Virus record (IMG/VR): IMGVR_UViG_3300031857_000002
Coordinates: 248,001 to 312,000 of that record
Length of the DNA stretch: 64,000 nt
Reading direction: 5' to 3' (one strand)
The notes beneath the pieces are model-generated. The model did no database searches and was not told where the DNA came from. It saw nothing but the letters and a program-made list of their open reading frames with translations. Of the stretch, positions 1 to 64,000 are shown piece by piece. A program made the translations under genes and the position numbers. How positions within the stretch are numbered: the stretch's first letter is position 1; every line of letters starts with the position of its first letter.

Positions 1-762
1 AATGCCGTTTTGAATTTTAGATTGCTTGGGCCAAGTTTTGATAATGGCTTCAAGAATCTGTCCGGCTACTTTACCAGTTTTATCTGCGCCCATGGGCTTG
101 TAAGCATAGTCAAAGTGACTCATGTAAAAGTCTTGACGCTCGGCAGTAGGAATCATTTCTGGTTTTTCTACCAGGTCAATCTTGAGACGATTAAACTGTT
201 CTTGTAGGTTGTAGGCCGGAATAGTTTCCTCGTCCTGTACACCCAAGGTGTACAAACGAATGTTGTTGCGGTGGAAATCTGGCTTGCCAATTTTCTTGAC
301 CACACTGTTGCTGGTGCGGAATGCGTAGCTGGGAAATTTAGGATCATCGTCCACAACCACAGTGACATAGATCTCGTCAAAGCCCAGGATGGCCAGGGTC
401 ACACAACGATGTTGGGCATCGTACACAAACAGTCGTTTGAACTTGTAAATGTGTTTGACAGTATCTACCAGTTCTACCAAATCTGGGTAGGTGTTACAAG
501 CCGCTGGCTGGCAGATGCGATTGTCCCACTTGGCCAGTAGTGCCAAAATTGTTTTGATAATGACGTCTCGTTGTACTTCGTAGTCAATCCAGATAATTGA
601 TACGGGTACCCGGATTCCGCCTAATGGGAATCCATATCCTGAGTTAAAAACACGGCTTCGCAGTTGTGCGAGTTGTTGGTCAGTGACGCCATGTTCGTTC
701 TTGAGCTTGTCAAGAATTTCTACAGCAACATCTGACAGAGAGCGCGAAATTCGCTTTATCAT
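1..762 (-). CDS. ParB/Srx-superfamily (DGQHR-like) protein, runs off window edge
   Basis: Hand translation from ATG at 762, open to base 1 (MIKRISRSLSDV...). Contains IWIDYEVQR and FVYDAQHR, matching the QR...DGQHR pattern. Not in the ORF track. Confidence 0.7.
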   Translation of the reverse strand, partial: MIKRISRSLSDVAVEILDKLKNEHGVTDQQLAQLRSRVFNSGYGFPLGGIRVPVSIIWIDYEVQRDVIIKTILALLAKWDNRICQPAACNTYPDLVELVDTVKHIYKFKRLFVYDAQHRCVTLAILGFDEIYVTVVVDDDPKFPSYAFRTSNSVVKKIGKPDFHRNNIRLYTLGVQDEETIPAYNLQEQFNRLKIDLVEKPEMIPTAERQDFYMSHFDYAYKPMGADKTGKVAGQILEAIIKTWPKQSKIQNGI

Positions 763-812
763 ATGTGAGTTCCAAGTTGGTTAATAATGTGTAGCGTTAG
801 GCTACATGATGA

Positions 813-841
813 ATTATACTTGAACTAGGAATTGTTGTCAA
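813..841 (-). promoter_or_regulatory. sigma70-type early promoter
   Basis: Perfect TTGACA-17bp-TATAAT. Confidence 0.85.
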
Positions 842-1737
842 GCAGTTTCGTACTCAAATAATCTCTCAGCAGGAGGTGCGTTATCATAGTGATCCTCAAT
901 GCGACGACGACTGATATCAACATAGTGCTGGCTCATGTCAATTCCAACAAAGTTACAGCCTTCTTTTAAAGAACCAATGCCAGTGGATCCAGATCCCATA
1001 AACGGATCTAGTACTAGGCCGCCTTTTGGGGCATATACCCTGGCCAAGTATCTCATGAGGTCAATGGGTTTGGGAGTGGGATGGTCATTGTATTCGCCTC
1101 GTTCCTTGCGTGTGGCACGTGGCGCATAAAAGTATTTTTGGTGGTCAGGTTCATCAAAGTGGCCAATAATATTACTAGGGTATCTGCCGTTGGGGTTGGC
1201 ATCTTCAGTTTCTTTCACAGCCTGTTCAGATGCCTTGGCTACGTCACCACCAAATGCTCTACGTTTGCTACCGCCCTTGACCCAACCTGTAGGAGGCTTG
1301 CCGTCCCACGGCACCCGTGTTGTAGTTGTATTAATTTGACCACATCCCCATTTCTCAAAGTTGGCTTTGATAGATCCTTCTAGTGGCTTTTGTGCTACAA
1401 AGATAGGTTCGTGTGCGGGTTTGAGTCGATTGGCTTTGGCCATCTTGGTAGTGACCATCCATACCACCATGTCAAGTGGTCGGAAGCCTGCATCCTCAAC
1501 GTTCACTGCCATACGGTGATAGAATTCTGGAGCACAGAATGACAACACAAACGCACCCGGCTTGAGCACTCGGTAAACTTCCTGCCAAGTTTCAACTGGT
1601 GGCACGTCATGATCCCAACCTACACCAGCAATTTCCATTCCGTAAGGTGGATCCGTGATGCAGGCGTCAATAGAATTTTCTGCCATGGTTTGCATGGCTG
1701 TGATGTTGTTGGAGCAGATTAAGTTGTATGTGTTCAT
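838..1737 (-). CDS. DNA N6-adenine/N4-cytosine methyltransferase (beta class)
   Basis: Catalytic DPPY precedes HPTPKP and SAM-binding VLDPFMGSGSTG. Confidence 0.93.
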   Translation of the reverse strand: MNTYNLICSNNITAMQTMAENSIDACITDPPYGMEIAGVGWDHDVPPVETWQEVYRVLKPGAFVLSFCAPEFYHRMAVNVEDAGFRPLDMVVWMVTTKMAKANRLKPAHEPIFVAQKPLEGSIKANFEKWGCGQINTTTTRVPWDGKPPTGWVKGGSKRRAFGGDVAKASEQAVKETEDANPNGRYPSNIIGHFDEPDHQKYFYAPRATRKERGEYNDHPTPKPIDLMRYLARVYAPKGGLVLDPFMGSGSTGIGSLKEGCNFVGIDMSQHYVDISRRRIEDHYDNAPPAERLFEYETA

Positions 1738-1744
1738 ATGTTAT

Positions 1745-2521
1745 TTACAGATTTTTAAGAATGTTGATTACATTTTGTTCACGGCGGGTACGATCAAGAC
1801 CGTTGCAGGTCTTTCTGTACCAATCATTGTTGCCTTTGCCCCATCCAACGATACCTCGCAAACTAGGTCGGCTGGCACATTCTTGAACATCTTTGTCATA
1901 CCCATCAACGGTGCGAATTTCTTTCACAAACTCGGCGTACTTTGCTAAAACTTTGTTGTAGTAATTGTAGGTTTTGTCATTCATCAGGTCTGCCATTTGA
2001 AACCAAGTGAACGGGGATTCTTTTGCTTCTTTGTGACGCGAGCACATAAGAACAAAAAATTGAGCTGGGATCGGTTTGTCGTTTAGTTTGCCTGCTAATC
2101 CGCCACCTGTTTTAATCTCCCAATACAGCATATAGCCGTTGATGATGATAAGAAAGTCTATGTGATTTTGAGGACCGTTAGGATGGCGGATAAAACAATT
2201 TGTCGGAAACACGCTATCTGTGTCTTGCCGAAGTTGAGTGTTGCTTAGTCCTCCGTAGGCATTTACGTATTCTTTAATTTCGTGGTATCTCTTTTTACGA
2301 GCACCTTTAGTAGATGCAGTTGAGAAGTAGCTGAGAAGACCTTTGTGACAGTTGTCAAGATCTCCTGTTAAGTCCTGAAATCCTGCCTTTAACAGGGTTT
2401 CTTGTACTAAGTCTTCAAGACTAGTTGATGATTTTTTGTTGGCTGTATTTTCGCTCATAATTTCAATATTATGCCGAAATTGTTCCAAAAAGTCGATAAC
2501 TGTCTTAGCATGCGAATTCAT
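1745..2521 (-). CDS. putative PD-(D/E)XK restriction-type endonuclease
   Basis: HPNGPQNHIDF...WEIKTG catalytic-type motif; directly upstream of the MTase. Confidence 0.6.
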   Translation of the reverse strand: MNSHAKTVIDFLEQFRHNIEIMSENTANKKSSTSLEDLVQETLLKAGFQDLTGDLDNCHKGLLSYFSTASTKGARKKRYHEIKEYVNAYGGLSNTQLRQDTDSVFPTNCFIRHPNGPQNHIDFLIIINGYMLYWEIKTGGGLAGKLNDKPIPAQFFVLMCSRHKEAKESPFTWFQMADLMNDKTYNYYNKVLAKYAEFVKEIRTVDGYDKDVQECASRPSLRGIVGWGKGNNDWYRKTCNGLDRTRREQNVINILKNL

Positions 2522-2547
2522 GGTGTGTTCTTTCTTAACATGTGTAT

Positions 2548-2576
2548 ATTATAACAAAACGGGAATTAAAAGTCAA
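2548..2576 (-). promoter_or_regulatory. sigma70-type early promoter
   Basis: TTGACT-17bp-TATAAT upstream of the endonuclease/MTase pair. Confidence 0.8.
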
Positions 2577-2794
2577 ACAAAATCGTAAGCATATTCACCA
2601 TTGATAGGGCCGTTGATTTGAACTTTCCCCACACCAAATTTACGGCTCAATGTGTGGAAAATACTGCGAGCGGTTTCTTCTGAACAAGCGGCAAACAACG
2701 TACCGGTATCACCAAAAAATCCTGCGTGTTCGTTGTCATTTAACAACGGACGCACCAAATAACTAACGTCGCTTTCAAATTCTTGTTGGTTCAT
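2573..2794 (-). CDS. hypothetical early protein
   Basis: ORF directly behind a promoter repeat with AAAAGG RBS. Confidence 0.7.
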   Translation of the reverse strand: MNQQEFESDVSYLVRPLLNDNEHAGFFGDTGTLFAACSEETARSIFHTLSRKFGVGKVQINGPINGEYAYDFV

Positions 2795-2802
2795 TCGGGA
2801 CA

Positions 2803-2854
2803 CCTTTTAATTACTATACAAGTATTATAGCAAATCGGGATTTATTGGTCAACC
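2803..2854 (-). repeat. promoter-leader repeat copy 1 (TTGACC-17-TATAAT + leader + RBS)
   Basis: GGTTGACCAATAAATCCCGATTTGCTATAATACTTGTATAGTAATTAAAAGG; near-identical copies at 13628, 14118, 47051, 47502, 47832. Confidence 0.92.
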
Positions 2855-2891
2855 AGCAAAAAACCCTAGTATTAGTAGGGTTTTGTAGTAC

Positions 2892-3266
2892 TCAAGTATT
2901 ACCAAATTTTAGTGTAAAAAACGACAGTTCCTCGTCCCCGGCCAAGTAGATGTAGCCCTCTTCTGGACTGTTGGCAGGATGCGATCCAAATCGCCATGAC
3001 CAATGCGGATTAAACAATCGGTCTCTAGTGAGTCCTTTGACTGCGCCAAAAATTTCTATTTGGGTGCTGGCTCCATATGTTTTCCAACAAAAATGACAAG
3101 CGTCCACAAACTCTACAAATCGCAATCTTGGATTGGTCAACATCACATTCCCGGCCGCACTGGTTCCTACATTGTCTTTGGTAGCTGATTTTCCAATCAG
3201 CACTCGCCACTTGAACCACTCATGTCCGTTGTGTCGTTTGGTAAGTTTTTCGGGTTGAAACTTCAT
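2892..3266 (-). CDS. hypothetical protein (C-terminal FxLK(W/F) family)
   Basis: ORF ends YIYLAGDEELSFFTLKFG. Confidence 0.7.
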   Translation of the reverse strand: MKFQPEKLTKRHNGHEWFKWRVLIGKSATKDNVGTSAAGNVMLTNPRLRFVEFVDACHFCWKTYGASTQIEIFGAVKGLTRDRLFNPHWSWRFGSHPANSPEEGYIYLAGDEELSFFTLKFGNT

Positions 3267-3472
3267 TCAACCTCCCACTCATCAATGTTGTAAACTTTGG
3301 CCAGGGCCTTGGCTAGTTTCCTATGATTTTCTTGTGCGGCTCGATATCCATCATCCCATCCTTCCTTGTATATGGGATGATTATCAAGTTTGTCCTGATC
3401 TTCTTTGAGACCTTCGAGCAGAGCACGTAGCTTGCCGCGGCCTCCAGGGGGTTGATTGTTGTAGTCTCTCAT
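3263..3472 (-). CDS. hypothetical protein
   Basis: Start moved to MRDYNNQ after AAGGA RBS; ATGA overlap with the next gene. Confidence 0.65.
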   Translation of the reverse strand: MRDYNNQPPGGRGKLRALLEGLKEDQDKLDNHPIYKEGWDDGYRAAQENHRKLAKALAKVYNIDEWEVE

Positions 3473-3628
3473 TTGTAATTTCCTTGTAGAAATTGCTGAT
3501 CTGCCGTTGCCGATGTACAGACCGATTCTGCCATTAGCTACCATTGATATCATCGCTGGACTCCCTGTAATTTTCGCGTCCGGCATTGCACCGGGGGCCG
3601 GGGAGTTCTGAGGATCAACCTCTCAGTT
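3473..3628 (-). ncRNA. candidate structured 5' leader RNA
   Basis: Lies between TCGACA-17-TATAAT (3635-3663) and the RBS. Stems CTGAG/CTCAG, ACTCCC/GGGAGT enclosing CCGGT/GCCGG, and GGTCTG/CAGATC with a GCAA loop. Confidence 0.45.
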
Positions 3629-3681
3629 AAATTTATTATACACTGGTATCAACAGGTTGTCGATACATTTGGCAAACTTGC

Positions 3682-4014
3682 CTATCGGATCAATACCCGA
3701 TCTTCCTGTGCTCGATCACTATGCAAACAATTGCCACGTTCACGTATGGTGTCAGCGGCTGTCTGTGGCGAGTTCTCAAACATGTCTCGGATGTCATCTG
3801 CCGAGATGCCTTCTGTGGCTTCAACAGTGTAGATCTCATAGTGGCGTTGTTGGTTGTATCTAGCACGTAGAATCAAGTGGTGTAGGCTGGGCAGTTGACT
3901 CACAGGAGGTTTTCCCGTGAGTACAGACCAGGTGCGGTTTTTTTCATCTTCGGTGAGGTCAACCACACACTCAAGACCTTCGTTACACCACATGACTAAA
4001 AAATTGTGATTCAT
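3682..4014 (-). CDS. hypothetical protein
   Basis: ORF in a coupled operon. Confidence 0.7.
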   Translation of the reverse strand: MNHNFLVMWCNEGLECVVDLTEDEKNRTWSVLTGKPPVSQLPSLHHLILRARYNQQRHYEIYTVEATEGISADDIRDMFENSPQTAADTIRERGNCLHSDRAQEDRVLIR

Positions 4015-4235
4015 TGCAGTTGAAATTTCTTAAGATAACGAGCGGCCTTGGCTGTGTCAGTCATGGTTGGCTCCATGCTCTCTAAAATAATTAGACACTG
4101 TAAAGATTCAGCCAACAACTGGTCTTCTCGATCCAACAGCTCGTACCATGCAAAGTATTCACTCTCTGTTTCCATCTCCCACATCGTGTCCAGCATCTCG
4201 CACTGGTAGGGTGTAAGTTTTTCAATTTGAATCAT
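4011..4235 (-). CDS. hypothetical protein
   Basis: ORF with GAGGA RBS and ATGA overlap. Confidence 0.7.
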   Translation of the reverse strand: MIQIEKLTPYQCEMLDTMWEMETESEYFAWYELLDREDQLLAESLQCLIILESMEPTMTDTAKAARYLKKFQLQ

Positions 4236-4238
4236 GCT

Positions 4239-4502
4239 TTATCCTCTTTTTGAATATCGTAATGTTGCATAAGTTAACATTTTTTCCACGTTGTCTATAG
4301 ACTCATCTAACCGAGTCATCAGGGTTTCGCTGTGTGCATTGAGCTTGCCTCGTCTGCGACACTCAACCAATTCCCGGCTCAATTCTGTTGCAATATCATA
4401 AGAGGCGTTGCACATTGTCAACATATCTGAACGTGCTACAGCATTGGACAAGGCCTTGCTCCTGTCCACCAGTTTATCAATACGTTCAAAATAATCTCCC
4501 AT
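4239..4502 (-). CDS. hypothetical helical protein (probably leaderless mRNA)
   Basis: ATG sits at the predicted +1 of TTGACC-17-TATAAT (4509-4537). Confidence 0.7.
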   Translation of the reverse strand: MGDYFERIDKLVDRSKALSNAVARSDMLTMCNASYDIATELSRELVECRRRGKLNAHSETLMTRLDESIDNVEKMLTYATLRYSKRG

Positions 4503-4533
4503 GCACTAATTATAGCAAATTAGCAATATCCGG

Positions 4534-4767
4534 TCAAGACCATTGTAGTGTAAAGGCAAAGAAATCTCTTTCTGTGTCAAAGTAGAAAATATAGCGCCCG
4601 GGACGGCGATCCGAACTTACGTCTACCAGTTGCCAACGCCAGTCTCCGACTATTTCGGTTTTGCACCAATCTATCACACGGTCCAATTCGCCAAAAGGTT
4701 TGGCAATTTCCCGGGCATAAAGGAAACTTTCTCGGCGTCTAGAGTCTATAACTCTTTCTTCTAGCAT
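4534..4767 (-). CDS. hypothetical protein (FxLxW family)
   Basis: Ends YIFYFDTERDFFAFTLQWS; start set at MLEERV. Confidence 0.7.
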   Translation of the reverse strand: MLEERVIDSRRRESFLYAREIAKPFGELDRVIDWCKTEIVGDWRWQLVDVSSDRRPGRYIFYFDTERDFFAFTLQWS

Positions 4768-4774
4768 GTTGTAA

Positions 4775-5587
4775 TTATTGTAAATCCAGTGAGTAGGGAA
4801 TATTTTGATCCAGCACATGATTGTACATCATGTCTTTGACCACTTCAAAGCGGTGTGCTTTGTTTGGAGCACCCAATATTACAATCACATACTGCTCTTG
4901 CTTTTGAGAAACAGCAAGTCCCACACACCAACCGGCTGCCGATGTTAGCCCTGTTTTGCTCACAATAATGTTGTCAAACTCAAACAACATGGGTGCGCTA
5001 GTGTGTGCCAAACTGATAGTACGTACTCGTTTCTTTTGCTGTGTCTCTATGGCTACTTGTTTTTTGACTGAAGTTTCACGAATGAACCAGTAGCTAGAGG
5101 AGGTGGTGATCATGTTGGCAACATCATGCACTGTACTGATGTTGCCTGCACCAAGCCCGTGCGGGTCCACAAACTGTGTTCTGTTCATGTCCCACCCACG
5201 AGCCTGTGTGTTCATGCGTTGCACAAAAGCAGACACACCTCCAGGATAATCGCGGGCCAGGGTTTCTGCGGCACCATTGTCTGACTTGACCAGCATGGCT
5301 GTGAGTAGGTCTTGACGTGTGTACAGTTGTTGTGGTAAACTTGTACTCACACTGGGTCGATGCATGAGCTTTTTGCTCAGGTTTCGGTCATGGTCCAGTG
5401 CAACCATGGCAGTCATAACTTTGGTAATGCTGGCAATGCTTCGTTGTTGAGAGGCATTGCGTTCATATTCAGATCTGTTTTTTGACACGTTGAAGATCAA
5501 CACAGACTCGGTGGGCAAGTTGGCTGTTTTGGTCTTGCCCCACACAGGAGTCACAACAAGGGCTACAGCGAGTAAAAAATATTTCAT
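4775..5587 (-). CDS. D-alanyl-D-alanine carboxy/endopeptidase (peptidase S11, PBP7-like)
   Basis: Signal peptide; SxxK (SITK), SxN (SDN) and KTG motifs. Confidence 0.9.
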   Translation of the reverse strand: MKYFLLAVALVVTPVWGKTKTANLPTESVLIFNVSKNRSEYERNASQQRSIASITKVMTAMVALDHDRNLSKKLMHRPSVSTSLPQQLYTRQDLLTAMLVKSDNGAAETLARDYPGGVSAFVQRMNTQARGWDMNRTQFVDPHGLGAGNISTVHDVANMITTSSSYWFIRETSVKKQVAIETQQKKRVRTISLAHTSAPMLFEFDNIIVSKTGLTSAAGWCVGLAVSQKQEQYVIVILGAPNKAHRFEVVKDMMYNHVLDQNIPYSLDLQ

Positions 5588-5799
5588 GTCCATTTTAATT
5601 GATAAAAAGTTGCTATGGCTGGATCAAGGAAATAAAACATTGCATAATTGCCACTGGTCTTTCCTGTAAAATTATCCCACCTAGATGGATGATATTTCCA
5701 GAAAAAATCATGATTCATCACTAGTCCTGCTTCAAGCAGTCGGCCCTTAAAGTTCACTGCTTCATCTGGCCCTATGTTTGAGATTGTAATCGAATGCAT
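5584..5799 (-). CDS. hypothetical protein (FxLKW family)
   Basis: Ends FYFLDPAIATFYQLKWT. Confidence 0.7.
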   Translation of the reverse strand: MHSITISNIGPDEAVNFKGRLLEAGLVMNHDFFWKYHPSRWDNFTGKTSGNYAMFYFLDPAIATFYQLKWT

Positions 5800-6014
5800 T
5801 GTGCAGAACCATTGCGTAGGGTAAACAGAGTTTGATCACGTGGATCTCTGAACCACCAGATCATTTCGTTGATGCTGATGTCTGTGATATATCGGTCACC
5901 GGGCAGGCCAAAAGTTTCTATGCCCCAAGTGGCCACTTCGTCCCATTGTGTAATAGTGTCAAGTGGTCTACCCCATTTGATCTTGGCACCGTGCGGATAG
6001 TCAAGGTCTTTCAA
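5772..6014 (-). CDS. hypothetical protein (FxL family)
   Basis: Contains WWFRDPRDQTLFTLR. Confidence 0.65.
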   Translation of the reverse strand: MKDLDYPHGAKIKWGRPLDTITQWDEVATWGIETFGLPGDRYITDISINEMIWWFRDPRDQTLFTLRNGSAQCIRLQSQT

Positions 6015-6255
6015 TCCATTCTCTCCTTATGAGTGTGTCACATCGTACCCAATCTCGTTCATAGTAAATTCTATGGTCTTGAATATCAAAGTGATTGCAA
6101 AAACTTTGCCCATATCTCACGTCTTGCAGGGCGTCAAATGTATATAACTTCTGCCAGGATTCATAGTCTGCTAGTTTAATTGGTAGATTAGTTTGGCGTG
6201 GATCATGTCGAGATAATAGGTCGTGGATCATTGAGTCAAACATCGAATCAGTCAT
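6001..6255 (-). CDS. hypothetical protein
   Basis: ORF downstream of TTGACA-17-TATAAT (6271-6299); RYGQSFCN motif. Confidence 0.65.
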   Translation of the reverse strand: MTDSMFDSMIHDLLSRHDPRQTNLPIKLADYESWQKLYTFDALQDVRYGQSFCNHFDIQDHRIYYERDWVRCDTLIRREWIERP

Positions 6256-6285
6256 AGTTATTGATCATTGATTATAACACAATTG

Positions 6286-6768
6286 TTATTTGTTGTCAAC
6301 TTCTATCCAGGTGTAATCACCTAGCCATTTTATCTGTGTAATGTACTCGTAGCCTTCAGGAATTCCGGTTGCCCAATCTGTGGGTCCATTGATGCTCAAC
6401 CTAGTGCAATCCTTTCGTCGATCATACAGCAACCAATAGGTGTTGCCATGTGCAATTTGGAAATCATATTTGGCCAAATGTACCATGTCGGTAAGTTCTA
6501 ATCTGTGTTTGATCTCATCTGCTTGCTTGCTTAGTACTGTGACCAGATCCATGATTCGGTCATACTCTTGTTGAGCATGCAAACGGGCAACATTGACCAT
6601 GACATCCTTTTGTTTTTCAACAGGAATTAGGTCAAACTTGGGTCCGCTGGACTCGGTAGCGTAGGGTGTTACATTTCGATTAAAGAAATGAACCAGCGTG
6701 TTGCCTGTGGCAACATCAAAACTGGTTCTTCCTTTGGCAGAGTTTGACTCGTCTGCCATCAATCCCAC
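6286..6768 (-). CDS. DUF2452-like protein
   Basis: TPYA..SSGPKF, AKYDFQ..GNTYWL and DYTW pattern recalled for this family. Confidence 0.6.
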   Translation of the reverse strand: MGLMADESNSAKGRTSFDVATGNTLVHFFNRNVTPYATESSGPKFDLIPVEKQKDVMVNVARLHAQQEYDRIMDLVTVLSKQADEIKHRLELTDMVHLAKYDFQIAHGNTYWLLYDRRKDCTRLSINGPTDWATGIPEGYEYITQIKWLGDYTWIEVDNK

Positions 6769-7484
6769 AGGCCTTGGTAGTACTTGCCAAACAAGCGGAA
6801 GCCGTTTTGAATACGTGTTTCAATCACACGTATGGCATCATAATCGCACTTGTAGGTATCCTTGGGACCATGCTTCATTTGGTAATGTTTGTGCTCGCCC
6901 TTGGGCACTTCGTTGCCATCCTTGTCCACAGGAATCCACAACAGGTCGTGTTCTCCTGAACGATAAGCATCTTGCCAGGAGTCATCCACTTTGCACTCAA
7001 ATGCAAAGATCATTTCGTCCATGACCCAGTCCCAACGCAGAAAGTGATTTGAGTCTGTGTCCCACTCGTTTTCTTTGGGTTCTGCGGCAGTGCTACGTAG
7101 GTGTTCGGGCACATCCTCATCATCCACAAGAGGACTACCATGCTTGGTGGCTTTGAGTTGTTTGAGCATGGGCAACACAATAATAGCCAAGGTGTGATCC
7201 ATACTCCAGGTATCCCACTTGTCAATCTTCACATAGTCAATCTTGGGATGAATTCGATCCAACACCCACATGATGCCCCGGCTGATGGGTTCAAGACGAT
7301 CACTCCAACGTTCGCACCAGTCGGGTCGTTCCACGTATGCAGACTTTTCTTGGCGTTCATTTTCCAGTGTTTGCAGAAGTTTCCAGCGAGCACATTTTGA
7401 CCAGTCAGTCCAGAAGAACATGTAGTCCAACATGGTGTAGGGTGAGATCCAGTGATCTCGATATTTGCCAATATAAACTTTCAT
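6759..7484 (-). CDS. conserved phage hypothetical protein
   Basis: MKVYIGKY start; IDKWDTWSMDHTLA...GFRLFGKYY pattern. Confidence 0.8.
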   Translation of the reverse strand: MKVYIGKYRDHWISPYTMLDYMFFWTDWSKCARWKLLQTLENERQEKSAYVERPDWCERWSDRLEPISRGIMWVLDRIHPKIDYVKIDKWDTWSMDHTLAIIVLPMLKQLKATKHGSPLVDDEDVPEHLRSTAAEPKENEWDTDSNHFLRWDWVMDEMIFAFECKVDDSWQDAYRSGEHDLLWIPVDKDGNEVPKGEHKHYQMKHGPKDTYKCDYDAIRVIETRIQNGFRLFGKYYQGLWD

Positions 7485-7690
7485 TACCAATCTCCGTTGT
7501 CTGTCCATGCTCGGACAGTTAAAAATAACCACGACACCATGTAGGTGTTTTCGTTGGGGCTAGGCCACTCTACTGGTTTCTCGTGCCGAGCTCTAGGTAT
7601 CCAACTCCAGTGTACAGGATTCAGTGTAACAATAACACTGGCACCGCTGTACCTGACCCACTTTAAATATCCACGGTAATTAACTGCCAT
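7484..7690 (-). CDS. hypothetical protein
   Basis: Trp-rich ORF filling the gap in the operon. Confidence 0.55.
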   Translation of the reverse strand: MAVNYRGYLKWVRYSGASVIVTLNPVHWSWIPRARHEKPVEWPSPNENTYMVSWLFLTVRAWTDNGDW

Positions 7691-8586
7691 AAATTTGCCT
7701 GCTCTTCATGTCCGTCATATCCACGTGGATTGCATATCACACGGGTTGATCCAATCATATAATCAAACACATCATGTGTGTGACCATGTGTCCACAACTT
7801 GATCTGTGGGTGATCCAAAATAAAGTCATCCAAGCTAGAACTGTAGGCACCGTTTACCAACACATCATGTTGATATCGAGGCTTTGTACTCAACTTGCTA
7901 GGCGCATGGTGTCCCACAACCACATAACGAGCAGTGGAATCTGCTTCCACAGTTGTCTTGATCATGTGCAACATGGCCTTGTGGTCAGTCACAGATGCTT
8001 CGGGTGTCCACTTGCCCGTTTTGGTCTTGAACTTCATCTCATTGCGACTTTCAAAAGGCAGCGCAAACCACTCTTCATCTGTCATTCCCACTGGCTTGTC
8101 CTTGTTGATCCAGGCTTTGTAGTGTACTTCTGCACGACTGTCATCAATGATGCGAAAGTCATTCATGTAGCCCTTCATGTGACCCAAGGTTTGTAGATCT
8201 CCCTGATTCATGTCAGTCCACAAGGTGCCTGCCACAAAGGTTGTGTCACCGATAGTCAAGCTCTCCTTTTCCATGATATGGAGGTTTCGGAGCCGGCTCA
8301 GACAGCTCCTCATGTGAGCAAGTGTGGTGGCATAGTCACCATGATAGTGTTCGTGATTGCCCAGCACATAGATCACGTGCGGGAAGCGAGCACAGCATCG
8401 TTCAAAGAAATTCTGGTAACGAGTGCTACGATAGTGCTCGCCCATTAAACCCATAGGGTCGGGCTGGGTCAAATCCTTGGCCACACAGATATCGCCTGAC
8501 AGGATCAGTACTTCTGCGCCTTCAGTATTGTCAAAATCTAAGTCTCCGAATTCAAGATGTATATCGGATACCACTGCTATTTTCAT
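7663..8586 (-). CDS. calcineurin-like metallophosphoesterase
   Basis: SDIH, GD, GNHE, HH and HGHTH motifs. Confidence 0.92.
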   Translation of the reverse strand: MKIAVVSDIHLEFGDLDFDNTEGAEVLILSGDICVAKDLTQPDPMGLMGEHYRSTRYQNFFERCCARFPHVIYVLGNHEHYHGDYATTLAHMRSCLSRLRNLHIMEKESLTIGDTTFVAGTLWTDMNQGDLQTLGHMKGYMNDFRIIDDSRAEVHYKAWINKDKPVGMTDEEWFALPFESRNEMKFKTKTGKWTPEASVTDHKAMLHMIKTTVEADSTARYVVVGHHAPSKLSTKPRYQHDVLVNGAYSSSLDDFILDHPQIKLWTHGHTHDVFDYMIGSTRVICNPRGYDGHEEQANLWQLITVDI

Positions 8587-8926
8587 CAAGTTCTTTCAAT
8601 TGGGATTTCAAAGTCCGTACTGCTGTTTCATCACCATTGTAGATGGCAGCGGACTTTTCGGGATAGCGTTGTTTGAATCTTTTTACTATCTCCACTAGGT
8701 TAACTCCCTGACACACAAAATCTTGTGTTATGCTATTATAACAGAAATACTGATTGTCCACAACCTCTACGGTAAGAGGAATCAGTCTTTCCAATTCTAA
8801 ATCATTAGATACTTCTTCAAGATCCGAATCCGTACGTCGTTTGATCATCCAGGTCATCAAGTTCAGTCCAACATGGATCAGTATCATGATTACCACCCCA
8901 TTCACAAGAAATTCTATAATGTCCAT
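8552..8926 (-). CDS. hypothetical membrane-anchored protein
   Basis: N-terminal hydrophobic helix; TAAATA 5 nt upstream. Confidence 0.7.
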   Translation of the reverse strand: MDIIEFLVNGVVIMILIHVGLNLMTWMIKRRTDSDLEEVSNDLELERLIPLTVEVVDNQYFCYNSITQDFVCQGVNLVEIVKRFKQRYPEKSAAIYNGDETAVRTLKSQLKELDENSSGIRYTS

Positions 8927-8934
8927 GATTGTAT

Positions 8935-9237
8935 TTACATCCTCATTGATTCTAAAGTGATCATCTTGCCCAGTTCCTTGTCAAAGTCCAGGTCGTCAGA
9001 TACCACATACAGTTTGTAGTTGGTACGATCTGTCTTGTGATCATAATGTCGGAATGACACAATCTTGCCGCCCACAGCTTTGCGAACTGTGATATTGAGT
9101 CCGTCCTCTGAGTCAATATCATTACCGCGTATGGTAACTCTGTTTCGAAGAGATTTGCTAAGAGTAGCAGGTTCTTCATCATACATATCCCGACCGTCTT
9201 GATACCATCGATAGATCAAACGTTTAACCCACTTCAT
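8935..9237 (-). CDS. hypothetical protein
   Basis: Start MKWVKRL with AAGGA RBS and ATGA overlap. Confidence 0.7.
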   Translation of the reverse strand: MKWVKRLIYRWYQDGRDMYDEEPATLSKSLRNRVTIRGNDIDSEDGLNITVRKAVGGKIVSFRHYDHKTDRTNYKLYVVSDDLDFDKELGKMITLESMRM

Positions 9238-9686
9238 GCTGATTTCCTTTGTTTTAAATATTGTTCCCATTGTATCCACTGATTCTTGACCAGGAATCCC
9301 CAGTCGCGTTGTTTGGGTCCGGGCATGAACAAGGTCCAGGCTGTGATGTCAGGATCAAGTTCAATGCGATGAAAACTGTTGGCCTTGCTGATTCTAAAAT
9401 GTCCCGGTCCGCGCCACACCTGGTACTCACCAGTTTTTCTTCCCACAGTATCAAAGTGCGGGATCCATTCCCAGTAGCCACCTTTTAGTATGAGAGTGGC
9501 ATAAGGCCAAGGATGGTCATGCACATCATCGGGATCTGATTTGAGAAACTTGTGCAAAAACACATTAAACGGGAATCGTTCACGTTCCCGGAGAAACAAA
9601 TAATAGCGTTCAAGATATGGTTCATTTTGTACTCGGTCCATCACAATGCGTTTGCGTCCCAAACGGTCCAAAAGTTTTAATAGCAT
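9234..9686 (-). CDS. cupin-fold protein
   Basis: HDHPW...LKGGYWE...FHRIEL; GGAG RBS; TTGACA-17-TATAAT at 9708-9736. Confidence 0.75.
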   Translation of the reverse strand: MLLKLLDRLGRKRIVMDRVQNEPYLERYYLFLRERERFPFNVFLHKFLKSDPDDVHDHPWPYATLILKGGYWEWIPHFDTVGRKTGEYQVWRGPGHFRISKANSFHRIELDPDITAWTLFMPGPKQRDWGFLVKNQWIQWEQYLKQRKSA

Positions 9687-9747
9687 TGGCTACTCCTTTA
9701 CAACACAATTATACAACATCACGCATTATTTGTCAATAAGTATTTGG

Positions 9748-10890
9748 ATGGAAAATTATCATCCCGAAACCTATTGCACCTATGCGTTTGGTGGCTATGC
9801 CAGTCACGAAAAATGGATATGTTGTGCCGGAACAGGCCAGTTCAACAGCTTTGCCGAAGTTAACCAAAGTGAAGAAATCCAACAACTGCGGCAAGCACTA
9901 CAGCGTGGTGAGCGTCATCCCACCTGTGCAGTGTGTTGGGACGCAGAAGCGGCCGGGAACGCCAGTGCCAGGTCTGTAGGATCTGCTGATCGAGACTGGC
10001 AAAGGATTCAAATTGAATTTGCAGAACCCAAACTGCGACATCTTTGGATTGACAGTGGCAGTGTATGCAACTTGGCTTGCAGAATCTGCGAACCCAGATA
10101 CAGTAGCAGTCTCTACAAAGAGCACAAGGATCGATTTGGGCATACCACTGTGCCTATTACCAAGACCAATGTGGCGTATTTGATCACAGAAGACTTTAGC
10201 CAAATCGAAAACATCATGATACTAGGCGGTGAGCCATTTCTGAACCTGGACTATTGTGCTGTGTTAGAGGAAATTGTGCGCCAAGGTCGTGCTGGCCAAT
10301 GTACCTTGGTGTTTTTCAGCAATGGTACTGTGCGCCCAAGTCAACGTGTGATAGATTTGCTGGCGCAGTTTTCACAAGTGGTATTGTATTTCAGCACTGA
10401 TGCTGTGGGAGACCAATTTGGGTATGTACGTACCAATGGCATCTGGTCTCAGGTCATAGACAACATCGACTACATTGCATCGGCAAGTATTCCGCAGCTC
10501 AGGCAGAACTTTCACATAACAGTGAGCGCATTGAATGTGATGTATCTAGATGAGTTACTCTCCTGGATGGCCGAGTATTATGGTGCTGGACAAGATCCTC
10601 GTGCGGTAATTGCCCAAGCCATGAGCGAACACCGAATAACCTACATGGTAACCAATCGTCCCTCGCACTACTCGTTTGGTATTTTTACTGATGCCCAGCG
10701 TCAACAGGTATTAACACATTTGGAACATAGTGCTTTTGATCTACAAGGTATTGCAAATCAAATTACCAACTACTCCTATACACCTACACATGCTGAAAAG
10801 TTCTGGTCAGAGACTGAGTGGACCAAACAGTACCAAGGTCTAGCAGTTGAACAATACCTACCAAGGTTGGTCAACATCTTGCAGTCGTAA
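9748..10890 (+). CDS. radical SAM protein with N-terminal Cys-rich (SPASM/twitch-like) segment
   Basis: CNLACRIC, GGEP, FSNG; N-terminal C...CC...CxxCW. Confidence 0.88.
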   Translation: MENYHPETYCTYAFGGYASHEKWICCAGTGQFNSFAEVNQSEEIQQLRQALQRGERHPTCAVCWDAEAAGNASARSVGSADRDWQRIQIEFAEPKLRHLWIDSGSVCNLACRICEPRYSSSLYKEHKDRFGHTTVPITKTNVAYLITEDFSQIENIMILGGEPFLNLDYCAVLEEIVRQGRAGQCTLVFFSNGTVRPSQRVIDLLAQFSQVVLYFSTDAVGDQFGYVRTNGIWSQVIDNIDYIASASIPQLRQNFHITVSALNVMYLDELLSWMAEYYGAGQDPRAVIAQAMSEHRITYMVTNRPSHYSFGIFTDAQRQQVLTHLEHSAFDLQGIANQITNYSYTPTHAEKFWSETEWTKQYQGLAVEQYLPRLVNILQS

Positions 10891-10918
10891 AAAAAGGCTG
10901 CCGTAAGCAACCTTTTTT
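10889..10918. terminator. bidirectional intrinsic terminator
   Basis: A7-GGCTGCCGTAAGCAACC-T6 between convergent genes. Confidence 0.75.
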
Positions 10919-10951
10919 GGTGTGACCCCTGGGATGGAGTCAGCGGGTCTA

Positions 10952-11218
10952 TTAGACCAGGCCCATGGCCATAGCTTTGTAACCAGCGGCTACTAACTTG
11001 CGGCTTGGTTTGCCAATCACATATTCTGTAACTTTAACACCATTGCCAGCCACACGCTGGTTGGCATATACTGCAAAGCCAGCTTGGCGGATGCGGCTGA
11101 CTTCGGCGCTGATGTTTTTAACACCAAAACGCTTTTCAGCTTGGCTAGCTGTAACTGTCTCGCCTTTGTGCAAAGCAGAGAACAATTTGTAAGTTTTTGT
11201 TTCAGGATTGAATCGCAT
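10952..11218 (-). CDS. small basic winged-HTH-like DNA-binding protein
   Basis: GETVTASQAEKRFGVKNISAEVSRIRQAG HTH-like pattern; AAAGG RBS. Confidence 0.7.
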   Translation of the reverse strand: MRFNPETKTYKLFSALHKGETVTASQAEKRFGVKNISAEVSRIRQAGFAVYANQRVAGNGVKVTEYVIGKPSRKLVAAGYKAMAMGLV

Positions 11219-11437
11219 ATTAAATTTACCTTTCATGTAAAAATACTGTTTGCGTACAGTATGTCACTATTATACAGGCATTATAACACAAACACAACGG
11301 CATTTGGCACAGCATTTGCCAAAACAAAATATTTTGGCAACATGTACAAAACGTGTAAACGTTTGGCAGAGCTGTGGCGTTATATATGTGTAGCCAGGAA
11401 GGTCTTGGTCTACCAGTTTCTAATCAAGGAGATTACC

Positions 11438-11641
11438 ATGAAACAACTTATTACTCTTATTGCCACCACTGTATTTGCAGTTTCTGTTTTTGCCCAGGCA
11501 CCTGCTGCCAAGAAAGAAGAAAAGAAAGCTGATGCCAAGCCTGCTGTTACAGCACCAGCACCTGCCGCAACTGCGCCAGCAACGCCTGCCAAAAGTGAGC
11601 CTGCTAAGAAAGACGACAAGAAAGACGCTTCTAAGAAGTAA
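11438..11641 (+). CDS. secreted Ala/Lys/Pro-rich small protein
   Basis: AAGGAG RBS; signal peptide MKQLITLIATTVFAVSVFA. Confidence 0.8.
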   Translation: MKQLITLIATTVFAVSVFAQAPAAKKEEKKADAKPAVTAPAPAATAPATPAKSEPAKKDDKKDASKK

Positions 11642-11827
11642 TCCTAAGGGTCTAGACGACGGTGATTTTGAAGTTGATGATGAAGTCACTTTTGGACGTA
11701 ATCGGAGGAGTTTGGAGTTTGGAAAACTAGTCCACGATGAAGATCTTTCTGATTATGTGCTAGATAGATTGTACTTGGCCAGGATGTTGGCCTTGAAAAA
11801 ACATCAAGAAGTTTGGACCTAAAAGGT

Positions 11828-11856
11828 AAAAAAACCTGTCGCAAGGCAGGTTTTTT
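11828..11856 (+). terminator. intrinsic terminator
   Basis: CCTGTC-GCAA-GGCAGG followed by T6. Confidence 0.8.
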
Positions 11857-11913
11857 AATGGTTTTGTAATATTACGATGATAAATAGCTGTACATAAAGA
11901 AACGGCGTATATT

Positions 11914-12345
11914 ATGTTACACACAATCACATGCATCACAGAAGACCTAGAAACTCTGATCAAAGACGACCCTGTTCGTCCAGAGATACCATTGACCGAT
12001 CGTGTCAATATTAACAGTCGAATGTATGTGCTCAAGGATGGTGACAAGACCGAAGCTGTGACCTGTGTGAAGTTTCTGAACTCAATTCCTGAGGCTGTGG
12101 AGGACATGGCTGGAATTGTGGAGAGTGCCACAACTGCTGTTTTTTACACAATTTGGAGTTACGCCGCAGGCGCTGGCCGTACCTTGATCCAAGAAGCCCA
12201 GAAGTCAATTGAAGCAGAGTTTCCGGGCATTGATACCTATGTGACCTTGAGTCCCAAGACTGAAATGGCTCGACGTTTCCATTTGAAGAATGGTGCTGGT
12301 ATCTACCGCGAAAATTCTACCACCATCAACTACATCTATAAGTAA
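11914..12345 (+). CDS. minimal malonyl-CoA decarboxylase-like GNAT-fold protein
   Basis: AVFYTIWS, VTLSP and RFHLKNGA match MCD catalytic-domain motifs. Confidence 0.65.
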   Translation: MLHTITCITEDLETLIKDDPVRPEIPLTDRVNINSRMYVLKDGDKTEAVTCVKFLNSIPEAVEDMAGIVESATTAVFYTIWSYAAGAGRTLIQEAQKSIEAEFPGIDTYVTLSPKTEMARRFHLKNGAGIYRENSTTINYIYK

Positions 12346-12417
12346 ACATGCTCGTGTAGCAATCTTGTCCTGCAAGGGGCGGGACTTGAACGACACACAC
12401 ATACACAGGAGAAAAAC

Positions 12418-12645
12418 ATGAGCAAAACACCTTACGAGATCCGTCTCGAACTTCTTAATCTGGCCAAAGAAATTCTTTCAACACCAGTCCATGAAAAACG
12501 CAACAAACTCAGCGACGAATATCATTCCAAACTGACTGATGCCAATCGTGATAGTTTACCGTTTCCAACCATGCCCGACTTTCCGTCAACAACGGCCATT
12601 GTTGCTGAAGCAGAAGCACTCAAGAAGTTTGTAGACCAAGCGTAA
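12418..12645 (+). CDS. conserved phage hypothetical protein
   Basis: CAGGAG RBS; KTPYEIRLELL...FP...I..A..L..FV. Confidence 0.8.
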   Translation: MSKTPYEIRLELLNLAKEILSTPVHEKRNKLSDEYHSKLTDANRDSLPFPTMPDFPSTTAIVAEAEALKKFVDQA

Positions 12646-12650
12646 AAAAC

Positions 12651-12674
12651 AAAAGCCCCGCAAGGGGCTTTCTT
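12651..12674. terminator. intrinsic terminator
   Basis: AAAAGCCCC-GCAA-GGGGCTTT between convergent genes. Confidence 0.85.
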
Positions 12675-13020
12675 ATGGTTGTATGCTTTTGACGTGTTTA
12701 CAATCACCTCGGAACCTAAATCCTGAACAGGTGCAAGAAAGGTAGCCATTGGCCTCAGTTACTTTGTACACATCACCCTTTGATCCTTGAACTTCCCATA
12801 CACGACCTTCGGGCTCTTCCTTTGTGACAATCTTGTACTGAGTAGAGCTCTCTACAAACTTGCGGCCACGAGTGTCAATTTTGATTGGGTTTTTGAACTG
12901 CTTGGGAGTGCCGCTACCGGGACTGACGTAGGCATACAGTTTGGTCTTGGAGTCGTTCAAGAGATAGGTGCCGTTGGGCATGCTATCTGTGTATGCGGTT
13001 GTCTCTGAGTACCACTTCAT
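12673..13020 (-). CDS. SWIM zinc-finger protein
   Basis: CTCSGFRFRGDCKH (CxC-xn-CxH). Confidence 0.8.
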   Translation of the reverse strand: MKWYSETTAYTDSMPNGTYLLNDSKTKLYAYVSPGSGTPKQFKNPIKIDTRGRKFVESSTQYKIVTKEEPEGRVWEVQGSKGDVYKVTEANGYLSCTCSGFRFRGDCKHVKSIQP

Positions 13021-13250
13021 TCTACTAGGCCCACGCTTTTCTTGATCTCATAGCGAGCAATCTTCTCGTCAAAGTACATGCGGGTACCTTCCATGTAAGG
13101 ACTTGCTACCACAATCTCACCAATCTCTGCGGCCACTAACTGGGCAAAGCGAGTGAGAATGCTTTGAGTGTCTTCCATCTGATCCAAGGGATCTCGGTCC
13201 AGAATTGTTTGGTAGTCGTTAATGAGTTTTTGTACGTTCTGATGAATCAT
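13017..13250 (-). CDS. hypothetical protein
   Basis: ORF with ATGA overlap. Confidence 0.65.
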   Translation of the reverse strand: MIHQNVQKLINDYQTILDRDPLDQMEDTQSILTRFAQLVAAEIGEIVVASPYMEGTRMYFDEKIARYEIKKSVGLVE

Positions 13251-13259
13251 TTTGTTGCC

Positions 13260-13343
13260 TTAAATCTTTGTAAGAATCCAAACCTTCACAGCAAAGATCA
13301 CAACGACCACTGCTGTTGTTACAATAATTTCTAAGTCTGTCAT
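13260..13343 (-). CDS. 27-aa single-TM peptide
   Basis: Hand translation MTDLEIIVTTAVVVVIFAVKVWILTKI; GGAG upstream. Confidence 0.55.
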   Translation of the reverse strand: MTDLEIIVTTAVVVVIFAVKVWILTKI

Positions 13344-13621
13344 CACATGCTCCAGTAGGCTTCGCTGTCAACTCGGCAAGCCCAAGGTGTGTCAGCATCA
13401 ATTTCCACAGGCTTGCCTGTCATCAAATTACGAACAGTGATCTTGGGTGCCGTGTAAGTGTCACGTGCCACAATGTTCAGTTGGCTTTCGTTCCAACCTG
13501 CTTTGTTGCAGAGACGTGTACGGGTGGCTTTGGCGGCACCAAATGTTTTGTATGCACGAGTTTTGTTAGGACCGTCTGTAACGATAAGACCGGTACCTTT
13601 AGCTACGATTACATAAGACAT
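13343..13621 (-). CDS. hypothetical early protein
   Basis: Start MSYVIVAKG behind a promoter repeat; VRNLMTGKPVEIDADTPWAC...YWSM. Confidence 0.8.
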   Translation of the reverse strand: MSYVIVAKGTGLIVTDGPNKTRAYKTFGAAKATRTRLCNKAGWNESQLNIVARDTYTAPKITVRNLMTGKPVEIDADTPWACRVDSEAYWSM

Positions 13622-13627
13622 CTTGAA

Positions 13628-13682
13628 CTCCTTTTTAATTACTATACAAGTATTATAGCAAATTGGGATATTTTGGTCAACC
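13628..13682 (-). repeat. promoter-leader repeat copy 2
   Basis: TTGACC (13675-80)-17-TATAAT (13652-57)-ACTTGTATAGTAATTAAAAAGGAG. Confidence 0.92.
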
Positions 13683-13709
13683 TTTTTGTGTGTTGTAAAA
13701 AAACAACAC

Positions 13710-14111
13710 TTACAGCTCAATAGCCCTGCGGAACAAGATTTCTTGTTTGGCAAATGCCTGAATCTCCCAAGGCTGGTCCAGGTACGGCACCTTGCGTCCG
13801 TAGTACTTGCCTTTCCACAGCTTGCCACGTGGGGTCAACTGCAAGGTGCCTTTGGCAAACTGTGCTACATGAGTGAGCTCGTGTGCCAGGGTTGCACCCA
13901 ACAAGGTTTTGTCTTTTTGCGGTTTGATCACAACCAAGTAGGTGTCAAGGCCATTAAGCGGCACAGTGGTGCCCAGGTCCTCAAGATCACGGTCTATCAT
14001 AACATGCAGGAATTTTTTGCTGGTAGTCAGTTTCAACTGCTCTAGCATGGAAGGAAGCAAGCTCTCAACAAAACGTTTGGTTTGGCCTCGGCCGTCAACA
14101 TGAAATTCCAT
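13710..14111 (-). CDS. zincin-type metallopeptidase-like protein
   Basis: AHELTH (HExxH) and PWEIQA. Confidence 0.75.
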   Translation of the reverse strand: MEFHVDGRGQTKRFVESLLPSMLEQLKLTTSKKFLHVMIDRDLEDLGTTVPLNGLDTYLVVIKPQKDKTLLGATLAHELTHVAQFAKGTLQLTPRGKLWKGKYYGRKVPYLDQPWEIQAFAKQEILFRRAIEL

Positions 14112-14117
14112 GTGTCA

Positions 14118-14172
14118 CTCCTTTTTAATTACTATACAAGTATTATAGCAAATGGGGATTTATTGGTCAACC
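14118..14172 (-). repeat. promoter-leader repeat copy 3
   Basis: TTGACC (14165-70)-17-TATAAT (14142-47) with the same leader and RBS. Confidence 0.92.
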
Positions 14173-14577
14173 AAAGATTTCCATGGTGTTGTACAGTTGA
14201 TCCTGGGGTACATTATGCTGACGATAGCCCTCTAGTACTGTTGCAAAATAACCACGACTTGGAGGTTCATCCAAATGTCCAGGTTGCATGTAGTAAGTTT
14301 CTGCCAACACAGTCCTGCCCTCAAACGCCACTCTAAGAGCACGGCGATTGTAGTAGTAAGGAAACCCTTCTAAGCTGTCAAGTGCTTTTAGATGGCTGTT
14401 GTTGATTTCCCACAGTACTCCGTCCACAAAAGACCCGCGACATTTTACAACATCGGCATGGGTGGCAAAACGGAACACATGGTCAATCAAGCGGGCATGC
14501 CCAAAACTTGTTGCGCCAGGGCAACGTAGAGCCATTTCGGCCTGATTTGTGTTCATTCCATAAGAAAAATATAGCAT
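14167..14577 (-). CDS. gamma-glutamylcyclotransferase (AIG2-like) family protein
   Basis: YFSYGMN, GVLWEI, LDSLEG; ATG at predicted +1 of promoter 14584-14612 (partial repeat copy). Confidence 0.85.
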   Translation of the reverse strand: MLYFSYGMNTNQAEMALRCPGATSFGHARLIDHVFRFATHADVVKCRGSFVDGVLWEINNSHLKALDSLEGFPYYYNRRALRVAFEGRTVLAETYYMQPGHLDEPPSRGYFATVLEGYRQHNVPQDQLYNTMEIFG

Positions 14578-14677
14578 ACAAGTATTATAGCAAACTGTAG
14601 ATTAATGGTCAACCGGGAGTTATAGGAATATATTAGTGGAAACCACTAGTGGTAAATACGTAGAAGGAAATAAAATC

Positions 14678-14848
14678 ATGACACAAACCATAGCACGACT
14701 ACTGGAAAGGTTGGGTGAAATGTTCCCGGGATCTGACTACCAGAGCCGCTTGGACTCATATCTAAGCACCAAAGGCATTACCGATACTGCACAGTTGGAA
14801 ACCTACATCCGACAATATCAATATTCTCAAAAGGAAACTTATCTATGA
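14678..14848 (+). CDS. small protein, DUF3563-like
   Basis: AAGGA RBS; YLS...TDTAQLE.YIR resembles that family. Confidence 0.6.
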   Translation: MTQTIARLLERLGEMFPGSDYQSRLDSYLSTKGITDTAQLETYIRQYQYSQKETYL

Positions 14849-14949
14849 AAAACTTTATCAACACACTATATGACGGTCTAATTTCTTGGGCTGAAATGAT
14901 TCACGAATACCGTCAAAGCCCTGCCAGCAAATACAACTACTGGAAATGA
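14845..14949 (+). CDS. 34-aa micro-ORF
   Basis: AAGGA RBS, ATGA overlap; MKNFINTLYDGLISWAEMIHEYRQSPASKYNYWK. Confidence 0.6.
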   Translation: MKNFINTLYDGLISWAEMIHEYRQSPASKYNYWK

Positions 14950-15035
14950 TTATGGACATAGAATTAGTGGCAATTCAAATTATTCTGTTTGGTATAATAA
15001 TTCTAGTGTATATGGTACAGGAGTTTGATAAATGA
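14946..15035 (+). CDS. 29-aa hydrophobic micro-ORF
   Basis: ATGA overlap; MIMDIELVAIQIILFGIIILVYMVQEFDK. Confidence 0.55.
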   Translation: MIMDIELVAIQIILFGIIILVYMVQEFDK

Positions 15036-15130
15036 GCTTGATAGAAACTCTTGTGATGTTGTTGCGCTGGAAACAACAGGGATGGGAAGTGCATCCTTTA
15101 ATTGCCGACGAATTTGCCGGCTGGATTTAA
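15032..15130 (+). CDS. 32-aa micro-ORF
   Basis: AGGAG RBS, ATGA overlap; MSLIETLVMLLRWKQQGWEVHPLIADEFAGWI. Confidence 0.6.
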   Translation: MSLIETLVMLLRWKQQGWEVHPLIADEFAGWI

Positions 15131-15163
15131 ATAGATGTTGCAGGGTCTAACATTAAATAGATC

Positions 15164-16291
15164 ATGCAATGTAAATTTTTAAAACATGGTCTGGCTATCA
15201 GTTACGACCACGTGGTCAAGCCCTGTTGTGAATGGCAGCAGGATTCCAATTACCCAATTCAGAATCACATCAGTCAAGTTGACCTATCAACTTGGCATCA
15301 AAAAAACAAAGTTTTTGAGCAACAATTGGCCAACAATGAATGGCCTGTAGCCTGTGGTCAATGTCAGCACAGAGAACAACAAAATCGTCAAGACAGCATA
15401 AGATTAAACGGCAAACAATCCTATGCTCATTACACCGAAGACGATATTACTTTGGAAATTCGTCCAGGCAATGTGTGTAACTTTAGCTGCCAAACTTGCT
15501 GGCCAGAAGCCAGCAGTCGTGTGAGTCAACATCATGCACAGGCAGGATTGATTAATATCAAGTCTATTGACAGTAAACAAATAGATAACTTTGACTTTTT
15601 ACTACCGATTGCCTCAAGGATCAAAGATGTAGTGTTGCTGGGCGGGGAACCATTTTATGATCCTAACTGTAAAAAGTTTCTAGCCTGGTCACAACAAAAT
15701 CTTCGCAGCCGCATCACAATGTTTACCAATGGTAGTGCGGTAGACTGGGATTGGGTTGATAGTTATCCTGGACGGATCACCATGGTGTTTAGCATAGATG
15801 CTGTGGGCACCGCAGCCGAGTACATTAGATTTGGAACCGACTGGTCACAAGTTCTATCTAATTTTCAACAGGCTCAAGCACACGCCAAGGTAGATCTACG
15901 GGTAAACATCACTGCATCTGTGTACAACTACTACCACCTGGACCAGGTGATTGATTTGTTACTGCCACACTGGCCTACAGTAGTGACATTTGGCAGTCCC
16001 AGAATTGAGTATTTTTTAGAATCCTGTGTGCCGCTAAGGCATCGTACTGCAATAATTGATCGATTACAATTGGCATGTGTGCGCATCATGAAAAGCACAG
16101 TACCACCAGATCAAAAAACCAATGCAATAAATGCACTAAAATCTATTATTACAAATTTAAAAGTCAAGGACTGGGACCAAGACCAGTACACCGCGTTAAA
16201 AATCTATGTGCAAAAGATGGATCAGGTCAAACATGTAACTGTGAGAGATCACTGTGAATTTTTAGCTGATGTGTTAGATTTTTCCGAATAG
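15164..16291 (+). CDS. radical SAM protein with N-terminal Cys-rich segment
   Basis: CNFSCQTC, GGEP, FTNG; N-terminal C...PCC...CGQC. Confidence 0.88.
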   Translation: MQCKFLKHGLAISYDHVVKPCCEWQQDSNYPIQNHISQVDLSTWHQKNKVFEQQLANNEWPVACGQCQHREQQNRQDSIRLNGKQSYAHYTEDDITLEIRPGNVCNFSCQTCWPEASSRVSQHHAQAGLINIKSIDSKQIDNFDFLLPIASRIKDVVLLGGEPFYDPNCKKFLAWSQQNLRSRITMFTNGSAVDWDWVDSYPGRITMVFSIDAVGTAAEYIRFGTDWSQVLSNFQQAQAHAKVDLRVNITASVYNYYHLDQVIDLLLPHWPTVVTFGSPRIEYFLESCVPLRHRTAIIDRLQLACVRIMKSTVPPDQKTNAINALKSIITNLKVKDWDQDQYTALKIYVQKMDQVKHVTVRDHCEFLADVLDFSE

Positions 16292-17405
16292 CACCAGTAT
16301 TTTTTTGATCGCTAATCCAGGCAGTGGCCCCTGGAAGATTTTTTTCTATTAGTTTTTTTGATATAGAACTATCTAATATTTGTGCCACTGCTGCCTCTAC
16401 AGGCAGTCTCAGCATTAACTTTAACACATCCAAATCACGTAACAAGGTCCAAGTTAGAGTATTACCTATGTGCCAGTGTTGCCAATCATTTACCAATACA
16501 TTACATATCTCGTAAGCTAACCAACGAGGGTTTGTGGTAGTCAGTGTTGATTCAAATATTTTCTGGTGTTTGGGCAACATAAAATATTCATAGTGCAAAC
16601 AATCAGGATGTGTTTTTAACAGTTCTGGAATACTGGTGCCGCGGCTGGCCAAATACATGTTGGCAGTTACCGGACTTCGCAACATAAATTCATCACCAGG
16701 TGCACCAGACGCTAGTATTGTGGGTTCTAACCAGTGATGTATTTGATTGTATGCCCAAAACTTTTTCAAGTGATGCGAATTGTATTTCCAAAAGTGATCA
16801 TAATCTATGTGAAGATAATCAACTGATTCGACCTCGGCACCTGCACGTTTGAGATAACTATATACCAGCAACGAATCAACCCCGCCTGTTAAAAACGATC
16901 GTATGGGCAAGATATTGTGTTCAATAAAATTCCTAGTTCTGGCCAGTAGTATTTCATCAACTTGATCCAGCACTTGAGATTCAGTCAACAGGGCAAGATC
17001 AAGTGTGCCAATCACATTGAAGTTCCGTAAGGTAACTGCAAGATCCAAGGTAGCCGAAATCACGTTATTGGTCCAGGCAGTGTTGCTCAATGGCACAAGA
17101 TTGGTGATTTCTTTTTGTTGTTCAAACCAGATAGGAAAACTGCGGTACTTGTCTGTTTTAATTTCCAACTGATCTGTGCTGATTGCAATTACACAAAAGT
17201 TCCCCAACAGCTCAGGGCATTGTTGTTGTAATATATCAGGCAGAATCTCTAGCATTGTACCTGATTCGGAATAACCTTTGTACACCACAAACTGATCTCC
17301 CACTATGGTCTGATTCCATCCAGCATCGGTATTGACAGTTATGCCATGCCAACGCCACTGGTGCGAAAAATCTAGATTATCACTGTGGGAGATCGAAAAA
17401 AACAT
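16227..17405 (-). CDS. asparagine synthetase-like ATP pyrophosphatase
   Basis: FLTGGVDS PP-loop and SGAPGDE; no N-terminal Cys nucleophile. Confidence 0.7.
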   Translation of the reverse strand: MFFSISHSDNLDFSHQWRWHGITVNTDAGWNQTIVGDQFVVYKGYSESGTMLEILPDILQQQCPELLGNFCVIAISTDQLEIKTDKYRSFPIWFEQQKEITNLVPLSNTAWTNNVISATLDLAVTLRNFNVIGTLDLALLTESQVLDQVDEILLARTRNFIEHNILPIRSFLTGGVDSLLVYSYLKRAGAEVESVDYLHIDYDHFWKYNSHHLKKFWAYNQIHHWLEPTILASGAPGDEFMLRSPVTANMYLASRGTSIPELLKTHPDCLHYEYFMLPKHQKIFESTLTTTNPRWLAYEICNVLVNDWQHWHIGNTLTWTLLRDLDVLKLMLRLPVEAAVAQILDSSISKKLIEKNLPGATAWISDQKNTGAIRKNLTHQLKIHSDLSQLHV

Positions 17406-18028
17406 TATGCTCGCTTTTCCACAATTTTGTCAGCAAGGCCATATGCTACTGCCTGTTCTGCACTGAGGAACGTGTCAAACTTCATGGCTTCATACAGTTC
17501 GTCATAGGTTTTGCCTGCTGTGTTGTGACGCACATACAATTCTGTAAGGCGCTGATTGATGCGTTTTGATTCTTCAAATGTTCTACGAGCATCTTCAAAT
17601 TCAAGTTCTTGCACATGGATTGAGCCACGTGTGCTGGGAGTACCAGAACTCACACGGTGAATCATGGTGCGGCTTTCGGGCAACACAAAACGCTTGCCCG
17701 GAGCACCTGCTTGAGCCAAGAATGACCCCATACTGGCAGCTTGGCCAATAACAATGGTATGAACGTCGGGTTTGATAAACTGCATGGTGTCGTAGATTGC
17801 AAGTCCAGCAGTAACAAGTCCGCCTGGACTGTTTATATATAGCGAAATATCCTTGTCAGGGTCTTCACTTTCGAGGTACAACAATTGGCTTACAATCAAG
17901 CTGGCTGTATGCTCCGAAACTTCTGTGTCCAACATGATAATACGATCTTTGAGCAAGCGACTGTAAATGTCGTAACTGCGCTCACCTTTTGAGGTTTGTT
18001 CAACAACCATTGGGATCAAACTGGGCAT
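17405..18028 (-). CDS. clpP: ATP-dependent Clp protease proteolytic subunit
   Basis: [33 protein letters not shown]; AGGAG RBS. Confidence 0.95.
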
Positions 18029-18089
18029 AAATTCTCCTGTGTTATGTAATGCTCTGTGATAAGTATAACATAATTCTCTGGGAAATACA

Positions 18090-19349
18090 ATGCGCGACCT
18101 ACTCGATTTACTCAAACTCTACGAAGCACCATCTAACAACTTGCCAAATGTTGATGAAATAGAAGCCTTTAAAAAGATCATTGCTGGCAAAATCAAACAA
18201 CTCCCCGACGATGACAACACTGCCAAGGCACTTCGTGAAATTGAGGACCTGCTTAAACACGTGAATGCCGGGGGAAAAATGGGCATTATCAATGGCGAAC
18301 TGGCCAGTGTCGATGACCCCACTGTGAGTGCGGCACAAAAGGAATTGGCCAGATATATCATGAGCATTGACATGACTCCTGCTGATCGTGATCAATTGTT
18401 TACATTATGGCGCAACAACAAGTTGGTCAAGATTGATCAACTGTTGGGACCTGGCAAAAAGAACTTTAGCGAAATCATCACTGGCTATAAAACAAACCCT
18501 GCTATCCGTGAATTGAGCAATGAACTCATGCGTATCAGTGCTCTAGGACAGGGCAAGGGCGAGTTTGGTCTCAGTGTCATGAGCAAAAGCATCAACAAAC
18601 AAGAAGGCAAGGGCGACCTGAACATCAGTGGACGACCTATTGAAGTCAAAACAACAGATGGCGGTGCAGGTCGATTCACTGACCAGGAAGTGCGCCCAGG
18701 CGCAGGGTTTGATCAGGCAGCTCGTCAACTGAACGCATTTATTAAACAATATCAACCCAACTTGGCCAAGAGTGGTGCCAACCTAGACGGACTTATTGGA
18801 TTTTATGAAGTGTTAAAGACCAACCCTGATCTCAAGGAAGATGCGGCAGCATTACTTGACATGATCAGCAATGTGATTCAAAATATTTTTGAAGGCGAAG
18901 ATATTTCTAAGATTATCAAGGCCATCGAGCGCAGTGATGTAAACGGCGCCAAGCAGGAGTATGCCAAGGCCAACTTCAACTACTACATGAGCAAGAAAAA
19001 AGACGAGGGTGTGTTATACATTAGTTTAGTCAAAGATCCAATCATGACAGTGTTCTTTAAAGATGCTGATGAGTTGGCCGACAGTGGATTGCGCTTGCAT
19101 GCTGGCACGACATACATTACCAGCACTTCGGATGTTCGCTTGCCATATCCGCAGATAGAAATTGTGGATACTACCGGTGGTGCAGGTGCAGGTGATGGCT
19201 CAGCTAACGCAGTCAATCCAGCGGCCTTGAGCAATCAAGATCTTGATGCTGTCAGCACAGGCGGACTACGTGGCCCAGGTGCAAAAAAAGCCCGAGCTCC
19301 AGTAGAACCTGATTTTGATGAGAAAACTACAGGGCGTAGAAAACGTTAA
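18090..19349 (+). CDS. hypothetical protein with PD-(D/E)XK-like motif, possible virion internal protein
   Basis: GKGEFGL...[13 protein letters not shown]; N-terminus [12 protein letters not shown]. Confidence 0.65.
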
Positions 19350-19918
19350 CGAGCCAGTTGGCTGATGTGATCGCAGATGCCTAGTTTCAGTGCTTCTTCG
19401 GCACTCAAATAAACATCATGTGGTGGCAACAGAGTTTTCTTGATCTCTTCTTCACTTAATCCTGTACAAGTCATATAGTGATTGACCATGCGTGTTTGTG
19501 TGAGTCCAAACTCTTTCATTGTGGCCAACAGCTCGTGATGTTTGCCATCACTGCCCCAGGCATACTGATGACTCATGATACTAGTGTTGGGTGTGAGTGT
19601 TCTGCGCCCTGGTGAACCTGCTAGGAATATCAGCAACCCTGCACTGGCAATTTGGCCCAGGCCCACAGTCTTGATGAATATGTTGGAACTCTTCATCACA
19701 TCAATCAAGGCAAAAGCCGCACTCATGTCTCCACCTTCTGAGCAGATCATCAGCAGGAGTTCTTTGCGCTTTTTCTTAGACACAAAGTTTTCATGCAAGA
19801 TCCACTCAATGATGGGTTTGATACTTTCATGGTCTACTTCACCCATAAAAACATACATGCCGTTGTCGGCTAGATCTTGACTGTGAGAGCTTTCGCTTGT
19901 GTTAGTTTCTGTGACCAT
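19346..19918 (-). CDS. divergent ClpP-family protease
   Basis: ICSEGG, QIASAG (Ser), MSHQ (His), HDVYLSAEEA (Asp). Confidence 0.88.
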   Translation of the reverse strand: MVTETNTSESSHSQDLADNGMYVFMGEVDHESIKPIIEWILHENFVSKKKRKELLLMICSEGGDMSAAFALIDVMKSSNIFIKTVGLGQIASAGLLIFLAGSPGRRTLTPNTSIMSHQYAWGSDGKHHELLATMKEFGLTQTRMVNHYMTCTGLSEEEIKKTLLPPHDVYLSAEEALKLGICDHISQLAR

Positions 19919-19965
19919 AATTGATAAATGATTAACTAAGCAGGATTATGTGCTTAGTTAATTAC

Positions 19966-21048
19966 TTATGCCGTGCATTGAGAGCTTTTAATAACAGATA
20001 ACTCAATATGCTGTACTGCCGCTAGAGCCTGAGTATTCTGCCCCAAACTCACCACAATACGGCTGTCTCGCACAAGATCACCATTGATACTGGTTTGATT
20101 GTTACGCCATTCTGCAAACGAAATGTCAGGTGCATACGGATGTGAATTGGTCCAATTTAGATCTTGCCATCTGTAACAATCACGTTTGATCACTCGTCTT
20201 TCAGAATCTCTCATGATCAACTGCATCACAGGTGTAGACCCAATAAATGCATCATTCACAAGATGTAGCTTTTGGTAGTCGTTGAATCCCAAGGTATTCT
20301 GCCATTTGGTCCAGCGATTGGGATCTTGCGCAATCACTCTAATGTAAGTTTGATTGGCACAGTCCTGATTTTGATTCCAACAGTTTCTTGCTTGAGGATT
20401 CTGTGAGGCAGCCTGTAACACTTCGTGCAGGCTGGTTATGTAACTATAGTTCCACTTCATTGAAAACGGAATTTCAATCAACGCCTGCCGATACTCGTCC
20501 ATTCTCAACACAGTGGCGCCCAAGGTGATATCGAACGCACGTCGGGGAAAATCCGCTAGCACCCGGGACACAATTTGATCACCGCTGGCTCGTTCAGCCA
20601 GCAAGGTCTCTACTCTAGCACTGGCCACTGGCCCGTTTAGTTGTCCTGCTACAGCGGATCTTCCTAGGATTCTGTTGGCAATGGCACTGTGACTGACCCA
20701 TATATCCATGACCATCACCGAGTTGTTGCCACGTGTGCTCTTGCTCAATATTTTGTAGTCTGTGACGTAGCCACTGCTGTAGTTGTACACATCGTTCTTG
20801 ATCAGTTGTTTTTTGTCCGACTCTCGTTCGCTGAGAATCAACGTGCCCACAGCTTGGTCTACTGCCAGTACAAATCCATTATGCCTGGCTTCGGTGTCAT
20901 TGACACCTTGTGCCTCAACTTGAATATAGAACGACCGGGTTTGATTCTTCAGTAGCCACTGTCCAACAGTGATTGCAATGCTGACGTTTGAGTTAGCATG
21001 CGCCGCTCCCAGGGCCAATAGTAGCACCACTGCAATTAGTTTTTTCAT
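19966..21048 (-). CDS. secreted hypothetical protein
   Basis: Signal peptide MKKLIAVVLLLALGAAHA. Confidence 0.8.
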   Translation of the reverse strand: MKKLIAVVLLLALGAAHANSNVSIAITVGQWLLKNQTRSFYIQVEAQGVNDTEARHNGFVLAVDQAVGTLILSERESDKKQLIKNDVYNYSSGYVTDYKILSKSTRGNNSVMVMDIWVSHSAIANRILGRSAVAGQLNGPVASARVETLLAERASGDQIVSRVLADFPRRAFDITLGATVLRMDEYRQALIEIPFSMKWNYSYITSLHEVLQAASQNPQARNCWNQNQDCANQTYIRVIAQDPNRWTKWQNTLGFNDYQKLHLVNDAFIGSTPVMQLIMRDSERRVIKRDCYRWQDLNWTNSHPYAPDISFAEWRNNQTSINGDLVRDSRIVVSLGQNTQALAAVQHIELSVIKSSQCTA

Positions 21049-21054
21049 GGCAGA

Positions 21055-21690
21055 TCAACGAGTGTTACCAAATTTATTTTGCAACATATTAGCAGTGCGT
21101 TCGCTGGTCTTGTCCCAGCGAATGGTCACTGCAACTTCTTGGCCGCCAACAACTTCTTCTTTCACTGTGTAGAACCCTCTAAGGATTGCTGAACTGTTGG
21201 CTTTCACACTGGATGTCAGTCTCATGGCAGTGTCGTTGCTGTTTTCACGCACACTCACATTGGTCTGCGTGGCTTCTTTGTCGGTCATCTCCACAGGATC
21301 ATGACCACCATGATTGGTGTTGAGTTTGTCTTTGGCCTTTTCCACGTTCTTGGCAATGGTACTGGTCACTCGTGAGCTGTTGATCTCTTCACGAATAAAG
21401 TGAGAAACATTGGCTCGAGCATTGTTGCCAGCATGAATCAGAGCTGTTTTACGATTCATCACAGTGTTGCCATTAGATGGTGCTGTGCCCACAGCTTCGA
21501 TACTTACAATTTCACAGTCGTCTTTGAAAGGTTTGTACCAGCGGCAGTTGGTCTCAATCTTCACACGCTCACTTACAAAACTTGTGGCCAGTTTCTGATT
21601 GCGAACTTGTTCATCACTGTTGGTAACTGCGGTGGTCGAACATCCTGTTATGGCCAAAGCGGCTACTAGGGTCAGTAATTTAAAATTCAT
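21055..21690 (-). CDS. lipoprotein (LPP20-like)
   Basis: Lipobox ITGC; GGAG RBS; TTGACG-17-TACAAT at 21720-21748. Confidence 0.75.
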   Translation of the reverse strand: MNFKLLTLVAALAITGCSTTAVTNSDEQVRNQKLATSFVSERVKIETNCRWYKPFKDDCEIVSIEAVGTAPSNGNTVMNRKTALIHAGNNARANVSHFIREEINSSRVTSTIAKNVEKAKDKLNTNHGGHDPVEMTDKEATQTNVSVRENSNDTAMRLTSSVKANSSAILRGFYTVKEEVVGGQEVAVTIRWDKTSERTANMLQNKFGNTR

Positions 21691-21737
21691 TTCAATCTCC
21701 AAAAAGTTTAAGATAGTGTATTGTAACGCAAAAAGAT

Positions 21738-21974
21738 TTATTCGTCAACTTGATCAATACCAAAATGGCGTCTGACTGCCCGGCTGGTGTTCCAGCCAAT
21801 GTTTTGGAACAGGTTTCGGTCAATCACTGTGGTACATTCTTCTACAATCAACTCGGCGAACTTTTGGTAAGCCTGTTCACATTCTTCGGCACCCATCCAT
21901 TTGGGCCATGGTTCGCCTTTGACGTCCACATACATTCCTGCCTCTTGAGCAAGTTCTTGAATTCGTTTGTTCAT
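21738..21974 (-). CDS. phage hypothetical protein
   Basis: MNKRIQELA...KFAELIVEEC pattern. Confidence 0.75.
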   Translation of the reverse strand: MNKRIQELAQEAGMYVDVKGEPWPKWMGAEECEQAYQKFAELIVEECTTVIDRNLFQNIGWNTSRAVRRHFGIDQVDE

Positions 21975-22603
21975 GTTCGTTCCTCAATGGAATAAAACCA
22001 ATCATCCCCGGCTGACCACTTGCGTGTGCCATCCACTGTGAATATGGTCTGTGCGGCCTTGAAGTCTGGAAACTTAACATTGCCAGAAATCAAACTTTGA
22101 TCATACCACAAGCATCGATTGTTGGGCTGGCAGGCAAACTGTCCGTTTTCTAATCGAATAAAATTAAAGCTCTTGTGTTCTTCTGCAACTTCGGTAAAAC
22201 CGGTGTCCACATCCATGCCGTCGGCACAAAAGTCCACAGTGAACAAATAGGTTCCGTGATGCCATTCTTTGTCTTTGCCCAGAAACTTCACACCTAGATT
22301 ACGTAGACCTATTTTTTCAATGATAGTGAAACGATAACCCATACAATCCCAAAGCTGTAGGATATCTATGGGTAGATTGCCGGTGTGGTCTTGTTGCCAT
22401 ACATAGGCATGGATTGGCAATTTGTCGTAGAGTGCTCCGTAGTTGGGCAACAAGCTCTCAATACGAAACACTTGTCCACGTAGAGCTTTGAGACTGACCC
22501 AGATGGCGGGTTCAAGTTCTCCATGACCTTGTTCAAAGTTATAGAGAAATTCTCGTTTGACCCAACACTTGATGGGCGGTAATGATCCCACAATGTAACT
22601 CAT
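21971..22603 (-). CDS. conserved hypothetical protein
   Basis: LQLWDC, YLFTVD, EHK, GQFACQPNNR. Confidence 0.8.
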   Translation of the reverse strand: MSYIVGSLPPIKCWVKREFLYNFEQGHGELEPAIWVSLKALRGQVFRIESLLPNYGALYDKLPIHAYVWQQDHTGNLPIDILQLWDCMGYRFTIIEKIGLRNLGVKFLGKDKEWHHGTYLFTVDFCADGMDVDTGFTEVAEEHKSFNFIRLENGQFACQPNNRCLWYDQSLISGNVKFPDFKAAQTIFTVDGTRKWSAGDDWFYSIEERT

Positions 22604-22752
22604 GCTGTGTCCCGGTTGCGATGTTTGACCTTGCGATTATACACGATCTTGGATTTTTCTGCACGTGATTTGAACGGGGTGTCGCGAGCGTACAACTCCA
22701 CAGCACGTCTGCGCAGTCTAGGTATTTGTAATACTAAAGTTATAGGTTTCAT
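22600..22752 (-). CDS. ArfA-like small basic protein
   Basis: Hand translation ...DTPFKSRAEKSKIVYNRKVKHRNRDTA; TTGACA-17-TATAAT at 22786-22814. Confidence 0.6.
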   Translation of the reverse strand: MKPITLVLQIPRLRRRAVELYARDTPFKSRAEKSKIVYNRKVKHRNRDTA

Positions 22753-22838
22753 GTTTACTTCATAAAAAAATCCGATCCATGCGTTATTATAGCACGAACC
22801 GGATTATGTGTCAAGTACCCTTACGGAGTACAGGGCAA

Positions 22839-23114
22839 TTACTTCTTAGAAGTAGTAGATTGGTAAGCCTTCATGATACCTTCACCAAACTTGGTGTAGT
22901 CAAACTTCATGGCTTCTTGTGAGGCCTTGACCATTTCGCTAGTTAATGTAGCAAATGTATCTGTACCAACTTTGGCAGCTTTCTTTGTGTAAGAGGCTTG
23001 CTCATCAATGAAAGTGTTCATTGCGTCTGCGATTTTTTCGTTTTGGACAAATGTCTTGACAAATTGTTTTTTACCGGTTTGTACGGCGTCGATTGTTGCG
23101 TCTAATGTAAACAT
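22839..23114 (-). CDS. phasin-like amphipathic helical protein
   Basis: 91-aa Ala/Thr/Lys-rich helical protein; AGGAG RBS; PhaR-like palindrome upstream. Confidence 0.55.
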   Translation of the reverse strand: MFTLDATIDAVQTGKKQFVKTFVQNEKIADAMNTFIDEQASYTKKAAKVGTDTFATLTSEMVKASQEAMKFDYTKFGEGIMKAYQSTTSKK

Positions 23115-23120
23115 AATTTT

Positions 23121-23170
23121 CTCCTATTAAGCGAGTTTACTACAGGGCCCGACCTATTCAGCACCCTATG
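23121..23170 (-). promoter_or_regulatory. ROSE-like RNA thermometer candidate
   Basis: CUC-G-CU-UAAU-AGGAG hairpin with bulged G over the SD, plus an upstream hairpin. Confidence 0.45.
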
Positions 23171-23188
23171 TTCTATTGTAACATTATT

Positions 23189-23207
23189 TATGTTGCGGCG
23201 CAACATA
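23189..23207. promoter_or_regulatory. palindromic operator, PhaR-box-like
   Basis: TATGTTGCG-G-CGCAACATA (core TGCGGCGCA) abutting TAAATA at 23185-23190. Confidence 0.55.
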
Positions 23208-23263
23208 TTTTGATATTTTTTCTAGTGAATGGTCACTAATAAATAACTGTATAGGAGAACATT

Positions 23264-23515
23264 ATGTTTACAAAAATCAAAGAATTCTTGTTTGGTAAAG
23301 ACCCGGTACAATCACCTGTGGCGGCACCTTACAAGGTTGATGCACCGGCAGAAGTTGGCAAGCCAGCTGACGATCGAGTTGAAGCACCTGCACCAGTTGC
23401 GGCTGCTAAACCGGCTGTCAAGGCACCTGCCAAGAAAGCACCAGCACCAAAAGCTGAGCCTAAGCCCAAATCACCACCAAAACCGCGAGCTCCTCGAAAG
23501 CCTGCGGCCAAGTAA
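23264..23515 (+). CDS. Ala/Pro/Lys-rich low-complexity protein
   Basis: TAAATA and AGGAG upstream; basic tail. Confidence 0.75.
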   Translation: MFTKIKEFLFGKDPVQSPVAAPYKVDAPAEVGKPADDRVEAPAPVAAAKPAVKAPAKKAPAPKAEPKPKSPPKPRAPRKPAAK

Positions 23516-23540
23516 AAAAACCCCGAAAGGGGCTTTTTTT
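23514..23540. terminator. bidirectional intrinsic terminator
   Basis: A7-CCCC-GAAA-GGGG-C-T7. Confidence 0.8.
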
Positions 23541-24021
23541 ATCTAGTAATCATAGCAAAAGTAAACAGCACGACAGGGACAGCTATTGCCATGAAACTGG
23601 TACCTATGAGTAGTCTATCTATCATGTCGGACTGTGCTTGAATTCTAGCATTTTTTATGTCTGCCTGTAGCTTGGCACGTTCTTTGTACATACGCACACG
23701 TTCAGCCATCATTTCGTCCCATACATCCTTGTTGCCTGACCATATCAACATCTCTTTTAGTTCTTTCTCAGCATCTCGCAGTGCCTTGCTCTGCATGGCA
23801 ATCTGTACAGACATTGCTCTGATCTGCCCGTCGGTGAGAATTTTTTTACTGGTTTGTGCCTCTATGCTGGCAGCGTGAATTGTGTCGCTGTTCTCAAAGA
23901 ACTTGGCAAACTGTCCGTAGAGACTGTTGACATCCTTGCCCAGAGCAATGGCTTTTTTGATATAATTTACCGATTGTTGGGCGGCTGTGAACGCAATGCC
24001 AATTGTGATAGGATCAAGCAT
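23539..24021 (-). CDS. coiled-coil protein with C-terminal TM helix
   Basis: MLDPITIG start; hydrophobic C-terminus. Confidence 0.75.
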   Translation of the reverse strand: MLDPITIGIAFTAAQQSVNYIKKAIALGKDVNSLYGQFAKFFENSDTIHAASIEAQTSKKILTDGQIRAMSVQIAMQSKALRDAEKELKEMLIWSGNKDVWDEMMAERVRMYKERAKLQADIKNARIQAQSDMIDRLLIGTSFMAIAVPVVLFTFAMITR

Positions 24022-24181
24022 TTTTCTTGGGTTCCTTGTCTTTGGGCGGCTTTAGGGGCCTGTCCCATTGTACACATACCACCCGACGATTATAGACGTC
24101 ACCCGTCCATGTCCACTTTACACACCTTGGCTCATTTGCCAGCATGCCTGCCAACATCAATGAGCCAATGGCGTTGAACAT
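24014..24181 (-). CDS. small secreted Cys-pair protein
   Basis: Hand translation MFNAIGSLMLAGMLANEPRCVKWTWTGDVYNRRVVCVQW... Confidence 0.6.
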   Translation of the reverse strand: MFNAIGSLMLAGMLANEPRCVKWTWTGDVYNRRVVCVQWDRPLKPPKDKEPKKNA

Positions 24182-24182
24182 A

Positions 24183-24803
24183 CTACTTGTTGGCCAATGG
24201 ATTGTCCATGGCTTTTTGTATCTTGCTGTCGACTTCTCTCTTGAGTGTTTCTACTTCGCGGTTGATTTCTCTACGAGCTGATGTAAATTCACTGTTGATT
24301 TCCTTGCGTGTGTTTTCCATGTCTCGGCGAATTGCAGCCGCTTCAGTTCTGGCTCTCTCTAAGTCTTCACGCACTGCCTTGCGCATATCTCGCATCTCTG
24401 ATTCAGTTTCACGCTGTGCTGTTTTGACACTGCGTTCCACTTGTTCTGTAACAGTTTCGTTACGACGAATATCATTCTTCAAATCAGTTTTGATATCACG
24501 AGTGTAGTCGCTGGTTTTGCTAGAGTTTTCTTCAATCACAGCTAAACGCTTGTCAAATTCACTTAGATCCGGAGCGGCGTATTCAGCAATCTTTTTCTTC
24601 ATGCCCACGTAGTCTTTGTACACTTCAAATGTTCCATATAGTCCGCCCAGTATACTACTAACAATAGTGGCGGCCACCATGAGCTTGGCTGGTGTAAATT
24701 CATATCCACCAATTGAGATAACAGTATCTTTTGAGGCGTACTTTTTGGCGGCTGCTTCTAGTTCATCAACCTTGGCATTAACATTTTTTATTTCTTCTGT
24801 CAT
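24183..24803 (-). CDS. membrane-anchored coiled-coil protein
   Basis: One TM helix followed by long heptad region, ends DNPLANK. Confidence 0.8.
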   Translation of the reverse strand: MTEEIKNVNAKVDELEAAAKKYASKDTVISIGGYEFTPAKLMVAATIVSSILGGLYGTFEVYKDYVGMKKKIAEYAAPDLSEFDKRLAVIEENSSKTSDYTRDIKTDLKNDIRRNETVTEQVERSVKTAQRETESEMRDMRKAVREDLERARTEAAAIRRDMENTRKEINSEFTSARREINREVETLKREVDSKIQKAMDNPLANK

Positions 24804-24813
24804 TTTTGTTTCC

Positions 24814-27048
24814 TTATTTGTATTGTAAGTTCACCAGTTCTTGGTGTAATCGATCACTGGCTAGTCCACGCAACAATCTCACATTGTCAACGTTGACTTG
24901 ATTTCGATAAATCTCTCGTGGTGCATAAAAGCTCGCATCTGGCATGGCCACTGCGTATGCTTGATAACCTTGAGGTTGTGTTGCCATTGTTGCAATGTCT
25001 ACTCGGCCTGCTAATTCATTTGGTTGAACATTCTTGTTTACTGCGTCTGTTTTTTGTTCTTGTGCATTTGCGTTTAATATCGCTGGACGTTGTTCCATTG
25101 CATCATTTAATGCTGACCGTCCACCCACTTTGATACCTTCATTCTGTGGAACTTCTACGTCTGGTTGTCTGTTATTAATGCCCGGTGGTGCTTGTAAACT
25201 GTACATATCAAATTGACTCTGCATCATACTTGAGGATAACGATGCGCTTGGGTCAGCAAATACGCTTTGTGTTGCTGGACGTAGTCCACCAACATTGACC
25301 ACGCTAGTTTGTGATACACTGGCTACATTTACTGCAGGTGCCTGTGATTGAATGTTAACAGTCGCAGACAATCCTGTACTTGTATTAGATTGTGTCATAC
25401 TGCTAGAGATACTTTGTGTAGTTAATGTGCCTGCGACATTTTCTGCTTGTTGTTGTGCCTGTTGTGCATCTTTGGCTGCGGCTGACTCTGCGGCTTGAAC
25501 CACTGTTTTGGCTTCGTTGCCTATTCTAGCTTGATTACTACTAATCATACTCATAACACTACTTAAACTAGGACTTGATTTGCTAGTGCTGTCACCTGCT
25601 GTTTTAACTTCGCCTGCTTTGGGTTGACTGCCGCCACCTTGCGGAGGAGGTTGATTTGCTGGTGTATTATTTGTATTAGAAGCCGGCGGAGGTGGACCTT
25701 CTCGGGGAGGTGGACTACCTGGTGGCGGTTCTGAGCCTGGTGGAGGGGGAGGACTACCCGGTGGCGGTGGACTGCCAGGAGGAGGTGGAGGCTGTGTAGG
25801 ATCATTCGCTGACATTCCTGTTGCAGGATCCATTGTTGAGGACTGTGTACCATCTGTAGTTGATGTGCTTGCCGGCGCAAGTTGTTTTGCTATAGCGAAT
25901 GCATATCCTTTACAATTTGAACTGTATAAAGGATTAGCTATACAAGGATCAGCAGTGTAAATCATTGTTGCCCAAGCACCTTCTATAGACGAATTTGTAC
26001 CTGATGCGGACCCTACAATTCTACTCGTACCCAGTAATGATTGATTCATACTTGATGGCAACAGATATTTGTCACTAACTGATCCACTAGTGCCGTCACC
26101 TGTAAAACTATAACTCTTTGAATGTATAGACTGGTTGTTACTATTAGTAAGTGAGAATGTTGCATTTGCATATGCAGGCACGTTCATATACCATGAACAC
26201 GATCCGTCTTGGTTGGTAGCAGTACATCCGTACCAACTTTGTCCAACTCTCCAATTAAACCCGTAATTAAATCCATGTACTCTAGCACCAACACCTGCAC
26301 TTTGTAATGCTGTATTAATAGCAAATGCTTGATTTAGACTAGAACCACCTTGAGTTGAATCTAATAAATTATTAGTGTTAAGAATGTTACCAAAGCCAGC
26401 ACAAGTTGAACTATAAGCAGGATTACTAGCACAGGGATCAACTGAGTATTTTAATTTAGCGTATACATCAGTAACCACCGGCCCATACAAACCAGCCCAG
26501 CCTCCCGAGTCAACACCGGAGAATGAAATGTTTAGTTTATTAAGACCAGTGAGTGTGTATGGAGTTGCAAAGGTAACATTCTGATTTTCTTGCTGCCAGG
26601 CATATAGCCACGTGTTATAATTAAAATTCTGAGAATATACATTAGTACCTGCTGAGTTAGTTAAACTAACATTAGCACTTAATTGATCAACTATGCCATT
26701 TGAATCAGTGCAAGATTGTTCCCCACCTATTTGGTTCTTACACCAGTTAGCATACCGCCATCCATATTGTAGCCCGTTGACTACAATGCCTGTTCCATTT
26801 AAGGCTTGATTGACTGCAATTGATTGTGATACGGTGCCAGCTTGCCAACTAAATTGATAACCATAACTGCCCCCAGCGCCAAACAACCCGGGTTCACCAT
26901 TTCCAGTTGCGGTCCATCCAGTAGATCCGTTGGTGAATACTGGATTGGTAATCAAATTACCAGTAATAGATATATCTTGACTGTTAGAATAGCTTGTGAG
27001 CAAGAACGCCAAGGATAGCGCCAATGCCAACTTTCTTATAAGTGTCAT
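24814..27048 (-). CDS. large secreted protein: two tandem beta-rich domains and Pro-rich linker
   Basis: Signal peptide; repeated AxNxAL..G..V.G..YG and DPC..NP.YS..C.G(F/Y); PPPPGS repeats. Confidence 0.85.
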   Translation of the reverse strand: MTLIRKLALALSLAFLLTSYSNSQDISITGNLITNPVFTNGSTGWTATGNGEPGLFGAGGSYGYQFSWQAGTVSQSIAVNQALNGTGIVVNGLQYGWRYANWCKNQIGGEQSCTDSNGIVDQLSANVSLTNSAGTNVYSQNFNYNTWLYAWQQENQNVTFATPYTLTGLNKLNISFSGVDSGGWAGLYGPVVTDVYAKLKYSVDPCASNPAYSSTCAGFGNILNTNNLLDSTQGGSSLNQAFAINTALQSAGVGARVHGFNYGFNWRVGQSWYGCTATNQDGSCSWYMNVPAYANATFSLTNSNNQSIHSKSYSFTGDGTSGSVSDKYLLPSSMNQSLLGTSRIVGSASGTNSSIEGAWATMIYTADPCIANPLYSSNCKGYAFAIAKQLAPASTSTTDGTQSSTMDPATGMSANDPTQPPPPPGSPPPPGSPPPPPGSEPPPGSPPPREGPPPPASNTNNTPANQPPPQGGGSQPKAGEVKTAGDSTSKSSPSLSSVMSMISSNQARIGNEAKTVVQAAESAAAKDAQQAQQQAENVAGTLTTQSISSSMTQSNTSTGLSATVNIQSQAPAVNVASVSQTSVVNVGGLRPATQSVFADPSASLSSSMMQSQFDMYSLQAPPGINNRQPDVEVPQNEGIKVGGRSALNDAMEQRPAILNANAQEQKTDAVNKNVQPNELAGRVDIATMATQPQGYQAYAVAMPDASFYAPREIYRNQVNVDNVRLLRGLASDRLHQELVNLQYK

Positions 27049-28105
27049 CTAATTTTACCTCATCCAACTTTGGAATCTTGTGTGGATTAGCTTCCCAACT
27101 TGCCTTGGCTTGTTCACCAATCTTGCCTTCGTATGGGCAAGGTGTACCGGCTGCCAACATAGCGTCAAACACACGACGGTCTTGACACATGGTAGCAACT
27201 GCGGCTACCTTCATTCCCATGTCGTATAGTGTCTTTGAGAGTTTCAATCGTTCACAATTCATATCACGTACGGTACCACCTGAACTAACACCAAATACTT
27301 GTGTCTGAACTGATCCAGAACTACCTGTACTACATAGGTCAGCGTTACCACCTGACAGCATAGCAGGTGCTACCGCAGTAGGCGGAGGTTGAATAACACG
27401 TTGCGTAATCTCAGTTTGATTAATATTCTTGTTGGTTAACTCACCTTGCTGAATATTTGTGTTAACTGAATTATTTTGATTAACATTATTGTTAACTGAA
27501 GTACTTGTAGAATTATTAATATTACGATTGGTCATATCACCAGTGTTAACGTTGTTGTTGGTAGAGGTACTGGTGCTGACATTGTTGTTGTTATTTGTAG
27601 CTGTGCTGGTACTCACATTGTTGTTGTTATATGTCATTGTACCAGTATTTTCGTTTTTGTTGATATTGGTATTGTTGCTGGTACTGGTGCTGACATTGTT
27701 GTTGTTGTATGTCATTGTTCCAGAGTTGATGTTGTTATTGGTATAAGTCATTGATCCTGAATTCACATTGTTATTGTTAACAGTGCTTGTACCGCTATTG
27801 ATGTTGTTATTTGTGTTTACACTGGTACTGTTGTTATTGTTAGTATTTGCACTGGTACTATTAACTGTGGCTGCGCTGGTACTGGTACTGTTGCTGTTGG
27901 TATTGCTGTTTGAAGTAACTGTGCTGGTGCTGTTGCTGGTGCTGTTGGTATCAACCAGGGTTTTTGAGTCGTAGGTACCTTGGTTGATTAATGTACTTGT
28001 GCCAGTGGTTGTTCCACCAGCTGTACTAGATGTAGTGGTTGTTTGTGCTGTGGCAGTGACCACAAGCACAAGGCTGGCTAGGCCTATGGCAATTCTTTTT
28101 ATCAT
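26984..28105 (-). CDS. secreted Asn/Thr/Ser-repeat protein with Cys-rich C-terminal domain
   Basis: Signal peptide; NNNNVSTSTS and SGTMTYN repeats; CERLKLSK...MCQD...GTPCP. Confidence 0.85.
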   Translation of the reverse strand: MIKRIAIGLASLVLVVTATAQTTTTSSTAGGTTTGTSTLINQGTYDSKTLVDTNSTSNSTSTVTSNSNTNSNSTSTSAATVNSTSANTNNNNSTSVNTNNNINSGTSTVNNNNVNSGSMTYTNNNINSGTMTYNNNNVSTSTSNNTNINKNENTGTMTYNNNNVSTSTATNNNNNVSTSTSTNNNVNTGDMTNRNINNSTSTSVNNNVNQNNSVNTNIQQGELTNKNINQTEITQRVIQPPPTAVAPAMLSGGNADLCSTGSSGSVQTQVFGVSSGGTVRDMNCERLKLSKTLYDMGMKVAAVATMCQDRRVFDAMLAAGTPCPYEGKIGEQAKASWEANPHKIPKLDEVKLDDTYKKVGIGAILGVLAHKLF

Positions 28106-28168
28106 CGTACTCACCTTATAATTATTATGTTAATATTTATTGCTCTAGAACAAAGAAATAGTGAGCAT

Positions 28169-28189
28169 AAAAAAGCCCCTTTCGGGGCT
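28169..28189 (-). terminator. intrinsic terminator after pstS
   Basis: AGCCCC-GAAA-GGGGCT followed by T-run. Confidence 0.85.
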
Positions 28190-28234
28190 AGTGCTAGTTA
28201 CGAGTTCTAGCCGTACTCTATTTTTGTACGCGGT

Positions 28235-29236
28235 TTACTTGATCTGTGTCCAAACACGCTCACGGATCTGCTTTGTTAAACTGTCTGGCAGTGCCACATA
28301 GTCTAAGTCTGCGGCATCTTTCTTGCCATTCTTGAATGCCCAATCAAAGAATTTTAGTACTTCATCGCTGGTGGCTTTGCTCTTTGGCTCTTTGTACATG
28401 ATGATGAAACTGGCTGAACTTACTGGCCAAGCATTGGGGTTCTTTTGATCCACAATGCTCAATCCCATACCAGGAACACTAAACCAATCAGCACCGTCTG
28501 CCGCGGCTGCAAATGTTAGGTCATCTGGGCTAACATATTTGCCTGACTTGTTTTGTAACTGTAGGAATACCATATTGTTTTTCTTAACATAAGCATACTC
28601 TACATAACCAATTGAACCTTTGATACGGTTCACATTGGCAGCAACACCTTCATTGCCCTTGCCCCCTACACTATTTGGTGAGGGCCATTTAACTGCGGCA
28701 CCACGACCTACTTTAGCTAGCCACTCAGGACTTACTGTAGCAAGATAGTCGGTCCAGTTGAATGTGGTGCCAGAACCGTCGGCACGGTGAACCACTGTGA
28801 TCAGTTCGTTAGGCAAATTTTTGCCTGGATTCAATGCCACCAACTTAGGATCATTCCATCTAGCAATAGTACCCATGAATACTTCAGCCATAACTGGGCC
28901 GGTGATACGTAGTTCTCCAGGCTTGACGCCGTCTAAGTTAACTACTGGAACAGTGCCGCCAATGATGGCAGGAAATTGAACCTGACCGTTTTTGTCTAGG
29001 TCTTCACCTTTGACTGGAGCATCAGTTGCACCAAAGTCTACGGTCTTTGCGTTGATTTGTCTAATGCCACCTGAACTACCAATGCTTTGATAGTTCAAAC
29101 TGTTGCCAGTTGCTTTCTTGTATCCTTCTGCCCATTTAGAATAGATAGGCATTGGAAAAGTTGCACCAGCACCTGTAATGTCTGCGTTTGCTGAAAATGT
29201 TACTGCGGTTAATAAGATTGCTAGTAGTTTGTTCAC
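28235..29236 (-). CDS. pstS: phosphate ABC transporter substrate-binding protein
   Basis: GAGATFP, YQSIGSSGG, DFGATD, RADGSGTT, GKGNEGV. Confidence 0.96.
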   Translation of the reverse strand: MNKLLAILLTAVTFSANADITGAGATFPMPIYSKWAEGYKKATGNSLNYQSIGSSGGIRQINAKTVDFGATDAPVKGEDLDKNGQVQFPAIIGGTVPVVNLDGVKPGELRITGPVMAEVFMGTIARWNDPKLVALNPGKNLPNELITVVHRADGSGTTFNWTDYLATVSPEWLAKVGRGAAVKWPSPNSVGGKGNEGVAANVNRIKGSIGYVEYAYVKKNNMVFLQLQNKSGKYVSPDDLTFAAAADGADWFSVPGMGLSIVDQKNPNAWPVSSASFIIMYKEPKSKATSDEVLKFFDWAFKNGKKDAADLDYVALPDSLTKQIRERVWTQIK

Positions 29237-29278
29237 TGAGTTCTCCTTGTTGTGACAAGATTATTTAAGGAGAATAAT

Positions 29279-29296
29279 ATTACAGTTTTATTACAA
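29279..29296 (-). promoter_or_regulatory. Pho box upstream of pstS
   Basis: TTGTAAT-AAAA-CTGTAAT 11-bp direct repeat, 11 nt before TAAATA. Confidence 0.75.
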
Positions 29297-29298
29297 AA

Positions 29299-30021
29299 TT
29301 ATGACCAATATTTGGATGAATCTAAACTGTCCCAGTATTTCTTGTTATTTCGGTTAATAAAGTTCTTGATTAGATACTTGCCCATTCCAAGATATCCCAT
29401 CTTCTTGAATCTACGACTATCCTGTCCAAAGTGATGTCGAACAATTTTAAACTTTCGAGGACTATACTTCCTTGACAAAAAGTAATCCTCAGAGGTTGCA
29501 AACTGTTCAGGAAACCCGCCAAACTCGTCAAACTTATCTTTGCGTGTTAGCATGAATGCACCAACTGCAAAAGGTGAGAAAAATTTCAGTGTGTGATTTA
29601 TGGTATTAAAAAGAGTGAATCCAACTATGGCCCGCATGTCACGATCATAACATTTGATGTTTAGCCCAACCAGGTCTAGATTCTTTGATTGAATTTTGTC
29701 AACTGCATCTTGAATCACAGTATTTTTAAAGAAGCGAACGTCAGCGTCAATAAACAAGATATAAGGAGTAGTGACTAATCTTGCTCCGTTGTTCTTGGCA
29801 ACACTAACAGGGCCACCATCAATGATTTCAACGTTCAATCCTGAGCTGTTATCTTGTATAACTTGTCTAGTATTGTCAGATGAACAATCAGCAATAATAA
29901 TTCTAGTGTCACCAATGTTTTGTGCTCGCAATGAGTTTAACAAATGATGAATATAATTTTCTTCATTCTTGCAAGGTACTACTATAGTGATTTTGTCACT
30001 TAATTTTGTTGTCGTTTGCAT
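29299..30021 (-). CDS. glycosyltransferase family 2
   Basis: IVVPCKNE, ADCSSD, ILFIDAD (DxD), FGGF...SED. Confidence 0.92.
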   Translation of the reverse strand: MQTTTKLSDKITIVVPCKNEENYIHHLLNSLRAQNIGDTRIIIADCSSDNTRQVIQDNSSGLNVEIIDGGPVSVAKNNGARLVTTPYILFIDADVRFFKNTVIQDAVDKIQSKNLDLVGLNIKCYDRDMRAIVGFTLFNTINHTLKFFSPFAVGAFMLTRKDKFDEFGGFPEQFATSEDYFLSRKYSPRKFKIVRHHFGQDSRRFKKMGYLGMGKYLIKNFINRNNKKYWDSLDSSKYWS

Positions 30022-30176
30022 TGTCCTTCAACCTTAAAATTGTTAAATTTTAACTGCCACTTCATTGACGCCAGTGTCATTTCGCAACTGATCTGGTCCT
30101 TGAATGCCAGTTCTATTCTTCCTGGCACGTCCTGAGGATTGTTCACGTGAACCGCTATTAATATCAGTAACCACAT
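30000..30176 (-). CDS. small secreted protein
   Basis: MWLLILIAV..., Cys pair; GGAG upstream; overlaps plcP tail. Confidence 0.55.
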   Translation of the reverse strand: MWLLILIAVHVNNPQDVPGRIELAFKDQISCEMTLASMKWQLKFNNFKVEGQCKRQQN

Positions 30177-30924
30177 TGTCTTTCTCCCGAGTCCAAGTAA
30201 TGATTTCCCAATGGCCATCCCAGTGTTCTACAAGTGCTGTACATGATTCAACCCAGTCGCCATCATTCATGTATGTTACACCGTTGATTTCTTTTATTTC
30301 TGCATGGTGTATGTGTCCACAGATCACGCCATCAAATCCACGCTTCTTGCAATAGTCTGCTAGATTTTCTTCAAACTTGAATATAAAGTCTACTGCTTTT
30401 TTAACTTTGTGCTTAAGAAACTTGCTAAGGCTAAAGTACCCAAAACCCAAGCGACGACGAATCCAATTAAATTTATTGTTGAGGCCAAGAACAAAGTCAT
30501 AGGCTTTATCTCCTAAGAATGCTATCCAAGGTGCCAGTCTAGTAATACCATCAAACAAGTCACCGTGGACAACTAAGTAGTGCTTACCATCAGCACCTAT
30601 ATGTTCTATTTGATTGTGTATTTCTATTAGACCAAAACTGAAACCATAGGGTATCATGGGTCTTAGGAATTCATCGTGATTGCCTGCAATGAATACAACT
30701 CTAGTGCCACGCTTGGCATGACCTAGCACACGACGAACAACATTGGTGTGGCTCTGTTTCCAACGCCATTTGTTTTGTTGTATACGCCAGGCGTCGATGA
30801 TATCCCCTACCAGGTAGAGTGTATCACATGAGTTGTGTTTGAGAAAGTTATTGAGGCGATCGGCTTGACAATCTTTGGTTCCAAGATGGACATCACTGAC
30901 AAAGATTGAGCGATATGTCTTCAT
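30043..30924 (-). CDS. plcP: PlcP-type phospholipase C (LpxH-like metallophosphoesterase)
   Basis: YRSIFVSDVHLG, LVGDIID, GNHDE, HGDLFD, CGHIH, NDGDWVESCTALVE; PlcP-like LGD.AYD...SLS.FLK.KVK.AV.FI..FE segment. Confidence 0.8.
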   Translation of the reverse strand: MKTYRSIFVSDVHLGTKDCQADRLNNFLKHNSCDTLYLVGDIIDAWRIQQNKWRWKQSHTNVVRRVLGHAKRGTRVVFIAGNHDEFLRPMIPYGFSFGLIEIHNQIEHIGADGKHYLVVHGDLFDGITRLAPWIAFLGDKAYDFVLGLNNKFNWIRRRLGFGYFSLSKFLKHKVKKAVDFIFKFEENLADYCKKRGFDGVICGHIHHAEIKEINGVTYMNDGDWVESCTALVEHWDGHWEIITWTREKDNVVTDINSGSREQSSGRARKNRTGIQGPDQLRNDTGVNEVAVKI

Positions 30925-30945
30925 CTATTATTTAAGATGATGACT

Positions 30946-30963
30946 ATTACAATTTTATTACAG
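30946..30963 (-). promoter_or_regulatory. Pho box upstream of plcP
   Basis: CTGTAAT-AAAA-TTGTAAT, again 11 nt before TAAATA. Confidence 0.75.
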
Positions 30964-30971
30964 AAACTAGA

Positions 30972-31625
30972 CTACTCAGGTACTCTGGTCCAGGCTATGA
31001 GTGCTCGTTTGCCCGGGATACCATTTGCTAGAAAGTTGTCACTGGTGTGAAACTTGAATCTAGCGGCAGCAAACATACTGCCTTTCTTCCACTTGAAGAT
31101 ATCTTCTATGGTAAACCAGTCAAACAAATCACCGGGAATGTGACTGAAATACTGTTGTCTTGTGGCAGCATCTATTGTGGGATTTTCATACGGCGGCACA
31201 TCTTTTGTGTACTCATGTGGTTCTTTGATGATGCTGCCTTCCTTGAACACTATGGTATGGCTGTCATAGGTGTCCAAGGGAATGATCAAGGTCCAAGCGG
31301 GCACAGTGGGTTCGGGACTTTTTTTCCAGCCACTGGCCACATCGCTGTGAACTCGATAAGGATCAACACAGTCAAAAATGTGTATTTGTTCAAAGAACAG
31401 GTCCTGACCAAATGCCTCTTGAAACTTGGGTGCCAGTATTTCAACTACCTTGGCAAAGTGTGAGTCATAGTAATCAAACACATAATAGTCACCGGACTTG
31501 ACAATTTCTCCTGACGGCGTGGGGTTGAAATTTTCATGCGGCTTCACTGCCATGACCATGGATTCAATAGTGTCTATTTCAGCATCAGACAAAAAGTTGT
31601 CAATAATTTTTGAGTCAAAGTTCAT
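30972..31625 (-). CDS. 2OG-Fe(II) oxygenase-like protein
   Basis: IIDNFLS start, HSD (HxD), distal FH, C-terminal KR. Confidence 0.65.
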   Translation of the reverse strand: MNFDSKIIDNFLSDAEIDTIESMVMAVKPHENFNPTPSGEIVKSGDYYVFDYYDSHFAKVVEILAPKFQEAFGQDLFFEQIHIFDCVDPYRVHSDVASGWKKSPEPTVPAWTLIIPLDTYDSHTIVFKEGSIIKEPHEYTKDVPPYENPTIDAATRQQYFSHIPGDLFDWFTIEDIFKWKKGSMFAAARFKFHTSDNFLANGIPGKRALIAWTRVPE

Positions 31626-31633
31626 GTGCATAT

Positions 31634-31921
31634 TTACATCAACATACGAATCAGACCCACACTGTCAATAGTGGTCAACAGTATATAGTTAGCCAGCATG
31701 CCAAAAGATTTCCTAGTCCAACTAGCCCAAGCATACAAACCACAGCCAAGGATCCACACAGGGTAAAGAGCAAGAAGCGGAGGCGTGGGTACGGTAAGTG
31801 CCATGACAATTGAACAACCAATACTAATACCCCAAGCAAGCAACTCAATAACAAAGCGAGTTCGGTTGGACTTAAAATCATCTCGTATCCAGTCAAATGT
31901 GTTAAGCAATATATCGTTCAT
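31634..31921 (-). CDS. small 3-TM membrane protein
   Basis: Hydrophobic helices. Confidence 0.75.
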   Translation of the reverse strand: MNDILLNTFDWIRDDFKSNRTRFVIELLAWGISIGCSIVMALTVPTPPLLALYPVWILGCGLYAWASWTRKSFGMLANYILLTTIDSVGLIRMLM

Positions 31922-32921
31922 AAACTTGTTCGCTGGCTAAATTCTTGCCTTTGGCTTCGCATTGAATATCAAAGTTGTTAGCAAAGGTCAGAGCCCAATC
32001 AGTCACAGCGTCATTCCAATAGAAGTCGCTGTGGGCTCGTAGTTTCTGTTTCTTATAACCTCTAGCAAGAAGTTCAGCAAGATCGGGTCTAGTTCCTCGG
32101 TCATGGTCAACCAAAACGTCCTCGCGACTAACACTATAATGAAGTGCAGGACGAGTGCCGCGCCAAGAGTCAATAACCCGCTTGACGCGATCGTCCTGCG
32201 CGGTGATGTACTCTCCCGAGTTAATCCAGTGGTGGTGTAGGTCCAATACAAGAGCCACATGCTGAGCCACAGCCAAAGTAGTGTCAAGTCCATTTGTCAT
32301 CTCATCATTCTCGATGGTAATTAAGTTTCTTGCTTCGGGGCTGAGTCTACCCAAAGTACGCAAGAATTTAGCGGGACCACCTTTACCGCTCAAGTGTACG
32401 TTGATCTTAAAGCCGTTATCGTGCCAGGTATTACCATAACCCATCCAACGTGCCATATCAGCGTGGTATTCAAATTCTAGTATGCTACGTTCTACAATCT
32501 CATCTGCTTCGCTTGCTAGTACACAAAACTGGCCAGGATGAAAGCTCAAACGCACACCGTATTTACGTGCGGCTTCGCCAATTGGGGCAAAAATCTTTGC
32601 ACAGTGATCCTGAATTTCTTGGCGTTGCCACCATGCAATCCAGTTGGGCTCAGTGTAGCCCTGTAGCATTTCGCTACCAAGACGTACCATTCTACGTTCA
32701 ACGGGCAATGTGGCCACACGTTCAATCATCCGCACAGCCGCTGACGCATTGTGATTCATGATGTCCCATTGTCTCTGGTCTGCTTCGTTGGCATGTTCGC
32801 GAAGCCACCTCATGGTAGTTGATCTGCCGTTTAGGTCACGGTCCACTGCGTTGACTTTCATGCCACCACATTCAGTAGGGTCATTAAGCCATTTGCAACA
32901 AAAGCCAATTCGTGTGTTCAT
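31902..32921 (-). CDS. uvsE: UV damage endonuclease
   Basis: RIGFCC, RLSFHPGQF, IENDE, LDLHHH, HYS, AHSD, EAKGK; TTGACT-17-TATAAT at 32928-32956. Confidence 0.9.
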   Translation of the reverse strand: MNTRIGFCCKWLNDPTECGGMKVNAVDRDLNGRSTTMRWLREHANEADQRQWDIMNHNASAAVRMIERVATLPVERRMVRLGSEMLQGYTEPNWIAWWQRQEIQDHCAKIFAPIGEAARKYGVRLSFHPGQFCVLASEADEIVERSILEFEYHADMARWMGYGNTWHDNGFKINVHLSGKGGPAKFLRTLGRLSPEARNLITIENDEMTNGLDTTLAVAQHVALVLDLHHHWINSGEYITAQDDRVKRVIDSWRGTRPALHYSVSREDVLVDHDRGTRPDLAELLARGYKKQKLRAHSDFYWNDAVTDWALTFANNFDIQCEAKGKNLASEQVYERYIA

Positions 32922-32952
32922 ATGAGTATTATATACTCAATTGTACAAAAAG

Positions 32953-33876
32953 TCAACTTCTTGCTTGCCGAACTAGATCTAATGTGACGCAATGGAATCC
33001 ACCACCCAATGTTCGACTGTGACGTAGTTCCAACGGAATTACCGTAAATCGATAACTTTCCAGTGTTTTGATCAATTCGGTTTGGTGCCGGTCCACAATC
33101 ACAGTTTCTGGATCCACTGTAAGCATGTTCATTGCTATCCATTTTGAAGCATACGGATAGCCGTAAAAACTCTGTGGTACTACATTGTTAATCCAAATCT
33201 TTTGCCAACCTTCAAACACCCGTGGCACATTATCAAAATTCACACGACTGGCATTGAGCATGACCAGGCCTTCACGCAGGGCCACAATAGTTGAATCAAT
33301 GTGAACTCCGGCATAAAAATTGCACATCTCTATTGTGACATTGGGAAATTGATCGCATAACCAATTGTAAGCTGATTTGCTGCCTGATGCACTTTCCAAG
33401 AACAGCATCTTGTTTGGGCCCAAACGCAACACATTGGCAGCATCTAATACCATGTCACCGCCACGTGGCATGTGTCGGATTTCGCCAGCATAGGTCAATA
33501 TGTCGTGATAGCACTGATATTCCATGTCTCTACAGGGATACATCATAGCAGGGTCAATCACTACATCACCGTGTACAATAAACCGATCTCTAGGACAATA
33601 GTTGTACAAGCCATCGTGGGCCTGAAAATTCATGTTCTCTGGGCGTAGTACTTCTACACCCAAGTTACCCAGTGTGTTGGCCAAGGTATCTAGATCTTCA
33701 TTGGCTTCGTCTATGATCCAGTCTGGCACAGGTCCTGACGGCACAGGTGATTCTGTCCATGTGGTCTTTTGGCTCTCCAAGCTAAACACAGGATCGTGAA
33801 CGGGCCAATTGGCGTGATCTGCACGACCAACCACAATCTTTTTCAGTGGATCCCACTCATTAAATGTGCTTATCAT
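32953..33876 (-). CDS. amidinotransferase (glycine/inosamine-phosphate amidinotransferase family)
   Basis: NEWDPL, YCPRD, DAAN, HIDST, GGGFHCVT (Asp-His-Cys triad). Confidence 0.9.
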   Translation of the reverse strand: MISTFNEWDPLKKIVVGRADHANWPVHDPVFSLESQKTTWTESPVPSGPVPDWIIDEANEDLDTLANTLGNLGVEVLRPENMNFQAHDGLYNYCPRDRFIVHGDVVIDPAMMYPCRDMEYQCYHDILTYAGEIRHMPRGGDMVLDAANVLRLGPNKMLFLESASGSKSAYNWLCDQFPNVTIEMCNFYAGVHIDSTIVALREGLVMLNASRVNFDNVPRVFEGWQKIWINNVVPQSFYGYPYASKWIAMNMLTVDPETVIVDRHQTELIKTLESYRFTVIPLELRHSRTLGGGFHCVTLDLVRQARS

Positions 33877-34391
33877 ACGTGTCCTGTAATTTGCAATGTA
33901 TATCGATCTTCCAGCCCAATATTGGCAGCCATGTGTGGTGCATCGTACACCCATTCTACAGTTGTACCTGCTGTCCATTTTACATAAGGCTGACCAATAA
34001 CTTCTAGGTAGTGCCCTGATTGCCAGTCCTCTAACAACACTAATGCACGTCGGATTGACTGTTCTTGTCCTTGCAGATTAAACAATTCAATGTAACGTTT
34101 GTACAGGTCTTGATGTACCGGCATTACAGTACCTGTGGGCATGCGATAAAACGCAAGACCAATATCTTTCCATCCCATCTCAGTATAGATCTTAATAAAC
34201 TTATCAGCCCATGCTGGTAAACGATGGCGCATGTCGCAAAGATCCCCGCATATTTTAGTGTGATATCCTTGTGCTAACCACTGAGACACGCTGACAGGAT
34301 CGTTAAAAGGCTCCTGAATGTAATCAAGAGCCTTAAACTCATCGTCCCAGAATACAGGAAGATGATACTTATTGACCACGTGTGTTGCCAT
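33873..34391 (-). CDS. 2OG-Fe(II) oxygenase-like protein
   Basis: MPVHQD (HxD), PHMAAN, RYTLQIT. Confidence 0.75.
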   Translation of the reverse strand: MATHVVNKYHLPVFWDDEFKALDYIQEPFNDPVSVSQWLAQGYHTKICGDLCDMRHRLPAWADKFIKIYTEMGWKDIGLAFYRMPTGTVMPVHQDLYKRYIELFNLQGQEQSIRRALVLLEDWQSGHYLEVIGQPYVKWTAGTTVEWVYDAPHMAANIGLEDRYTLQITGHV

Positions 34392-35607
34392 AGTGAACAA
34401 CCTTAACATCTGGGGTAGATGTCAGTTTGCGCCATGGGTCAACAATGATACTGCCCTTGGGGATGTCACAGTAGGCTTGTGTGTCTTGTTGCTCGCCTGT
34501 GTATTCGTAAGTGATCTTGCGATTGTGTGCCCACAAAAACACAGCAGGGCCGGCAACTTCCTTAATAACTTCGTCTTGGTTGTCTGCCAAGGGATCAACA
34601 TAGCGCACATTAAATCCAGCTTGTTTGACATAGTGTCCAACCAAGGTAGAATAGCTACCAATACAGTATTCAACGTCTGGTTTGTAGGCTTTGCCATGAA
34701 TCACAACACTCATGCCATTTTGTTTGGCTTGTTCTACCAGGAACAATGCCAGATTCTTGGCTTGGATTTCACGAGCATGCATGATTGTGTCAAACAAGTC
34801 ATATCCTACTTCGTAGTGTTCTGCTAACCAACGAAGTGCAATATTATCACGTGGATGACAAGCACCTGCATCTCCCATGCCTGCTGTCATGTACTTGGGA
34901 CCTTGTAGTCGCATGGTGCTTCGTGCCAAGGCGTTTGTAACAACGTCAACGTTGATGTTGCCAATCTTCATAGCAAAGTCTTGAATCATGTTAACAATAC
35001 CAACCTTGGCCGAGATGTAGGTGTTGTAGAAGATCTTGATAGCTTCACATTCGTCCCAGGTGCCAATTTCGTAACGTGGGTCGTTGTTCATGATTGTTTT
35101 GTACAACGCAATCAACTCACCTGCAATACCTGTAAGCTCGCCATCTTCTGTGCCAATGATAACCATCTCAGGATTGGCCATGTCCCACTTCACTGATCCC
35201 ATGGCAATGAGGTAAGGATTGTACAAGAATTGATGTTTGGGGTCTAGCAATGTAATAAACTTGCTACGTGTGGTACCAGGTAGCACCGTAGAAATCAACA
35301 CAACTTTCTTGCTGGTCTTGGCATGTTGGTTGACTTTGTTGATGGCATCAATCACCGCATCGTGGCCAAAGTCCTTGGGGGTCATGTGACTTGATGGGAC
35401 TGATCCATCATATCCTTCTGCGTGTGGGGTTGGCACAGCAATAAAGATCCATTCGCTTTCATTGACCAACTCGTCAATGTCGCAAACTTTTACAGTGTCG
35501 CTAGTACGTGGGTAAATATCATAACCCCGCACTGTGTGCTTTTCTGCCATAACTTCGGCGCAATCAAGGCCAAGTTTACCGATACCGATAAATCCAATTT
35601 TTTTCAT
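34369..35607 (-). CDS. ugd: UDP-glucose/GDP-mannose 6-dehydrogenase family
   Basis: GIGKLG, IAVPTP, EAIKIFYN, GACHPRD, AYKPD. Confidence 0.88.
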   Translation of the reverse strand: MKKIGFIGIGKLGLDCAEVMAEKHTVRGYDIYPRTSDTVKVCDIDELVNESEWIFIAVPTPHAEGYDGSVPSSHMTPKDFGHDAVIDAINKVNQHAKTSKKVVLISTVLPGTTRSKFITLLDPKHQFLYNPYLIAMGSVKWDMANPEMVIIGTEDGELTGIAGELIALYKTIMNNDPRYEIGTWDECEAIKIFYNTYISAKVGIVNMIQDFAMKIGNINVDVVTNALARSTMRLQGPKYMTAGMGDAGACHPRDNIALRWLAEHYEVGYDLFDTIMHAREIQAKNLALFLVEQAKQNGMSVVIHGKAYKPDVEYCIGSYSTLVGHYVKQAGFNVRYVDPLADNQDEVIKEVAGPAVFLWAHNRKITYEYTGEQQDTQAYCDIPKGSIIVDPWRKLTSTPDVKVVHYGNTRGQ

Positions 35608-35610
35608 ATT

Positions 35611-36918
35611 ATGAGTGTTCCTTTAGATAGATTATACAATCACTTAGACAGTTTATGCAACCATGATGCTTTAATTTATCGCTTTTATCCGCATGGCTCA
35701 AAAAAACTTGAAGATATACATCCCTTGTATGATTTCTCTCAACGTGGATGGCAGTATCAAATTGGAACTCCAGGCATGCTGTGTCATGATCAGGAACCGC
35801 TGATGTTTGATCAGTATTCTAATCATGACATGTTGAATTATTTTGTGCATTATAACCCAGCAGTACTTGATGATACCAAAGCTGTTAATCGACTAAAAGA
35901 GTTAATCAATACGCAACATTTGCGATCAATGACCTGGTCACGGCATGGCATATACGACACCACGCTGTTGTTACACAGTGAAAAACACAGTGAAAATCTT
36001 GCCCGGTATGAACAAGTGGGATTTATAGGAGTATACTGGTGGGCACATGCCGCTATTGCCAATGATTGGTACCGATATGCCAAACATGATCCTGAGCTTG
36101 CAGTTAATTTTAACAATATCAGCCAGGATTTTTTGGTATACAATCGTGCCTGGACCGGCACACGAGAATATCGACTGAAATTTACCGAACTAGTAATCAA
36201 TTTAGATCTTCAATCCCGTTGTCTCATGAAGTTTTCTACCACCTGCGACGGGCAGCACTATTCTAAATTTAATTTTAAAAATCCAACATTGGCAATATCA
36301 CAACATGATTTAGAAGCACACTTTGATCCGTGCACCATCAATGCTACTGCTAGTGCAGATTACCATGCGCCGGATTACGCACACACTGGAATAGAGATTG
36401 TGTTAGAAACATTGTTTGATGATACACGATGGCACCTAACTGAAAAGTCACTTAGACCAATTGCCTGTGGTAGGCCTTTTATGCTAGCAGGCACCCCAGG
36501 TAGTTTAGAATATCTCAGGAGTTACGGGTTTGAAACGTTTGGCAACTTGATTGACGAGTCCTACGATCAAATTGCAAACTCAGTTGAGAGACTGCAATGC
36601 ATCACTGCGGAAATGTCACGTATTAGTAAGTTGCCACAAAAACAAAAACTTCAGCTATGGCAATCCTTGTATGAAATTGCAGACCGTAACAAACAGTTAT
36701 TTTTTAGTGACGCATGGCAACAACAAATTTTTGATGAGTTTGTCAGCAACTTTAATCAAAGTATTTCTATCATGGAACATTGCAAAACAGGGCAGCATTG
36801 GTTGAAATTTCGAGATGCGTGGATTGCATGCCCTGATCAATTCAAACTTGCTGACCCAGTAATATTAGAAAGTATGTTACATCAAGAAGAAGTTGAACAA
36901 CTGTTAAATCGTACTTAA
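35611..36918 (+). CDS. hypothetical protein, possibly glycosyltransferase-related
   Basis: Start MSVPLD; HDQEP and IVLET...LTEKSLRPI...PF...LRSYGFETF..IDESYD pattern. Confidence 0.7.
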   Translation: MSVPLDRLYNHLDSLCNHDALIYRFYPHGSKKLEDIHPLYDFSQRGWQYQIGTPGMLCHDQEPLMFDQYSNHDMLNYFVHYNPAVLDDTKAVNRLKELINTQHLRSMTWSRHGIYDTTLLLHSEKHSENLARYEQVGFIGVYWWAHAAIANDWYRYAKHDPELAVNFNNISQDFLVYNRAWTGTREYRLKFTELVINLDLQSRCLMKFSTTCDGQHYSKFNFKNPTLAISQHDLEAHFDPCTINATASADYHAPDYAHTGIEIVLETLFDDTRWHLTEKSLRPIACGRPFMLAGTPGSLEYLRSYGFETFGNLIDESYDQIANSVERLQCITAEMSRISKLPQKQKLQLWQSLYEIADRNKQLFFSDAWQQQIFDEFVSNFNQSISIMEHCKTGQHWLKFRDAWIACPDQFKLADPVILESMLHQEEVEQLLNRT

Positions 36919-37271
36919 ATTGATTTTATGTATACTCCAGTCCAGTTGGGTCCTGGGGGATTGTTCCTGAATGCTCGAACACGATTTTGTATTTCTTCAT
37001 AGAACGTGTCTACTGTGCCGCCCCACTTGCCCTTGAGTTCTTCAAGTGCTTGCTCACAAAAATCCCAATGCTGTTCACGATAGTATTTAATCACATCTGC
37101 ATGCAGTTTCTTGTGTGCTTCGATTAATGGGAATTCATTCAGGGGAATTTTCTCTACTACACAATAAGCGGTAAATGGTTCTGCTCCGGGCTTGACACAG
37201 ATGGTATCTAGTTCTAGTACTGTATGCCCATTGGGCATCAATTTAACAGCTTCTCCAAATATAATGTTCAT
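36915..37271 (-). CDS. protein resembling the C-terminal tail of class III adenylate cyclases
   Basis: LELDTICVK...AY...YREQHW...NPP..NWTGV; no full catalytic domain. Confidence 0.55.
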   Translation of the reverse strand: MNIIFGEAVKLMPNGHTVLELDTICVKPGAEPFTAYCVVEKIPLNEFPLIEAHKKLHADVIKYYREQHWDFCEQALEELKGKWGGTVDTFYEEIQNRVRAFRNNPPGPNWTGVYIKSI

Positions 37272-37292
37272 GTGATTTCCTTTTAAATATGT

Positions 37293-38087
37293 ATGATGAA
37301 TTTTAATTTTGACTTAATTTCTGATTTACATATTGAAACCTGGTCTGAAGAAATAGATTGGACCGGCATTGCTACCAGCCCTGTGTGCGTGGTTGTTGGA
37401 GATATATCTAAGGACAGAAATATTGTAACCCGTGTGTTGACCAAACTTGGTCAATGTTATCAAGCTGTATTTTACATAGATGGCAACGACGAGCATCATG
37501 ATTACTTGCATAAACTTGGGTATAGTTACGCTGATCTAGTGAGCCGCGTTAACAACATACCCAATGTAGTTTATTTACAAGACAATGTTGTAGTAATTGA
37601 TGGAGTGGCTATCCTAGGTACCAATGGCTGGTGGGGGTTTGATTTTGATCTAGGAATCGACTATGTCAGCAGCCAAGAATGGTATCGTGAAAAATTTGGC
37701 TTGACTGCAGAAGCAACCCATGCAATATCTCGTATGGCCAACAATGATGCCATGTACATGATCAACTCAGTCAAGAGAATACAAACACACCAAGACGTTA
37801 AAAAGATTGTAATGATTACACATACTGTGCCAGATCCTGTGCTGATTGAACACGATATTGATCTAGAAGGCAAACTAAAGTTCAACACCATGGGCAACAG
37901 ATACATGAAACAGGTGTTAGAAGTTGATACTGAGAAAAAACTACATACCTGGTGTTTTGGACACTATCATGGTTCGATTGATCAAACTCGCAACGGCATC
38001 AGATATGTGAACAACTGTCGCGGCAGGGGTGACACACCTTATGGTAAACATGTGTACTACCCCTTGCGAATCACTGTGAGTTATTGA
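37293..38087 (+). CDS. calcineurin-like metallophosphoesterase
   Basis: SDLH, GD, GNDEH, THTVP, FGHYH. Confidence 0.88.
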   Translation: MMNFNFDLISDLHIETWSEEIDWTGIATSPVCVVVGDISKDRNIVTRVLTKLGQCYQAVFYIDGNDEHHDYLHKLGYSYADLVSRVNNIPNVVYLQDNVVVIDGVAILGTNGWWGFDFDLGIDYVSSQEWYREKFGLTAEATHAISRMANNDAMYMINSVKRIQTHQDVKKIVMITHTVPDPVLIEHDIDLEGKLKFNTMGNRYMKQVLEVDTEKKLHTWCFGHYHGSIDQTRNGIRYVNNCRGRGDTPYGKHVYYPLRITVSY

Positions 38088-38392
38088 ACAGTATCAGGCT
38101 CTAGCTTGATCTGAAGTGGATAGGCTTGAGCACGAGCACTTATAGTAACCTCAATACCTTTTTGTTCGGCAATCTCATAAGGCAACACAGCAACCACAGC
38201 TGATCCAGCTTCGTGGATGTCTTCGGTAATGGTCAAAGCCGTGTGTTCAGTATAGTTAAAAAATTCTACCAGACTTTCAACCACAAACTCCATGGTGGTT
38301 TGATTGTCGTTGAGATAGATTACCTTGTACATTGGTGGCTCTTTAACCTTTTCAGATGGTTTGATTTTTGTACGTGTATCTGCTTGAGACAT
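38081..38392 (-). CDS. clpS: Clp protease adaptor ClpS
   Basis: PPMYKVIYLND..TTMEFVV, IHEAG, YEIAEQK, YPL. Confidence 0.92.
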   Translation of the reverse strand: MSQADTRTKIKPSEKVKEPPMYKVIYLNDNQTTMEFVVESLVEFFNYTEHTALTITEDIHEAGSAVVAVLPYEIAEQKGIEVTISARAQAYPLQIKLEPDTVQ

Positions 38393-38406
38393 TGTGTTTC
38401 CTTAGG

Positions 38407-39069
38407 TTAGTGTGCGTGAATTTGCACGAGGTCTTTGTTGTTGAACTTTTTGTATTTTTTCCAATTGCCTGAGCAATGAATTTGTGATGCTTTGAAGAAT
38501 ATGCCACGGCCAGCTTGATATCTAAACACAGCATCTGGAGTAAGCCAGTCACCGAAATAAGTCTTGGTAAATGTTTCCATGGTGTGTTCGATATCTTCAG
38601 TTTCACTCCAGGTGTTTTTACGAGGATTAGCGTCACGGCCGCCCATGGCCCATGTCATGAACATTTCGTGCATGTGTTCACAGCTACGAGCTTCTTCTTG
38701 ATATAACACCGCACTGTGTTCTGGAATGTCATCCAGCGCCATGATAATTGTGTAGGTGGGGAACTCAGCGTAATCTTTGCAGTAGTCGTCAACGTGTAAA
38801 CTATGTGGATTAGTCTGGCGTTGATAGTTTGCCCAGATGTGACGCACATTGGGTAAGAATTGTCTAGTCACACGATCAATAATTTTGTGTACTTCATATT
38901 CTGGTTTGATTAGAATTCGATGATCAATCACTTGCCCTGGTTCAAACTCAGGGTGATTAGGAACGTACCCGTCAATCCAAGCTTCGCTTTGATGTTCATT
39001 ACGAAACTGCTTAAAGGCAGCAATTTCTTCTGCTGATATGATATTATCTACTATTTGTGCTCGAAACAT
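38407..39069 (-). CDS. 2OG-Fe(II) oxygenase-like protein
   Basis: IVDNIIS start, LHVD (HxD), IHCS; resembles 30972..31625. Confidence 0.6.
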   Translation of the reverse strand: MFRAQIVDNIISAEEIAAFKQFRNEHQSEAWIDGYVPNHPEFEPGQVIDHRILIKPEYEVHKIIDRVTRQFLPNVRHIWANYQRQTNPHSLHVDDYCKDYAEFPTYTIIMALDDIPEHSAVLYQEEARSCEHMHEMFMTWAMGGRDANPRKNTWSETEDIEHTMETFTKTYFGDWLTPDAVFRYQAGRGIFFKASQIHCSGNWKKYKKFNNKDLVQIHAH

Positions 39070-39121
39070 GTTTGTCCTAAAGTGGCAGCAATCTTGCTGC
39101 CACTGTATTTACACTATTATA

Positions 39122-39580
39122 TTAGGAAGTGTATGTGATAGCAATAGTCTTTGGCTTGGCTTCTTCAGGTATTTCACGCTTTAGGTGAATGCTTAGGATA
39201 CCAAGTTCAAGATGTGCTCCGGTAATTTCCACATGGTCCGCTAGTTGGAATTCTCTACGGAAACTACGCTCACTGATTCCTTTGTGCAGGTATTTTGCAG
39301 TCGAATCTTCATTCTCCACAGTTTCACGACTGTGCTTGCCTTCAATAACCAAGATTTTTTTATCCTTGGTCACTGACAGATTGTCGTAGCCAAAACCAGC
39401 CACAGCCACGCTGATCATGTACTCGTCATCATTGACTTGTACAATATCATAAGGTGGATAGTTTGTTGAGCTTTGTTGAGCATTTACACGCATGAGTTCA
39501 TCAAACATGTTATCAAACCCGATACCAAATTTGGTGAGTGCGGGAATGTCGAAAGAGCGAAGGGTGAGAGTTTTTGTCAT
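39122..39580 (-). CDS. small heat shock protein Hsp20 (IbpA-like)
   Basis: IGFD, NYPPYDI, AVAGF, YLHKGIS.RSF.REF.LA, GILSI.L. Confidence 0.95.
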   Translation of the reverse strand: MTKTLTLRSFDIPALTKFGIGFDNMFDELMRVNAQQSSTNYPPYDIVQVNDDEYMISVAVAGFGYDNLSVTKDKKILVIEGKHSRETVENEDSTAKYLHKGISERSFRREFQLADHVEITGAHLELGILSIHLKREIPEEAKPKTIAITYTS

Positions 39581-39640
39581 TTGTTTTCTCCTTTATTAAG
39601 CAAGATGACTTGTGATGTAGCCCCACTATGGGCACTACAA
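39581..39640 (-). promoter_or_regulatory. ROSE-like RNA thermometer in hsp20 leader
   Basis: UCUU-G-CUU-AAUA-AAGGAGA SD-sequestering hairpin with bulged G, plus upstream hairpin; TTGACA-17-TATAAA at 39646-39674. Confidence 0.6.
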
Positions 39641-39670
39641 ATATATTTATACAGGAAATCTCAACTGTTG

Positions 39671-39889
39671 TCAAGACTTTTCGATATTTTTTATTGTGTA
39701 ATCACATGCCGTCCAGGTCATGGTAAAAAGAGTAAAATGCTCTGGTTGATTTAGGCCAAGTCGATATTTTAAACCCTTGGCAACTTTGGTTGTGTAAGGT
39801 ACCTTGTGACGATTAGCCCAGGCACTGACTGTATCTTTGAGACTGTCAAAACTGTCCATGCTTGTGACAATGTCAAACTCTATGTACAT
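39671..39889 (-). CDS. hypothetical protein (FxxxW family)
   Basis: Contains RLGLNQPEHFTLFTMTW. Confidence 0.7.
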   Translation of the reverse strand: MYIEFDIVTSMDSFDSLKDTVSAWANRHKVPYTTKVAKGLKYRLGLNQPEHFTLFTMTWTACDYTIKNIEKS

Positions 39890-40113
39890 TAGAACTGTTT
39901 TTTAGGCAACTCTTGCTCACGTAGTTTTTTACGCCAACGTTGTTTGGCTGCTGATGCCTTGAGTTTGCGTTGAGTTGTGGGTTTGATATAAAATTCACGC
40001 TCTCTTAGATCATTTAACAATCCATCAGCTTGAATTTTCTTTTTGAATTTGCGCAATGCTTTTTCTACATTGCCATCTGTGACTAGTACCGATCTTCCGT
40101 GTAATTTTTCCAT
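39889..40113 (-). CDS. rpsU: 30S ribosomal protein S21
   Basis: NVEKALRKFKKK...LREREFYIKPT. Confidence 0.93.
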   Translation of the reverse strand: MEKLHGRSVLVTDGNVEKALRKFKKKIQADGLLNDLREREFYIKPTTQRKLKASAAKQRWRKKLREQELPKKQF

Positions 40114-40120
40114 AAATGCA

Positions 40121-41311
40121 TTAGAGCTCCTTAGGACTATTTACCAGGGCTTGATCAATATCTACGTGCTTAATTCCGTCTGTGCGATAACGTGCTAGAT
40201 TGTACATGTGCGGCAACAACACACGTTCTAGTTCTGAATGCAGGCCACGAGCGCCTGTTTTGTTTTTGATTGTGCGTTCTGCAATGAGATCCAGGCTGTC
40301 TGCAGTAAACTCAAGGTCAACTTCGTCTTGCTTGAACAACCACTGGTACTGACTTATGTAATTGTGCTTGACTTCATTAAGGATACGTACCAGGGCTGTT
40401 TTATCCAGCTCTTTGAGCGCAACCCAAGCAGGGAAGCGACCTACAAATTCTGGGATTAATCCAAATCGCACTAGGTCATCTGGCGTGGTCTTTGACAGGT
40501 GTAACTGCCCGTCTGTTTTGCTAGAAACTTCTGCACCAAATCCAATGTTGGTGCCTTGCACACGACTCTTGACAATGTTGTCTAGTCCAACAAATGCACC
40601 GCCTGCAATGAACAAGATGTTTGTGGTGTCAATTTCAATAGTGTCGCCCGACGGGTGTTTTCTGCCACCAGTGGGCATGACTCTACACTTGGTGCCTTCT
40701 ACCAGTTTGAGCAAGGCTTGTTGTACGCCCTCGCCTGACACATCTCTTGTGATACTGGTGCCTTCGCTCTTACGAGAGATCTTGTCAATCTCGTCCACAA
40801 ACACAATACCACGTTGTGTTTTGTCAACATCGCCGCCCGCGGCAGCATACAATCGACTGATCAAACTTTCAACATCATCGCCCACATAGCCTGCTTCTGT
40901 TAGGCTAGTAGCATCTGCAATCACAAATGGCACATCTAAATAACGTGCCACAGTTTTGGCCAGTAATGTTTTGCCTGACCCTGTTGGACCAAGCATGAGA
41001 ATGTTAGCTTTTTCAATTTCAGTGTTAGGGTCTTTGTTACGAATGCGTTTGTAGTGATTGGCAATGGCCACACTCAGCAACATCTTGGCATCGTCTTGTC
41101 CAATCACATATTGATCCAAATGCTTTCGAATTTCTCTTGGATCAAGATTGGGCGAAGCATCTGATATTTCAGGTTTATCTACCAACAGTGTTTGGCACAA
41201 GTCCACACACTCATTGCATATTGCAACACCTTCACCCACAATGAGTTTAGTCACTGTGTCTTTGTGTTTGTTACAAAAACTACAGGTGTCAAGATTATCG
41301 GATGTTTTCAT
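40121..41311 (-). CDS. clpX: ATP-dependent Clp protease ATP-binding subunit ClpX
   Basis: C4 zinc finger, [32 protein letters not shown] loop. Confidence 0.96.
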
Positions 41312-42828
41312 GTATTATTTGTTTTGGTTTGTAAACGTTGTGCCACTTGTTCTTGTTCGCTGGCGCTGAGTAAGTCAACATCATATGTGCCACTATTGAT
41401 TTTGTCAATGAGGTGATCAATGTATGCTGTATCGTAAGTATAGTTATCTGCTGTGGCTTTGTCAACTAAAATCCAACGATTGCCGTTGAATTTGAACAAT
41501 TGATTTGGTGCTACATCTGTACGCACAAAACTGTCGCCACGTGCAGGAGCAGTAGGGAATGTGTTACCAAAGCTGGAGTTAGGGGCAGGCTTGAGATACT
41601 GCATCCATGGTAGCTCTGTTATCTCGCCACGCTCTAACATGTTGCGTTGACCCTTTAGTGTTTCGCCTGGATTGAGCTCTTTCCAGTGTTGCATTGCCGC
41701 TTTTTCTTCTGGCGTGCCGTAGTCGATAATTTCTGTTTCAAAACTAGGCATGTCAACATACACTGGTTCGCCGATGGGCTCAGATTTAGCAACCATGGGT
41801 TTGAGATTTTCAAAATGTACAAACGGCTTGTCTAAGTACGCATGGCGGCCGCGGTCAAACTCTGTTTTTAATTCTTCTACTTCTTCTTCAGTTGAAGGAT
41901 ATGTTGTTGTGGTAGTGTTGTACATCCAACCTGGTGGTGATGGATCTGTGCGTATCATCCAGTCTGGATGGTCTTGGGCCACTGTTTGTTTTATCTGATC
42001 AATCTGCTCAGTAGTCAATGGACCATCGTCTGGGGGATATGCAGGCTCGTCGTGTACAAATCCACCCCGGCCTTGTCGTGCCCATTCAAACTGTTTGTTA
42101 GCGGCAAGAATGAGTGTGAGTGCTAGTGGATCAAACACCAGCACAATCATGATAATAACAAGACGTACTGCTTTTTCTAACACATTGGCATCTGGATTAT
42201 CACCGTAAACCAGGGCCGCAATGTATTTTACAGGACCAACCTCGGCTTCAATCTTGCGGAACTCTGCTGCCAGCGGCGCCCGTTCTTCACTAAGCGTAGT
42301 AATCGTTTTTTGCTCGGCCGAGATTTCAGCAAGGAGACGCCCACGTTCCTTTTGTTGAGACCTACGGAGAGCCACGGACTTATCTGCCCCCGTTTCTGAT
42401 GTACTTCGGCCCATGACTTGGTCAACTGCCTCATCCATCTGTTTAAGCGCCTTGCGGTTAACATCTATATTTTCCTTTGCAATCTTAATTTTTTCATCAT
42501 ATATAGCAACCTTGCTTATAGAGTCACCAGACACTAGACTTTGATCACTGTGTGCCTTTGACAAGTATCCAAAAATACCCATTGATGTCAACAACATAAG
42601 GAATGCCACAGCAGGTATTAAGTATGCTTTGAATGCCCACCCTGCTCGTTTCCAGTTGTTGTGCAACCACACAGTGGCCACAATCTTGCCAAGCTCTAAA
42701 CTGCCACCCATGATGATCACAGGTATGGTTGCAGCCGAGAAAATGGCTGTGAGGCCTGCTACTGAATAATAGGCAGCCACAATGCTCAGTAGCAGAGCTG
42801 TGGCCAATATGCTGAAACCAAATATCAT
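41308..42828 (-). CDS. membrane protein with coiled-coil region
   Basis: Three N-terminal TM helices, coiled coil, further TM (VFDPLA). Confidence 0.8.
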
Positions 42829-42833
42829 AGTCT

Positions 42834-43154
42834 TTATTTACCGGGATTTTTTACCACTATCACAGCGTGTTTAACTGCGCACCAGGTAGCAAACGACGGA
42901 TCTGGCACTTCAAACCAAACGTAATTTTCTACACGATTTCTTTCCCACGCAAACTTTTCTAGTTTGCGTCGTACTCTAGGCTGGCCTTTCCAGCCATTGT
43001 GACCATATAGTGTAGTAGCTTCTTTCATGATTGCGTACCAAGTTTCGGTATCACGCAAATCAAACCAAATACGGTGCATGACCAAGGGCGTTGATTCAAG
43101 CGAGCTGAGTGACGCAGACATACTCGACGCAGAGGTCTCTGTTTCAACAGACAT
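42834..43154 (-). CDS. hypothetical protein
   Basis: AAAGGA RBS; ends VWFEVPDPSFATWCAVKH. Confidence 0.7.
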   Translation of the reverse strand: MSVETETSASSMSASLSSLESTPLVMHRIWFDLRDTETWYAIMKEATTLYGHNGWKGQPRVRRKLEKFAWERNRVENYVWFEVPDPSFATWCAVKHAVIVVKNPGK

Positions 43155-43187
43155 TAAAAATATCCTTTCACTGTGTTAATCCCTAAT

Positions 43188-43333
43188 GAGCATACTCCCG
43201 GGTATCAATCGGGGTTTGGACGAATCCAGGGACAGTGTCGCAACCTATGTGACTGACGTTCACATGCCACGGTAGTAGCAGGCCTAGGAACCCCACCACA
43301 CCATTGAACAGCACCATCTCCCTGATCATGCTC
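43188..43333 (-). ncRNA. candidate structured RNA
   Basis: Own TTGACA-17-TATAAT (43338-43366); several stems including TGGA-TTCG-TCCA. Confidence 0.5.
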
Positions 43334-43379
43334 TATAATTATAACAACATGATCCAGTGCTGTCAACAAGTCTGGCTAA

Positions 43380-43862
43380 TTACGTTGGAAATGGCCAATT
43401 ATTGCTGGCAATGGGGCGAGTCTTTAGTTTAATATTTTCTTCGATCACAGTGCCATCTTCATCGCACAGATCAACTTGGTATGGTGCAATGACGTGTACT
43501 GCGGCATCTTCTTCCTGCCATTCGTGTTCACCATCATACAACCAACCTGCACCACCTTCGTAGTAGGCTTCTTTTAACTCTTGTTGCTCTAGTTCTGTGA
43601 CGTCATCGCTGAATTCCCATTCAATACTGACGCTGTCATCAAACTCACAACCCCACCCTGCGTCTGTTCGAGCATAGGCAACAGGGTCGCCTTCCCAGGG
43701 TAGATTGCAATCTAGGTCTTCTTCAATAAAACCTTGTCCCCAACGATATGTTTCGTCGATGTTGAACCAACTGACGCTATCATCGGGGTTCCTACGATAC
43801 ATTTCTACATGGTAGACAATGCTTTTCTTTTGCAGTGGTTTGATTAGATATACAGTAGACAT
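43380..43862 (-). CDS. acidic hypothetical protein
   Basis: Long ORF in operon. Confidence 0.75.
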   Translation of the reverse strand: MSTVYLIKPLQKKSIVYHVEMYRRNPDDSVSWFNIDETYRWGQGFIEEDLDCNLPWEGDPVAYARTDAGWGCEFDDSVSIEWEFSDDVTELEQQELKEAYYEGGAGWLYDGEHEWQEEDAAVHVIAPYQVDLCDEDGTVIEENIKLKTRPIASNNWPFPT

Positions 43863-43864
43863 GT

Positions 43865-44560
43865 TTATTTCCGGTCACCAAACAACTGCAACAAGTTCAA
43901 GAACAAGTTGATAAAGTCCATGTACAAGGTCAGTGCTCCGCGCACTTCTGCTGAATCGTTGGTCTCTATACTCAGTTCCTCACGGATTTTCTGAGTGTCA
44001 TAAGCGGTTAAGCCAAGAAAGATGATAATAGCTAGGGCAGAGATCACCATCTGCATCACTGTTGATCCGATAAAGATATTCACAATGCTAGCAATCACAA
44101 TGGCAATCAAGCCCACAAACATAAACTTACCAACACTGTCTAGACTCTGTTTAGTAAAGTAGCCATAGCCGCTCATTACGCCAAACAAGATGCCTGCACC
44201 CATGAAAGCACTCACAATCGATCCCATGGTAAACACAGCAAAGATCATGGCAAAGCTCAGACCCATCAATGCCGCAAAACCATGTAGGCATAACTGTGCC
44301 ACACCCTTGCTGGGGTTATTGGCCAGCACATAGCCTACACCAAAGATGGCTGCCAGTGGTGAAAAGATCACAATCCATTTCAACCAACCTGTAAAAAAGA
44401 ATGCCAGCAACTCTGGACTGGATCCCACAAAGTAACTCACAAACATCGATACAATCACAGCCAGACTCATGTGTCCATACACACGACCCATTGCTGAGTT
44501 AACTTCGCTTGCAGAACGATAAGCACCGCTATTATAAGTTGTTTCAAACATGTTAATCAT
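43865..44560 (-). CDS. Bax inhibitor-1/YccA family membrane protein
   Basis: About 7 TM helices; AYDTQKI, GALTLYMDFINLF. Confidence 0.92.
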   Translation of the reverse strand: MINMFETTYNSGAYRSASEVNSAMGRVYGHMSLAVIVSMFVSYFVGSSPELLAFFFTGWLKWIVIFSPLAAIFGVGYVLANNPSKGVAQLCLHGFAALMGLSFAMIFAVFTMGSIVSAFMGAGILFGVMSGYGYFTKQSLDSVGKFMFVGLIAIVIASIVNIFIGSTVMQMVISALAIIIFLGLTAYDTQKIREELSIETNDSAEVRGALTLYMDFINLFLNLLQLFGDRK

Positions 44561-44765
44561 CCCTTTCCATTTCTGTAGTTTCCTTGATCAAGGCCTGCAG
44601 TTGTTCCAGAGTAGGAACCATGAGTTTGACTGTTTTGTAATCACCCTCACTGTCGCGACCCGACACTTCAATCATGTACGCATTGTCGTACATGTACACT
44701 GTGAACGATTCATTGGCCTTGGCCAACTTGTCGCTGATTTTATTTACTGTTTTAGTCTTTGCCAT
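44553..44765 (-). CDS. hypothetical protein
   Basis: AGGA RBS, coupled ORF. Confidence 0.75.
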   Translation of the reverse strand: MAKTKTVNKISDKLAKANESFTVYMYDNAYMIEVSGRDSEGDYKTVKLMVPTLEQLQALIKETTEMERDD

Positions 44766-44982
44766 TTTGTTTTCCTATTGTTTCTGGTGCGTGATCTAAC
44801 ACATCGTTATATTCGTCACGATAAAAATATGCATCTTCATCGTTAATAGTAACTGTCAAGTCACTATGTCGTAAATCATAATCAACAAAATTATGATTGT
44901 CATCGTACACACGAAATACAGTTTGTCCTGTAAATATCTGTATCAAGTGTCCAGTAACACCGTTGGCTGATTGTGTTTTCAA
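44752..44982 (-). CDS. hypothetical protein
   Basis: GGAG RBS, TTG start overlapping the ligase stop. Confidence 0.65.
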   Translation of the reverse strand: MKTQSANGVTGHLIQIFTGQTVFRVYDDNHNFVDYDLRHSDLTVTINDEDAYFYRDEYNDVLDHAPETIGKQNGKD

Positions 44983-46352
44983 AGTTTCTCTCCTGGTTCA
45001 AATCCGCGGAATCGCACAAAGCGAGGAAATCTCAAACTGTATGATCCGTCTTGGTTTTGAGTAACTGCGTCCGCTTCAACCTCAACCACCCGATCAAGAA
45101 GCTCATTGCGAGCGGCCCAATACTCATCGCGATTGCTATCAGACAAACCGCTACCAACATTAACACGAATAGTTCTGTCATTGTCTTCTCCTTCACAAAT
45201 TATAGCACCCAGGCGGCCTAGATTGCGACCAGTACCTTCCTCAAATCCCACAATATTCAAATCAACTGTGATTGTGGGTTTCCATTTCATCCAGAAGTCC
45301 GAACGTTTGCACTCATAAGGTGCATCCATGCTCTTGATCATGATACCTTCGTAGCCTTCTTCTACCGAAGCTTCGGCAAATCGGCGCATGACGTCATGAC
45401 CTTCAGCTGTGTCCAAGTCCACATCCATACCTGGCATCACACGCACACAACCATTTTCTGGCAGGTGTGCTTGTGTACGTTTCAACAAGTCAATGCGTTT
45501 GTGTTGCTGTAGATTACAGAAGCCTTCGCGGAACTCACTTAGTGGTAAAATGTCAAACACATGATAAACCATGTCTGCGGTTTTGGCATCTCGTTTGCGT
45601 TGTGCTTGCTTCATCAAGTCCTGGAAGTTCTTGCCCACAATCTCACCATCCAACACAAACTGTCCACCAAAGGCAGAATCACGCTGGAATGCTTTGCGAT
45701 GTTCTTCGATAAAGTCTGCAATCTGTGGGAAGTTCTCAAACTCTTTGCCATTACGGCTGTACAATGTACAAGCAGATCCATTTACAACTGCCAACACACG
45801 TACACCATCAAGTTTGACTTCCAGGCGTTTGATACCTTTGAGCTTTTTAGGTTGGTCTGTGGAGTCCTGTGCTAGTTGGCAACTGAACACAGGAATCTTC
45901 CATTCAGTTTTGCCCAGCACTTTGTTGAGTGTTTTTTCAGAGATACCGCATCTCAAGTCCTTGATTAACACACGACGGGCTAGACCATTCCACTCTTCAG
46001 AGTCAAACATTTGACTGCAAGTTTCAATTGCTTCTCTTGCACGATTACCAGTGATACTACGAGTGCGTAGGCTTTCTAACAAGGCCCAAAATCCAGGCCA
46101 ATGATTTGGTTGGCCAGTCAAACCTTCAGTCTCAGGCACTTGCCGGATGCCAAACACATAGAAAGGATTGTAGGCTTGATAGCAGTTGAACAAGAAAGCC
46201 TGTGCGTCAGCACTGCCTAGTTTGGATGCCATCAAAGCCTTTTCGATTGTTTTTTCTTTGTGTATGCGGCTGTCCGAACTTTCTAAGTCGCGGATCCAAC
46301 CTGCTGCCATTACACCCGAGAACCTTGGGTCTGAGAAGTTTGTTTCATTCAT
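44979..46352 (-). CDS. ATP-dependent DNA ligase
   Basis: EVKLDGVR, SRNG, LDGEI, EGIMIK, WMKWK, SLRFPRF. Confidence 0.95.
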   Translation of the reverse strand: MNETNFSDPRFSGVMAAGWIRDLESSDSRIHKEKTIEKALMASKLGSADAQAFLFNCYQAYNPFYVFGIRQVPETEGLTGQPNHWPGFWALLESLRTRSITGNRAREAIETCSQMFDSEEWNGLARRVLIKDLRCGISEKTLNKVLGKTEWKIPVFSCQLAQDSTDQPKKLKGIKRLEVKLDGVRVLAVVNGSACTLYSRNGKEFENFPQIADFIEEHRKAFQRDSAFGGQFVLDGEIVGKNFQDLMKQAQRKRDAKTADMVYHVFDILPLSEFREGFCNLQQHKRIDLLKRTQAHLPENGCVRVMPGMDVDLDTAEGHDVMRRFAEASVEEGYEGIMIKSMDAPYECKRSDFWMKWKPTITVDLNIVGFEEGTGRNLGRLGAIICEGEDNDRTIRVNVGSGLSDSNRDEYWAARNELLDRVVEVEADAVTQNQDGSYSLRFPRFVRFRGFEPGEKL

Positions 46353-46364
46353 ATATTTAATCCG

Positions 46365-46772
46365 TTACCATGAACTATTATAAAACACTTTGAGTCCCAT
46401 GAACAACTCTGCACGAGCATTTTTAATGAACTCAAGATCGTCTTTACGGTAGTGCTCGTCTGCGTCGTTGCCAAAGAAGAATCCTGATGTACCGGGCAAG
46501 GTGCCTGCAATGACATCAAGTTCTAGTCGTTCAAGATCATCATATGTTAGCTCAAGCTCGTCACCATTGAAGTCGCCCGAGTTGCCTTGACTCTCCCACA
46601 ACTGTTGCATCCAGCCATGCAGGTTAGGATGTTTACGCCAGTAAGCAATCTCACGTGGCTTGGTCACAGGCGAGATAAGTTCTTTTGAATCGTTGTCCCA
46701 ATTGGCGGTGTCGTAGTATTCTTTTTGTTGGCCTGCACGAGCGGCCACGTATGCATACATATCAAGACCCAT
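46365..46772 (-). CDS. conserved phage protein (MGLDMY...YWRKH family)
   Basis: MGLDMY, YWRKHPNLHGW, GFFFG, YNSSW. Confidence 0.8.
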   Translation of the reverse strand: MGLDMYAYVAARAGQQKEYYDTANWDNDSKELISPVTKPREIAYWRKHPNLHGWMQQLWESQGNSGDFNGDELELTYDDLERLELDVIAGTLPGTSGFFFGNDADEHYRKDDLEFIKNARAELFMGLKVFYNSSW

Positions 46773-47044
46773 TACGCGGCCTCCAACATATTGGCCGGTA
46801 CATTGAACAGGCCGCCTGGTGTGTTAACCAGCACAAATTTGATTTTGACTTTGCGCACGGTGCCAACGTATGTTAGGCCGTTGCGGTTGCTGGTGAACTT
46901 TACAGAGTCACCAATTGAAAAACTACGTTTCTTTTGTTGGGTGAGTTGCGCACGGGCAAACTTCACCGCATCAATCACTGTGGACAGTTCGTCGTTGGTG
47001 AGATTACCAAACATGATAGCAGAGTTAATTTCTTTGACATTCAT
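46772..47044 (-). CDS. hypothetical early protein (SH3/KOW-like C-terminus)
   Basis: IGDSVKF...GTVRKV; behind a promoter repeat. Confidence 0.75.
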   Translation of the reverse strand: MNVKEINSAIMFGNLTNDELSTVIDAVKFARAQLTQQKKRSFSIGDSVKFTSNRNGLTYVGTVRKVKIKFVLVNTPGGLFNVPANMLEAA

Positions 47045-47050
47045 TTCAGG

Positions 47051-47102
47051 CTCCTTTTAGTTACTATACAAGTATTATAGCAAAATGGGATTTATTGGTC
47101 AA
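47051..47102 (-). repeat. promoter-leader repeat copy 4
   Basis: TTGACC (47097-102)-17-TATAAT (47074-79)-ACTTGTATAGTAACTAAAAGGAG. Confidence 0.92.
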
Positions 47103-47108
47103 TCAAAC

Positions 47109-47495
47109 TTATACAGTTTGGTTTGCTACAAGTCGACGGATGCGTTGACCCATGTCCTCGGGCGTGTCGCCTTTGCCTGTGAGCATGTAGGCAGTGTACT
47201 CCACCATGTCGGCCTGTTTGAACTCCAAGGCAATACCCAAGTTCCGGAACACAAGGTTGACTTGTTTAAGAGTTTCTTCCACTGTTTTTTGTACAATGTC
47301 TAAGTGATCGGGGTCAACTTCGTCTTGCTCGTAGCCCATGTCACCTAACACGTCGTGAAAGGCTATTTGGTCATCCATAATGCAGAACTTGCCAAAAGCC
47401 TTGTTCAGGGTTTCGTCGCCAAAGTCCTCAATGTGCTCTCCAATGTCGTTGCTGTCAATCCAGGAAAGTTCTGTCTGTTTTGTGTATGTGTGCAT
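47109..47495 (-). CDS. acidic hypothetical early protein
   Basis: Single-gene cassette between repeats. Confidence 0.75.
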   Translation of the reverse strand: MHTYTKQTELSWIDSNDIGEHIEDFGDETLNKAFGKFCIMDDQIAFHDVLGDMGYEQDEVDPDHLDIVQKTVEETLKQVNLVFRNLGIALEFKQADMVEYTAYMLTGKGDTPEDMGQRIRRLVANQTV

Positions 47496-47501
47496 TGTTG
47501 G

Positions 47502-47555
47502 CTCCTTTTAGTTACTATACAAGTATTATAGCAAAATGGGATTTATTGGTCAACC
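47502..47555 (-). repeat. promoter-leader repeat copy 5
   Basis: TTGACC (47548-53)-17-TATAAT (47525-30) with same leader. Confidence 0.92.
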
Positions 47556-47825
47556 GAATTCGTACATGTATTGAGCCACTGTAGGATCCAGTTTCACAAG
47601 GTCTTTTGCGGCCGCTGTGAGTTCACGGTAGCGTCTGTTAACTTCTGCACGTGGCAGTTCGCCATCACATGAAAGATTCTCAGGGCTCAGATCCGAATCA
47701 ATCATTTCAGCCACACGTTTACGACCTGCGGCAGTTTGAATTTCATAAACGGGTTCTGTACGTTGGCCGCGGAACAGGGCGGCATAACGGTTTTTGTTGT
47801 CAATAAAAGTGGTAAGTGCTCGCAT
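47550..47825 (-). CDS. hypothetical early protein
   Basis: LSPENLSCDGE motif; single-gene cassette. Confidence 0.8.
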   Translation of the reverse strand: MRALTTFIDNKNRYAALFRGQRTEPVYEIQTAAGRKRVAEMIDSDLSPENLSCDGELPRAEVNRRYRELTAAAKDLVKLDPTVAQYMYEFG

Positions 47826-47831
47826 TGCTAA

Positions 47832-47886
47832 CTCCTTTTTAATTACTATACAAGTATTATAGCAAAATGGGATTTATTGGTCAACC
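47832..47886 (-). repeat. promoter-leader repeat copy 6
   Basis: TTGACC (47879-84)-17-TATAAT (47856-61) with same leader. Confidence 0.92.
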
Positions 47887-47930
47887 AAAAAAATGTGGCA
47901 AAAAAGCCACACTTTTAAGTGATTTTGTGC

Positions 47931-49085
47931 TTACATTGCACCGCCGCCACCACCACCACCACCTCCGCCTCCGTCGCCACCTCCGCCGTCGCCACCGCCC
48001 CCTGCACCATCACCGTTTGCGCCGCCGGCGTCAGTCCCGCCACCAAAGTCTGTGGCACCGTTTAATACTTGGAATGATTTTGTAAATGGTGTGATACTGG
48101 CAAAGGTAACAGTAAATTCCCAATCGCCAGCTTGAAGGGCAGTTCCTGCCACTGTGTCTTGGCCATTGGCATCAGTTGTACTTGACCCTGAGGCCCAGGG
48201 TAATGTGTAGGTGTACGCAGTAGACGGAGGACCGTTCACTACCAGTTGTAAAGTCTGGCCTTGATACACAATATCAATGTTGCCTGTAACAATGCCGGTG
48301 TACCAACCTGTTTGTTCCACTGCGGCTGTGACTGCGACCACTGCTGGTATCACATTCACTGTGGTTGAGGCTGAAACAAACTCTGGATTTACTGTTGTTT
48401 GACCAGCACTAAAAGTTAATGTAGCTGTGCCTGCGGCGCCCAAGTATGAACCTGGAATACGATACACACTACCAAGCCAGTTTGATGCACCATCACCAGC
48501 AGCCCATTCACTACCGGTTCCACCATACACAGTTCCACCAATAGTGCTGGTTAATGTAAACACTGTTGGGTCATAACCTGCCAGTGACACACTGGGTCTT
48601 ATTCGCAAATTAACATAAAAATCAGTATTGATCAACAACTCAGTTACAGGCGCTTGTGGGTCATATCCTAATGGTAATACGCTGTTTGATGCATATAGAT
48701 TTAGAACCGCAATTTTAACTGCAGGAGCCTCTACAGTTGGCTGAACATACGGATCTTGAGCTTTTGCTCTTGCAGTGCCTTCAACTCCGCAGGAATAGTC
48801 AGTAGAATTTGCGTTACCTGGTACTTGAAGTTCTGGCGGTGGTGGCAATGTAATTTTGGGATATTGTTGATTGACCAATAGTCTTGTGACTTCAACTGGC
48901 CGGGCTGCAAGAGTAGTACCAGTCACGGCTGTTAAAGCAGTGGATATTGCACCTAGTACCCTAGCCCCGCCAACTCCCGACGTTATGTCACCAACTTGTG
49001 CACCAATTCTAGCCACAGGAAATCCTGTAGTATTGTCAGACTCGGGCCATACACTGGGTACAATATTATCGTGCTTGATACTCAT
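47931..49085 (-). CDS. putative virion protein with Ig-like beta domains and Gly-rich tail
   Basis: Thr/Val/Gly-rich; poly-Gly C-terminus; in the PAAR operon. Confidence 0.65.
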   Translation of the reverse strand: MSIKHDNIVPSVWPESDNTTGFPVARIGAQVGDITSGVGGARVLGAISTALTAVTGTTLAARPVEVTRLLVNQQYPKITLPPPPELQVPGNANSTDYSCGVEGTARAKAQDPYVQPTVEAPAVKIAVLNLYASNSVLPLGYDPQAPVTELLINTDFYVNLRIRPSVSLAGYDPTVFTLTSTIGGTVYGGTGSEWAAGDGASNWLGSVYRIPGSYLGAAGTATLTFSAGQTTVNPEFVSASTTVNVIPAVVAVTAAVEQTGWYTGIVTGNIDIVYQGQTLQLVVNGPPSTAYTYTLPWASGSSTTDANGQDTVAGTALQAGDWEFTVTFASITPFTKSFQVLNGATDFGGGTDAGGANGDGAGGGGDGGGGDGGGGGGGGGGGAM

Positions 49086-49765
49086 GCTTTGTCCATTATT
49101 GAGTTGTTACGACCTTCTCTTAACGCACCAAGCACAGCTTGACCTGATTGCGTGTCAGCATCTGCTACTGCAATCAAGAAAGAATTCTGTCCACCAATCT
49201 CACGATCTAGGCCTGCATATTGCAGTCCACTCATAAAGCTCATTGTGGCCTGTTGTCCACCTGGTACCAAGTTGGCAAAATCTAGGCCGGCACGAACTTG
49301 GTTGTCGTATTCATATTCATACTGAGCACAGATTGAATTAAAACTGTTGTTCAATGATGTGGTATGAGCAGGATAGGCCGCAATCAATGCAGAAATTGCT
49401 GTGTTGGCCGCTGGTATTAACCCTGTGGTAAATGCATCATCACCTGACGCATACACGCCGGCTGCAGGGCCGCTGGGGATTGTTATTGGTCCTGCATTAG
49501 GACCATATGTTCCAGACACTGTGGCCAGCATGTCTGCGTAGATGCCGGTCAAGGTTGCGACATTCATGTTGGCAATAACAGCTGACGTATTTTCTAATGC
49601 ATTCTGTGTTTTTGTACCAACAGCAGAGCCCAAAAAGTCCTGCATGGTAAATGTGCCAAACTCGCCTGTGCCATTGGCAAATGTGTTTTTGTAGTAACTG
49701 GTCACTGTGTCTGGCACAGGCTTGGTTACATTTTCAACTAGATCAAGACCTTTGAGTGTTTCCAT
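49082..49765 (-). CDS. putative virion structural protein
   Basis: Composition and position in the PAAR operon. Confidence 0.65.
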   Translation of the reverse strand: METLKGLDLVENVTKPVPDTVTSYYKNTFANGTGEFGTFTMQDFLGSAVGTKTQNALENTSAVIANMNVATLTGIYADMLATVSGTYGPNAGPITIPSGPAAGVYASGDDAFTTGLIPAANTAISALIAAYPAHTTSLNNSFNSICAQYEYEYDNQVRAGLDFANLVPGGQQATMSFMSGLQYAGLDREIGGQNSFLIAVADADTQSGQAVLGALREGRNNSIMDKA

Positions 49766-49767
49766 GA

Positions 49768-50973
49768 TTATCCTAACAATGCGGCTGCCAATTGCGGTGC
49801 AGTAACAGTAGAGATTCCAGTGACTTGTTGAAGACTGGACTGGAATGCTTTGTTTGCTACTGCTTGATCTGGCGGAATAATCTTTGCCAATTCGTCGCAG
49901 CCAGCAGGCAAGGTAATAGCTGTGCTGTCATTGAGTGCTGCCTGAATAGCAGGATTCACAGCGCCATCAGGTTCAAAAATCAATATGCTGGTACTACCCG
50001 GGGACGGTGGTGTGTTTGGATCAATCACTGTGCTAGGTGCTGTGGATATCACAGTCATGCTGGGCCAACTGGTTGGGAATATTTTTTTCAAGTCCAGCAA
50101 GTCACCTAGATTTGCAATATTTGGTATCACAGCATCTAGTATGTCCAGAGCATAGGTCAAACAGTCGCCATCAATGGCCACCATGGCAGCATAGGCTCGT
50201 TTCTGCAGTGTGTTAAATTCATTTTCAGTAGGGGTACGTTCACTGGCTTCAGGGGTGGCCAACAGAATAATATCACTTTGTGTTAGACCAAACTCTGCTA
50301 ATTTAGTAGCAATACAACTCAGTGTACCTGATGTGATGCCTGCTTGTTCGCTGATTTGTTGTAGTACACTTGCTGGTGTGCCAAAGTCTGCTAACTTGCC
50401 TAGGTTCAGTAGGTTACCACTCTTGGCAATATCTGCACCAAAACATTTCAGTGCCAAGTTGGCCGCAGTAAGTTGTCCTGTAATTAGATCATTCATTGTG
50501 GTAAATGTAGGACCAAGATATGTTGTGGCATTGACTGCACTGCATATTAAATCGTTTGCACTTTGTCTATATCCTGCCGCAATTTGAAATATCTGACAAA
50601 ACTTGTCTACACTGCCATCACCAAGATACATGGCAGCATTGTTGGCCACCAGATTGCCAAAGCCGCCCGGTTCGCTCACAGGTAACAGCACATTCATGCC
50701 AGCATATGATCCAGGCACACTGGATCCCAGGGCAGGACATGCGTTGCTGGCCAAGGTCTTTAGTGTGGTTACAATGTTGGCGCTGATGCCAAAACCAGGT
50801 GCGGCAGCAATAGCACCGTTCAAATTAGAAACAAAAGTAATTGAATTATAAGAGCTTACTGCATTGGTCAATGTGGCAGGAACTGCAATGCCTTGATTGT
50901 TCAGCAGGCCAGCGCCCGCAATCAATTGCAAAGGAGTGTATGTTCCCGGCGTTGAAAATCCTGCGCCGGCCAT
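49768..50973 (-). CDS. putative virion structural protein
   Basis: Directly downstream of the PAAR gene; Ala/Thr/Gly-rich. Confidence 0.65.
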   Translation of the reverse strand: MAGAGFSTPGTYTPLQLIAGAGLLNNQGIAVPATLTNAVSSYNSITFVSNLNGAIAAAPGFGISANIVTTLKTLASNACPALGSSVPGSYAGMNVLLPVSEPGGFGNLVANNAAMYLGDGSVDKFCQIFQIAAGYRQSANDLICSAVNATTYLGPTFTTMNDLITGQLTAANLALKCFGADIAKSGNLLNLGKLADFGTPASVLQQISEQAGITSGTLSCIATKLAEFGLTQSDIILLATPEASERTPTENEFNTLQKRAYAAMVAIDGDCLTYALDILDAVIPNIANLGDLLDLKKIFPTSWPSMTVISTAPSTVIDPNTPPSPGSTSILIFEPDGAVNPAIQAALNDSTAITLPAGCDELAKIIPPDQAVANKAFQSSLQQVTGISTVTAPQLAAALLG

Positions 50974-51239
50974 TATCCTGCCCTTACATTGCTACTGCCG
51001 CCGGTGCGGGTGTGACCACAGGTGTCAGCATCACCTGTGACACTGATGGGTTTGCCTGCTACTCGCACAGTGCTTACTCCACCTGCAGTTTGTGGGCCTG
51101 CATGTGATTTTTTACCATGGAAACTAACAGCCAAACCAATCACAGCCGTGGGCTTGTTGTTGGTACGCACTGAGCCAATGCCCGATGTTACTACACCACC
51201 GCCTGAATCTGAATCACCTTGTCTCTGTACTGCTGGCAT
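50973..51239 (-). CDS. PAAR-domain baseplate spike tip protein
   Basis: PAVQRQGD, PTAVIG, PISVTGD..CGH...GS.NV; His/Cys metal ligands. Confidence 0.85.
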   Translation of the reverse strand: MPAVQRQGDSDSGGGVVTSGIGSVRTNNKPTAVIGLAVSFHGKKSHAGPQTAGGVSTVRVAGKPISVTGDADTCGHTRTGGSSNVRAG

Positions 51240-51240
51240 G

Positions 51241-51549
51241 TTATCCTAGTATGAGTTTTTTCTCTGGTACTTTGATACCAGTTGTTGCTTCTAGATATTT
51301 CATCTTGACCGAGTCATCAGTCTTAGATACCAAAGAAACGCTGTTAGTATTTAACCGAATTTCTTCCTTGGGATCTGCAGTAAACAAGCTGGGCACAAGT
51401 CCCATGCCCTGTGGTCCTGGGGCAATACTCACTGGTTCTTCCAAGACGATCCAGTCCCCGCCAGATTGTTTGACTTTGGCTACCATTTCCTCGCCAGAAT
51501 TCATTTTGAATGTGTATACTTGATTGTGTTCGAGTGCTAGTTGTGTCAT
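51241..51549 (-). CDS. conserved phage protein (Sm-like fold probable)
   Basis: TFKMNSGEEMVAKV...Y...TTGI. Confidence 0.7.
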   Translation of the reverse strand: MTQLALEHNQVYTFKMNSGEEMVAKVKQSGGDWIVLEEPVSIAPGPQGMGLVPSLFTADPKEEIRLNTNSVSLVSKTDDSVKMKYLEATTGIKVPEKKLILG

Positions 51550-51779
51550 TAGACGCTTTCTGTTAGTTTAGCTTTAAGTTCTGTAAATCCACCCACAAGT
51601 TCTCCGTCAAGGATAATCTGTGGTACTGTTCTGGCTGTAGGGATTGCTTCTAACAATTCTTCTTTGGTATACCCGTCTCCGATCTTGCGTTCTTCAAACG
51701 GGATACCTTTTTGTTTTAATAGTGCCTTTGCTTGATCGCAGTAAGGGCAGTGGTACTTGCTCCACAAGATTGCTGTCAT
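51549..51779 (-). CDS. glutaredoxin
   Basis: CPYC, TVPQI, VGGF. Confidence 0.95.
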   Translation of the reverse strand: MTAILWSKYHCPYCDQAKALLKQKGIPFEERKIGDGYTKEELLEAIPTARTVPQIILDGELVGGFTELKAKLTESV

Positions 51780-51780
51780 T

Positions 51781-52215
51781 TTATTTTCCTAATAGTTTCA
51801 TCATTGTACGTACATGTACACGATCTTTTTCTTTTTCATCTTCGGGCAATTGATCATAGGGCACATGTTGTGCCGCATTATAGTCGGCCTTGGGATTGCG
51901 CTTCATCCATTCAATGTGAATGTACTCTGCGGCTTTTTCCATGTCAGTAGAAAATTTGGACACAGCGTCGGCGGCTGCTTTACCTGCGGCCAAGTTTTCC
52001 CTTTGCCAGTCCGGGTGAATCTTATCAAATGGTTGGTTGATATCGCCTTCAGATCCGTCGCTGTTCTTTTTGATCCTGGGCTTTGTTCCTGTAGGATCAA
52101 AATTACGACGCCATTCTTCGTGTGCTGAACTGGCAAATTGTGTGATAGGATCTTCGTTGATTTGCATCATCTCGTTAATTTTGTCTAAATGTTTTCTAAT
52201 ATCTTGTTGCATCAT
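51781..52215 (-). CDS. RyR-repeat domain protein
   Basis: Two repeats A...H..W...P(F/Y)D.(I/L); HVPYDQLPEDEKEKDR. Confidence 0.65.
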   Translation of the reverse strand: MMQQDIRKHLDKINEMMQINEDPITQFASSAHEEWRRNFDPTGTKPRIKKNSDGSEGDINQPFDKIHPDWQRENLAAGKAAADAVSKFSTDMEKAAEYIHIEWMKRNPKADYNAAQHVPYDQLPEDEKEKDRVHVRTMMKLLGK

Positions 52216-53312
52216 AATTCTGGTAACTCCTCATAGTCAATGCTGTCGCTCATTATGCCGATAACATAATTAGTCGATTCGTTCTCCTGCAGTGCAGTTT
52301 GTTTCTTGCTGGTGTCAACGTGTTTGTTGAACCAAGGAATAGGGGTACTGCGTGGTGCAGGTTCCAAGTACTTGATACCAATTTCGTTGAGTGCGTTCTT
52401 GGCAGTGAAGTCCACAAAGTCTCTCAAGATGTTGGCATTGAGTCCAATCACAGGACCAAATTTAAACAAGTATTCTGCCCACTCTTTTTCTTCGCGGATC
52501 ACATCCAGGTACAATTGGTACACTTCTGCTTCGCATTCTGCTTTGACGTCAGCAAAGCGAGTATCTTCTTTCACAACCTGATTGATCAAAAATGCAGTCC
52601 ACTCTTTGTGTAGCAGTTCATCTTGCAAGATTAGTTGAATGATGTTGCCGTTGCCAATGAAGATCTTGTTCTCAACCATGGCCAATGAGGTTGCAAATGA
52701 TACCATAAAGCGGAATGCTTCCAATGCGTAACTAGCATGTAGAGCCATGTAAATTGCTTTGACGTGGTCTTGTTCAGTGACTGCTTCACCTAGTTGTTTG
52801 CGGCAGTTGACCACATGTAGTTCTTCATAGTAGTTGCCCACACTTGATGCCATATCTACAATTTCTTTAGTGTCGTGGATGGTGTTGAACACATCCTTGG
52901 GTACATTGTAGATGTTGCGAATGATGTGACTGTAACTTCTTGAGTGAATGTTGGTTTCAAAGAATGTCCAGTTATACACTAAAGCTTCTAGTTCTGGTAG
53001 GCTTACTACAGGAGTAAAGATTTGACTTGGGCCACGACCTTGCAAACTATCTAGTGCTGTTTGGCGTAACAGGTTTGATGTAAAGATATGCTTGACAGTA
53101 TCTGACGCATCTTTAAAGTCTTGTGAGTCTTTGGTCAATGAGATCTCTTCTGGCACCCAAAAGAATCCACGTGCCTCTTGCTCATACTTGGCAATCTTGT
53201 TGTACTTGACTTCTTCAAATCTTTGAATGGTCACAGGACCTGCTGGGTCCAGAAACATCTTGCGGTTCAAATAATCTGTTTTTGTTTTTAAATTGTATTG
53301 TTGTTTACTCAT
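52212..53312 (-). CDS. nrdB: ribonucleotide reductase class Ia beta subunit
   Basis: FFWVPEEI, LDSLQGR, ETNIHSRSY (radical Tyr), LEAFRF, DELLH. Confidence 0.96.
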   Translation of the reverse strand: MSKQQYNLKTKTDYLNRKMFLDPAGPVTIQRFEEVKYNKIAKYEQEARGFFWVPEEISLTKDSQDFKDASDTVKHIFTSNLLRQTALDSLQGRGPSQIFTPVVSLPELEALVYNWTFFETNIHSRSYSHIIRNIYNVPKDVFNTIHDTKEIVDMASSVGNYYEELHVVNCRKQLGEAVTEQDHVKAIYMALHASYALEAFRFMVSFATSLAMVENKIFIGNGNIIQLILQDELLHKEWTAFLINQVVKEDTRFADVKAECEAEVYQLYLDVIREEKEWAEYLFKFGPVIGLNANILRDFVDFTAKNALNEIGIKYLEPAPRSTPIPWFNKHVDTSKKQTALQENESTNYVIGIMSDSIDYEELPEL

Positions 53313-53315
53313 ATA

Positions 53316-53507
53316 TTACCAATGTCTGATTGTGTTGGCTATAATAAAGCCACAAGTTATAACGTGTATTATAACCCAAAACGTCTTGAAGAACAAGGCT
53401 ATGCGAGCTTCTCGAAGAGTCAAGATAGGCACATCTGGACGATCATGATCTGACTCGCCCATCAGGTGCCCAGTGGCTCTGGCCCATATCTTTTCTATAC
53501 TGTTCAC
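53316..53507 (-). CDS. small membrane protein
   Basis: IWARATG...hydrophobic C-terminus ending IRHW. Confidence 0.7.
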   Translation of the reverse strand: MNSIEKIWARATGHLMGESDHDRPDVPILTLREARIALFFKTFWVIIHVITCGFIIANTIRHW

Positions 53508-55822
53508 AGTTTACAGCTTTCACAGTCTTCCTCAAGATCAAAATCAATTTCCTCCAAAGGAGCTGCCTCGTCGGCCTTTTGTTTTGATCCTGCTTTGTTG
53601 ATTAGACTGTAGTAGAATGTTTTCAATCCCCAGTAATGTGCCTGCATCAAGTTCTTGGCAATCAATGTGGTGGGCACTTTACGGTCAGCAAAGTGTGCGG
53701 GATTGTAAAATGTGTTTGTGCTGATTGACTGATCAATGTAGGCAGCCAATACTGCGGCAGTCTTCAAGTAGCCGTCACAGTCCTTCTGTGCCCACATCTG
53801 TTGATATTTGTTTTTCAACTTGTGATACTCAGGCACAACTTGTGTGAGCGAACCTGCCTTGGATTCTTTTACAGAGATCAAACTCATGGGCATTTCAATA
53901 CCGTTGGTTGAGTTGATCACCACTGAGCTGGACTCCACAGGAGCAATGGCCATTTGGGTGGCATTGCGTACTCCATAGCTACGCATTTCAGCACGTAGCC
54001 CTTCCCAGTTCAGTTCAGGTGTGAAGTCTGTGAGTTCGTTCACCCCCTTGGCACGTAGTTCCCAGGGAAAAATGCCTTTGCCGTAGCGTGTTCGGTCTGA
54101 GTCCGCACAACGACCACGTTCCTTGGCCAGTTCAACTGAGGCTTCTGTCAGGTAGTAGGCCTGGTGTTCCATCCACGTCTTGACGTCAGCCAGGGCGTCT
54201 CGCTCTCCGTATTTGAATCCACGCTTGGCGTGCCAATAGGCAAGGTTGGTGACTCCAATTCCAAGCGGTCTGATTTCGTCATTGGATAGTTTAGACTGGA
54301 TGGAAAGAAAGTCTTGATAATCAAGAATGTTGTTGAGGCTACGATGCAGTATGCGACAAGCACGGCGCATGTCTTCTGGGTTACGGAACGCACCCCAATT
54401 GATTGAGCCCAGAGTGCAAAGTGCGATACGACCATCGCTGTCATCCAGACGTTTAAAGGATTTAGTAGGTAAAAGTATTTCACAGCAAAGATTACTCTGG
54501 TAAATGGTATGATACTCAGGATCAAAAGGTCCTTGGTTCATCACATTGTCAATGAACACTAGATAGATACGACCAGTGTCTGTTCGTTCCTTGAGTATGC
54601 CTGATTTGAACACTTCTTCAGCACTCATGGTCTTTGTTCTCAAGTCTTTGCGTTTTTCATATTCGCAATAGAGCTGTTCAAACCGTTGTGTGTTTTGATA
54701 AAATGCTTCGTACAGGTCTGGTACTTCGTTTGGGTCAAAGAAAGTTATGTTTTCTTTGTTCTTGAATCGTCTCCAGAAGAAAGCACTAAGCACAACCCCA
54801 TAATCCATATGACGGACTCGGGTTTCTTCTGTTCCTTGGTTGTTCTTAAGAACAATAAGATCATCAAACTGATGATGCCAAATAGGATAAAATACAGTAG
54901 CACTTGCATTACGAATACCTCCTTGTGAGCATGAGCGCAAATCTCCAAACCATTTCTTCAAGAATGGTATCATGCCTGTATGCTGGATCTCACCACCACG
55001 GATGGGTGAACCTAATGAGCGCAGTCGTCCAATTTCTAAACCAATGCCTGCACGTTTGCTGGCATACTTGGCCATCATTTCTCCGGACGCGAAAATACTG
55101 TCCAAATCATCATCCGAGCGAATAAGCACACAACTACTAAACTGTTTAGTAGGAGTACCAAGCCCTGCCAACACTGGCGTGGCCAATGTGAAAAGCCCGT
55201 CGCTGGCTGCTGTGTAATACTCTTTGATGTAGCGCATTCTCGCTGAGTTCGGTTCTTCTGAGTGAAATACAGTAGCGGCCGCGACCATGTATCTAATTTG
55301 TGGAGTTTCATATATTTGTTTGGTACTACGGTTCTTGACCAAGTACTTCTCTATCAGTTGTTCAATTGCCGCATATGAATAGGTTTCATCTTTTGAGTGA
55401 TCCAACATGTCATTCATGCGGTTCCAGTCATCCTCTGTGTACCATTCCAGTAATTCTGGAGTGTATAGGCCAGTGTCTACATTGGTCTTTACAATTTCAT
55501 ACAAGTGTGGTGGAGTATATGAACCATATACATCTTTACGCAACATGCTGAGTCGTTGCTTGCCTGCTACGAATTGATAATTGGTGTGACCCACATCAGG
55601 ATTTGACTCTACGTCAATAAGGTCAACTATGGCACGTAAGGTAATTTCATCAATTTCCTTGGTGGTAATTCCATCGTAAAAATGCAACTGTGCCTTGATC
55701 TCTACCATGCTCTGGCTCACGTCTGCAATGCCTGCGCATATTTTGGCAATTTGTGTCTGCCACTTTTCCAATGCCAATGGCTCCCGCTGCCCTGAGCGTT
55801 TTACAACTGTTATTATTTTCAT
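53504..55822 (-). CDS. nrdA: ribonucleotide reductase class Ia alpha subunit
   Basis: ATP cone (VVKRSG), QFSSC, SNLCCEI, KTFYY, C-terminal CESC. Confidence 0.97.
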   Translation of the reverse strand: MKIITVVKRSGQREPLALEKWQTQIAKICAGIADVSQSMVEIKAQLHFYDGITTKEIDEITLRAIVDLIDVESNPDVGHTNYQFVAGKQRLSMLRKDVYGSYTPPHLYEIVKTNVDTGLYTPELLEWYTEDDWNRMNDMLDHSKDETYSYAAIEQLIEKYLVKNRSTKQIYETPQIRYMVAAATVFHSEEPNSARMRYIKEYYTAASDGLFTLATPVLAGLGTPTKQFSSCVLIRSDDDLDSIFASGEMMAKYASKRAGIGLEIGRLRSLGSPIRGGEIQHTGMIPFLKKWFGDLRSCSQGGIRNASATVFYPIWHHQFDDLIVLKNNQGTEETRVRHMDYGVVLSAFFWRRFKNKENITFFDPNEVPDLYEAFYQNTQRFEQLYCEYEKRKDLRTKTMSAEEVFKSGILKERTDTGRIYLVFIDNVMNQGPFDPEYHTIYQSNLCCEILLPTKSFKRLDDSDGRIALCTLGSINWGAFRNPEDMRRACRILHRSLNNILDYQDFLSIQSKLSNDEIRPLGIGVTNLAYWHAKRGFKYGERDALADVKTWMEHQAYYLTEASVELAKERGRCADSDRTRYGKGIFPWELRAKGVNELTDFTPELNWEGLRAEMRSYGVRNATQMAIAPVESSSVVINSTNGIEMPMSLISVKESKAGSLTQVVPEYHKLKNKYQQMWAQKDCDGYLKTAAVLAAYIDQSISTNTFYNPAHFADRKVPTTLIAKNLMQAHYWGLKTFYYSLINKAGSKQKADEAAPLEEIDFDLEEDCESCKL

Positions 55823-55829
55823 TCTACTC

Positions 55830-56255
55830 CTACTTTATTTGTAGTTTTATTTGGTTTTGTGTTATCTGATGTCGAGTCTTTTTGAGACTCAGGTTGATAT
55901 TTACGACAGTGTCTCGGTCCCAATTCAATATATATTTTCCCTGGTTCACTTGGACTAAATTGTCGCTATCCACCTCTACAAGCACCGCATCTTGTAGGTC
56001 GGGTCTATCAAGTATTGTTATAGTATACAGGATTCCAAGGCCGCGAGCAAGGCCACAATACAAGTTGTCATCCAGTAATTGCCAGGGATCTGGCCAATTT
56101 GCACGGTCGTCCCAGTGTAGGTGATATGGCGTCCAGGGTGCGTCAAACCACCATGAATTGATGGCTGAGAGAGTTGCATCAGTGTCCAGGGATTCACACT
56201 GGCGACGAAGATTGGACCAACTTGCTAGTCGGTCACTAAAGGTTTTATGCCACAT
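55830..56255 (-). CDS. conserved phage hypothetical protein
   Basis: WPDPWQLL...YC...LG..YT. Confidence 0.75.
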   Translation of the reverse strand: MWHKTFSDRLASWSNLRRQCESLDTDATLSAINSWWFDAPWTPYHLHWDDRANWPDPWQLLDDNLYCGLARGLGILYTITILDRPDLQDAVLVEVDSDNLVQVNQGKYILNWDRDTVVNINLSLKKTRHQITQNQIKLQIK

Positions 56256-58039
56256 TAAGCTAGGTGAGTGATAGAGTAAGTTATTGAGCCGGCTGTGCCA
56301 GTTGGGGTGGCATCTGCGTATGACACTGTGACCACACTGGTGGCTTCTGCAGCCGATAACACAAAGCCAGTTGACGCATTATCTGAATAGTCATCAGTAA
56401 ACGAGAATGTGGTTCCAGACACAATAGTAATTGTGCCTGTGCGATAAGTTGTGCCACGCTTGATAGTGTAATCCATTCGGAATGCTCGGATGCCTGTGGC
56501 ACTGCTGTCCACTGTGAACAAGGTAGAAGTTGCGGCTGAATCGGCCAGGGTGGATACCACGCCAGTAGTGCGCACATACTGACCCAGATTCATCTGGTTG
56601 GCAATAGTGGTATTGGCCACACCTGATATTACATAACCAATCTTGCTGGTGTTCATGCCAAACGCAATACTACCAGTGGCGCCTAGGCTCACACGAGGAT
56701 AGGTTGCGCTCTGTGCAGTGGTGCGCTGGAACATGTCGCCCATGCTGACATTGTTGTCTGTGTCAATACTGATCACAGGTGTGGTGGCTGTGACAGTGTA
56801 GTTGTTGCCCACATCATAGAATATGTTGTAGGCACTGATGTTAAATGTTGCTCCCACAATCTGAATGCCTTGAGTGTACACATCATCAAAGGTGTTGTGT
56901 ACCATGCGAACGCCTGTGGGACTGGTGTCTAAAATAATACCACGGTACATGGCATCAAAATAGCAGTTACTGATTGTGGCGCCGTTGATCACAGCATCAG
57001 TATTGACGCCATAAGTGACTCCGGTGAATCTGCAGTTATCAAAATAGATTTGGTTACAAGGATACGATATTGTGCTGGCAAAGTTTACTCCGCTGAGAGA
57101 GGCATCAGTCACTGTGTTTATGTTTGTGCTGGCAGTAAACGGGCCTTGGAATGTGATGTTGGTAAAAGATACTTGTTCAGCATCTTCCACCATTAAGATG
57201 TTGTGAGAGTTAGCAGAGTCATTGCCATATGTGGCTGTTTGGAATCGCATGCCAGATACTTCAATGCTTTGCGGAGCATATTGTGCGCCACCTGTGCCAA
57301 TGTCGCTGCCTACCTGTTGCAAGCTGTCTGCTGTGCGTACCACGTATTCTGGTAGGCCCGCTGGCACTGGGTCCCAAAAGTTGACATTTGTGATTGCTGT
57401 GCCAGCAGACACCGCGGCAATTGATCGGAAATAGTAGACACCGCCCGAGCCTGCAGGATAGTATACCAACACGCCTGTGGCATAAGGTATGGCACTAGAC
57501 CAGGTTTCTACAGCAAAGTTAATGATACTGGAGTTAGGACCTTCTCCGTACAACTGAGCAAATGGAGGAATCTTGATAGTGTCAGTGATTAGATATGTTC
57601 CTGCAGGGAAGAACAAACTTCTACGAATCTGTGTGTTGGTCTGGCGGCAGTACAACTGAAACAAGGCACGATTGATAGCGGCTGTGTCGTCTGTAACTCC
57701 GTCTCCGGTGGCGCCAAAGTCTGTGACCACGGCATAGCTGTCCAGTCTGCTCTGCAGGCTTTGACTTACTGGTGAACCTGATGTGGCACCTGTTTGTACG
57801 TCATATCCGGCAGCAGAACCTTTGTAGGTATAGGCTGTGGTATATTGCAACAGATCTGAAAATTCTGTAAGGATTTCAGTGTTGCCCACAACAGGAGCAC
57901 CTTCGGTTAGTTCGCCATTGCCAATGAACAATTGTCGTGTGTCTACTGCCCAGCCCAATTCTGCGCCAGCCAGTGGCTCAGGTAAGTCTTGTGCCAGACC
58001 TTTTCGTTGTGTAATTCTAGATATTTGTAAAATGGCCAC
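56255..58039 (-). CDS. tail fibre/spike protein with pectate-lyase-like beta-helix
   Basis: QISRI..RKG...ELGWAVD..QLFIG N-terminus; DFGATGDGVTDDTAAI; FFPAGTY. Confidence 0.85.
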   Translation of the reverse strand: MAILQISRITQRKGLAQDLPEPLAGAELGWAVDTRQLFIGNGELTEGAPVVGNTEILTEFSDLLQYTTAYTYKGSAAGYDVQTGATSGSPVSQSLQSRLDSYAVVTDFGATGDGVTDDTAAINRALFQLYCRQTNTQIRRSLFFPAGTYLITDTIKIPPFAQLYGEGPNSSIINFAVETWSSAIPYATGVLVYYPAGSGGVYYFRSIAAVSAGTAITNVNFWDPVPAGLPEYVVRTADSLQQVGSDIGTGGAQYAPQSIEVSGMRFQTATYGNDSANSHNILMVEDAEQVSFTNITFQGPFTASTNINTVTDASLSGVNFASTISYPCNQIYFDNCRFTGVTYGVNTDAVINGATISNCYFDAMYRGIILDTSPTGVRMVHNTFDDVYTQGIQIVGATFNISAYNIFYDVGNNYTVTATTPVISIDTDNNVSMGDMFQRTTAQSATYPRVSLGATGSIAFGMNTSKIGYVISGVANTTIANQMNLGQYVRTTGVVSTLADSAATSTLFTVDSSATGIRAFRMDYTIKRGTTYRTGTITIVSGTTFSFTDDYSDNASTGFVLSAAEATSVVTVSYADATPTGTAGSITYSITHLA

Positions 58040-58056
58040 GGTGCGTCCTCAATAGA

Positions 58057-58776
58057 TCACGTATTTAGCAGATAGAACTGCTCAACACGGCGCCACCACA
58101 GATCTCTGTAGCGATCAAACTCTGCACCTTCCAACACAAACTCTTGATATTCTGGGGGTTTAATGATGTTGAACTGCTCGTCAACATCTGGTTTGACGCA
58201 CATCAAGATCACACCCTTGCGTATGCGTGTGCCATGCACTTCATTGTGTGCTTCTGCATAGGCGCATAACTGCACAAAATAGTCCTCAATCCATTCACGC
58301 CGTTTGGGCTTGTTGCTTTGCTTGTAGTCCAAGATTGATTCTTCATTCAGATGAATCCCGGCGCCGTCTGTTGTGCCTGCGTAGATCCCGGGAAAGTATA
58401 GCGGAACTTCGATGCCCCAAAATTCGTTCACATTCTTCAAACCCTTTTCCACCACCACATGTGCCATGGCATGACTGGCCCAGCTGTAAGGATTTGTAGT
58501 GCGTTCTTTGATTTCACCTGTCTTTACATAGTCCTCAAGATAGGTGTGCATACGTGTGCCTCGATTGGCAGCTTCCGTAGTGATCTGCTGTGCTTTTTCT
58601 GCACCCACACTACGACGCCATCGGTTCAGTGCTTCCCGGCTTTCTTCGCTTTTGGTTTTGTCAAGTATTGTGGTAACTGAAGGTAAATTTTTGCCATCTG
58701 GTGTGGAGTAAAAACGTTTGCCTTCAACTACTACTCGGGGAATGGGTTGGTAATCAAATTTAGGATTGTACATCAA
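58057..58776 (-). CDS. PD-(D/E)XK exonuclease
   Basis: PSVTTIL, RGTRMH, YAGTTD, ILDYKQS, QLCAY. Confidence 0.88.
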   Translation of the reverse strand: MMYNPKFDYQPIPRVVVEGKRFYSTPDGKNLPSVTTILDKTKSEESREALNRWRRSVGAEKAQQITTEAANRGTRMHTYLEDYVKTGEIKERTTNPYSWASHAMAHVVVEKGLKNVNEFWGIEVPLYFPGIYAGTTDGAGIHLNEESILDYKQSNKPKRREWIEDYFVQLCAYAEAHNEVHGTRIRKGVILMCVKPDVDEQFNIIKPPEYQEFVLEGAEFDRYRDLWWRRVEQFYLLNT

Positions 58777-60160
58777 GTTTCTTAAAGAATGCCACCCGGT
58801 GAGTTATTTCCAGGGAGAATTGTTTTTCTATATCAATGTCATTAGTCATGATATTGATCAATTCTTTGTCAGGGGCATCTAGTAGATTATACAGTCTTTC
58901 ATTAAGTAAAGCAAATGATTGGTCAGTCTTTTTGTCAAAATAGGCATTATGGCTTAGAAATTTTAACCATTGTTCATGACTTTCGGGCATGTTCTTTAAT
59001 TCTTCAATTGTGGAATTTATAAAATTAAAAAGCACCCGGGTATGGTCAGGATATTTCTTAAAGATGCCATGCCCGACACAGATCTGTAAAAACTCAATCA
59101 ACGCTGGTCGATATCGTATAGGCAAGGCTTCTACGTCCAGGTGGCGGGTCTGATTTGTAAGATTAATAGGTTTTATAGGAAATGAATAATGCTGTTGATC
59201 AAACCAGGCTGACCAATAGGTCATAAATTCGTCAATGTACATGATGTTGTTGAGGCTGAACACTGGTGTGATCAAACAACGCCATCTAGGAGTATATGTT
59301 TTCTTTCCAGACACAATACTCAGAGTGGTTTGATGACTCATTAGTGTGGCTAAATTGTTTTCAATCTTTTCAAATTTAGCCGGCCACCGCAGATATTGAT
59401 AATTGTCGCCCACTGAGTCAATGCTTAAATTGATATCTACATCTCTAAACTGTGACATCTTGCTCATGAGATCGTAGCCTGGCCGTACTGACAGTGCAGT
59501 GGTCACACGCAGATGCACACGAGGTGCAATTCCTTGAGCAATCATCCAGTTCAAAAGTTTTTTCATGCCTGGCTGCACAAGACTTTCCCCACCAATGAAA
59601 TGCACATAAAAATGCTCTACCTCGGGCAATTTTTCTAATATGGTTGTGGTAATCAACTTCCAGTGTTCAGGACTTGTACTAATATCTATTTCATACTGTT
59701 CGCTCACAGGAGTATTGGTTATTCTAGCCCAGGTCGAGCTTTCTGTTTTTGAACAACTCCTGCAGGCTAGATTACAAAAGTTACTGAACTTGACCCGCAG
59801 TTCAAACTCAGGAAGTGCTTGTTTTTCTACAAAACTCCTTAATCTATCTTCAATGTATCCCAAGAAACCATTCACACGTTCACTAGCACCACTGTGGTCT
59901 TCTTCAGATTTACAGCGCCAGCATGCTTCAGGCCATTGTTCATTTAACTGTTGCTCTTTGATATCAGCAAATGGATCTGCTCCTGCACTGGGCACAAAAG
60001 TTCTGTCGTCAAGATTGCAACAACAGGTTTTGTACACGGGTTCTGAACTCAGCTCTGAATAACGTGTGTCTAGTGTGACATAGGGATATATGCACAATGT
60101 GGGATTTTGTTCAGCCCATAACAGTCGTTGGTCTACAGACTTTTTCAGTGCGTCGGTCAT
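58760..60160 (-). CDS. radical SAM protein with N-terminal Cys-rich segment
   Basis: CNLACRSC, IGGE; CIYPY...CCC...CWRC; ATGA overlap with iscA stop. Confidence 0.88.
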   Translation of the reverse strand: MTDALKKSVDQRLLWAEQNPTLCIYPYVTLDTRYSELSSEPVYKTCCCNLDDRTFVPSAGADPFADIKEQQLNEQWPEACWRCKSEEDHSGASERVNGFLGYIEDRLRSFVEKQALPEFELRVKFSNFCNLACRSCSKTESSTWARITNTPVSEQYEIDISTSPEHWKLITTTILEKLPEVEHFYVHFIGGESLVQPGMKKLLNWMIAQGIAPRVHLRVTTALSVRPGYDLMSKMSQFRDVDINLSIDSVGDNYQYLRWPAKFEKIENNLATLMSHQTTLSIVSGKKTYTPRWRCLITPVFSLNNIMYIDEFMTYWSAWFDQQHYSFPIKPINLTNQTRHLDVEALPIRYRPALIEFLQICVGHGIFKKYPDHTRVLFNFINSTIEELKNMPESHEQWLKFLSHNAYFDKKTDQSFALLNERLYNLLDAPDKELINIMTNDIDIEKQFSLEITHRVAFFKKLDVQS

Positions 60161-60477
60161 ACTCGAAAACTTTCTCCGCAACCGCAACGATCACGCTCAT
60201 TGGGATTGCGGAATTCAAATCCTTCATTTAGGCCGTTGCGCACAAAGTCCACAGTTACGCCTTGCAAGTAGGCACAACTCTTGGGATCTACATAAATTTC
60301 ACAGCCGTTACAGCTAAAGCATTGATCTTCAGTTTTGGGTGCATCAACATATTCCAACACATAGGCCAGGCCTGAACAGCCTGTGGTACGAACACCTAGT
60401 CTGATGCCTACACCATGCCCGCGACGTTGGAGTGTTTGTTTTATCTTTCTAGCCGCAATGTCAGTTACTGATACCAT
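60157..60477 (-). CDS. iscA: A-type Fe-S carrier protein IscA
   Basis: TTGCSGLAY, FRNPN, CGCGESF. Confidence 0.95.
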   Translation of the reverse strand: MVSVTDIAARKIKQTLQRRGHGVGIRLGVRTTGCSGLAYVLEYVDAPKTEDQCFSCNGCEIYVDPKSCAYLQGVTVDFVRNGLNEGFEFRNPNERDRCGCGESFRV

Positions 60478-61469
60478 GATTTTTTAGTGCAATATGTGTT
60501 GCAAGCAGTTAGTTGTTTAGGGGTGTCAAATGTGTCAATTATCTGATTGAACCACACTACGCCTTTTTCCAATGTGTCTACAGTGGCTCCGTCCCTGAGC
60601 ACATGAACATCTTCCACATATGTTGTGCCAGGCTTGCTGAAATTGCCAATGAAACAGCACGGATCTATATTGCCGTCGGATGCAATATACATACTCACTG
60701 GTGACCAAATGTGTAGGGCCTTGCACTCAACTTCATCGTAGGGTGCCTGGGCCAGTTTACGAGGTCCGTGCAGATTGATCCATTCTTCTGTGATTTGATC
60801 TGGGAAAGTTTTACCTGATTCTTTTTTGAGTTCAAATATTTTTTGGCCGTGTTGATTGTATACTGGTCCCCAGTCTCGGCCATGATGTCTCAAATTGAAT
60901 TTTTTAAATCCCAGTGCTTCACTGCGTTCACGTGCTTCGTTGATCTGATGACGATTGTGATCAAATTCAGTCATGCACCAATTGGCATGCCCACCGGCTG
61001 CAATAAAGATTTGAGCATTTTTGATCACTGTTTCAAACACTGTGTTTTGTCGGTAGATATGATGAGTGTCTTCAAGACCGTCAATGCAAAACTCCATAAC
61101 CACTCCTGTGGCTGCCAAGGATTGCCAAAATTCACGACCTTGGGCGCCGCCATTGGTGGATGCAGAAAGTGTTAATCCAGGTTTTCCAGGTTTAAATTTT
61201 TGTCCGTGTTGTCTAAACCAAGCCAATATACTGGGTGTTTCAGGATTCATCACTAGGTCGCCAAGGTTTCCATTTATTAACACACGTTTCAGTTGTGCAA
61301 CCACAGTCTCAGGCACAATTGTTTTGATTTTTTCCAAGGTCAAATTGGTTTCTTTATAACCAAAATTGTAGGGAAATCCATGATAGTTGCGCATGCACAT
61401 GGGGCACCTTGCGTTACACAAGGAACTGATTTCTATTTGTAATTCTCGAATGTCTGAGATGTTAATCAT
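60465..61469 (-). CDS. radical SAM protein with C-terminal SPASM/twitch-like Cys cluster
   Basis: CNARCPMC, TNG; C...GNIDPCC...CNTYC. Confidence 0.88.
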   Translation of the reverse strand: MINISDIRELQIEISSLCNARCPMCMRNYHGFPYNFGYKETNLTLEKIKTIVPETVVAQLKRVLINGNLGDLVMNPETPSILAWFRQHGQKFKPGKPGLTLSASTNGGAQGREFWQSLAATGVVMEFCIDGLEDTHHIYRQNTVFETVIKNAQIFIAAGGHANWCMTEFDHNRHQINEARERSEALGFKKFNLRHHGRDWGPVYNQHGQKIFELKKESGKTFPDQITEEWINLHGPRKLAQAPYDEVECKALHIWSPVSMYIASDGNIDPCCFIGNFSKPGTTYVEDVHVLRDGATVDTLEKGVVWFNQIIDTFDTPKQLTACNTYCTKKSWYQ

Positions 61470-62275
61470 GATGTATTTAAGATATATTTGCTGGCTACCA
61501 TTTCAGCAAACCGTCTGTTGGTCTCTGCATTGTAATGCCCGCCTGGTAACTCACCTCTTGCACTACTGGCATAGGTTACAATATTGTTAATGTGCAACCA
61601 ATCAATGCCTGTGTCTTCCCAGGCTCCACGTATGTCAGGAAATTGGTTTAATAATTTGATACCACCAGCTGGGTCTAGAACAGAACTAACAAAGTTGTGG
61701 GTAGAAAACACATGTATGTTCTTGACTCCGTGACTGCGACATATGGCTTGTGAAATCATCACTGTGACTAGAAATCTATAAAAATTAGATTCCCATCCTT
61801 CTAGCAGTTTTAAGTTAACAAAATAATCAGTTTCAGGTCCTAATCGAGGCACTGTGCCAGCATTTACAAACCTTGGTAAAATTTTATCCTGATACTGATT
61901 ATTGAACAATACTTCTCGATCAATAGAACTAAACTGCAATATCACAGTGTCTGGTTTAATCTTTATTAGATCTTGTGCCAGCTTGTAAGGCCAGTAACTG
62001 GGGCCTGACTTGGCCGCAGACTGATTAATTACTGTTTGTTGAGTTATTTCTGCCAACTGCCCTGGCCAACATAACTTTGCTTCCAGGTCATGAAGTACCT
62101 TGTCACCTAGTGTTCTATGAAGTTCTTGACTTTCTTTTATTGCAATATCACTACCGCACCAGTTGTGATATTTGACTAGATTGGATGTGCGTTCTGTGTG
62201 GCCTGGCCAACTGGGGTACAAATAATCAGCTAGTTCACTGCCCGAACTAAAGCTGTCACCTAGCACATAGATCAT
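61466..62275 (-). CDS. SGNH/GDSL-like hydrolase
   Basis: GDSFS block I; C-terminal GGHY. Confidence 0.65.
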   Translation of the reverse strand: MIYVLGDSFSSGSELADYLYPSWPGHTERTSNLVKYHNWCGSDIAIKESQELHRTLGDKVLHDLEAKLCWPGQLAEITQQTVINQSAAKSGPSYWPYKLAQDLIKIKPDTVILQFSSIDREVLFNNQYQDKILPRFVNAGTVPRLGPETDYFVNLKLLEGWESNFYRFLVTVMISQAICRSHGVKNIHVFSTHNFVSSVLDPAGGIKLLNQFPDIRGAWEDTGIDWLHINNIVTYASSARGELPGGHYNAETNRRFAEMVASKYILNTS

Positions 62276-62649
62276 TGATGTCTTTTGCGATAGTCTTCTA
62301 CTGCCGCTTTGATTGCATCTTCTGCAAGTATTGAACAGTGAATTTTAACAGGGGGGAGGGCAAGCTCATCAGCAATCTCGCTATTTTTGATCGCTGCCGC
62401 TTCGTCAAGTGTGCGTCCTTTGACCCATTCAGTAACCAGCGAACTCGACGCAATCGCTGAGCCGCAACCATATGTTTTAAATCTTGCATCTGTGATTACT
62501 CCATCTTTTACTTTTATTTGTAACTTCATCACATCACCGCAGGCAGGTGCTCCTACCATGCCTGTACCTACATCTTCGTCGCCTTTTTCAAAGCTACCCA
62601 CGTTGCGTGGATTCTCATAATGATCTACTACTTGATTGGAATATGCCAT
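62272..62649 (-). CDS. iscU: Fe-S cluster scaffold IscU
   Basis: MAYS..VVDHYENPRNVG, APACGD, GCGSAIAS, LPPVKIHCS. Confidence 0.97.
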   Translation of the reverse strand: MAYSNQVVDHYENPRNVGSFEKGDEDVGTGMVGAPACGDVMKLQIKVKDGVITDARFKTYGCGSAIASSSLVTEWVKGRTLDEAAAIKNSEIADELALPPVKIHCSILAEDAIKAAVEDYRKRHQ

Positions 62650-62650
62650 A

Positions 62651-62962
62651 TTATTGTGTACAGGTTCTTTCGCGGTAGATTTTACCGTCGAGTGTTTGGA
62701 TTTCTTTCCAAGGCGTGCAAGACTCTTGCGGCACGTAGACGGGTTGTTGTTGCACAATCACTGTTTCTGCTTGTGCAGGTCTATTGGCAATAACAGCACC
62801 TACTACCCCGCCAATGATTAACGGGGCGACCCAATTATTATGACCATAATGGCCGTAGTATCTGGCATGTCCATACGGACCGTGGTGGCCATGTCGCCAA
62901 TGTTGTGCTAGTGCAGGCACTGTGACCATTAACAATGCTAGTGAAATTAAGATCTTTTTCAT
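62651..62962 (-). CDS. secreted His/Gly-rich small protein
   Basis: Signal peptide; WVAPLIIGGVVG; AGGAG RBS; TTGACT-17-TATAAT at 62981-63009. Confidence 0.8.
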   Translation of the reverse strand: MKKILISLALLMVTVPALAQHWRHGHHGPYGHARYYGHYGHNNWVAPLIIGGVVGAVIANRPAQAETVIVQQQPVYVPQESCTPWKEIQTLDGKIYRERTCTQ

Positions 62963-63029
62963 AGTGATCTCCTTTAAGTTATTATACTATATATAACGCC
63001 TAAAGTCAACCAAATGTTGACAGTTTTGA

Positions 63030-63389
63030 TTAAACGCCGCGGGATTTGTTCATTGCCGATTTGGCGGCATTGGCAACTATGTCTTGTGCTTTGTTCACAG
63101 GCATAGCAACCGGTTCGGCAGGTTCGCCTTCACCTTTGAATATGATTTCTTGTGCTTCTGGAGTCATTGGTTCTAGTACCGAACTCAATGGAGGTTGTCC
63201 CACAATCTCTTCAATGTTGTCTTCGGTAACATTAATGCCCAGACTTTGTGCTAGGCTGATAAATGCACCTCGAGAGATTTGTTTTTGTGCGCCTTCGTCG
63301 TCTGCACGTCCGGCAAGAAAGTTGACCAGCCCTAACAGTTCGTCGGGGCTGGGTGTTGTGGATTCTGTTATGAATTCACGGAATCGCAT
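63030..63389 (-). CDS. hypothetical protein, possibly virion/head associated
   Basis: N-terminus MRFREFITE; coupled to upstream gene. Confidence 0.7.
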   Translation of the reverse strand: MRFREFITESTTPSPDELLGLVNFLAGRADDEGAQKQISRGAFISLAQSLGINVTEDNIEEIVGQPPLSSVLEPMTPEAQEIIFKGEGEPAEPVAMPVNKAQDIVANAAKSAMNKSRGV

Positions 63390-64000
63390 TATCTACGTGC
63401 TCGGCCCAGACCAGCACCGCCTGCGGCTGCTTCTGGTTCTGCAGGAACTTCAGGAGGCATTGCGCCGCCCATTTCTGGAGCAGGAGCGGCACCCATGTTG
63501 GCTTGTACATCAACCACACCAGGAGCAGTGGCCATGCCAGCGTCAGGAGCAGGTGCTTGACCTGTTACCACGCCCAGGGCTTGATCCAAGGCAGCTTTGG
63601 CACCTTGTAAGTTTTGTACCAGGCCAGCAAGAGCGGCTGTGGCATCTGTGTTGAATTGTGTGGCTTGATCAATGCCCACTTGGTTCTTGATCGAGTCAAC
63701 TAGAGCTGGTAATTCTTTGAACTGTAATTCAGTTACATCTTCCAACATGCCTTGCATTTTGTCAACCATGTCTTGTGCGGCCAACACAACTTGAGCTTGT
63801 TGTACTTCGCTTTCATTCAAGCGAGTCATCACACGACGCAGACGACTTTCGGCCTGCATCATGGCAGCACCAGCAACAAGTTTTTGCTCATCAGGGTTGA
63901 GTGTTTGACCACTTTGGCTCTTTTTCAAAGCAGCAGCCAGTTTGGGATCTTTAACTTGCACAGTGCTTGGTTGTGCTGGCTTGGCGCCTGGTGCGGCACC
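63389..64000 (-). CDS. putative head scaffolding/core-like protein, 5' part outside window
   Basis: Frame open to the window edge; LNESE...QAQVVLAAQDMVD helical core and Ala/Pro-rich tail. Confidence 0.6.
   Translation of the reverse strand, partial: GAAPGAKPAQPSTVQVKDPKLAAALKKSQSGQTLNPDEQKLVAGAAMMQAESRLRRVMTRLNESEVQQAQVVLAAQDMVDKMQGMLEDVTELQFKELPALVDSIKNQVGIDQATQFNTDATAALAGLVQNLQGAKAALDQALGVVTGQAPAPDAGMATAPGVVDVQANMGAAPAPEMGGAMPPEVPAEPEAAAGGAGLGRARR

Follow-up and report, generated by a model that had tools for sequence, protein, structure and literature searches.

The window analysed here, a stretch of 64,000 nucleotides, corresponds to bases 248001-312000 of the 320,175-bp IMG/VR virus record IMGVR_UViG_3300031857_000002, an uncultured freshwater jumbo phage whose genome is estimated to be 92% complete and has a GC content of 44.3%. 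The window encodes ribonucleotide reductase, DNA ligase, tail proteins and radical-SAM proteins, and no close relative was found among the GenBank phages by megablast and tblastn. Two promoter-like motifs are enriched upstream of the phage genes, a sigma-70 extended -10, TGCTATAAT, and TAAATA, the latter being present in 33 of 143 upstream regions against 3.8 expected and usually located 4-25 nt from the start codon, in some cases so close that the mRNAs would be nearly leaderless. We focused on a minus-strand gene for a 91-aa protein, which forms a monocistronic unit closed downstream by a hairpin plus U-run and flanked upstream by a divergent gene for an 83-aa protein. The features of this locus, together with those of a second locus carrying a related leader, are summarized in Table 1.

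Table 1. Positions, in the window, of the features described in the text.
Position	Strand	Feature	Remarks
22839-23114	-	CDS, 91 aa, predicted three-helix protein	Start codon ATG at 23114
23115-23169	-	ROSE-like 5' leader	Hairpin 1 at 23142-23169; anti-SD CUCGCU at 23135->23130 with the bulged G at 23132; loop UAAU; SD AGGAG at 23125->23121, followed by 6 nt and the ATG
23175-23183	-	Extended -10, TGT-TACAAT	TACAAT or TATAAT in homologues
23185-23190	-	TAAATA, phage late-type promoter motif	Lies in the sigma-70 spacer; may act as a second promoter
23190-23206	.	PhaR-box-type operator ATGTTGC-GCC-GCAACAT	Core of the 19-bp palindrome 23189-23207; overlaps the putative -35 and abuts TAAATA
23198-23203	-	Putative -35 hexamer TTGCGC	17 nt upstream of the -10; inferred from the sequence
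23208-23222	-	A-rich tract upstream of the -35	Possibly an UP element (inference only); on the plus strand the T-run that makes the palindrome look like a terminator
23223-23238	.	Second palindrome TAGTGA-N4-TCACTA	Extended arms 23218-23243; centred about 32 nt upstream of the PhaR box
22764-22805	-	Terminator hairpin plus U-run	Closes the 91-aa unit
22814->22786	-	Perfect sigma-70 promoter with TG extension, TTGACA-17-TATAAT	Embedded in the terminator hairpin, with its -10 in the loop
21971-22603		phrog_3704 'ferredoxin' homologue	Presumably among the next genes driven by the embedded promoter
23264-23515	+	Divergent 83-aa gene	Canonical TAAATA-18 nt-ATG arrangement
23513-23541		Bidirectional intrinsic terminator (A-run, GC stem, T-run)	Between convergent genes 23264-23515 (+) and 23539-24021 (-)
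23093-23128 and 23238-23272	- and +	Almost identical SD-to-start segments of the two divergent genes	TAGGAGAA-A/C-ATTATGTTTACA; inverted duplication around the intergenic region; both proteins begin MFT
39122-39580	-	HSP20 (IbpA-type) gene of the phage, 152 aa	TTGACA-17-TATAAATA promoter
39575-39645	-	Second ROSE-like leader, upstream of the HSP20 gene	

An earlier note on this locus, made from the sequence alone, described a 19-bp palindrome abutting a TAAATA element and a leader in which CUC-G-CU faces the AGGAG of the SD, and all of these features were confirmed to be present. The palindrome is a perfect inverted repeat, TATGTTGCG-G-CGCAACATA, of which the last two bases on the minus strand are the first two of TAAATA. 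A perfect 9/1/9 palindrome is not remarkable on its own, because the phage genome carries 6 of them against 1.2 expected, although the specific pattern TGTTGC-N3-GCAACA is unique in the genome with 0.05 expected. The significance of the palindrome therefore rests on its conservation in homologous loci and on its identity with the operator of the likely host.

In order to examine this conservation, as the earlier note had suggested, we collected 45 IMG/VR loci carrying the gene, many of them on contigs of 260-350 kb, and aligned the 160 nt upstream of each gene. The protein has 1070 close homologues and 382 clusters at 50% identity, all of them small proteins. The alignment showed a palindrome ATG(T/C)TGC-N3-GCA(A/G)CAT with a free centre, sitting at a fixed place with its centre 83-92 nt from the ATG, together with a highly conserved leader, and 28 of 35 distinct sequences match the core T-N2-TGCR-N-YGCA-N2-A within one mismatch. 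Among the more distant family members, P0157 (43% identity) keeps the box and P0175 (38%) keeps it with one mismatch, with TAAATA lying 18 nt from the ATG, but the still more distant operonic member P0226 lacks it. A -10 hexamer, TACAAT or TATAAT and often with TGn, lies 17 nt downstream of TTGCnn inside the palindrome in essentially all loci. In contrast, TAAATA directly abuts the box in only 15 of 35 loci, lies elsewhere in 5, and is absent in the rest (about 40%), where it is replaced by ATTTATCATATATAAT. At the locus studied here TAAATA is 70 nt from the ATG, unlike most TAAATA boxes of this genome. The proposal of the earlier note that a host operator had been grafted onto a TAAATA promoter is thus half right, since the constant partner is a sigma-70-type promoter, while TAAATA may add late transcription in some lineages and could provide PhaR-independent late transcription.

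The second palindrome, with the extended form TTAGTGA-N4-TCACTAA, is unique in the phage genome and is conserved in 17 of 35 homologous loci, 24-38 nt (mode 32.5) upstream of the PhaR box, at about -63 of the sigma-70 promoter and touching the TAAATA box of the divergent gene. Its identity as a host operator was rejected for Polynucleobacter, because only 4 sites were found against 18 for the control, and phage factors may act here.

The consensus of the PhaR-binding sequence of Ralstonia eutropha, YTKNTGCRNYGCANMAR, was derived in a 2025 study that noted a single-base centre and near-perfect conservation of positions 1-4 and 7 from the centre (PMC12849132). The phage site agrees with this palindrome at 15 of 17 positions, and in the 29 phage sites within 3 mismatches, positions +/-1 to +/-4 and +/-7 are conserved in 24-29 of 29 while the centre is free. 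One contig carrying the phage gene (L047 in our numbering of loci) had been binned into a Polynucleobacter MAG (EUL_030), and the Phasin_2 gene of that genome carries TGTTGCGTCGCAACA upstream. We then searched 41 Polynucleobacter genomes and found the exact pattern TGTTGC-N3-GCAACA in 31 of them, with 46 sites against 3 for the reversed control. Of 30 sampled sites (L053-L082), 12 lie 13-136 nt upstream of Phasin_2 genes. In an unbiased sample of 17 Phasin_2 genes from five genomes, 10 carry the exact core within 250 nt, often in tandem, against about 0.001 expected per gene, and all four phaR genes examined carry it 31 nt upstream of the ATG, in agreement with the known autoregulation of PhaR. 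This finding supports the prediction that the palindrome is a PhaR-box-type host operator, of which we are fairly confident, although PhaR binding is inferred from sequence alone.

Two alternative readings of the palindrome were considered. First, it may be a hairpin, either an intrinsic terminator read on the plus strand or a DNA/RNA structural element, since on the plus strand an 8-bp stem with a 3-nt loop is followed by TTTTGATATTTTTT and was listed by a terminator scan, and some arm changes are compensated, for example TGCTGC...GCAGCA in one homologous locus (L023). However, no plus-strand gene ends upstream of it, so that it would stop only antisense RNA, and the conservation is base-specific, TGCR-N-YGCA plus T/A at +/-7 with positions +/-5 and +/-6 being freer, which is the published PhaR-box pattern and not a stem-preserving one; the same sequence recurs upstream of host phasin and phaR genes. 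We rejected this reading as very unlikely. Second, the box may be bound by a phage-encoded or other non-PhaR regulator, its resemblance to host phasin operators being convergent or reflecting a different host factor. In Polynucleobacter the exact palindrome also lies near OsmC-like genes, a Crp-family regulator, a 3-hydroxyacyl-CoA dehydrogenase, malonyl-CoA decarboxylase and parA, which may be further members of a Polynucleobacter PhaR regulon or chance sites, and the second palindrome has no host counterpart. On the other hand, the phage genome carries only this one intergenic box in 320 kb, which is unusual for a phage regulator, no PHB_acc_N (PhaR) homologue was found in the phage, and the co-occurrence upstream of both phasin and phaR genes is the signature of PhaR autoregulation. 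This second alternative is considered unlikely.

The leader was compared with Rfam, and the ROSE_3 model (RF02523) aligned over its full length to 23109-23170 (-) with 23.8 bits and an E-value of 0.013, below the gathering score of 43. It was the top Rfam family at the same position also in 6 of 20 homologous loci (24.8-29.6 bits), always over the full model length and ending at the ATG. Hairpin 1 is supported by covariation in 5 of 8 pairs. Neither RNAalifold nor RNAfold at 37 C predicted the SD helix, both preferring the pairing of GUAAAC with GUUUAC of codons 2-3, and we therefore counted the pairs directly. All 35 distinct leaders can form five pairs around a single bulged G, most commonly CUC[G]CU or CUU[G]CU with AGGAG, but also as register-shifted compensated variants, UUU[G]UC with GGAAA and UUC[G]UC with GAGAA, whereas the loop varies in length (4-7 nt) and in sequence. 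The imperfect pairing of U(U/C)GCU with the SD across a bulged G is the defining feature of ROSE elements (PMC11342760).

The relationship with host leaders holds in both directions. ROSE_3 finds in Polynucleobacter the leaders of ibpA-type small heat-shock genes behind sigma-32-like promoters, with 33.5-34.9 bits, also below the gathering score, and a covariance model built only from phage leaders (R1) finds only these ibpA leaders in 41 host genomes, apart from the mis-binned phage contig. Within the phage, R1 also finds the leader of its own HSP20 gene at 28.1 bits; this protein is 37% identical to Polynucleobacter IbpA, and its leader also gives a weak Rfam freshwater-2 hit (22.6 bits). 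The gene downstream of the leader studied here is not a small heat-shock gene, but ROSE-like elements upstream of other gene classes are documented (PMC11342760). The two regulatory modules are separable across the family, because loci L035 and L125 have the box without the leader, L046 has the leader and a TATAAATA box without the PhaR box, and the operonic L124 has neither.

Alternatively, the leader could be not a thermometer but a 5' stabilising hairpin plus a conserved translation-initiation region, or a binding site for a protein or sRNA. The Rfam scores below threshold are compatible with this view, and so is the nearest-neighbour folding, in which the SD unpaired probability rises with temperature in some homologues (for example 0.02 to 0.26) but stays flat at about 0.4-0.5 (0.4-0.47) in the window. 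The SD-to-start segment is also nearly identical in the divergent gene, which lacks the hairpins, so part of the conservation reflects translation signals. However, the U(C/U)GCU element, the bulged G and the pairing are kept in all leaders while the loops vary, the only host relatives are ibpA leaders, the small heat-shock gene of the phage has the same leader type, and ROSE helices rely on non-canonical pairs that energy models do not capture (PMC11342760). We consider it likely that the leader is a ROSE relative, but whether it would work as a thermometer is about an even chance, being inferred from family resemblance, and the non-thermometer alternative as formulated here is judged rather unlikely.

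The phasin assignment of the 91-aa protein is the weak part. Its conserved motifs are an MFT-D--ID-VQ--KK N-terminus, F-DAQ--YTK and KFDY-KFGEG, and an AlphaFold2 model with a 74-sequence alignment predicts three helices (residues 2-22, 26-70 and 73-88) at pLDDT 85. Pfam Phasin_2 (PF09361) scores 15.7 bits against a cut-off of 24.9, and although it is the only recurrent Pfam family, in 7 of 23 and 22 of 74 members with a best E-value of 1.2e-4, it never reaches the cut-off, and no NCBIfam phasin model was passed. The nearest named Atlas clusters are Phasin_2, PHB_acc and PHA_synth_III_E at 0.84-0.87, but scores under 0.9 are leads only. Profile-profile comparison by hhalign with 12 full-length and 19 domain-only Polynucleobacter phasins gave probabilities of 2% and 0.2%, respectively, a PDB sequence profile search, Foldseek against PDB and an Atlas structure search gave nothing informative for a generic three-helix model, and the hydrophobic moment was no higher than in shuffled sequences. 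Among bacterial genomes the only hits were three MAG contigs (L047 in the Polynucleobacter MAG, L048 and L049 in the Haliscomenobacter MAG EUL_031), which are probably mis-binned phage DNA, and thus the family appears to be phage-only. Membership in the phasin family is therefore not established, and a link with PHB granules is suggested mainly by the shared operator.

It is therefore possible, though somewhat less likely than not, that the protein is not a granule-binding phasin but has another role useful when the host stores PHB or is stressed, for example as a holdase-like helper, a PhaR or phasin antagonist, or a phage assembly factor. Besides the absence of a profile-profile or structural link to phasins, this view is supported by the wide distribution and strong conservation of the family, by the leader type shared with a small heat-shock gene, and by the lack of the box in distant members such as L124. 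Against it are the operator shared with host phasin genes, the recurrent Phasin_2 hits, the PHA-related Atlas clusters and the nature of the divergent partner gene, which has no Pfam hit but encodes a conserved amphipathic N-terminus (MFTKIKEFLFGK) and a 63% Ala/Pro/Lys tail with PAKKA-like repeats, resembling the tails of host phasins and of PhaM/PhaF-type proteins. An A/P/K-rich divergent neighbour is present in about 24 of 33 distinct loci.

Taken together, the interpretation of the earlier note, that a phasin-like phage gene senses host carbon storage and temperature and coats or mobilises PHB granules, is supported only in part: the PhaR-like operator and, as a structural and sequence relative, the ROSE-like leader are supported, but the phasin-like, granule-coating protein is not shown. 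In the model that we favour with moderate confidence, the phage infects a PHB-storing member of the Burkholderiales such as Polynucleobacter, an assignment that rests on motif sharing, the GC content (44.3% in the phage and 44.6% in the host loci) and the binned MAG contig, and the control region copies two circuits that the host keeps on separate genes. Host PhaR would sit over the -35 and next to TAAATA and block transcription while the cell has no free PHB surface, and would leave when nascent granules titrate it, as at host phasin promoters. The ROSE-type leader would then hold back translation in the cold and favour it upon warming, stress or other helix-opening conditions, and the product most likely acts at the PHB granule surface or on PHB-linked physiology, in a phasin-like or chaperone-like way, although a granule-surface role remains tentative. 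What the analysis itself establishes is the sequence features, their conservation and their identity with host operator and leader types, while PhaR binding and its release by PHB, promoter activity, thermosensing, the host, and the role of the protein, including granule binding, are inferred.

PHB is the main carbon and energy reserve of many freshwater and soil bacteria, and how phages deal with it or exploit it is essentially unknown. The locus offers a concrete and cheap test case of whether phages sense host storage status and temperature, a host-prediction signal based on shared operators and leaders, and a new small protein family (at least 382 clusters at 50% identity) of candidates for granule binding, while the same data define, as read from sequence, the PhaR box of Polynucleobacter, an abundant lake bacterium. 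A literature search found no report of a phage-encoded phasin or of phage use of PhaR, nor of an RNA leader of the heat-shock type in a phage. As a more far-reaching and tentative possibility, a lineage of freshwater jumbo phages may have plugged one of its own genes into the PHB-granule regulon of the host and added an RNA thermometer to the same mRNA, so as to make a granule-directed protein only in carbon-replete, warm or stressed cells; this would be the first phage-encoded player in PHA granule biology, and the first ROSE-type element and PhaR operator reported in a virus. The parts are known, and what is new is their transfer to a phage and their combination on one gene.

The phage site shares with the PhaR operators of phasin (phaP) and phaR promoters in Burkholderiales, as in R. 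eutropha H16 (PMC12849132), a degenerate palindrome with a single central base, the TGCR-N-YGCA core with T/A at +/-7, a location, as predicted from the sequence, at or next to the -35 box, and the expected logic of repression relieved by PHB granules, but it is located in a phage genome in front of a gene that is not a recognisable Phasin_2 member, is single rather than two or three in tandem, and abuts a phage TAAATA late-type box. With the ROSE-like thermometers of ibpA leaders (PMC11342760) the leader shares a 5' hairpin followed by a hairpin with the bulged-G pairing to the SD and ending at the start codon, but hairpin 1 is extended, the SD hairpin is shorter (5 bp with a 4-7 nt loop), and it would control a non-heat-shock gene in a phage of cold or temperate lakes. 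Compared with phasins such as PhaP1 of R. eutropha and those of Polynucleobacter, the protein is likewise small, predicted to be all-helical and apparently PhaR-controlled, but it is half the size (91 aa against about 190) and lacks the A/K-rich tail, a separate A/P/K-rich protein being encoded divergently. Finally, Pho-box-controlled auxiliary genes of cyanophages likewise have a host transcription-factor site in front of a phage auxiliary gene, so that infection responds to host nutrient status, whereas here the signal would be carbon-storage status through PhaR, combined with an RNA leader of the heat-shock type.

What the first reader, a model, noticed from the sequence alone, without database searches (positions are those of the whole stretch)
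32953..36918. Ugd + 2OG-oxygenase + amidinotransferase cluster with a divergent glycosyltransferase-like gene
Seen: three overlapping genes encode an NDP-sugar 6-dehydrogenase, an HxD...H oxygenase and an amidinotransferase with an intact Asp-His-Cys triad. A divergent 435-aa gene starts only 3 bp from the ugd start (35607/35611). Established: this amidinotransferase family transfers amidino groups from Arg to glycine or amino-cyclitols. Inference: a pathway for an unusual guanidino/uronic sugar or similar group used to decorate virion, DNA or host surface.
Basis: partly seen in the sequence, partly recalled or inferred. Interest (0 to 1): 0.6.

Follow-up and report, generated by a model that had tools for sequence, protein, structure and literature searches.

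The report
Phage guanidino-sugar tailoring gene cassette
A group of very large freshwater T4-like phages carries a conserved four-gene cassette (sugar dehydrogenase, oxygenase, arginine amidinotransferase, and an uncharacterised glycosyltransferase-fold protein facing them) that most likely builds and attaches an unusual guanidino-bearing sugar group; its target is still unknown.

Summary
On the minus strand lie an NDP-sugar 6-dehydrogenase (34369-35607), a 172-aa 2OG/Fe(II) oxygenase (33873-34391) and a StrB1-type amidinotransferase (32953-33876, true start 33876, 307 aa). They overlap by 23 and 4 nt. A 435-aa gene starts 3 bp from the dehydrogenase start, on the plus strand.

Among 68 evaluable viral loci holding its orthologue, 47 keep dehydrogenase, oxygenase and amidinotransferase head-to-head with it, and 14 keep only oxygenase and amidinotransferase. 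The core is therefore GT-B, oxygenase and amidinotransferase. The dehydrogenase is movable but present somewhere in all five related genomes checked.

The same 320-kb genome has a second cluster, outside the window. It joins an amidinotransferase paralogue to two GT-B paralogues, a DegT aminotransferase, an SDR, a carbamoyltransferase and seven radical SAM enzymes.

Best reading: a glycoconjugate-tailoring cassette that adds a guanidino group. The acceptor and the final target (virion, host surface, small molecule or DNA) are unresolved. Nothing here has been characterised experimentally.

The parts
32953..33876 (-). StrB1-type L-arginine amidinotransferase (AmT1), 307 aa. The start ATG overlaps the oxygenase stop as ATGA.
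   Evidence: E 3.5e-62 to 1bwd and about 1e-27 to AGAT, with the catalytic motifs aligned. The start is conserved in relatives. Alignment A3.
33873..34391 (-). Small 2OG/Fe(II) oxygenase, 172 aa, PHD/P4H-like double-stranded beta-helix.
34369..35607 (-). Divergent NDP-sugar 6-dehydrogenase (Ugd-like), 412 aa. It overlaps the oxygenase start by 23 nt.
   Evidence: Pfam PF03721 and PF00984 above cut-off. TIGR03026 scores 134 bits, below its cut-off. phrog_9148. Catalytic residues aligned to 4a7p.
35611..36918 (+). p435: a GT-B-fold glycosyltransferase-like protein of an undescribed, virus-dominated family. Invariant D60, E266, (T/S)EK 277-279, D315, D319 and R327.
35608..36636 (-). Correction: the intended interval is 35608-35636. 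This is the head-to-head junction. On the minus strand, AAGGA (35623-35619) and TATAAT (35636-35631) lie 11 nt and about 23 nt upstream of the dehydrogenase ATG, inside codons 3-9 of p435.
   Evidence: Sequence read directly. AAGGA is present in 34 and TATAAT in 31 of 50 distinct loci that were not classed as p435-alone or dehydrogenase-less (most have the dehydrogenase abutting p435). Both are absent (0 of 5) where p435 stands alone, although the peptide is the same.
31902..32921 (-). UV-damage endonuclease (UvdE) homologue. It is a conserved downstream neighbour, probably a backbone gene rather than a cassette member.
   Evidence: PF03851 at 2e-31. The only PDB hits are UVDE. It is adjacent in most loci but separated from the cassette by 3.7 kb in L015 and L016.
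36915..38087 (.). A 118-aa unknown gene (36915-37271, -) and a metallophosphoesterase (37293-38087, +). Both are conserved neighbours downstream of p435. Their membership in the cassette is unproven.
   Evidence: phrog_1649 and TIGR03729. Present in most loci, absent in L015 and L016.

Best explanation
This is a conserved phage cassette for tailoring a glycoconjugate. A StrB1-type amidinotransferase moves the amidino group of L-arginine onto a primary amine of a sugar or sugar-linked substrate, making a guanidino group. A small 2OG/Fe(II) oxygenase, translationally coupled to the amidinotransferase, hydroxylates or otherwise oxidises the same substrate. A divergently transcribed GT-B enzyme of a new family uses a nucleotide sugar to build or attach the product.

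The Ugd-like dehydrogenase supplies an NDP-uronic acid. It is a movable supply gene rather than a core part. The amine is probably made elsewhere in the genome, by the DegT aminotransferase and SDR pair.

Shown: the enzyme families, intact catalytic motifs, folds, and the conserved linkage. Inferred: the donor, the acceptor, the order of steps, and the target. I rank the targets as virion or host-surface glycan, then a small molecule, then DNA.
For: Identities and active sites.

The arginine-binding Arg and Ser of AGAT (numbering from memory) align with R and S in the query motifs NASRV and YASKW.

GT-B fold with an invariant ExxF...(T/S)EK motif resembling the nucleotide-sugar motif of GT10.

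Linkage. All 14 loci found through the amidinotransferase keep oxygenase and dehydrogenase beside it, and the p435 gene faces them. Of 68 evaluable loci found through p435, 61 keep at least oxygenase and amidinotransferase head-to-head within about 0-30 bp. The module survives in L015 and L016, where the flanks differ.

Independent recurrences of the same enzyme set:
- In the same genome, AmT2 is adjacent to two p435 paralogues, and seven radical SAM enzymes, a carbamoyltransferase, DegT and an SDR lie within about 25 kb.
- L078 carries 2OG oxygenase, then amidinotransferase, then a p435-like gene, plus a carbamoyltransferase.
- Synechococcus phage S-SCSM2R has the 2OG and amidinotransferase pair among five glycosyltransferases.
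- Campylobacter phage CP220 has an amidinotransferase among radical SAM enzymes and GT-A proteins (PMC2853527).

AmT2 lies 4-9 kb from a DegT gene in this genome and in five relatives. The SDR beside DegT is most similar to enzymes acting on UDP-glucuronic acid, such as 6zl6 and UXS1. The best DegT matches are sugar 3-aminotransferases and an inosose aminotransferase.

All five related genomes searched, 320-347 kb long and three of them complete with terminal repeats, carry Ugd, DegT, AmT1 and AmT2.
Against: - The cassette contains no aminotransferase, so the amine acceptor is a guess.
- Cellular relatives of the amidinotransferase sit in amino-acid and NRPS contexts, not sugar contexts.
- The dehydrogenase is missing from the cassette in 14 of 68 loci.
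- p435 has no sequence-level link to any characterised glycosyltransferase family, and its activity is untested.
- Gene linkage in phages can reflect shared timing of expression rather than a shared pathway.
- No product, target or phenotype is known for any homologue.
Confidence: 0.45

Rival explanations
1. Small-molecule product. With the radical SAM, carbamoyltransferase, DegT and SDR cluster, the phage makes a soluble guanidinylated and carbamoylated glycoside, resembling an aminoglycoside or streptothricin. This would act during infection, for example against competing phages or on host translation.
For: The closest solved relative of AmT1 is the streptomycin enzyme StrB1. The top DegT hit is annotated as a glutamine:scyllo-inositol transaminase. 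The enzyme repertoire (amidinotransferase, carbamoyltransferase, radical SAM, GT-B, DegT, SDR) matches aminoglycoside-type pathways (general knowledge). The authors of the S-SCSM2R paper called their homologues 'antibiotic synthesis genes' (PMC12801897). Several 2OG structural neighbours act on sugar antibiotics, such as PolD, PasI, HygX and AviO1.
Against: No inositol-phosphate synthase, exporter or self-resistance gene was seen near the cassette. The many paralogous, fast-evolving GT-B genes (median 47% identity against 80% for the dehydrogenase) look more like diversification at a phage-host interface. No phage is known to make such a compound.
Confidence: 0.15
2. Protein modification. The oxygenase hydroxylates a residue of a phage or host protein, and the GT-B enzyme O-glycosylates it, as AspH and POGLUT do on EGF domains, or as lysyl hydroxylase and glycosyltransferase do on collagen. 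The amidinotransferase modifies the sugar or acts separately.
Against: Structural neighbours within one Z unit are ties. PF05118 also holds enzymes that hydroxylate lipid A and Kdo (knowledge). No candidate substrate protein is linked to the cassette. A StrB1-type enzyme acting on proteins is unprecedented.
Confidence: 0.12
3. Unlinked auxiliary metabolic genes. The amidinotransferase and oxygenase rewire arginine, guanidine or nitrogen metabolism of the host. The dehydrogenase and GT-B protein serve unrelated envelope functions. The linkage reflects co-expression only.
For: Cellular relatives of the amidinotransferase act in amino-acid contexts. Neighbours include nutrient-acquisition genes such as PstS. 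The dehydrogenase is separable from the cassette.
Against: The head-to-head arrangement with p435, at 0-30 bp, persists across 34-62% p435 identity and across changed flanks. A second amidinotransferase paralogue is again adjacent to p435 paralogues in the same genome. L078 repeats the trio.
Confidence: 0.12
4. DNA hypermodification. The oxygenase hydroxylates a base in phage DNA, the GT-B enzyme glycosylates it as T4 beta-glucosyltransferase does, possibly with a uronic acid, and the amidinotransferase decorates it further.
Against: No ThyA-family hydroxymethylase is found in the 92%-complete genome. The oxygenase resembles PHD/P4H more than AlkB, and no TET/JBP enzyme appeared. The whole p435 family is acidic, pI 5.2-6.0. 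BGT's lead over protein and glycan GT-B enzymes is within a tie. A uronic acid offers no amine for the amidinotransferase.
Confidence: 0.07

Closest known systems
StrB1, scyllo-inosamine-4-phosphate amidinotransferase of Streptomyces griseus (PDB 1bwd), and the AGAT/CyrA/SxtG family
   Same: Full-length homology (E 3.5e-62), the same catalytic Cys/His/Asp motifs, and the arginine-binding Arg and Ser. The expected chemistry is the same: L-arginine plus a primary amine gives ornithine plus a guanidino product.
   Different: About 40 residues shorter. A segment of 15-23 residues before the DAAN motif is missing relative to StrB1 and to bacterial homologues. The genomic context is a phage with a GT-B gene and a 2OG oxygenase, with no streptomycin genes. 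The acceptor is unknown.
T4 beta-glucosyltransferase (1c3j), GT10 alpha-1,3-fucosyltransferases (5zoi, 8d0o) and GT90 POGLUT (5l0r)
   Different: No detectable sequence similarity to any of them. Acidic pI. It has a long C-terminal helical extension (residues about 320-435). The donor and acceptor are unknown.
Small PHD/P4H-type and PF05118 (AspH/LpxO-type) 2OG oxygenases
   Same: The fold, the HxD...H triad and the RxT 2OG-binding motif.
   Different: At 172 aa it is near the minimal size. It has no Pfam hit. It is always followed by an amidinotransferase with an ATGA overlap.
Campylobacter phage CP220/CPt10 'radical SAM plus glycine amidinotransferase' module (PMC2853527), and Synechococcus phage S-SCSM2R ORF308-309 (PMC12801897)
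   Same: A phage-encoded amidinotransferase embedded among oxidative tailoring enzymes and glycosyltransferases. S-SCSM2R has true homologues of both the oxygenase (30% identity) and the amidinotransferase (37%), in the same order.
   Different: Those modules lack p435 homologues and a dehydrogenase. The gene upstream of the CP220 amidinotransferase is unrelated to the oxygenase. Neither module has a known function.
Bacterial amino-uronic acid pathways such as Pseudomonas WbpA/B/E (UDP-ManNAc3NAcA, with an acetamidino variant) and ArnA/ArnB (UDP-Ara4N). Recalled from knowledge as a chemical analogy.
   Same: A Ugd-family dehydrogenase followed by SDR and DegT aminotransferase steps gives an amino sugar with a free amine. 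WbpE and ArnB are among the phage DegT's PDB matches. UDP-GlcA epimerase and decarboxylase are among the SDR's best matches.
   Different: In this phage the DegT and SDR genes lie about 160 kb from the cassette. No pentein-type amidinotransferase is known in those pathways.

Membership tests
Amidinotransferase family (pentein superfamily; StrB1/AGAT) | Full-length sequence homology to solved members | tested here: met
   1bwd E 3.5e-62 over query residues 1-303. AGAT, HsvA and SxtG at 1e-22 to 5e-28.
Amidinotransferase family (pentein superfamily; StrB1/AGAT) | Catalytic Cys (GGGFHC), His/Asp (HIDS) and the two substrate-binding Asp residues (PRD, DAAN) | tested here: met
   All aligned with StrB1. 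All invariant in AmT1 orthologues. The paralogues AmT2 and AmT3 have Asn in place of the DAAN Asp.
Amidinotransferase family (pentein superfamily; StrB1/AGAT) | Curated family model above threshold | tested here: not met
   Only PF02274 (ADI) at 16 bits against a cut-off of 22.8, and NF045659 at 18.9 bits. These libraries do not cover this subfamily, so the PDB homology is the stronger test.
Amidinotransferase family (pentein superfamily; StrB1/AGAT) | Arginine-dependent amidino transfer, and the identity of the acceptor | not testable with these tools
   Needs an enzyme assay.
UDP-glucose/GDP-mannose dehydrogenase family | NAD-binding and central domains, and the catalytic Cys, Lys, Asn and Asp | tested here: met
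   PF03721 at 54.5 bits and PF00984 at 52.1 bits, both above cut-off. GxGxxG at residues 7-12. K/N and GACHPRD aligned to 4a7p.
UDP-glucose/GDP-mannose dehydrogenase family | C-terminal nucleotide-sugar-binding domain, and subfamily-level assignment (which NDP-sugar) | tested here: inconclusive
   PF03720 at 17.3 bits against a cut-off of 30. TIGR03026 at 134 bits against 189.8. All equivalog models score far below their cut-offs.
2OG/Fe(II)-dependent oxygenases | Double-stranded beta-helix fold with the HxD/E...H iron triad and a basic residue that binds 2OG | tested here: met
GT-B glycosyltransferases | Two facing Rossmann-like domains | tested here: met
   Model pLDDT 85.7. Foldseek and VIA lists are dominated by GT-B enzymes.
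GT10 fucosyltransferases | Sequence membership (PF00852) and the FxxxFENS...YxTEK motif | tested here: not met
   No Pfam hit. Only a partial motif resemblance, ETxF...(T/S)EK. The ESM Atlas lead scores 0.79, below a reliable level. It may work like a GT10 enzyme but is not filed as one.
T4-type DNA glucosyltransferases (BGT/AGT) | A hydroxymethyl-pyrimidine pathway in the genome, and a DNA-binding enzyme | tested here: not met
Streptomycin-type aminocyclitol pathway | Inositol-phosphate synthase, an inosose aminotransferase, kinase and phosphatase steps around the amidinotransferase | not tested
   Only a DegT aminotransferase, whose top hit is annotated glutamine:scyllo-inositol transaminase, was seen, and it lies elsewhere in the genome.

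The most novel reading that the evidence does not exclude
The cassette and the radical SAM, carbamoyltransferase, DegT and amidinotransferase cluster elsewhere in the genome form a virus-encoded pathway for a guanidinylated, carbamoylated pseudo-oligosaccharide. It would be either a soluble compound resembling an aminoglycoside or streptothricin, or a cationic guanidino-glycan displayed on the virion. The new, phage-restricted GT-B family would be its assembly enzymes.
Probability: 0.15. Interest if true: 0.85.

Novelty: new variant of a known kind. Interest (0 to 1): 0.55.

Why it matters
Phage-encoded sugar-tailoring clusters are common in large aquatic phages, but almost none has a known product. 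This is a compact, strongly conserved and widespread cassette: about 2,000 oxygenase homologues and about 14,000 clusters of the GT-B family in metagenomes.

Its chemistry is unusual because amidinotransferases are rare outside secondary metabolism and creatine synthesis. The same theme appears in Campylobacter phages and in a cultured Synechococcus phage, so one biochemical solution could explain genes that have puzzled annotators since 2010.

If the product is a cationic guanidino-glycan on virions or on the host surface, it would be a new kind of phage-host interface chemistry. If it is a small molecule, it would be a virus-made antibiotic-like compound.

The work also defines a large glycosyltransferase-fold family that current domain libraries miss.

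Tried and rejected
- DNA search of the cassette against 50,697 isolate phage records found only a dehydrogenase fragment at about 70% identity. p435 has no protein match there at all.
- Sequence and profile searches of p435 against the PDB gave nothing.
- The gene upstream of the CP220 amidinotransferase is not related to the oxygenase. The PF13640 oxygenase upstream of the L078 amidinotransferase is not detectably homologous at profile level. It is therefore an analogue in the same position, not an orthologue.
- The sigma-70 promoter and terminator scan gave counts no higher than in shuffled sequence.
- The window holds no tRNA genes.
- The 1132-aa ORF inside the second cluster has no informative relative.
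- Long p435-family proteins in the representative search are tandem duplications, not fusions with the dehydrogenase.
- 'Cyanophage' as a label was considered and dropped. The genome has a T4-type capsid gene but no psbA or psbD. It comes from lakes.
- Contigs of relatives lie on all four genes in three metatranscriptome libraries. The tool warns that this does not prove transcription, so I treat it as weak evidence.
- No complex prediction was run, because I do not claim that the proteins bind each other.
- No genetic code other than table 11 was needed.


Full report
**What is there.** The window is part of a 320,175-bp virus record that is 92% complete. The window covers bases 248,001-312,000 of it. 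The record has a T4-type major capsid gene but no psbA or psbD and no ThyA.

The module sequence occurs nearly identically in lake and freshwater metagenomes from at least ten studies. Five related records measure 320-347 kb, and three of these are complete with direct terminal repeats. This is therefore a clade of very large freshwater T4-like myoviruses. The host is unknown, and I do not call it a cyanophage.

Base composition across the module is unremarkable: G+C 0.43-0.46, against 0.40-0.49 across the window.

The dehydrogenase (34369-35607, minus strand, 412 aa) passes the Pfam cut-offs for the NAD-binding and central domains of the UDP-glucose/GDP-mannose dehydrogenase family. It aligns its Lys/Asn pair and its Cys-x-x-x-Asp motif with UDP-glucose dehydrogenase 4a7p. 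It falls below every NCBIfam subfamily or equivalog cut-off, and its C-terminal domain is weak. The nucleotide sugar it oxidises is therefore open.

The third gene matches StrB1, the streptomycin inosamine-phosphate amidinotransferase, at E 3.5e-62 over its whole length. Matches to arginine:glycine amidinotransferase, HsvA and SxtG range from about 1e-22 to 5e-28. All catalytic motifs are aligned.

Comparison with relatives corrects two starts. The amidinotransferase begins at 33876, giving 307 aa, in an ATGA overlap with the oxygenase stop. The oxygenase begins at 34391, giving 172 aa and a 23-nt overlap with the dehydrogenase.

**The divergent gene.** The 435-aa protein (35611-36918) has no Pfam, NCBIfam, PHROG or PDB sequence match. 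It has no relative in 50,697 isolate phage records.

Across orthologues and distant paralogues the invariant residues are D60, E266, E278-K279 (within a (T/S)EK motif), G306, D315, D319 and R327. This pattern recalls the nucleotide-sugar motif of GT10 enzymes; I recall that motif from memory. Membership in GT10 was tested and not met.

A profile search of 1.84 billion representatives found 14,292 clusters at E <= 0.001 and 2,084 at E <= 1e-30. ESM Atlas and BFVD place the relatives almost entirely in uncultured tailed phages. The family is undescribed.

**Linkage.** Fourteen IMG/VR loci found through the amidinotransferase all carry dehydrogenase, then oxygenase, then amidinotransferase, with the p435 gene facing them. 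In 13 of the 14 the p435 orthologue was recovered over most of its length. These include L015 and L016, where the flanks are different.

Eighty loci were found independently through p435, and 68 had enough upstream sequence to judge. Of those, 47 have all three partners, 14 have oxygenase and amidinotransferase without the dehydrogenase, one has dehydrogenase and oxygenase, and six have none. At least one of the six is a paralogue in a genome that carries the full cassette elsewhere.

The head-to-head spacing is about -2 to +13 bp when the dehydrogenase is first, and 4-31 bp when the oxygenase is first.

In the three genomes checked whose cassette lacks the dehydrogenase, a dehydrogenase gene sits elsewhere. 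In two of them it lies within 7-9 kb of a DegT aminotransferase.

The core is therefore GT-B, oxygenase and amidinotransferase. The dehydrogenase is a movable supply gene present in all five related genomes checked.

Median identity to the window's proteins across 41 loci is 80% for the dehydrogenase, 66% for the amidinotransferase, 61% for the oxygenase and 47% for p435. The transferase diversifies fastest. I read this, as an inference, as a sign of a changing acceptor.

**Wider pattern.** The same genome holds two more amidinotransferase paralogues.

AmT2 (genome 113,082-114,101) directly abuts two p435 paralogues. It sits in a cluster of about 25 kb containing seven Pfam-supported radical SAM/SPASM proteins, a carbamoyltransferase, a third p435 paralogue, a DegT aminotransferase and an SDR.

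AmT2-type genes lie 4-9 kb from a DegT gene in all five relatives examined. The SDR is most similar to UDP-glucuronic acid 4-epimerases and decarboxylases. The best DegT matches are an inosose transaminase and sugar 3-aminotransferases, including WbpE, which acts on a uronic acid. Together these give a plausible route from the dehydrogenase product to an amine-bearing sugar.

A 27-kb contig binned as Chloroflexota but phage-like (L078) repeats the pattern. It carries a p435-like gene, a B12 radical SAM enzyme, then a 2OG oxygenase, an amidinotransferase (37% identity) and another p435-like gene, plus a carbamoyltransferase.

Synechococcus phage S-SCSM2R has homologues of the oxygenase and amidinotransferase in the same order, amid five glycosyltransferases, a DegT-like gene and a radical SAM gene. 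Its authors called these 'antibiotic synthesis genes'.

Campylobacter phages CP220 and CPt10 carry an amidinotransferase among five radical SAM genes and two GT-A genes. That module has been unexplained since 2010.

**Limits.** The closest cellular relatives of AmT1 are only 33-41% identical. The five hits at 59-76% in MAGs are the same phage module binned into MAGs. The genuine cellular relatives lie beside NRPS adenylation-carrier proteins, ATP-grasp ligases, Orn/DAP decarboxylases, methyltransferases, ABC exporters and lysine 2,3-aminomutases. Family membership therefore does not point to a sugar acceptor; only the phage contexts do.

The cassette has no aminotransferase of its own.

Contigs of relatives in three metatranscriptome libraries cover all four genes, but this does not prove transcription.

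**Mechanism proposed.**

Shown:
- an intact arginine-type amidinotransferase;
- an intact 2OG oxygenase translationally coupled to it;
- an intact NDP-sugar 6-dehydrogenase;
- a GT-B protein;
- conserved linkage of all four.

Inferred:
- the dehydrogenase makes an NDP-uronic acid;
- SDR and DegT enzymes encoded elsewhere convert such sugars to amino sugars;
- AmT1 guanidinylates the amine, using arginine;
- the oxygenase hydroxylates the same intermediate;
- p435 transfers the sugar, or glycosylates the modified acceptor.

I rank the possible targets as follows: a virion or host-surface glycan, then a small molecule, then a protein hydroxylation-glycosylation mark, then DNA. DNA is least likely for three reasons. 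There is no hydroxymethylase. The GT-B family is acidic. A uronic acid also gives the amidinotransferase nothing to act on.

**Comparison and novelty.** Each enzyme belongs to, or folds like, a known superfamily. The combination, the head-to-head architecture and the GT-B family are not described in the papers I could search. I rate it a new variant of a known kind, namely phage sugar-tailoring clusters, with moderate interest.

Noticed in passing
window 35608-35640; loci L111-L190: The ribosome-binding site and a -10-like TATAAT for the dehydrogenase operon are written inside codons 3-9 of the opposing p435 gene. The CCT/TTA/AGA/TTA codon choice is kept in most loci where the two starts abut. 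It is not kept where p435 stands alone, although the peptide (MxxP(L/I)DxLY) is the same. In many relatives the two start codons touch, reading CATATG.
   Followed up: partly
L024:2565-7644, L022:1020-12338, L025:1483-2613, L108:761-1729 (genome 96.6-121.7 kb, outside the window): A second cluster of about 25 kb. It holds seven radical SAM proteins, in four of which a SPASM domain lies N-terminal to the radical SAM core. It also holds a carbamoyltransferase, three p435 paralogues, amidinotransferase paralogue AmT2, a 1132-aa unknown protein, DegT and an SDR.
   Followed up: partly
L023:5666-7515 (genome 203,666-205,515): A third amidinotransferase paralogue (AmT3) overlaps an APS-kinase-like P-loop protein. 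A 2OG-like paralogue lies 3 kb away. AmT2 and AmT3 have Asn where AmT1 and StrB1 have the DAAN Asp.
   Followed up: no
window 39122-39580 and 40121-41311: The phage encodes an Hsp20 small heat-shock protein and a full-length ClpX with its zinc finger, just upstream of the cassette region. Both are conserved in relatives.
   Followed up: no
window 28235-31631: A PstS phosphate-binding protein (403 bits, above the equivalog cut-off), a GT2 glycosyltransferase and an LpxH-like metallophosphoesterase. The GT2 and LpxH-like pair moves around the cassette in relatives. In L013 and L014 the LpxH-like gene sits next to p435, with a GT4 and a GATase-like gene.
   Followed up: partly
L028-L032 and L078 (genome contigs): Contigs carrying this phage module are binned in MAGs labelled Haliscomenobacter, Terrimicrobiaceae, Legionella, Bacteroidetes and Chloroflexota. 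These are almost certainly phage contigs mis-binned into bacterial MAGs.
   Followed up: partly
BFVD entry A0A6J5TB28: A 788-aa protein of an uncultured tailed phage is annotated with the dehydrogenase N-terminal domain and matches the p435 fold over 352 columns (E 7e-13). It may be a fusion of the two activities, which would tie them together functionally. The sequence could not be fetched here.
   Followed up: no
L108:9076-9990, L023:10741-11700, L015:1265-2236: The phages encode periplasmic solute-binding proteins of the TctC (twice in this genome) and DctP types in addition to PstS. Their presence might help identify the host.
   Followed up: no
P0144, P0257: Some members of the p435 family are tandem duplications, with two GT-B-like units in one 680-740-aa protein.
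   Followed up: partly
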